A stretch of 23,511 nucleotides of DNA from an uncultured euryarchaeote (GTDB lineage Archaea; Thermoplasmatota; Poseidoniia; Poseidoniales; Poseidoniaceae). Of the stretch, positions 1-23,511 are shown piece by piece. The notes under the pieces are model-generated. The model made no database searches. It worked only from the letters and a program-made list of their open reading frames with translations, and had not been told where the DNA came from. How positions within the stretch are numbered: the stretch's first letter is position 1; every line of letters begins with the position of its first letter. The stretch is taken from assembly GCA_937899865.1 (NCBI GenBank), contig CALBRH010000027.1, positions 1-23,511 on the forward strand. Direction: 5' to 3'. Both the position numbers and the translations under genes were made by a program.

Positions 1-20
1 CCAGAAACTGAAGAATGAAC

Positions 21-1355
21 TCATAGTGAGTTAACAATCGATTCAGCGTCCAGAGCAACTGCTGTCTGTTCTCCACTGGATAGTGATTTCAACATTCCAC
101 TGCCTGCCTCTAAATCTCTTGGCCCGACCACAAAGGTGTAATCAGCACCGATGGAATTTGCCCAACTCATCGCTTTGCCGATTTTTCTGCCACGTAATTC
201 CAACTCTACTCTAACACCGCTTCGCCTTAATTGGCCAACGATTGGTAGAACTGCTTGAACATCGACATTGAATGGAATTACTGCCAGTAATGGTTTGTCA
301 TCTGACTCCCCTGGCACTATTTCATCTCGACCTTCAGCTGCTGCTTGTGCTTCAAGCGCTAACAAAACACGGTCAAAACCTAAGCCGAAACCACAACATG
401 GATCTAAATCAGGCAGGCCAAAGAGGTGTAGCAACTTGTAGGAGCCTCCACCAAGAACTTGCCCTTCACCACCCATTGATGGCACGATTACTTCGAATAC
501 CATGCCAGTGTAATAATCCAATCCTCTTGCTACTGTCAAATCAACTGCTAAAGATGGTGGTGCTGGTGCTAATGCAGCAACTGCATCAAGGGTAATTTGT
601 AATTCATCTAATGCTTCAAGTGAAACTCCATCTAATGAGGCAAGAATCTCTCTTGCTGGACCCAGTGTTTCACTACCACCTGATAAATCAGCAAGCGCTC
701 TAAGTGGTTCAGCATTACTTGCTGCAATACCATTTGCTTCGAGCAATGCAGCTAGTCCAGCATCGTCACCCTTGTCAAGGAAACGCATAGCACTAGCAAC
801 AGGTGGCTCATTAGCGCCTGCTGGTGTTTCCAAAGATAGTCCAAGGCCGCTTAATGCGCCTTTTAGAATACCAACATGACCGATACGAATTTGCCAATCT
901 TTCAAGCCACAAGCATCTAACATTGAGATTGCTAAAGCGATTACTTCTGCTTCTGCAAGCGGCCCTGATGCTCCGATTAACTCAACACCATACTGGAAAA
1001 ATTCTCGGTAACGCCCTTTCTTGAATTCTTCATAACGATAGCATTGTCCATAATATGACAAACGGAGAGGTTTGGTATCATTACGCATTTCTTCAGCGAT
1101 CATCCGCATTACTGGTGCAGTAAGTTCTGGTCGCAAAGTTAGTTGTCGCTCGCCCTTGTCTTCGAAATTATACAATTGGGCAATAACTCCAGGCCCTGAC
1201 TTAGCAGTGAATAATTCAAGAGATTCAAAAATTGGCGTTTGCACCCGATTAAATCCGCTTGCACGAGCGCAATTTTCCAGCAACTGCTCGAACGCTAGAC
1301 GGCGATTCATCACCTTAGGGGTGAAGTCTCGGGTTCCACGTGGGCGTTGCACCAT
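21..1355 (-). CDS. hisS: Histidine--tRNA ligase
   Basis: Contains RPRGTRDF, LTLRPELTAP, RYEEFKKGRYREFFQYGVE (motif 2), ARGLDYYTG, GGGSY and GFGLGFDR (motif 3), plus a C-terminal anticodon-binding domain. Start moved to the ATG at 1355 (MVQRPRG) because the track's extension to 1436 overlaps the upstream gene. Confidence 0.96.
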   Translation of the reverse strand: MVQRPRGTRDFTPKVMNRRLAFEQLLENCARASGFNRVQTPIFESLELFTAKSGPGVIAQLYNFEDKGERQLTLRPELTAPVMRMIAEEMRNDTKPLRLSYYGQCYRYEEFKKGRYREFFQYGVELIGASGPLAEAEVIALAISMLDACGLKDWQIRIGHVGILKGALSGLGLSLETPAGANEPPVASAMRFLDKGDDAGLAALLEANGIAASNAEPLRALADLSGGSETLGPAREILASLDGVSLEALDELQITLDAVAALAPAPPSLAVDLTVARGLDYYTGMVFEVIVPSMGGEGQVLGGGSYKLLHLFGLPDLDPCCGFGLGFDRVLLALEAQAAAEGRDEIVPGESDDKPLLAVIPFNVDVQAVLPIVGQLRRSGVRVELELRGRKIGKAMSWANSIGADYTFVVGPRDLEAGSGMLKSLSSGEQTAVALDAESIVNSL

Positions 1356-1417
1356 GAGTAAATCCACAAGGTGATTGTTCATGACCTCTTCGCATAGAAT
1401 TTTGTCAAGGAATTGAT

Positions 1418-2089
1418 TTACCAACCGACTGACCAACCATCTTCTTCTGACTCGTCCGCTTTATTCCAATCGACATCCACATCGCTTTTTTCCTGCTCCT
1501 CTGTTTCAGCAGATTCCTCTGTCGATGATTCTTCGACTAATGGTTGCTCATCCTCACCACTTGCCTCATCTTCATCTTCAGTTAACTGATCTAATAGGTC
1601 AATATCTGTTGAGCCTTCGTCTTGCCTAACCTCTACCAACTCTGGTGCCAGTAAAACATCACTATCATCTACTTCTTCTGTTTCTAATTCTTCTTCAACT
1701 AGAATCTCTTCGATTTCACTGACATTCGGCTTGAAGCGTTCAAGGAATTCTTCGCCTTCAGTTGGCGCATCTAATGTCGCCAGCGCATTTTGCATTATTC
1801 CAGCCGCTGGTGGTTGGGCTCGAGCACGCATTTCTGCTTTCTTCCGCTCGATGGTTGCTAATGCTTCAGCCTGCTCTTGCTCTTTTGCCATTTCCGCTTC
1901 GATATTTTTCCACATTCGCTCTTCTTTACGCTTCTCGCGTTTCTCTTCTTGTAACTCGATTTGTCGTTTACTGGGTCGGTCGTATAGCTTCCAAAAACAA
2001 TACACCAAAAATAACAAAATAATTGATGTAAAAAATCCAGTAATCAAAGTTCTTACGAGGTCTGACACCTCTATTCCTCCATCGATCAC
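1418..2089 (-). CDS. Hypothetical single-pass membrane protein with a charged coiled coil and a very acidic C-terminal tail
   Basis: N-terminal hydrophobic helix (LITGFFTSIILLFLVYCFW), then an E/K/R-rich helix and a D/E-rich tail ending GWSVGW. GTG at 2089 overlaps the transporter TGA (GTGA). An alternative GTG at 2068 has GGAGG 7 nt upstream. Confidence 0.8.
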   Translation of the reverse strand: MIDGGIEVSDLVRTLITGFFTSIILLFLVYCFWKLYDRPSKRQIELQEEKREKRKEERMWKNIEAEMAKEQEQAEALATIERKKAEMRARAQPPAAGIMQNALATLDAPTEGEEFLERFKPNVSEIEEILVEEELETEEVDDSDVLLAPELVEVRQDEGSTDIDLLDQLTEDEDEASGEDEQPLVEESSTEESAETEEQEKSDVDVDWNKADESEEDGWSVGW

Positions 2090-3792
2090 GCAACTTCTGC
2101 ATCAAATACTGCGTCCTCGGATGCTAAATGCTCGAAACCAGGAACTAAGTCTCCAAGTTGGTGAACCTTGTCATCTTGGCCACCTGGTAAGGTAGAGATG
2201 TCCGCATCAGCACCCTCTGGAATATTTCTGAAGATTGGTCGCTGAATTAGATACTTGTTCAAGAAGATGAATGAGATTGCAACTACTCCCCAAAAAGCAA
2301 GGATAATTCCCAGCCCTTTCGGATTACCTGGATTCCAAACATCTGGAGTATTAGCAATCATATCGCTGAAATAGGACACCATTAGAACAGTAAACAATAT
2401 CGGGAACGCGACATATAACAGAATATCCCACCATCTGCCTACTTCGATATCATTGTCACCTGTATTGATGAAATCGTCACGGAATGCTGAGACTCCTACT
2501 CCCAAGTAACCTTTGAATCCGCCCGGTGCTTCACCAGCCTCCACTTGTGCCTTCCAGCGTAGATAACCATACTTCCAAATTGAGAAGGCGATAAATAATC
2601 CTGAGAACATCAATCCATAGCCCCAAATGTGGTCTTGAACTTCCAAGAACTCAGGGAATGCGACTCCTGCTGAATCAAGTTTGATCCACACTACTGCTGA
2701 AGGCAGACCGAAGATGAACAAAGCAAGACCTGTGATTGCTACTGAGCGCTCACGGTTGTAACCGTGGTCAACGAAGTTTCTTACACATAATTCAACAGTT
2801 GAAATCATCGATGTAAGGGCAGCAAATGATAGCGCAAGGAAGAATCCGGCCATCATAACAAACGGACCTATGGAGCCACCTGGTGCTTGAGCGAAAACTT
2901 CTGGAAGTGCAAGGAAAGTAATTGCTGAAGAACCTCCAGTAACTGTGGCTAATGGGTCGCTACTAACTGCGAAAATAGAGGACAGTACAGCAAGTCCGGC
3001 AATAATGGAAATACTGTTGTTAGCAAGTCCCATAGTGAATGCATTGAGAACTGTATCCTCGTCTTTTCTCATGTACACCGCATAAGTGATTGCCATACCC
3101 ATTCCAGCAGAACAAGACCAAGCTGATTGCGATAATGCATTAATCCATATTTCGGGCTCAAACAGTAAACTAGTATCTACTGAGAACATGAATATAGCAC
3201 CGTCTAGACTACCATCTTCGAAATCCATCCACAGTGAAAGGAATAGAGACATGAATAGTAGTACGAATAATGAAATCATCAATACAACATTGACCTTTTC
3301 GATTGCTTTAGCACCTTTCCATATCGCAGCAAGAGTTAGTACGATAACGATGAATTGGAAGAAAATAACTTGTCCAGGTGATTGTAAGAAAGCATTCCAT
3401 ACCTCTGTTGTATCTACTCCATCTCCAGTCAAGCCACCGGTAATTCCAAGTTGGAAATATTTGATTGTCCAACCGGCAACAATTGCGTAATAGAAACCAA
3501 TCGCTGTTGAAATCCACGCGGTCCAAAGACCCATCCAAGCGAATTTTTTACCAGCAAAAATCCTGAAAGTACCAATCGTACCAGTTCTACTGCGCTTACC
3601 CATTGCGAATTCTGCGATAACCAAAGGTATCGACCAAGCAAATAGGAAAATTAGCCATGGAATTAGAAACGTTCCGCCACCATTAGCGCCAACCATTCTT
3701 GGGAATCGCCAAATGTTTCCAGTTCCAATAGCTGCTCCAATTGAAGCAAAAATAAGACCTAAACGGCCGTTAAACTGATCCGACTGAGCCAT
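2086..3792 (-). CDS. Sodium-dependent transporter, neurotransmitter:sodium symporter (NSS/SNF) family, amino-acid type
   Basis: TM1 motif GAAIGTGNIWRFP, GGGTFLIPW, AEFAMG and about 12 hydrophobic segments. Gly at the LeuT G24-equivalent position. GAGGTG SD upstream of the ATG. Confidence 0.93.
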   Translation of the reverse strand: MAQSDQFNGRLGLIFASIGAAIGTGNIWRFPRMVGANGGGTFLIPWLIFLFAWSIPLVIAEFAMGKRSRTGTIGTFRIFAGKKFAWMGLWTAWISTAIGFYYAIVAGWTIKYFQLGITGGLTGDGVDTTEVWNAFLQSPGQVIFFQFIVIVLTLAAIWKGAKAIEKVNVVLMISLFVLLFMSLFLSLWMDFEDGSLDGAIFMFSVDTSLLFEPEIWINALSQSAWSCSAGMGMAITYAVYMRKDEDTVLNAFTMGLANNSISIIAGLAVLSSIFAVSSDPLATVTGGSSAITFLALPEVFAQAPGGSIGPFVMMAGFFLALSFAALTSMISTVELCVRNFVDHGYNRERSVAITGLALFIFGLPSAVVWIKLDSAGVAFPEFLEVQDHIWGYGLMFSGLFIAFSIWKYGYLRWKAQVEAGEAPGGFKGYLGVGVSAFRDDFINTGDNDIEVGRWWDILLYVAFPILFTVLMVSYFSDMIANTPDVWNPGNPKGLGIILAFWGVVAISFIFLNKYLIQRPIFRNIPEGADADISTLPGGQDDKVHQLGDLVPGFEHLASEDAVFDAEVA

Positions 3793-3806
3793 GATAACAC
3801 CTCGGC

Positions 3807-5990
3807 TTAACCGCCGTCCTCCAAGATGGCTTCAGTAAATTCCTTGTCATTTTCATCGACCAACATCATGCGCAAACAAACTGCTAGTCCACCCCAAACG
3901 AACCCTGCTACAACAATGAACATGAATAGAGCGCCAAACAAACCACCGTAATCAGCCCGATATGGAAGTTCTAAGACATAATAGTCTCCATTTGTCGGAA
4001 ATAGATACAAATTACCTCCGCTTAATGTGCCTAGCATAGCCTTGTAATGTACTTCTCCAGCAACATTGTCAGGAATAGGTAGGCTTGAAGTTAATACTGT
4101 GCCATTTTCTCCGTTGTCTAGAGTACATGTGTCACTAGAATCTACTTCAAACGGAGCCTTAGACCAAGCAGTAGTCGACCACTCTCTAGGGCCGTAGTCA
4201 CTTTGAGCGCGGCTGGGTTTTACAATTCTATACATGACATGAGAAACATCATCATCGAGTGAATAATCAAAACCAGTGGCTACGCATATATCAACCGGTA
4301 TATCCCCTTTGCTGAGTGGAAGAAGTTCGTCAGGTTCATCAAGTTGATTCGCGGACAGATTTGCTAATCCATCATCAGCACGCTCTCTAGGGTTATCTGC
4401 AATTTCAGCAATGTAGAAACCTACTCCCAAATTTCTCACTGCAATGTGATCGATATCATCAGGATGCTGATGGAAAGCAGTACCAATTTCACTTGTGTAA
4501 CAATATGAACCATGAACACCATAATGCCAATCACAGAAATCTCCTGAAGTTGGATACAAGGAAGAGGATTGAAGGTTAGCATAAAGTGTCATGTCGGCCA
4601 TCTTCTGACCATGATATTCTAACTGGTAATGGTCTGGACTTTCACAATCAGTACAATGTCCCCATGGCCACAAAATGAGTTCGGAATATGAATGGTGAGT
4701 CAGGGTTGACTTGAACTCACTCGCGCCGTCACCATCATCATCGTTCATTTCAGTCATGTCTTGAATGAATTTGGTTTCCGGCTCCGAATTACCGCCTAGC
4801 CAATCTTCATCGGTCAAACCGTCACCATCGTCGTCTTTGCCATCGACGTGGTCTTCGTTCAGCCGATTGTCACCGTCTTGGTCCACCGTATCCACCGGTC
4901 CATTGTAGACGTCGTTATTTTGACCAGCATAGCACGCGCCTGGGAACAAAGGTCCTGTGGCACCAAGTGGAGCACCCCATTCGAACTGATAATTACGATT
5001 GAGGTCGACCCCGTCACATCCTTCATCAACCTCTTCGTCAAGGTCTGGAATTGGTGTAACGCCTGTGACGGTGTTGTCGCGGAGGTTCTTTCTCCAACCA
5101 GCAGCCGAGCATTCCCAAGCTTCTTGTCCAGGGCATTGTCCTGGCATGTACACTTCACGATCGTAGATGTTGCCATCAGTGTTTAGCATTGGAATTAGAT
5201 AAATCTCCCTCATGTTAACTAAATCAGTAATGAACTGTTCAGAGTAATCTTCGTCAACACCGTGGTCACCAGGCCCACAATTGACGCCGTCACCGTTTGA
5301 GTCTTGGTATTGAGTAGCCATGCCAGTACAATCACCATCATCATCCAACACTCCATCGCCGTCAGTATCGCCCCAGCCATCTTCATCGACTTGGCCATCG
5401 CCGTCATTGTCGTAAGCTATGTTTCCGTATGAAAAAGCGATGACTTCCAACTGAAGCATTGGTACTTGCACTGACATCCACTCTCTAGCATGATGGTTAC
5501 CGACAATCATTACGTCATGACGGTCTGGATAGTTTCCATTATCCCCCACAAATGGATTGTAATCACCGTCTTGCACGTCTTTAGTGATCTTCATCCAAGG
5601 TGAAGAATGACCATAATACCAACCTTCGTAAGCGTCAGCAGTTACCTCCTCACCTCTTGCATTAGTTCCACCATTCATACCTTCATGATACTCGAAAATG
5701 TCCGGATTTTCCTGTGCTAGTCGCATCATACGAGTCTTCATTGTCTCATATGTGTGGTACTGCTTGAATTGTAGAATATCGTCACCGGCTGGCGCCCAAG
5801 GGAAGATATCGTTGATGTAATCATCTGACCATACGTCTTCAGGAGCAGTGCCGGTAGTCGGCTCGTCTTGTGCAATCGTGGAAGCAACCATAGGCGTCAT
5901 CAATGAAAGAAGCAATGGCATACATATCAAGAAGCCAAATGACGGTCTAGTCTTTAGGGCAACAATGGGAGTTTTGCGATTCGCGGACAT
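3807..5990 (-). CDS. Secreted, C-terminally membrane-anchored zinc carboxypeptidase (peptidase M14, carboxypeptidase T-like)
   Basis: HARE (HxxE zinc ligands), WRKN, DLNRNY, SEPET, HHSY (third zinc His) and TSEIG (catalytic Glu). N-terminal signal-like segment and C-terminal TM helix. Start set at ATG 5990 because the track's start overlaps arsC. Confidence 0.92.
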   Translation of the reverse strand: MSANRKTPIVALKTRPSFGFLICMPLLLSLMTPMVASTIAQDEPTTGTAPEDVWSDDYINDIFPWAPAGDDILQFKQYHTYETMKTRMMRLAQENPDIFEYHEGMNGGTNARGEEVTADAYEGWYYGHSSPWMKITKDVQDGDYNPFVGDNGNYPDRHDVMIVGNHHAREWMSVQVPMLQLEVIAFSYGNIAYDNDGDGQVDEDGWGDTDGDGVLDDDGDCTGMATQYQDSNGDGVNCGPGDHGVDEDYSEQFITDLVNMREIYLIPMLNTDGNIYDREVYMPGQCPGQEAWECSAAGWRKNLRDNTVTGVTPIPDLDEEVDEGCDGVDLNRNYQFEWGAPLGATGPLFPGACYAGQNNDVYNGPVDTVDQDGDNRLNEDHVDGKDDDGDGLTDEDWLGGNSEPETKFIQDMTEMNDDDGDGASEFKSTLTHHSYSELILWPWGHCTDCESPDHYQLEYHGQKMADMTLYANLQSSSLYPTSGDFCDWHYGVHGSYCYTSEIGTAFHQHPDDIDHIAVRNLGVGFYIAEIADNPRERADDGLANLSANQLDEPDELLPLSKGDIPVDICVATGFDYSLDDDVSHVMYRIVKPSRAQSDYGPREWSTTAWSKAPFEVDSSDTCTLDNGENGTVLTSSLPIPDNVAGEVHYKAMLGTLSGGNLYLFPTNGDYYVLELPYRADYGGLFGALFMFIVVAGFVWGGLAVCLRMMLVDENDKEFTEAILEDGG

Positions 5991-6048
5991 CCTATCATGC
6001 CAGCGAAGTGCTTTGAGTTCTTGAAGCCGTCGCGTGATGGGGTATTTG

Positions 6049-6369
6049 CTAATCGAGCAAATCAAGGATATTTTCGGGCGGTCTTCCAATCACTGCTCGG
6101 CCATCTCTAATCAATATTGGACGCTCTAATGCCTTTGGATTGTCTTGCAATAATTTACGAACAACACCATGATTATTCAAATCAAAATTCAACGATTTGT
6201 CCAGTTCTTGTTTCCTAATCAAACCTTCAAGTCCAAGTAAAAGTTCAACATCTTCTTCAGCAATACCATGTTCAAGATAACGATAGTCTTCAAATTCTAG
6301 ATTTCGCTCAACAAGTATTGCTAAGGCTTGTCTTGATTTTGAGCATCTTGGATTGTGATATAGTCGCAT
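6049..6369 (-). CDS. arsC: ArsC-family arsenate reductase (glutaredoxin-type)
   Basis: YHNPRCSKSR active-site loop, LIRK, LERP and IGRP arginine motifs, 106 aa, AGGAG SD upstream. Confidence 0.85.
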   Translation of the reverse strand: MRLYHNPRCSKSRQALAILVERNLEFEDYRYLEHGIAEEDVELLLGLEGLIRKQELDKSLNFDLNNHGVVRKLLQDNPKALERPILIRDGRAVIGRPPENILDLLD

Positions 6370-6460
6370 GATAATTCTCCTTTGACGGTAGTTAATGAAC
6401 CAAACTGTGAGTAATGATTTTCTTAGAATATGTCTAAATCACAGACTGATTGCAGTAAGC

Positions 6461-7561
6461 ATGGTCGAAGACGATATTGCTAATCAAGCAGCGGAATCTG
6501 TCGGAATAAATGAAATGACAATTCTAGCAATTTTAGGTATCATTATTGCTGGAGTAATCGTTAGATTCCTAACCATGGCTTTTGCTCCATCTCTACTTAG
6601 AAAAATTATACGCTCAGAAAATCTTCAAACCAAGACTGTTAAACAGTCCGATAAGGCTCTTGGCAGTGCGATTGGTGCAGGAGTTTCATACATTCTATCT
6701 CTACAATTAGTCAATTCTATCGAAGAGGGTTCATCTACCTATGAAATGCCAGAAATAATGCTAACGATCCTACCAAATGTGTTTCAATTTATCATCGCAT
6801 TAGCAGTTGTAGTTTGGGCATTTAGATTGGTCAATGTTGTGCAAGATGTTGTTGCTATTATTGATACGGATGGCGTCAGTGACGGTACAGACAAAACCTT
6901 GGTTAGTGCATTGGAAAGCGTATTGAGATTCTTCATTGTCTTCATCGGTGCGATATTTATTGCTGATGCTGTTGGCCTAAACTTGACATCCCTGATTGCT
7001 GGTTTGGGTATTTCTGGTCTTGCTTTGGCATTAGCAGCAAAAGATACGATTTCTAATTTCTTTGGTGCACTAACTGTATTACTTGACAGACCATTCAAAG
7101 TTGGTGATTGGGTAGTTGTCGGTTCATCAGAGGGTGAAGTAATTGAAATCAATCTTAGAACCACGCTAATTAGAACCGGAATCGATACTGTAATCACTAT
7201 TCCTAATGCTAACTTAGTGAGTACTCCAGTGGAAAATTTTGGCAAGAGAAGATGGAGAAGATGGCAAACTATGCTTCATTTTGACATCAATTCTAATCCT
7301 GATAAAGTTGAGGCTTTTCGCGATGAAGTATTAAAATCAATTCAAGATAATGCTGCAACTATGAATGAAGACTCATCATGGTGCCGAGTTAACGATATCT
7401 CAGCAACCTCGATTGATGTATCGCTAAACCTGTATTGGGACGTCCAAGGTGGGGCAGATGAGCGCCAAGAGAAAGAGAAATTCTTGCTCGAAATTATGCA
7501 ACTAGCAAGAGATCACGAATTGAGTTTCTACGATAACAGAATTAGAAAACAGAGCAATTAG
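6461..7561 (+). CDS. mscS: Small-conductance mechanosensitive channel (MscS family)
   Basis: GISGLALALAAKDTISNFFG, DRPFKVGDW, GEVIEINLRTT and ITIPN motifs, with several N-terminal TM helices. Start ATG 6461 chosen; 6395 is possible. Confidence 0.92.
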   Translation: MVEDDIANQAAESVGINEMTILAILGIIIAGVIVRFLTMAFAPSLLRKIIRSENLQTKTVKQSDKALGSAIGAGVSYILSLQLVNSIEEGSSTYEMPEIMLTILPNVFQFIIALAVVVWAFRLVNVVQDVVAIIDTDGVSDGTDKTLVSALESVLRFFIVFIGAIFIADAVGLNLTSLIAGLGISGLALALAAKDTISNFFGALTVLLDRPFKVGDWVVVGSSEGEVIEINLRTTLIRTGIDTVITIPNANLVSTPVENFGKRRWRRWQTMLHFDINSNPDKVEAFRDEVLKSIQDNAATMNEDSSWCRVNDISATSIDVSLNLYWDVQGGADERQEKEKFLLEIMQLARDHELSFYDNRIRKQSN

Positions 7562-8727
7562 TATGGTTGTGGGTCTTTAGCCCAATAGATCATGTTACAA
7601 GCCAATGCGCCAACCAAACAAAGCGCTCCTGAAATTCCAGCTATAGTGGGTGAAACAGTTTCCATACGCCATGCGAAAAATGCGATTACTGCCCCAATAA
7701 TACCGCCCCACAATCCTGATTTCCAAAGTCGTAAAACTCCCAAATGTGCTTGTATTCTTGAGACATCATTAAGCCAATTTTGTGCTTTTTTCCCAAGTGC
7801 TTCGTCGCCATAAATTCTTGCTTCACCAAGCGCTAACAATACTGCGTGATAGCGCCAAATCCAAGGACCACCCATCAATGTTGAAGTGGCTTTTTTGTGA
7901 GCATAAGAGTTCGGTGCTTTACTTAACCAAGCCTCAAGCAATGATTTCCTAGCAACTTCATTCATGCCACTGGCGAAAGAAATTTGTTGCTCGATAAGCA
8001 TTAGATTTGCTAAACCCGGAAGTCTATCTGCTTGGCATAATAAATGTTCAACTGGCGACCTCGTATCAGCAATAAAAGCAAATTCATCATCTTGCTTTGA
8101 TAATATTGCTAAATCTAAATTCAAGCGGGGTAAACCAACGGTATATTCTGAATGAGGTGCACGCCAAAGCGTAGTTACCTTCAATTCAGCTTCAATATCT
8201 TTGAGACGGTCATTCCAACGGCGCTCAGTATTTGGAGTAGCAAATTCATTGAGTGCACTGTGTATACTACCAAGATTACTTGCTAACTTATCACCATCAA
8301 AATCTGACTTACCAATGACTAATTCTGGACAATCATAAACTACTACTCGATCGTTATTTTCAACAAAGTAAACCATGCTTGGTAACTTTACTGCTAAGCC
8401 TTGAAGTGCTTCATTCCAAGGCCGGTATTGCACAAATCTTGACAAATCATTACCTAATGCAAATGGCGTAATTCTTGCAATTTGATTATCATTTAATCTA
8501 ACTAAGTAGCCTTTACGATCTTGGTTTAGTATCTCTACTGTTGAAACGTTTGGCCACTGCCCCCATACTGCTCCATCTTGTGGCTGTGCTTGCCACCATT
8601 CTGCAGACAGACACTGGGTGTAATCCCATGTTTCTAAAGTGCCAAATACCGTCTGAATGCGACCGGAATCAAAACTATCTGAGTCTTCTGTGATAATCCC
8701 AACTGGCCACCATGGAGACTCGTCCAT
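7558..8727 (-). CDS. Hypothetical protein with two C-terminal TM helices; possible degenerate APH/maltokinase-like kinase fold
   Basis: Long open frame with a C-terminal hydrophobic hairpin. LASNLGSIHSAL resembles the LGxxxAxLH motif of APH-fold kinases, but there is no HGD or DFE catalytic motif. Start ATG 8727 avoids overlap with the divergent gene. Confidence 0.7.
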   Translation of the reverse strand: MDESPWWPVGIITEDSDSFDSGRIQTVFGTLETWDYTQCLSAEWWQAQPQDGAVWGQWPNVSTVEILNQDRKGYLVRLNDNQIARITPFALGNDLSRFVQYRPWNEALQGLAVKLPSMVYFVENNDRVVVYDCPELVIGKSDFDGDKLASNLGSIHSALNEFATPNTERRWNDRLKDIEAELKVTTLWRAPHSEYTVGLPRLNLDLAILSKQDDEFAFIADTRSPVEHLLCQADRLPGLANLMLIEQQISFASGMNEVARKSLLEAWLSKAPNSYAHKKATSTLMGGPWIWRYHAVLLALGEARIYGDEALGKKAQNWLNDVSRIQAHLGVLRLWKSGLWGGIIGAVIAFFAWRMETVSPTIAGISGALCLVGALACNMIYWAKDPQPY

Positions 8728-8838
8728 GACAGCGGGACAAGTCCACCACACAAAAGACCGATGCTTGTCAACGACATATTTTGGGGTTACCATAAAATGG
8801 TAGTCCGACATCGATTAAATGTGGCTCAGCGAATCATC

Positions 8839-9639
8839 ATGCCAAATGTCGTCCAATCTAGTGACGGAAAACGGTCTAAGTGGGGCTTGTTCACTACATT
8901 GCTAATTACTTCATTGATTTTTATGGCCGTTGGTGCAAGCATTGAGCCTGACCGAGATTTACTGGATGAGTGTGGACAGTCATGGGCTGATGTTAACTAC
9001 AGCGATAGCGAGGAGTGTCAGGAAGCTAGAGATCAAGAAGCAAGTAGCGGATTTGTCGCCGGGTTTGGTGGATTATTCTGCTGCGGTGCTATTATTGTTG
9101 GAATAGTTGCGGCATCTTCTGGTAGTTCCTCAACTAAGACCGTGATTGTAAATCAGGGTTTCGTCCCACAGACTACAATGGTTCAACCAAATCAACAAGT
9201 TGTTCATACTGGAACTGTAATGAAACGTGGAATGACTGGACAAATGCCACTCGATACCAACCGCACTAGACAAGATAAACAGCAGGCGAACTTTACGAAA
9301 ACCAGCGCCCCTGCTAAGCAGCAAGAAAATACAACTAGTGCTCCTTCGATGGATGAAATTGACAAACTGGCTGCTGAAGCGAAGAATTTAGAACTCGCAA
9401 GAGACTTTACTAAAGCAGCAGAAATGTATCAAAAGGCAGGATTGTTTGCTGAGGCAGGTAGAATTAGGCAAACTTATCTTGAGAATGATAAACCTGTAGT
9501 TCAAATTGGCCAAATTGGTGATTCAGTTGTCAAAGATTCGGTTATCATGGGTAATCAAAAATCCAACCTATGTCCAAATTGTGGAATTGTAACGCAACCT
9601 GAATGGAACTTCTGTCCATCGTGTAACATTAGCCTTTGA
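8839..9639 (+). CDS. Membrane protein with a C-terminal zinc ribbon
   Basis: Two TM helices flanking a loop with two Cys, a Q/T/V-rich linker, an amphipathic helical repeat-like segment and C-terminal CPNC-x10-CPSC. Start ATG 8839. Confidence 0.8.
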   Translation: MPNVVQSSDGKRSKWGLFTTLLITSLIFMAVGASIEPDRDLLDECGQSWADVNYSDSEECQEARDQEASSGFVAGFGGLFCCGAIIVGIVAASSGSSSTKTVIVNQGFVPQTTMVQPNQQVVHTGTVMKRGMTGQMPLDTNRTRQDKQQANFTKTSAPAKQQENTTSAPSMDEIDKLAAEAKNLELARDFTKAAEMYQKAGLFAEAGRIRQTYLENDKPVVQIGQIGDSVVKDSVIMGNQKSNLCPNCGIVTQPEWNFCPSCNISL

Positions 9640-9647
9640 GGGATTTA

Positions 9648-9893
9648 ATGGATTTTGCATATTATTCAATCGCCCTTATCGTTGCTTTTGCTACGGCTAG
9701 ATATGTTACCGAGAATACCAAAATACATCTCAAATTCAAAGGTCTATGGATTCATCATTGGATTTTGGCTGGTCTTGCTATGGGTGTGGCACTATACCTC
9801 AACATTTCACAACCATATGTATGGGGAGCACTTACTGGTATTGCCCTAGAAGGACTTCCAAGAAAGAATTGGTCGATTAGAAATAAACAATAA
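9648..9893 (+). CDS. Small membrane protein with an HxHHW motif
   Basis: Three hydrophobic segments and LWIHHW. ATG at 9648 has GAGGG upstream; an alternative TTG at 9636 overlaps the previous stop. Confidence 0.7.
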   Translation: MDFAYYSIALIVAFATARYVTENTKIHLKFKGLWIHHWILAGLAMGVALYLNISQPYVWGALTGIALEGLPRKNWSIRNKQ

Positions 9894-9935
9894 TATAGGG
9901 ATAACTGCTTTATCATTAGCCGTTTTGCTCATCTT

Positions 9936-10415
9936 ATGGAAGACGTCGATTGGCTCAAATCGATGTTGGCTATTGAACGTGAAGTAAGACCACCAAGTAG
10001 TACCAGAAGAGAGCAAAAATACCTTGATGGAAATTGTGTAAAATTGTACCATGATGGTAGAATTATAGCCTATGCTGAAATCCGTAAAGTTGGCAGCCAT
10101 ATGGAGATTTCAACCGTTTTGGTCGACCCTGAATATCGTAATCAAGGATATGGCAAGAAACTCATGCAACAAGCGATTGAAAAGATTGAACATAACAAAA
10201 TAATGTGTTGCACAAAGAATCCTGCTATGGCCAAAGTATTGTATGATCTTGATTTTAAAATAACCAAATGGCCTGGCTTTTGGACTAACTTTGTGCTTAC
10301 AATAAACACATTTAGAAGATTGATTTCGATGATAATTCGCTTCGATTTCAAGAGAATATGGCTACAAGGCAAAAATATTCTCAACTATGACCAGTTTGAG
10401 ATAATTCGAGATTAA
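9936..10415 (+). CDS. GNAT-family N-acetyltransferase
   Basis: EISTVLVDPEYRNQGYGKKLM contains the acetyl-CoA-binding motif A (R/QxxGxG). Confidence 0.88.
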   Translation: MEDVDWLKSMLAIEREVRPPSSTRREQKYLDGNCVKLYHDGRIIAYAEIRKVGSHMEISTVLVDPEYRNQGYGKKLMQQAIEKIEHNKIMCCTKNPAMAKVLYDLDFKITKWPGFWTNFVLTINTFRRLISMIIRFDFKRIWLQGKNILNYDQFEIIRD

Positions 10416-10456
10416 TCATCCCAACTAACCAAATACGAGTCTGTATTGGTAATGAC

Positions 10457-11281
10457 ATGCATCGCCGAGTTATTGTTCCTTCAAGGATCAATATAATTGG
10501 TGAACATACCGATTATGCTGGTGGCCTTGCATTACCATTTGCCATCGATGTAAAACTTGAATTAATTATCAAACCACTTGAAACTGGATTTTCTGGCGAT
10601 GAAATTGTGATTGCATTATGGCAAGCAGCTGGCGGTTATCCTGCGGAATTAATTGTCAATAGTGAGATTCCAATTGGCAAAGGTATGTCTTCATCAGCGG
10701 CTCTGTGTGTAGCGATTACAGTTGGTGCAAATCCCAATTTAGAACAATTAACTATTTGTAAAATGGCTCAAAAATTAGAACATCAAATACTCGGTACTCC
10801 TTGTGGATTATTGGACCAAATGGCTATGGTATTTGCTAAAGAAAACCATGCAACATTGATTAATTTTGATGATTTTTCAATTGATTATATCGCTTTACCA
10901 AAGTCTTGGAAATTCAAATTAGTTGATTCTGGTATTCATCGTAAACTTGCCGATGTCGATTATAACTCGAACTCAGAATATCAACAAGAACACGTCAACA
11001 CAGAAAATAATCGAGTATTACATGCCATTAATTCAAGTGCAGAAACATTAGGGAGATTGCTCAATGAATCTCATGATTCTTTACAAAAGTTAGGTGTCAG
11101 CATAGTTGAAATCGACACATTAGTCAAAACATTACAAGATACTGAAGGCGTTCTTGGTGCACGGATGATGGGCGGAGGATATGGTGGAATGATCCTTGTA
11201 TTAGTTGTCAATGATGATGTTCTCCCCAATGCAATAACTGTATCAAGTTCAAGCACGCTTAGATTTGAGGAATTCAGTTAG
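10457..11281 (+). CDS. galK: Galactokinase-like GHMP kinase, unusually short (274 aa)
   Basis: PSRINIIGEHTDY (galactokinase signature), PIGKGMSSSAA (ATP loop), CGLLDQ (catalytic Asp) and GARMMGGGYGG. Confidence 0.85.
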   Translation: MHRRVIVPSRINIIGEHTDYAGGLALPFAIDVKLELIIKPLETGFSGDEIVIALWQAAGGYPAELIVNSEIPIGKGMSSSAALCVAITVGANPNLEQLTICKMAQKLEHQILGTPCGLLDQMAMVFAKENHATLINFDDFSIDYIALPKSWKFKLVDSGIHRKLADVDYNSNSEYQQEHVNTENNRVLHAINSSAETLGRLLNESHDSLQKLGVSIVEIDTLVKTLQDTEGVLGARMMGGGYGGMILVLVVNDDVLPNAITVSSSSTLRFEEFS

Positions 11282-11923
11282 TTTCGATAGTCGCTCAGGC
11301 GTCCCCATATCCCAAAATTTAGTGTTATCGAGATGAGCACCAATTTTCCCAGATAGGCTTGGATAAACTGTTTCCTCCCAACTCCATTTGCCATCTCGAC
11401 CAAATAATAGCACAACTTGTTTGTTTACGATGCTTGTACCAGCCTCATAACCATTAAATTTTGACAAAGTATTACGTTTATCATATTGTAAAACCTTACC
11501 ATCTTGGTGTAACAAATTCATTATTTCATGTGATTCTGTGACTGTCATTGTTATCAAATTAGTACCATTTTTGTGATTACTAACCAAGTCATGATAGTTT
11601 ATCGGATGAAAGTCATCGCCCCATAGTAGAATAAATTCTGACTCCAAGAAATCGACTGCATTCCATAATGCGCCACCAGTTCCTAATGGTTGTGATTCTT
11701 GAACAAATGTTAGTGATACCGAATCATGCGAATAATCTTCAAACTGTTTACCAAGATGTCCGGTCAAAATTAATGCCCTATCACAACCTTGGATGCTAAT
11801 CCAATCTAATATGTGACTAATGATTGGCTTATCGTCTACTTTTACTAATGACTTAGGTATTGATTCGGTAATTTGGCCAAGTCTTGTTCCAAGACCGCCT
11901 GCGAGAATAACGACCTGAGGCAT
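11249..11923 (-). CDS. Sugar-phosphate nucleotidyltransferase (NTP_transferase family)
   Basis: ILAGGLGTRL, PKSL, QESQPLGTGGAL, WGDD and FWDMGTPE motifs. Start ATG 11923 (MPQVVILAGG). The 3' end overlaps galK by 33 nt. Confidence 0.92.
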   Translation of the reverse strand: MPQVVILAGGLGTRLGQITESIPKSLVKVDDKPIISHILDWISIQGCDRALILTGHLGKQFEDYSHDSVSLTFVQESQPLGTGGALWNAVDFLESEFILLWGDDFHPINYHDLVSNHKNGTNLITMTVTESHEIMNLLHQDGKVLQYDKRNTLSKFNGYEAGTSIVNKQVVLLFGRDGKWSWEETVYPSLSGKIGAHLDNTKFWDMGTPERLSKLTEFLKSKRA

Positions 11924-11978
11924 TCCGCTAGACTGAGGTCTCGCGTCGTGCATAGAAAGTGAACTAAAACTAGATTTA

Positions 11979-12027
11979 TTTACTAATCGCATAAAAAGGG
12001 ATTTGGAATTCTTAGTAGATTAGTAAA
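11979..12027. promoter_or_regulatory. 10-bp perfect inverted repeat TTTACTAATC-N29-GATTAGTAAA in the nucleotidyltransferase/desaturase divergent spacer
   Basis: Arms at 11979-11988 and 12018-12027 read directly. Related TTAGTA and TGAGTAAA copies lie nearby. Confidence 0.45.
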
Positions 12028-12088
12028 CCAGCACTTTGTGAGTAAAATCAAGACATAACCTCAAACGGTTGAAGGATTCGTTTGATGT

Positions 12089-13258
12089 ATGTCCGAACAT
12101 ATTGGTAGGCCATCAAACATTAACATCATCAACTCTGCGTTCCTCATCGGTATGCCAATAATTGCTATTACATCACTCGTTTATTATTCAATAAATTATG
12201 GCATAGGTTGGTTTGAGCCGATCATTTTCGTAATGTTTTATCTGGCATCCGGACTTTCAATTACCGCAGGTTATCATCGGCTATTCAGTCATCGAACTCA
12301 CAAGGCTGCTTGGCCACTAAAATTATTCTATGCATTATTTGGTGCTGCAGCATTCCAAAATTCTGTAATTAAGTGGTGTAGCGACCACCGAAGGCACCAT
12401 CTAAAAACCGATACAGAAAATGACCCATATTCAGTTACTCGTGGTTTCTTTTGGGCTCATATCGGTTGGGTAATGATTGACGAAGGTGAAGAAATTGTTG
12501 AAAATGTTGAAGATTTACAAGCCGATAAAATTCTAGCTTGGCAAGACCGTCACATCTTCTTAATTGGATTCTTGACAGGTATCCTATTGCCCGCACTTGT
12601 TGGATTCGCTTGGATTGGTGGCGCTCATGGCTTCCTAGGAGGCTTAGTGTATGGTGGCTTTGTTAGAGTTGTTATCGTTCACCATGCAACATTTCTCATT
12701 AATTCAGCTGCCCACACTTGGGGAAGTCAACCATATTCAACCGAGAATACCTCCAAAGATTCAGCAATCCTATCATTCCTGACTTTTGGAGAAGGATACC
12801 ATAATTTCCATCATACATTCCAAGCAGATTATCGAAATGGTCACAAATGGTACCATTGGGATCCATCAAAATGGCTTATTAAGGCAGCTTCATGGATTGG
12901 TCTTACTCGTGAATTACATAAAATTCCTGCCAATGTAATTGAGTCTAGAAAAATGAAGAAGACATTTAATGAGAAGGTTGATGCTAGTGAAATTGATACA
13001 CATTTCCAAGAGAAATTCAAAGAATGTCTTAAGCAATTACGTAATGCATTTAATGATTTGAAAAAGCGACGCAAAGAATACAAAACCGCTAAATTATCCA
13101 AAAAATCAGAATCAAAAAATAATTGGAAAGCGATTAAGCAAGGTCATAAAACTCGCATCAAACAATGCAAGAAAAGAATATCTAAGGCAAGAATGGAATT
13201 CAAACTATTAGTTGAATCAATGCGATTAAACATCGACAAAAAGCCTGTTCCTGCTTAG
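12089..13258 (+). CDS. Membrane-bound fatty acyl (Delta9, OLE1/DesA-like) desaturase with a basic coiled-coil C-terminus
   Basis: Three His boxes (HRLFSH, HRRHH, HNFHH), plus TAGYHR, DPYS...FFWAHIGW, INSAAH, TFGEGYHN and WDPSKW. Confidence 0.93.
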   Translation: MSEHIGRPSNINIINSAFLIGMPIIAITSLVYYSINYGIGWFEPIIFVMFYLASGLSITAGYHRLFSHRTHKAAWPLKLFYALFGAAAFQNSVIKWCSDHRRHHLKTDTENDPYSVTRGFFWAHIGWVMIDEGEEIVENVEDLQADKILAWQDRHIFLIGFLTGILLPALVGFAWIGGAHGFLGGLVYGGFVRVVIVHHATFLINSAAHTWGSQPYSTENTSKDSAILSFLTFGEGYHNFHHTFQADYRNGHKWYHWDPSKWLIKAASWIGLTRELHKIPANVIESRKMKKTFNEKVDASEIDTHFQEKFKECLKQLRNAFNDLKKRRKEYKTAKLSKKSESKNNWKAIKQGHKTRIKQCKKRISKARMEFKLLVESMRLNIDKKPVPA

Positions 13259-14814
13259 TCTTCATCATTGCTACGCTCAACTGTTGCACATTGAACATCG
13301 TGTGAACAATCATTTCGCATTTGGCTTTCAGTGCTAACCATTAATGGCGACAAATCACCATATTCAACAATCAAACTTGGTCCTTGAGCAAGATAGTAAA
13401 CTGAACCTCTGCCATCTCTTGAATCATGAGCTGTTGAATTATTATTGGCTGCACATTCTCCGGTACAGCCATCAGCAAATGCAACATAGACTCTACCTTG
13501 TCTATCGATATGCAAATCGTTGAAATCTAACAAATTACGATTTGAACCACCAATATCTCGGCAATCACCTGAGTTTAGACAAATTGACCCTACTTGTACT
13601 GGGTCATCGGTTACTCGATAAGTGTGGAATGTTGGTTCAGGGTCAAGAGCATTCAAACTGTAGGTAATGTATAGATGATAAGTGACATTATTTGGTGCAT
13701 AGTGAGCATTACCATCCCATGGATTACCATCAATATCTGACTGGTTTAACAATGAAGCATTTTCACTGCCTAGATAAGTCACAGCAATTCTCCCTGGATC
13801 TCCAGCATCGGTTTGAGGGAATACTGAAGAAATTACTTCGGCCGGAGAAATACGGATGCTTTCCTGCTCCCATGTCTGGCCTGAATCAATTGAACGGGAC
13901 ATGTAAACTCCCTCATCACCACCGGTCCAAATGTGATATGCATTGGATTCTGTATCAGTAGAAATCTCTGAATTCTTACGCGGGTAAGGAGTTCCTACAT
14001 CTTCTCCCATAGTTCTTTCAAACCATGAAAAACCGTTATCTTTAGAGACGATTACTGAAGGTGTTTCAACTCTTGGTGTGACATAAACAGTACCATCGGG
14101 TGCAGTAGAAATTGCCCCATGCAAACCACCATTTGTGGTTGCAAGACCAACTATTTGTCCACCAGCCTCAAAGGTTGCGCCACCATCAAAACTAGTAAAG
14201 CAAAAGATTCCTACTAATTTGTTATAGCAATAGTAAACTGCAGTTTCGTAAATTGTACTACCGGTTAATTGCCCTAATGCCCCATAACCAGCACTAGTCC
14301 ATGGCCCGCTAGCGAGTTTGATGTGGTCGTTGATCGGTGTAGTACCTGAATCGTGTGGATTACCTAACCAAGTTTCACCATCATCGTCACTCCAACAAAT
14401 CCATGATGTTTCAAGTCCAATCATTTGAACATTGAAAATTCGGTCGGTAATTGGATCAACCCATCCGTAAGGATCGCTAGTAGTAGGCGAACATTGTACC
14501 GGGTCTTGAGTCTCTTCCCATGTTTCGCTATAGTCGCAAGAACGCATAACTTTCTCCATAGCAATAAAGAAGATACAACCACTAGAAGTTATGCCAATAC
14601 TGGGTTCTTTACCAGTTTCTCCGACATCACTGAATTGAAAAGTCATGTCTATTGGTGGAATATCAACAGCATTTCCTGCCTTATCGGTGACAAAAACTCG
14701 AGGGTCTTTTACTTCCTCAATAATAGGTTCCTCAACTACCTCTTCTTTACCAAAACAACCTGATAATGACATGGTTACCATCAAGGCAACCAATAGCATT
14801 GCTCTGCCCCTCAT
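13255..14814 (-). CDS. Secreted lipoprotein-like Asp-box (BNR) beta-propeller protein, sialidase-like fold
   Basis: Signal peptide ending LSGCFG. Asp-boxes SCDYSETW, SDDDGETW, SFDGGATF, SKDNGFSW and SIDSGQTW. Confidence 0.8.
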   Translation of the reverse strand: MRGRAMLLVALMVTMSLSGCFGKEEVVEEPIIEEVKDPRVFVTDKAGNAVDIPPIDMTFQFSDVGETGKEPSIGITSSGCIFFIAMEKVMRSCDYSETWEETQDPVQCSPTTSDPYGWVDPITDRIFNVQMIGLETSWICWSDDDGETWLGNPHDSGTTPINDHIKLASGPWTSAGYGALGQLTGSTIYETAVYYCYNKLVGIFCFTSFDGGATFEAGGQIVGLATTNGGLHGAISTAPDGTVYVTPRVETPSVIVSKDNGFSWFERTMGEDVGTPYPRKNSEISTDTESNAYHIWTGGDEGVYMSRSIDSGQTWEQESIRISPAEVISSVFPQTDAGDPGRIAVTYLGSENASLLNQSDIDGNPWDGNAHYAPNNVTYHLYITYSLNALDPEPTFHTYRVTDDPVQVGSICLNSGDCRDIGGSNRNLLDFNDLHIDRQGRVYVAFADGCTGECAANNNSTAHDSRDGRGSVYYLAQGPSLIVEYGDLSPLMVSTESQMRNDCSHDVQCATVERSNDED

Positions 14815-14836
14815 AACGAGAGGCTAACTCCCCTTC

Positions 14837-14857
14837 TTCAATAGTATTACTATTGAA
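14837..14857. promoter_or_regulatory. Perfect 10-1-10 palindrome TTCAATAGTA-T-TACTATTGAA; candidate repressor operator of the BNR gene
   Basis: Palindrome read directly. It abuts a minus-strand TATAAA (14858-14863) on the downstream side and lies 22 nt from the ATG at 14814. Confidence 0.65.
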
Positions 14858-14933
14858 TTTATATCTTGTTTTAATCCCAAATAATGCAACAACCAGTAGA
14901 TAGCCATTATATCAACTACCAACATCGGCCATC

Positions 14934-15650
14934 ATGGTCCAAGTTACTCAAAGTAGTAAGGTCGTAGTTTTAACCGGTGCTGGAATTAGTGCAGAATCTG
15001 GAATCAAGACTTTCAGGGCTTCAGATGGCTTGTGGGAAAATCATGCAATAGAGGATGTTGCTACACCTTATGCGTGGGAAAGAGATCCTGAACTTGTATG
15101 GAATTTCTATCAAGGAAGGCGCAACCAATTGCAAGATGTCGAGCCTAACCCTGCTCACAGAGCTTTGGTAACTCTCGAGAAATTTCTTGGAGAAAATTTC
15201 CTTTTAGTAACACAGAATGTTGATGATTTGCACTCAAAAGCCGGTTCAAAAAATCTTATTCATATGCATGGAGAATTGCGAATTTTGCGCTGTGAGGAGT
15301 GTCATGAAACATTTGACATGATGGAACAAGAACACTTGACTTCTGAGTACGTACCATGTCCAAGTTGTCACAGTCAAAGACTTCGGCCACACATTGTTTG
15401 GTTTCATGAAATGCCATTACAAATGTCTGAAATCTATGCTGCGGTAGAAGAATGTGATGTGTTCATGACTATTGGTACGAGCGGCCATGTCTATCCTGCT
15501 GCAGGATTAATTGATGTTGCAAAACAGGCTGGTGCTCACTGTATTGGAATCAATCTTGAACCTCCAATGAATTATGACCAACATGATGAATTCCATCAAG
15601 GAAAAGCTGGCGAATTACTACCTGATTTTGTCGAGCAAATCATTAGCTAA
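14934..15650 (+). CDS. cobB: NAD-dependent protein deacylase, class III sirtuin
   Basis: GAGISAESGIKTFR, TQNVDDLH, HG, CxxC...CxxC zinc site, RPHIVWF and GTSGHVYPAAG. Confidence 0.95.
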   Translation: MVQVTQSSKVVVLTGAGISAESGIKTFRASDGLWENHAIEDVATPYAWERDPELVWNFYQGRRNQLQDVEPNPAHRALVTLEKFLGENFLLVTQNVDDLHSKAGSKNLIHMHGELRILRCEECHETFDMMEQEHLTSEYVPCPSCHSQRLRPHIVWFHEMPLQMSEIYAAVEECDVFMTIGTSGHVYPAAGLIDVAKQAGAHCIGINLEPPMNYDQHDEFHQGKAGELLPDFVEQIIS

Positions 15651-15703
15651 TTCAAATGCTCATTGGTACGAGCGATTAATATCACAAAAATTGTCGGTCA
15701 ATC

Positions 15704-16456
15704 ATGGCGCGTAGCACTTCGTTACTGATGTTGCTTATGCTAGCCTGCTCAAGTTTTTCTGGATGTCTATTCGGTTCAGATAACGATGGTGATATCGAGT
15801 TAATCGTCAATTATCAAACAGACTTTGGAACAATAATCGAAACCTACTCACAAGGAGAACTTACTCAGAAAAACCCAGTAACCATTGATTTTGACTTTTC
15901 CAATTCAACTGCTAGCAATTCACTACAAACCTATGGCATTAATCCATTTGATGGACGCGAACCGATTACTGTTGATGCATCCTCTAATTCCATTGTATCT
16001 ATCGACTTTATTCATCACGGATTGTATGAGATAAGTGCTTTTGCTATTGACTCAAAAGGCAACAAAATCAATGAGACAATTACCATAAGAGTTGATCTTC
16101 GTATTGACTGGACGGAAACCGATACCAATAACCCATTATCAATACCTTTCAACCCAGAGCCAAATAATCAAGGCCAACATCCAAAAATGATTGAAATAAT
16201 TTCCAATGTCGAAAATCCCGCCTTAATTGGTAGCATAGGTGATAGCGGACAATCGGTTCAATTGACCTGGCAACTAGTCGATGAGTTAGGTGATATTTGC
16301 CAAAGTAGAAATGGACAGATAAATGATGGCGACACTATGATGTGGCAGACTCTTTATTTCAACACCTATATGGAACACGAATTACGCATATTAATGGATG
16401 AAGGACAAGATTCTGTTAACGTAAACCAATCTGTATCGGTATTATATGATAATTGA
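15704..16456 (+). CDS. Secreted lipoprotein-like hypothetical protein, beta-rich (possibly PKD/Ig-like)
   Basis: Signal peptide ending FSGCLFG. FDFSNST...GLYEISAFAIDSKGN resembles a PKD-domain pattern. Confidence 0.7.
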   Translation: MARSTSLLMLLMLACSSFSGCLFGSDNDGDIELIVNYQTDFGTIIETYSQGELTQKNPVTIDFDFSNSTASNSLQTYGINPFDGREPITVDASSNSIVSIDFIHHGLYEISAFAIDSKGNKINETITIRVDLRIDWTETDTNNPLSIPFNPEPNNQGQHPKMIEIISNVENPALIGSIGDSGQSVQLTWQLVDELGDICQSRNGQINDGDTMMWQTLYFNTYMEHELRILMDEGQDSVNVNQSVSVLYDN

Positions 16457-16464
16457 AAATGAAT

Positions 16465-17382
16465 TCAATTCGCATTCTCTTTTGGTAAAAAGAATACTTT
16501 AATCAGCGCTTTTGAAATTGCTACTATCACAAACAATACCGCTGAAACCAAGGCAATCATTGAGCCACTACCAGTTCCTAACTCAGTCGAATAATACAAT
16601 CCCAATAAGACTGTGATAACACCAAATATTTGAGACAAAATCACACATGTAAGAAAACTTCTGCTTACTAGTTGAGCAATTGCAGCTGGAGTAACAAGCA
16701 GTGCGGTAACGAGTAATACTCCGACAATTTGAACCATGCTAACTACGACTAATGCTATCAAAATACTCCAAAGTAAACTGATTAATGGAACTGGTAAACC
16801 TTGAACTCTAGCTGCTATGGAGTCAATCGAAATTGCTAGTATACTTCGATACAAGATTATTAACAAAATATATGCGAAAAAACAAACTGCAACAATGAAG
16901 TTGAAACTTTCTTCGTCGATTAAGTTAAGACTGCCCCATAGGTATCCTTCTACAGAAGCCAATGAACCTCCTCCCCAAATACGAGTGACAACTATTCCAA
17001 GTCCGAGCATTCCTGTCAAAAATATCGCGATTGCCGTATCACCGGTAATCCATTTTCTATAAGACAGGAAATCAATCAAAATCGCTGCTACTATACTTAA
17101 TCCCAATGCCCACCATAAAGGATCAACCCAACCTACAACAAGACCTATCGCTATACTACCGAATGTAACGTGGGCTAATCCATCACCGATTAGAGCAAGA
17201 TTTCTGATCAATAGAAATGCACCTAAAAACCCGGCGACAATAGAGACAACAATTGCGGCAATCAGTGGTCTTTGATAATACACTTTTGTAAAGTATAGCG
17301 GGAAAACCTCACCTGGAATAAATGGCGCAATGAATTCTAATATTGGCCCTAATAAATCAATAACTAATGACCCGATTACCAT
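16465..17382 (-). CDS. znuB: Zn/Mn ABC transporter permease
   Basis: LIGDGLAHVTFG, YLWGSL and IVGVLLVTALLVTPAAIA motifs, multiple TMs, GGAGGTGA SD. The ATG overlaps the znuC stop (TAATG). Confidence 0.93.
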   Translation of the reverse strand: MVIGSLVIDLLGPILEFIAPFIPGEVFPLYFTKVYYQRPLIAAIVVSIVAGFLGAFLLIRNLALIGDGLAHVTFGSIAIGLVVGWVDPLWWALGLSIVAAILIDFLSYRKWITGDTAIAIFLTGMLGLGIVVTRIWGGGSLASVEGYLWGSLNLIDEESFNFIVAVCFFAYILLIILYRSILAISIDSIAARVQGLPVPLISLLWSILIALVVVSMVQIVGVLLVTALLVTPAAIAQLVSRSFLTCVILSQIFGVITVLLGLYYSTELGTGSGSMIALVSAVLFVIVAISKALIKVFFLPKENAN

Positions 17383-18263
17383 TAACTCTCACCTCCCTCA
17401 GCACCTGGTGAAACAATTATCACTACATCATCACTCTTAGTAACATCAGATTTTGTTGAATCTGCTTCCGGATGAGTTGCTTCGATGCCCCTCAACTCTG
17501 CTAAACTTGACAAATCTGGGAAATCTTCAGCTGTTCCATCATATCTTATCTTATGTTCGAGATAGATCATCCTATGTGCTGTTCTTTTCATACTGGCCAA
17601 ATCATGTGATATCATGACAATCGTTTTGTTTTGATCGTGACACAAATCATCAAGCAAACGCATTATTGAATTACGAGATTCTACATCAACACCTACCATT
17701 GGTTCATCCATCAACAACAAGTCTGCTTCTGATGCTAATGCCTTACCAATTGCTGCTCGTTGGCGCTGTCCTCCTGAAAGATTACTAATCATAGTGTTAG
17801 CATATTGCTTTAATCCAACGGTTTCAATTATCTTGTCAATTTTAATTTGATTTTTCTTCCGCTGTTTGAAAAAGGCTGGAGGTGATATGAAGAAATCTAA
17901 GTATTGCCTAAAAAAATTCCTACTCAATAATCCCAATTGAATAAATTCTTTAACGGTAATTCGCAGATTATGTGGTAGTTCGGTGGCCGCTTGAGGCACC
18001 CAACCTATTCGTCCAATTGTAGCCTTTGACATTGGTGCTTTTCCATAAACATCTATTTGTCCTATCCGAGGTTTTAGAAGCCCAAGAATCGTCAAAATTA
18101 ACGTGCTCTTGCCACCACCATTTGGTCCAACAATTCCAACAAACTCACCACATGTGATTGACATATTGATGTCTTGGATGACTTCATTACCAGAACGATT
18201 TACTGAGAGGTTTGAAACATGAAGAATTTCTTCTCCGCAAACCGGCAAGAATTCTTCGGCCAT
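17382..18263 (-). CDS. znuC: Zn/Mn ABC transporter ATP-binding subunit
   Basis: Walker A GPNGGGKST, signature LSGGQRQR, Walker B LLLMDEP and H-loop ISHD. Start ATG 18263. Confidence 0.94.
   Translation of the reverse strand: MAEEFLPVCGEEILHVSNLSVNRSGNEVIQDINMSITCGEFVGIVGPNGGGKSTLILTILGLLKPRIGQIDVYGKAPMSKATIGRIGWVPQAATELPHNLRITVKEFIQLGLLSRNFFRQYLDFFISPPAFFKQRKKNQIKIDKIIETVGLKQYANTMISNLSGGQRQRAAIGKALASEADLLLMDEPMVGVDVESRNSIMRLLDDLCHDQNKTIVMISHDLASMKRTAHRMIYLEHKIRYDGTAEDFPDLSSLAELRGIEATHPEADSTKSDVTKSDDVVIIVSPGAEGGES
17389..17396 (-). promoter_or_regulatory. Shine-Dalgarno site GGAGGTGA for znuB, located inside the znuC 3' end
   Basis: Minus strand reads GAGGGAGGTGAGAGTTAATG. A similar GAGGTG precedes the NSS transporter ATG. 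Confidence 0.7.
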
Positions 18264-18323
18264 TATACCACTCAATGTGTACTGCAAGTGGTTTAACATA
18301 AATCAATTATGATTGATTTTACC

Positions 18324-19934
18324 TTAAACTGCACATCCAAGGCCTGTCATTAGGTTGTTGAGGTTCTTGTTCATCATCGATAGATAATCGTCGTTAGCAT
18401 CTGATGGAGCTTTTTCCATAGTGTACAGATACATGACTTGAACATTAGTAGCTTGTACAATCAAATCAACAGAACTTGCCTGCGTATACTCTTCGATAAA
18501 CAAGACATTGATTTCATCTTCATTTATCTTCGAAACAACCTTGTCTACATCTGCCAATGTTGGCTCAGCCTCAGGATCAAGACCGTGGACGGTGACGAAT
18601 TCAACACCATATCTTTCAGTGATGTATGAATATGCATTGTGATTAGCTGCAGCGGTTTTGTTGGTACAGGTCCCTGATGGGCCGAAAGCATTGACATATC
18701 CGACATGTATTTTATCAAGTTCAGCCATAAACGCATTTGCATTAGCAGTAAAAGTCTCGCTGCCGTTAGGGAATACCTCAATCAATGCATCAAGAACTAG
18801 TTGTGCTTGTGCTTTGAAAGAAATTGGGTCAAGCCAGCTGTGAGGATCATAATCGAATGCTTCCTCATCTTCATCCGCTACTATGGTTGAATCGCCATCT
18901 TCGTCATGTCCATCTTCGTCATGTCCATCTTCGTCATGTCCATCTTCATCATGTCCATCTTCATCATGTCCATCTTCGTCATGTCCATCTTCGTCATGGC
19001 CATCTTCATCATGTTCGCCGTGGTCATCACCGTGGTCATCGTCATGGTCGCCATGGTCATGATGGTGGTGAGCGTGCCCACCCATCATCTTCATAGCGGC
19101 CATATCGAACGAAGTTCTGGCCCACCAGCTTGTTTCAAACTCGACTACATACTCACCTTCTTCAAGATGGAAAACAGAGATTACAGTACCTAAAGGACAA
19201 CCAACTGGATTTTCGATTGATATCTCAGCTTCAGCATGCTTGTGGTCATCGTGGTCGCTATGGTCATCGTGGTCGCTATGGTCATCGTGGTCGCTATGGT
19301 CATCGTGGCCATCTTCGTCATGTCCATCATCGTCATGTCCATCTTCGTCACCGTGATCATGGCCACTGTGGTCATGACCATCGTGACTATTATCTGCTTC
19401 AGGTAAGGTTAGAGTTTGAACTCCTTTCTCTAAATGTATTTCTAATTGGGATGCATCCCCTTCATGACTCAACAAATTATTAGATTGCTTGTCACCTTCG
19501 GATAATTGCTCACACAAATCATTCACAAGCATGGTTTGATAATCGAGAGTTATCTCACCTGTTGGCATAGTGTGAGTCATGTATGACGGAGGCATATCCT
19601 CTTGGCTCAATGTACCATCTACCCAAGGCTCTAGTGCTAATCCGTGATAGAAAAATACATCACTCTCTCTTAATCTCTCCAAATCTTTAGTCGAAGGTTT
19701 ATAATCGTGAACTGGAATATTGGTAGTACTCATCATTTCAACTGTTGCGGTATCACCAACAATTGCTGATACAAGTTGTTCAACGTGATACGTTGAAGTC
19801 ATAATTTTTCCATAATATTCGTCACCAATGACGATTTCTTCTGTATCCTCATCTGAACCTGCAATACATCCTGCCAAGCTAGATAAAATCATAATCAAAC
19901 TTACAAATAGTGCTCTATACAACTTTTTGCTCAT
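18324..19934 (-). CDS. znuA: Zinc ABC transporter substrate-binding lipoprotein with a very long His/Asp-rich insertion
   Basis: Signal ending LAGC. Cluster A-I metal ligands in VHDYKP, DPHSWLDP, HNAYSY and FIEE. Two His-rich tracts (16 and 17 His). Start ATG 19934; the track's extension reads through the AT-rich promoter. Confidence 0.93.
   Translation of the reverse strand: MSKKLYRALFVSLIMILSSLAGCIAGSDEDTEEIVIGDEYYGKIMTSTYHVEQLVSAIVGDTATVEMMSTTNIPVHDYKPSTKDLERLRESDVFFYHGLALEPWVDGTLSQEDMPPSYMTHTMPTGEITLDYQTMLVNDLCEQLSEGDKQSNNLLSHEGDASQLEIHLEKGVQTLTLPEADNSHDGHDHSGHDHGDEDGHDDDGHDEDGHDDHSDHDDHSDHDDHSDHDDHKHAEAEISIENPVGCPLGTVISVFHLEEGEYVVEFETSWWARTSFDMAAMKMMGGHAHHHHDHGDHDDDHGDDHGEHDEDGHDEDGHDEDGHDEDGHDEDGHDEDGHDEDGHDEDGDSTIVADEDEEAFDYDPHSWLDPISFKAQAQLVLDALIEVFPNGSETFTANANAFMAELDKIHVGYVNAFGPSGTCTNKTAAANHNAYSYITERYGVEFVTVHGLDPEAEPTLADVDKVVSKINEDEINVLFIEEYTQASSVDLIVQATNVQVMYLYTMEKAPSDANDDYLSMMNKNLNNLMTGLGCAV
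18895..19014 (-). repeat. 8 x 15-bp in-frame tandem repeat (+ strand CCATCTTCRTCATGK) encoding (HDEDG)8 in ZnuA
   Basis: Eight contiguous units read directly, differing only at synonymous positions. Confidence 0.95.
19243..19350 (-). repeat. 3+ x 18-bp in-frame tandem repeat (+ strand TGGTCATCGTGGTCGCTA, encoding SDHDDH) followed by about 3 HDEDG-type 15-bp units
   Basis: Exact 18-mers at 19243, 19261 and 19279, a partial one at 19297, and 15-bp units at 19309, 19324 and 19339 (partial). Confidence 0.92.
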
Positions 19935-19998
19935 GTTTAATCCCTGTATAATTAAGTATTTAATAGGTTGTTGCCTAAAGTTATTAATAATATTTATT

Positions 19999-20015
19999 GT
20001 AATAATTATTATTAC
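19999..20015. promoter_or_regulatory. Perfect 8-1-8 palindrome GTAATAAT-T-ATTATTAC; candidate metal-regulator operator in the znuA/nikR-like divergent promoter
   Basis: Palindrome read directly. It lies 21 nt upstream of the regulator ATG, at the expected TATA position, in a 102-bp AT-rich divergent spacer. Confidence 0.65.
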
Positions 20016-20036
20016 TAAACGATAAGTCGGCACATT

Positions 20037-20483
20037 ATGAGTCAAATTATTTCATTTAGTGCAAATAACAAATTTGCTAACAGTTTGGATGACATGATTG
20101 AAGCCTCTGGATATCAAAATCGTAGCAGATTCTTGCGTGATGCTGCATTGCTATTCACCGAATTAAAACAAAGAGGTGATTTGGAAAACATGGATGATGA
20201 CGAGATATTAGAAGGTCACCTCATTGTTTACTATCAGCATAGTGCCGAGGGTAAAAGACATGGAATCGAACGTAAACTGATTGACTTGAGGCATTCAACT
20301 CTTCTTGAGGTTAATTCCTACAATCACAGTTGCCTAAAACATAGCCACTCTTGTGTTGATATTATGCAAGCAATTGGTCCAGCCAAAGCTTATCGGCATG
20401 TAATTGAAGAATTACAAAACACTCATTATGTCGACAAAGTGACTTTTGTTAGTGCACCAATGCGTGAAGAGGGATGTTGCTGA
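20037..20483 (+). CDS. NikR-family (ribbon-helix-helix plus metal-binding domain) transcriptional regulator
   Basis: GYQNRSRFLRD matches the NikR RHH (GYNNRSEAIRD). VYYQH matches YVYEH. His86/His97/Cys99/Cys106 align with NikR metal-site positions. Confidence 0.88.
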   Translation: MSQIISFSANNKFANSLDDMIEASGYQNRSRFLRDAALLFTELKQRGDLENMDDDEILEGHLIVYYQHSAEGKRHGIERKLIDLRHSTLLEVNSYNHSCLKHSHSCVDIMQAIGPAKAYRHVIEELQNTHYVDKVTFVSAPMREEGCC

Positions 20484-20501
20484 GCTAAGATTATTTTTCA
20501 A

Positions 20502-22382
20502 TTAATCTAAATTATCTTGACAGATTTGAGCAGTGCACATTACTGTTTCATAGTATTCCCGAGTGTCGGGGTCGAAGGTATCGAGTTGCAATGTCGAGCC
20601 CGCATCAACAACTGTTACTATGGTTGATGCAGAAGATGGAAGATAATCTTCCCCAGTACTGCGCAAAGTCAGTTTTATTGTATGTCCGGCTGGAACTTCT
20701 ACATCCATAGGGAAGAATTCCATCAGTGCAGTGATTTCTTCGAATACTGGAGTCCATGTTTGTTCATCATCGCCTCCTGCATGGTACCTAAGATCCATTA
20801 TTGCGTGGCCAATATGAATACAATTAGCACCATCACAGTCTTCAAGTAAAGCGTAAATTTGTCCACCTACATTTGCAGTATTAACATTAACATGTAAACG
20901 AGGTAAGCCACCAAAGTACAAGTCTTCTTCCAAAGGAGGTGTTTCATAAACGGGTCCAGAAGATGCATCGGGACGGATAATATTGCCGCCTCCAGTTGAT
21001 GCTAAATCAGCAGTACCTAACTCCAAAATAAGTTCAGTTGTTTCAGTCATTGGATAACGCTCTTCAAACCGCCATTGACCTTGATTGGATTGAATTTCAA
21101 CACCTAACCAAGGTTGAGGACCTTCTTCTCTCAAGTAATAAGTAAACCACTCAAGTAAGTCTTGCATCCAATCCATCCTAACCATTTCTGGGAAGGCTTC
21201 TATTCCACGTCCAACTCCACTTCTATCAAACATAATTTGTGGCCTATCTGGATAATCATGATCCCACTGTCCGAACAATCCTTTGGCTTCGATACCATTG
21301 TCATACAGACGATTTATGGTTGGTACAGCCATGTGTGGGTCGACATTCCAATCATGCATTCCTTGAATCAAATATACGCTACCGTTGTAATTTTCTAACA
21401 CTCGGTCAAGGAAATATCGCTCGCCCCAATAGTTGCCGGCTGCTTCACCGCCCCACGCCCATGCTGCGCCACCGGTCGCTGGACCTGCGATATAATCAGG
21501 ACACATATTGCCGGAATCTTCCAAATCACCATCGATTCCATAGGAGCCGTAAACGCCGTTGTGCATGATTGGTGCTCTCGCTTCACTACTGCCATTCCGC
21601 CACATTAATTCCATAACACCAATCAAACCAGATATTGGTACGATTGTAGTCAAATGCTCATTGCCAAACATTGCCGCTTGCCAAGGGGTTGAACCATCAT
21701 ATGATTTACCAATCATCCCAACATTTCCATTACTCCAATTTTGTGAGCCGAGCCACGTAACTGCTGCATCAACACCTAGTTGTTCGGCTGTTCCCATCAA
21801 ATCCATACAGTGATTTGAACGGCCAGTACCCATTACAGATACTTGGGCGAAAGCATAACCATGAGGAACTATTTGTTCAATAATCATGGTGCCTAGCCAT
21901 GTTCCTGGCTCTTCGATACCACCTGTCTCAACCGATGCTTCATCGAAATACGGGCCGAATTCAGCAATTACTGGAACTGTCGTATTACCTTCCATAACCG
22001 GTACCCAAACTGCCAAGCTAACCTTGCCATTTGGTGCTGCTCCACCTTCTTCCAATGGCAATTCAAATTCAACGAAGTGATGTGTTCCAAGCCACAAACT
22101 AGCGCCATCAGGTCCAGTTAACGAGCCATTTTCTAGGACGTATGAGTTTTGATCATCGGTATAATAATTCTCAAGATACCGCTCAGCGATTGGCGTATAT
22201 CCTTCCATGGATTCTTCAATTGCTTGTTCTTCTAACGGGGCACCAATAACTCTGCTCATTAGCAGAAAAACAAGTACTACAGCAACAGTTGCACCCAATG
22301 CCGCATTGAGTGAACGGGTTGCATCACTCTTTTTTCCGGGCCATTCTTCAACAAGTTCAGCCTCTAGAACCTGCCCGTCCAT
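20502..22382 (-). CDS. CocE/NonD-family hydrolase / X-Pro dipeptidyl-peptidase (S15), N-terminally membrane-anchored
   Basis: Nucleophile elbow GMIGKSYDG, GTGRS, candidate triad Asp (HDWNV) and His (QWDHDYP), C-terminal PepX-like beta domain, N-terminal TM helix. Confidence 0.9.
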   Translation of the reverse strand: MDGQVLEAELVEEWPGKKSDATRSLNAALGATVAVVLVFLLMSRVIGAPLEEQAIEESMEGYTPIAERYLENYYTDDQNSYVLENGSLTGPDGASLWLGTHHFVEFELPLEEGGAAPNGKVSLAVWVPVMEGNTTVPVIAEFGPYFDEASVETGGIEEPGTWLGTMIIEQIVPHGYAFAQVSVMGTGRSNHCMDLMGTAEQLGVDAAVTWLGSQNWSNGNVGMIGKSYDGSTPWQAAMFGNEHLTTIVPISGLIGVMELMWRNGSSEARAPIMHNGVYGSYGIDGDLEDSGNMCPDYIAGPATGGAAWAWGGEAAGNYWGERYFLDRVLENYNGSVYLIQGMHDWNVDPHMAVPTINRLYDNGIEAKGLFGQWDHDYPDRPQIMFDRSGVGRGIEAFPEMVRMDWMQDLLEWFTYYLREEGPQPWLGVEIQSNQGQWRFEERYPMTETTELILELGTADLASTGGGNIIRPDASSGPVYETPPLEEDLYFGGLPRLHVNVNTANVGGQIYALLEDCDGANCIHIGHAIMDLRYHAGGDDEQTWTPVFEEITALMEFFPMDVEVPAGHTIKLTLRSTGEDYLPSSASTIVTVVDAGSTLQLDTFDPDTREYYETVMCTAQICQDNLD

Positions 22383-22419
22383 GATGTGGCTGAGAACCTA
22401 CTCACTCATGAGATTGATG

Positions 22420-23187
22420 CTAATTTGTACCGTCAAGTAGAGTATGAAATTCAAGTAATCTGGCAAGTGCTGGTGCAGTTCTTGAACCAAACCAGGTCAA
22501 ATCTTCACCGTCAATCAGTTTGACAGTGGGCGCCTTGCCACCTGCCTTGACAATATTAGCGGCGATGCCATGTCCTTCTTCAAGCGTAAATTCATGCGGC
22601 TCACTAGTAAGCAAAATCAACTCGATATCATATTCAATAAAATCATCAACTGAAACTTCAGGATAACCATTGCTTCCTGGATGAGTATCGATTACATCAA
22701 ATCCGACTTCAGAAAGTATTGCGCCTGCATATTTTTGAGGAGAAACTGCCATCAAAGGCTCATACCAAATTAGCGGCACAGTTCTAAGGCTTCGGGCGGT
22801 TGAGTGAATTTGACTTAGCGAATCTTCACAAAGTAACGCTAATTGTTCACCAGTAGAATTACGACCACAGGCCTTGCCTAAGTCTCTTAGCATCTTAGGT
22901 ACATCTCGAGGTGATTCTACTTCACTAACAAAAATAGTAAAATCTTCATTTTGTAGAGTTTGATAGATTTCAAGTGGGTTTTCTTCTTTATCCATCACGA
23001 TAAGATCGGGTTCTAAGTTGCGAATTTTGTTAAGGTTTGGCGTCTTAGTACCACCAACTATCATGACTTGCTCGACCTTGTCTTTTGGATGTATACACCA
23101 CGGTGTTCGCCCAACCACCTCATCAGTGGTTAGCCCCAAATCAAATAGGGTTTGAGTTAGTGAAGGTACTAAACTCACTACTCGCAT
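22420..23187 (-). CDS. BtuF-like helical-backbone metal receptor (cobalamin/iron-complex binding fold), no signal peptide
   Basis: MRVVSLVPSLTQTLFDLG, VVGRTPWC, VGGTKTPN and LEPDLIVMDKEEN. Start ATG 23187. Confidence 0.82.
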   Translation of the reverse strand: MRVVSLVPSLTQTLFDLGLTTDEVVGRTPWCIHPKDKVEQVMIVGGTKTPNLNKIRNLEPDLIVMDKEENPLEIYQTLQNEDFTIFVSEVESPRDVPKMLRDLGKACGRNSTGEQLALLCEDSLSQIHSTARSLRTVPLIWYEPLMAVSPQKYAGAILSEVGFDVIDTHPGSNGYPEVSVDDFIEYDIELILLTSEPHEFTLEEGHGIAANIVKAGGKAPTVKLIDGEDLTWFGSRTAPALARLLEFHTLLDGTN

Positions 23188-23267
23188 AAAATTGCCTACA
23201 TGGAAGATACTGATTATTATTTCATACACCCTATAATTAATCTACAACAACGGTCAAGGATTATACA

Positions 23268-23511
23268 ATGGAATTGAAATTAAGTACCCTATTGATGATT
23301 TTACTTGTCCTTCTTTTGCCGCTTTCTGGCTGTTTTGGAGAAGACGAAAAGGAAGATGAAGAAGTTGAAGACTCCGAGCAAATCCAAGAAGAGATTTTGT
23401 TTGAGGGAGACGATGTTGGAGAATGCTCAGATGGTGCAGATAATGACCGTGATGGCATGTTTGATTGTGACGACCCAAACTGTGCAGGAGCTCCTGTTTG
23501 TAAACTAGATG
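23268..23511 (+). CDS. Truncated secreted lipoprotein-like protein with a Cys/Asp-rich motif; runs off the window and is absent from the ORF track
   Basis: Manual translation from ATG 23268 gives MELKLSTLLMILLVLLLPLSGCFGEDEKEDEEVEDSEQIQEEILFEGDDVGECSDGADNDRDGMFDCDDPNCAGAPVCKLD..., with no stop before the window end. Confidence 0.85.
   Translation, partial: MELKLSTLLMILLVLLLPLSGCFGEDEKEDEEVEDSEQIQEEILFEGDDVGECSDGADNDRDGMFDCDDPNCAGAPVCKLD

Follow-up and report, generated by a model that had tools for sequence, protein, structure and literature searches.

The window, that is, the whole stretch of DNA analysed here (23,511 nucleotides of a contig from an uncultured member of the Poseidoniaceae), carries a regulator gene related to nikR which stands head-to-head with the genes znuA, znuC and znuB (Table 1). 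The original prediction had described a NikR-fold open reading frame divergent to a His-rich znuACB operon, and both parts were borne out: NikR is the top PDB match of the 148-residue product by sequence as well as by fold, the three transporter genes were assigned by Pfam, and ZnuA contains two His-rich inserts. A six-frame search detected a single copy of the regulator in the source genome. Downstream of it, on the minus strand, follow genes for an S15 X-Pro dipeptidyl-peptidase (20502-22382) and for a lone Peripla_BP_2 protein of the cobalamin/siderophore type (22420-23229); between the latter and the window end at 23511, no open reading frame of at least 50 amino acids had the size of an ABC permease or ATPase.

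Table 1: Features of the regulator/znuACB locus (positions within the window).
Feature	Position	Strand	Basis
znuB, ABC-3 permease	16465..17382	-	Pfam ABC-3 2e-50; best NCBIfam model AztB, below cut-off
znuC, ABC ATPase	17382..18299	-	Pfam ABC_tran; best NCBIfam model AztA 4.6e-42, below cut-off
znuA, cluster A-I solute-binding protein, 536 aa	18324..19934	-	Pfam ZnuA 6e-43
AT-rich box, consensus CTATTAACTATTTAAT (+ strand)	19948..19964	-	14-30 nt upstream of znuA ATG; conserved across loci
Operator TAATAATA-N11-AATTATTA, inverted repeat, one mismatch to consensus	19985..20011	.	Conserved in 62/78 loci with <=1 mismatch
Regulator gene	20037..20483	+	ORF and translation, 148 aa; NikR_C match; NikR best by sequence and fold
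Candidate metal-site segment His86 to Cys106 (H86, H97, C99, H102, H104, C106)	20292..20354	+	PhNikR ligand alignment, conservation
Cys147-Cys148 codons, end of invariant G-C-C	20475..20480	+	121/121 clusters; 79/80 species loci

The computational analyses demonstrated the fold of the regulator, which consists of a ribbon-helix-helix (RHH) domain (approximately residues 3-44), an ACT-like NikR_C domain (approximately residues 57-139) and a Cys-Cys tail. The NikR_C model (PF08753) fell slightly short of the Pfam cut-off of 22 bits when run on the protein (21.5 bits) and exceeded it in the six-frame search (22.6 bits); for several members of the regulator family PF01402 is recorded, and for most relatives PF08753. 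Five NCBIfam NikR models span nearly the whole protein with 27-41 bits, below their cut-offs of 83-175 bits, and the Pfam search yielded no FUR domain in the protein. The best solved relative found by phmmer against the PDB is the NikR of P. horikoshii (PhNikR; 2bj1, E 9e-8), and from residue 6 on the regulator aligns with the RHH domain of NikR. An AF2 model built with 27 relatives (pLDDT 76) shows the RHH domain, with helices at residues 11-24 and 29-44, followed by a ferredoxin-like beta-alpha-beta-beta-alpha-beta domain; the N-terminal segment has no secondary structure in the model, residues 1-6 having a pLDDT below 50. The top Foldseek matches of this model are all NikR structures, to which the C-domain compares with TM scores of 0.80-0.85 (normalised to the target chain) and an rmsd of 1.8-2.7 Å. 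The DNA-reading strand, QIISFS, had been predicted to lack the Arg of NikR, and it does so: residue 3 is Gln in the regulator, whereas canonical NikR representatives have Arg in this strand. Over 121 clusters of the regulator family, this residue is Gln in 94, Lys in 14 and Arg in 6.

Zinc-specific cluster A-I proteins bind their metal by three His and one Glu and carry His-rich loops, in contrast to the 2His/Asp/Glu ligands of the Mn/Fe type (PMC7731109); the general 3His/1Glu rule of this source was used as criterion for a zinc-type ZnuA. Residues H76, H365, H432 and E507 of the ZnuA of the window align to these four ligands, and two inserts rich in His, Asp and Glu are present at residues 184-213 (30 residues) and 289-348 (60 residues). 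Its best PDB matches are the zinc-specific proteins AdcAII, AdcA, Lbp, Lmb and YcdH with E-values from 1e-30 to 1e-20, compared to approximately 1e-17 for Mn/Fe proteins. Judged by these residues, ZnuA is of the zinc type. Rinke et al. likewise regard ZnuACB as the zinc importer of the Poseidoniales, which is missing in deep-water genera (PMC6461757). The second ZnuA insert holds eight DEDGH repeats, and in many public assemblies the contig stops inside znuA, just past the regulator; the repeats therefore probably break assemblies, so that znuA is under-counted in MAGs.

The regulator family is confined to the Poseidoniales. A search of 5.8 billion proteins yielded 293 matches, for which every stated taxon is Marine Group II or Poseidoniales, except for one MAG labelled Verrucomicrobiales, and the regulator was found in 230 of 301 Poseidoniales genomes, representing 23 of 26 genera. 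The linkage to the transporter is kept in these relatives: among the 75 informative species loci, defined by at least 400 nt of upstream DNA, 67 have znuA divergent to the regulator, and znuC and znuB come after znuA wherever the DNA extends far enough. Eight loci deviate from this arrangement; one of them has a ZIP transporter at this place, and two are from genomes with znuA elsewhere.

The intergenic region contains a conserved 27-bp inverted repeat, the operator, with the family consensus TAATAATT-N11-AATTATTA, in which the centres of the two arms lie approximately 21 bp, i.e. two helical turns, apart. Automatic scoring of 78 loci detected 27 perfect sites and 29 sites with one mismatch (56 together). 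This procedure retained the first best spacing met, and six additional loci with a spacing of 11 were read by eye (one mismatch in the window, L006, L039 and L082; perfect in L062 and L081), resulting in the total given in Table 1. The spacing is 11 in 66 of the 78 loci, with the 11-nt spacer itself having almost no information content; the information values of the half-sites are inflated, as the sites were chosen by match. The right arm ends 25 nt before the ATG of the regulator gene in the window, and usually 24-26 nt before it across loci. On the other side lies the AT-rich box, which also accompanies znuA where this gene is unlinked from the regulator and is probably the znuA core promoter (putative TATA/BRE). 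In most loci the proximal arm of the operator is 6 nt from the AT box and abuts the putative BRE position, approximately 35 nt from the znuA ATG; in the window the latter distance is about 50 nt, and an extra 16 nt or so separate operator and box both there and in the closest relative of the window.

Within the 2.01-Mb source genome the operator of the window is the sole site with at most one mismatch (0.36 expected). Sites having two mismatches numbered 10 where 6.4 were expected, which is at chance level and consequently gives no evidence of further targets in a regulon. Searches with a reversed control pattern yielded no match in any genome scanned. As a second line of evidence, genomes in which the regulator and znuA are separated were examined. 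In G301 and G304, where the regulator lies elsewhere, the only operator of the genome is located 35-36 nt upstream of the distant znuA and is followed by the AT-rich box ATTAAATAGTTAATAG, as before znuA everywhere. G303, in which no ZnuA was found, has its only operator in the interval that separates the regulator from the ZIP transporter. The operator thus follows znuA or ZIP, and we consider it very probable that the regulator controls znuACB through this site. The conserved AT-rich elements might also be read as merely two divergent TATA boxes; this reading was rejected because the full inverted repeat is found with the same 35-nt offset at znuA genes that have no divergent gene. Two further genomes, G302 (L038) and G305 (L022), contain the regulator, and neither ZnuA nor an operator was found in them, the ZIP gene of G302 included. 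Both loci have a degenerate repeat upstream of the regulator and, downstream of it, genes for SelO and an SMR transporter; either these genomes are incomplete or their regulator is an orphan.

The regulator has His or Cys at residues 61, 68, 75, 86, 97, 99, 102, 104, 106, 121, 130, 147 and 148, in agreement with the predicted positions of H86, H97, C99, H102, H104, C106, C147 and C148. Alignment with PhNikR (2bj1) places H86 at His78, H97 at His89, C99 at His91, H104 at His95 and C106 at Cys97, and the proposed one-residue insertion before C106 was recovered in this alignment. High-affinity Ni binding in PhNikR involves four ligands, His78', His89, His91 and Cys97, which correspond to His76', His87, His89 and Cys95 of E. 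coli. The canonical His3Cys Ni(II) site is therefore not present in the regulator: the His89 position of E. coli is occupied by Cys or Ser, and the other three positions are invariant. Over the 121 clusters, H86, H97, H104, C106 and the terminal G146-C147-C148 are invariant, with C99 retained in 116 and H102 in 117. Among 80 species, 68 have Cys and 11 have Ser at the position of C99, which is unread in the remaining one; all 11 Ser99 species have znuA alongside and an operator with no or few mismatches. H102 varies at the level of these 80 loci, too, while the terminal Cys-Cys is present in 79 of them, the other having an ambiguous base there. The strictly conserved set thus comprises His86, His97, His104, Cys106 and the terminal Cys-Cys; Cys99 is usual but dispensable, the Cys-Cys tail is not. 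The proposal of a His2Cys2 site with an 'H89C' exchange consequently stands for the location of C99, at His91 of PhNikR and His89 of E. coli, and for its conservation in most clusters, but not for the species with Ser. As these species keep both znuA and the operator, the site is probably not simply H86/H97/C99/C106, and the ligand set is uncertain. Neither a His2Cys2 site nor His/Cys donors in general are sufficient to tell zinc from nickel.

A profile search of NikR-like relatives was performed over 1.84 billion representatives. The closest matches outside the family carry an H-x-D motif plus Cys-Cys at the Cys position of NikR, and two of these H-x-D...C-C relatives are encoded by the last gene of znuA-znuC-znuB operons. 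One member with an H-x-C motif, P0204 (L086:3020-9293), adjoins three genes for CobW/COG0523 GTPases and one for a 54-aa paralogue of ribosomal protein S14. COG0523 together with an S14 paralogue is a zinc-starvation signature (PMC2770081), and the P0204 locus looks like an archaeal zinc-starvation regulon. The same locus also contains a DUF7511 gene, and TTATTA-N15-TTATTA is found upstream of the P0204 regulator. Another H-x-C member adjoins znuABC. Zinc importers are linked to full His3Cys relatives as well (L114:1256-5405 and L113:898-2096): one is divergent to a znuA-znuC-znuB operon that is closed by a second NikR-like gene, and another is co-operonic with ZIP, overlapping the ZIP stop codon. 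Linkage to importers is hence a property of the clade and not of H89C alone, and the claim that H89C marks a zinc type did not hold in this form. The expected co-occurrence of H89C with znuACB applies to the Poseidoniales in so far as their regulators are linked to znuA, but the Ser99 species and the His3Cys clades have this linkage, too.

The variant clades have in common an (I/V)(I/V)S-x-S (IIS-x-S) reading strand where canonical NikR has Arg, as well as TTAWTAA-type half-sites approximately 21 bp apart. A quick tree separated all variants from 43 canonical His3Cys proteins, each group occupying one half; deep support is weak (SH-aLRT 88-91) and provides at best a hint that the zinc-linked clades are monophyletic. 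The branch may comprise the Poseidoniales family, the H-x-D...C-C and H-x-C clades and some His3Cys members, using several ligand sets. Whether this branch supplies the equivalent of Zur that archaea have so far been missing, by turning the scaffold of the nickel sensor into a zinc sensor, with a Poseidoniales site that uses the Cys-Cys tail, is in our judgement evenly balanced. The tail has no counterpart in any solved NikR. Two canonical His3Cys NikR proteins, P0197 and P0252, are encoded on short contigs with unannotated neighbours. The divergent high-GC sister lineage P0132 (L091:5001-5426), which is abundant (53 collection blocks), has both the G-C-C tail and the H-x-C motif; neither a znu neighbour nor an AT-rich operator was found at its locus, where the neighbours are DUF835 and DUF309.

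Based on these data, we propose with some confidence that this Poseidoniales-specific member of the NikR family is a zinc-uptake regulator, which when loaded with Zn(II) would repress znuACB and its own gene. It would act on the only zinc importer of the archaeon, through one conserved site per genome, and is probably a zinc sensor. By analogy with NikR, we infer a tetramer that would set one ribbon-helix-helix dimer on each arm of a single 27-bp operator; this site borders the znuA core promoter on its upstream side, and its other arm overlaps the likely TATA region of the regulator gene. At sufficient cytoplasmic Zn(II), metal in the central ACT-like domains would lock the DNA-binding conformation, candidate ligands being His86', His97, His104, Cys106, the C-terminal Cys147/Cys148 and usually Cys99. 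The loaded tetramer might then occlude BRE and TATA of znuA as well as its own TATA box, repressing znuACB and the regulator gene, and under zinc scarcity the apo protein would leave the DNA so that the importer is expressed. The core of the original prediction, a Zn(II)-responsive znuACB repressor in the role of Zur, is supported by synteny, by the operator that follows znuA or ZIP, by the zinc-type ZnuA, by the lack of Fur/Zur and by the independence from Ni-SOD; its arguments from H89C, from the His2Cys2 site and from the absence of Ni genes turned out to be weaker. With respect to Fur/Zur, no domain of this family (PF01475) was detected at E <=0.01 in the source genome, which is approximately 91% complete.

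The regulator might instead be a true nickel sensor, a divergent NikR, with a Znu-type ABC importer supplying Ni(II), e.g. for Ni-SOD. Every characterised NikR senses nickel only (PMC11672702), and the Ni ligands are retained at three of four positions (His86, His97 and Cys106), with Cys or Ser, not His, at the fourth. The absence of Ni-related genes had been part of the case for zinc. Among the scanned open reading frames of the window there are indeed none, but the genome encodes Ni-SOD on another contig (sodN, C54:13516-13905, minus strand, 155 bits), and the nickel importers NicO, CbiM and HupE/UreJ were not found in the source genome. Since Ni-SOD is present and no recognisable Ni importer was found, a nickel role of the ZnuACB transporter is conceivable; His-rich loops, too, can bind Ni. 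The distribution of both genes argues against nickel as the signal. Of the 63 genomes from the genera g16, g17, g19, g20 and g21, 52 encode the regulator and none encodes Ni-SOD, and among 13 loci sampled from g16, g17, g19 and g21, 11 have znuA and the operator, with znuC and znuB in the seven of them that have enough upstream DNA. Conversely, both genomes of genus g14 encode Ni-SOD and neither has the regulator. Operators were found at zinc-type ZnuACB or at ZIP, the latter being the partner in one genome, and none at sodN in the source genome; the ligand set of ZnuA is of the zinc type and its nearest solved relatives are zinc-specific, and the relative P0204 stands in a zinc-starvation context. 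A convergent sodN follows 300-700 nt downstream of the regulator in genus g25 (G167:C37, G191:C11, G107:C17, G229:C57, G103:C15 and G195:C12), which places the regulator between znuA and sodN. Such an adjacency, which would suit a nickel sensor, may be due to chance or hint at cross-talk between Zn and Ni. Weighing these points, we regard a nickel sensor as unlikely and zinc, from the sequence evidence, as quite probably the effector of the regulator.

It is likewise improbable that the regulator acts via the operator on znuACB in response to another signal, such as another metal (Mn, Fe, Co or Cu) or the oxidation of thiols in the Cys-rich site and tail. Cluster A-I importers carry Mn or Fe too (PMC7731109), each chain has four to five conserved Cys including the vicinal terminal pair, and a passage in PMC10783094 places the Poseidoniales in oxidising surface water. 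Nevertheless, ligands and loops of ZnuA are not those of the Mn/Fe type, the ZIP and COG0523/S14 contexts of relatives indicate zinc, and the operator was found at the Zn importer alone, without a broader regulon for stress. A zinc sensor might also work by the opposite logic, the apo or the Zn-bound form activating znuA and repressing only its own promoter. At znuA the operator lies upstream of the putative TATA box and neither covers nor follows it, a position which could serve activation, as could, even more so, the additional distance in the window; furthermore, the NikR of H. pylori both activates and represses (PMC11672702). On the other hand, the proximity of the operator arm to the BRE in most loci would suit an occlusion of TFB/TBP, the NikR proteins of E. 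coli and P. horikoshii are known just as repressors of importers (PMC11672702), and an activator that requires metal would have the wrong homeostatic sign. There is little chance, in our view, that activation applies, and we retain the Zn(II)-loaded repressor as the preferred reading.

Current reviews treat NikR as nickel-only (Chem Rev 2024; a 2026 preprint speaks of a 'highly specialized nickel sensor'), and for most archaea no zinc sensor acting on transcription is known. The archaeal genomes available to Haas et al. in 2009 had no recognisable Fur/Zur homologue, and for Methanosarcina a DtxR-like regulator, 'ZntR', was predicted by these authors, as a prediction only (PMC2770081). If our reading is true, it adds a variant of NikR that senses zinc, acts at a defined 27-bp operator and governs a single operon, and it would illustrate how an allosteric scaffold can stay fixed while its metal selectivity changes. 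Zinc limitation would also become directly tractable in Marine Group II, the surface ocean's most abundant archaeal plankton, in which operator-controlled znuA transcripts could mark zinc stress in situ. The idea of a zinc-sensing NikR itself is not new. For methanogens it was raised in 2011 by Kaster et al., who suggested in one sentence, without analysis or experiment, that the Methanothermobacter NikR homologue MTH603 / MTBMA_c09830, which adjoins znuABC, might sense zinc (PMC3087415). New here are the evidence from unlinked operators, the decoupling from Ni-SOD and the Ser99 subgroup.

Like MTH603 / MTBMA_c09830, the regulator is an archaeal NikR homologue beside znu genes; in probable contrast to that system, the Poseidoniales have the ligand pattern H-S-C...H-S-H-x-C with a G-C-C tail and a divergent arrangement. 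The H-x-D...C-C clade whose genes end znuA-znuC-znuB operons may be of the MTH603 type. In its proposed role, the repression of znuABC-type importers in the Zn(II)-loaded state, the regulator resembles Zur, AdcR and the predicted ZntR, which usually have a very small regulon. The regulator can be a functional analogue of Zur only, its fold being unrelated to those of Zur (Fur family), AdcR (MarR family) and the DtxR-like ZntR. With the NikR proteins of E. coli, H. pylori and P. horikoshii it shares the RHH domain plus ACT-like NikR_C fold, three of the four high-affinity ligand positions (His78', His89 and Cys97 of PhNikR) in addition to His95, and a location beside a metal importer with probable autoregulation. 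The operator is similar as well: the pentamers of H. pylori NikR operators are 15 nt apart, TRTTA-N15-TAWTA (PMC5385501), compared to TAATAA-N15-TTATTA here, with AT-rich half-sites two helical turns apart. Differences from NikR are Cys or Ser at His89 of E. coli, the extra His102, the one-residue insertion, the invariant C-terminal Gly-Cys-Cys, a reading strand without Arg and a target of zinc-type ZnuACB or ZIP instead of nik or cbi genes. A further insertion of seven residues, H-S-A-E-G-K-R (residues 68-74; window positions 20238-20258), lies between the second strand and the next helix of the metal-binding domain; it is limited to the close relatives of the window, a subclade with 148 amino acids, while most of the regulator family has 141.
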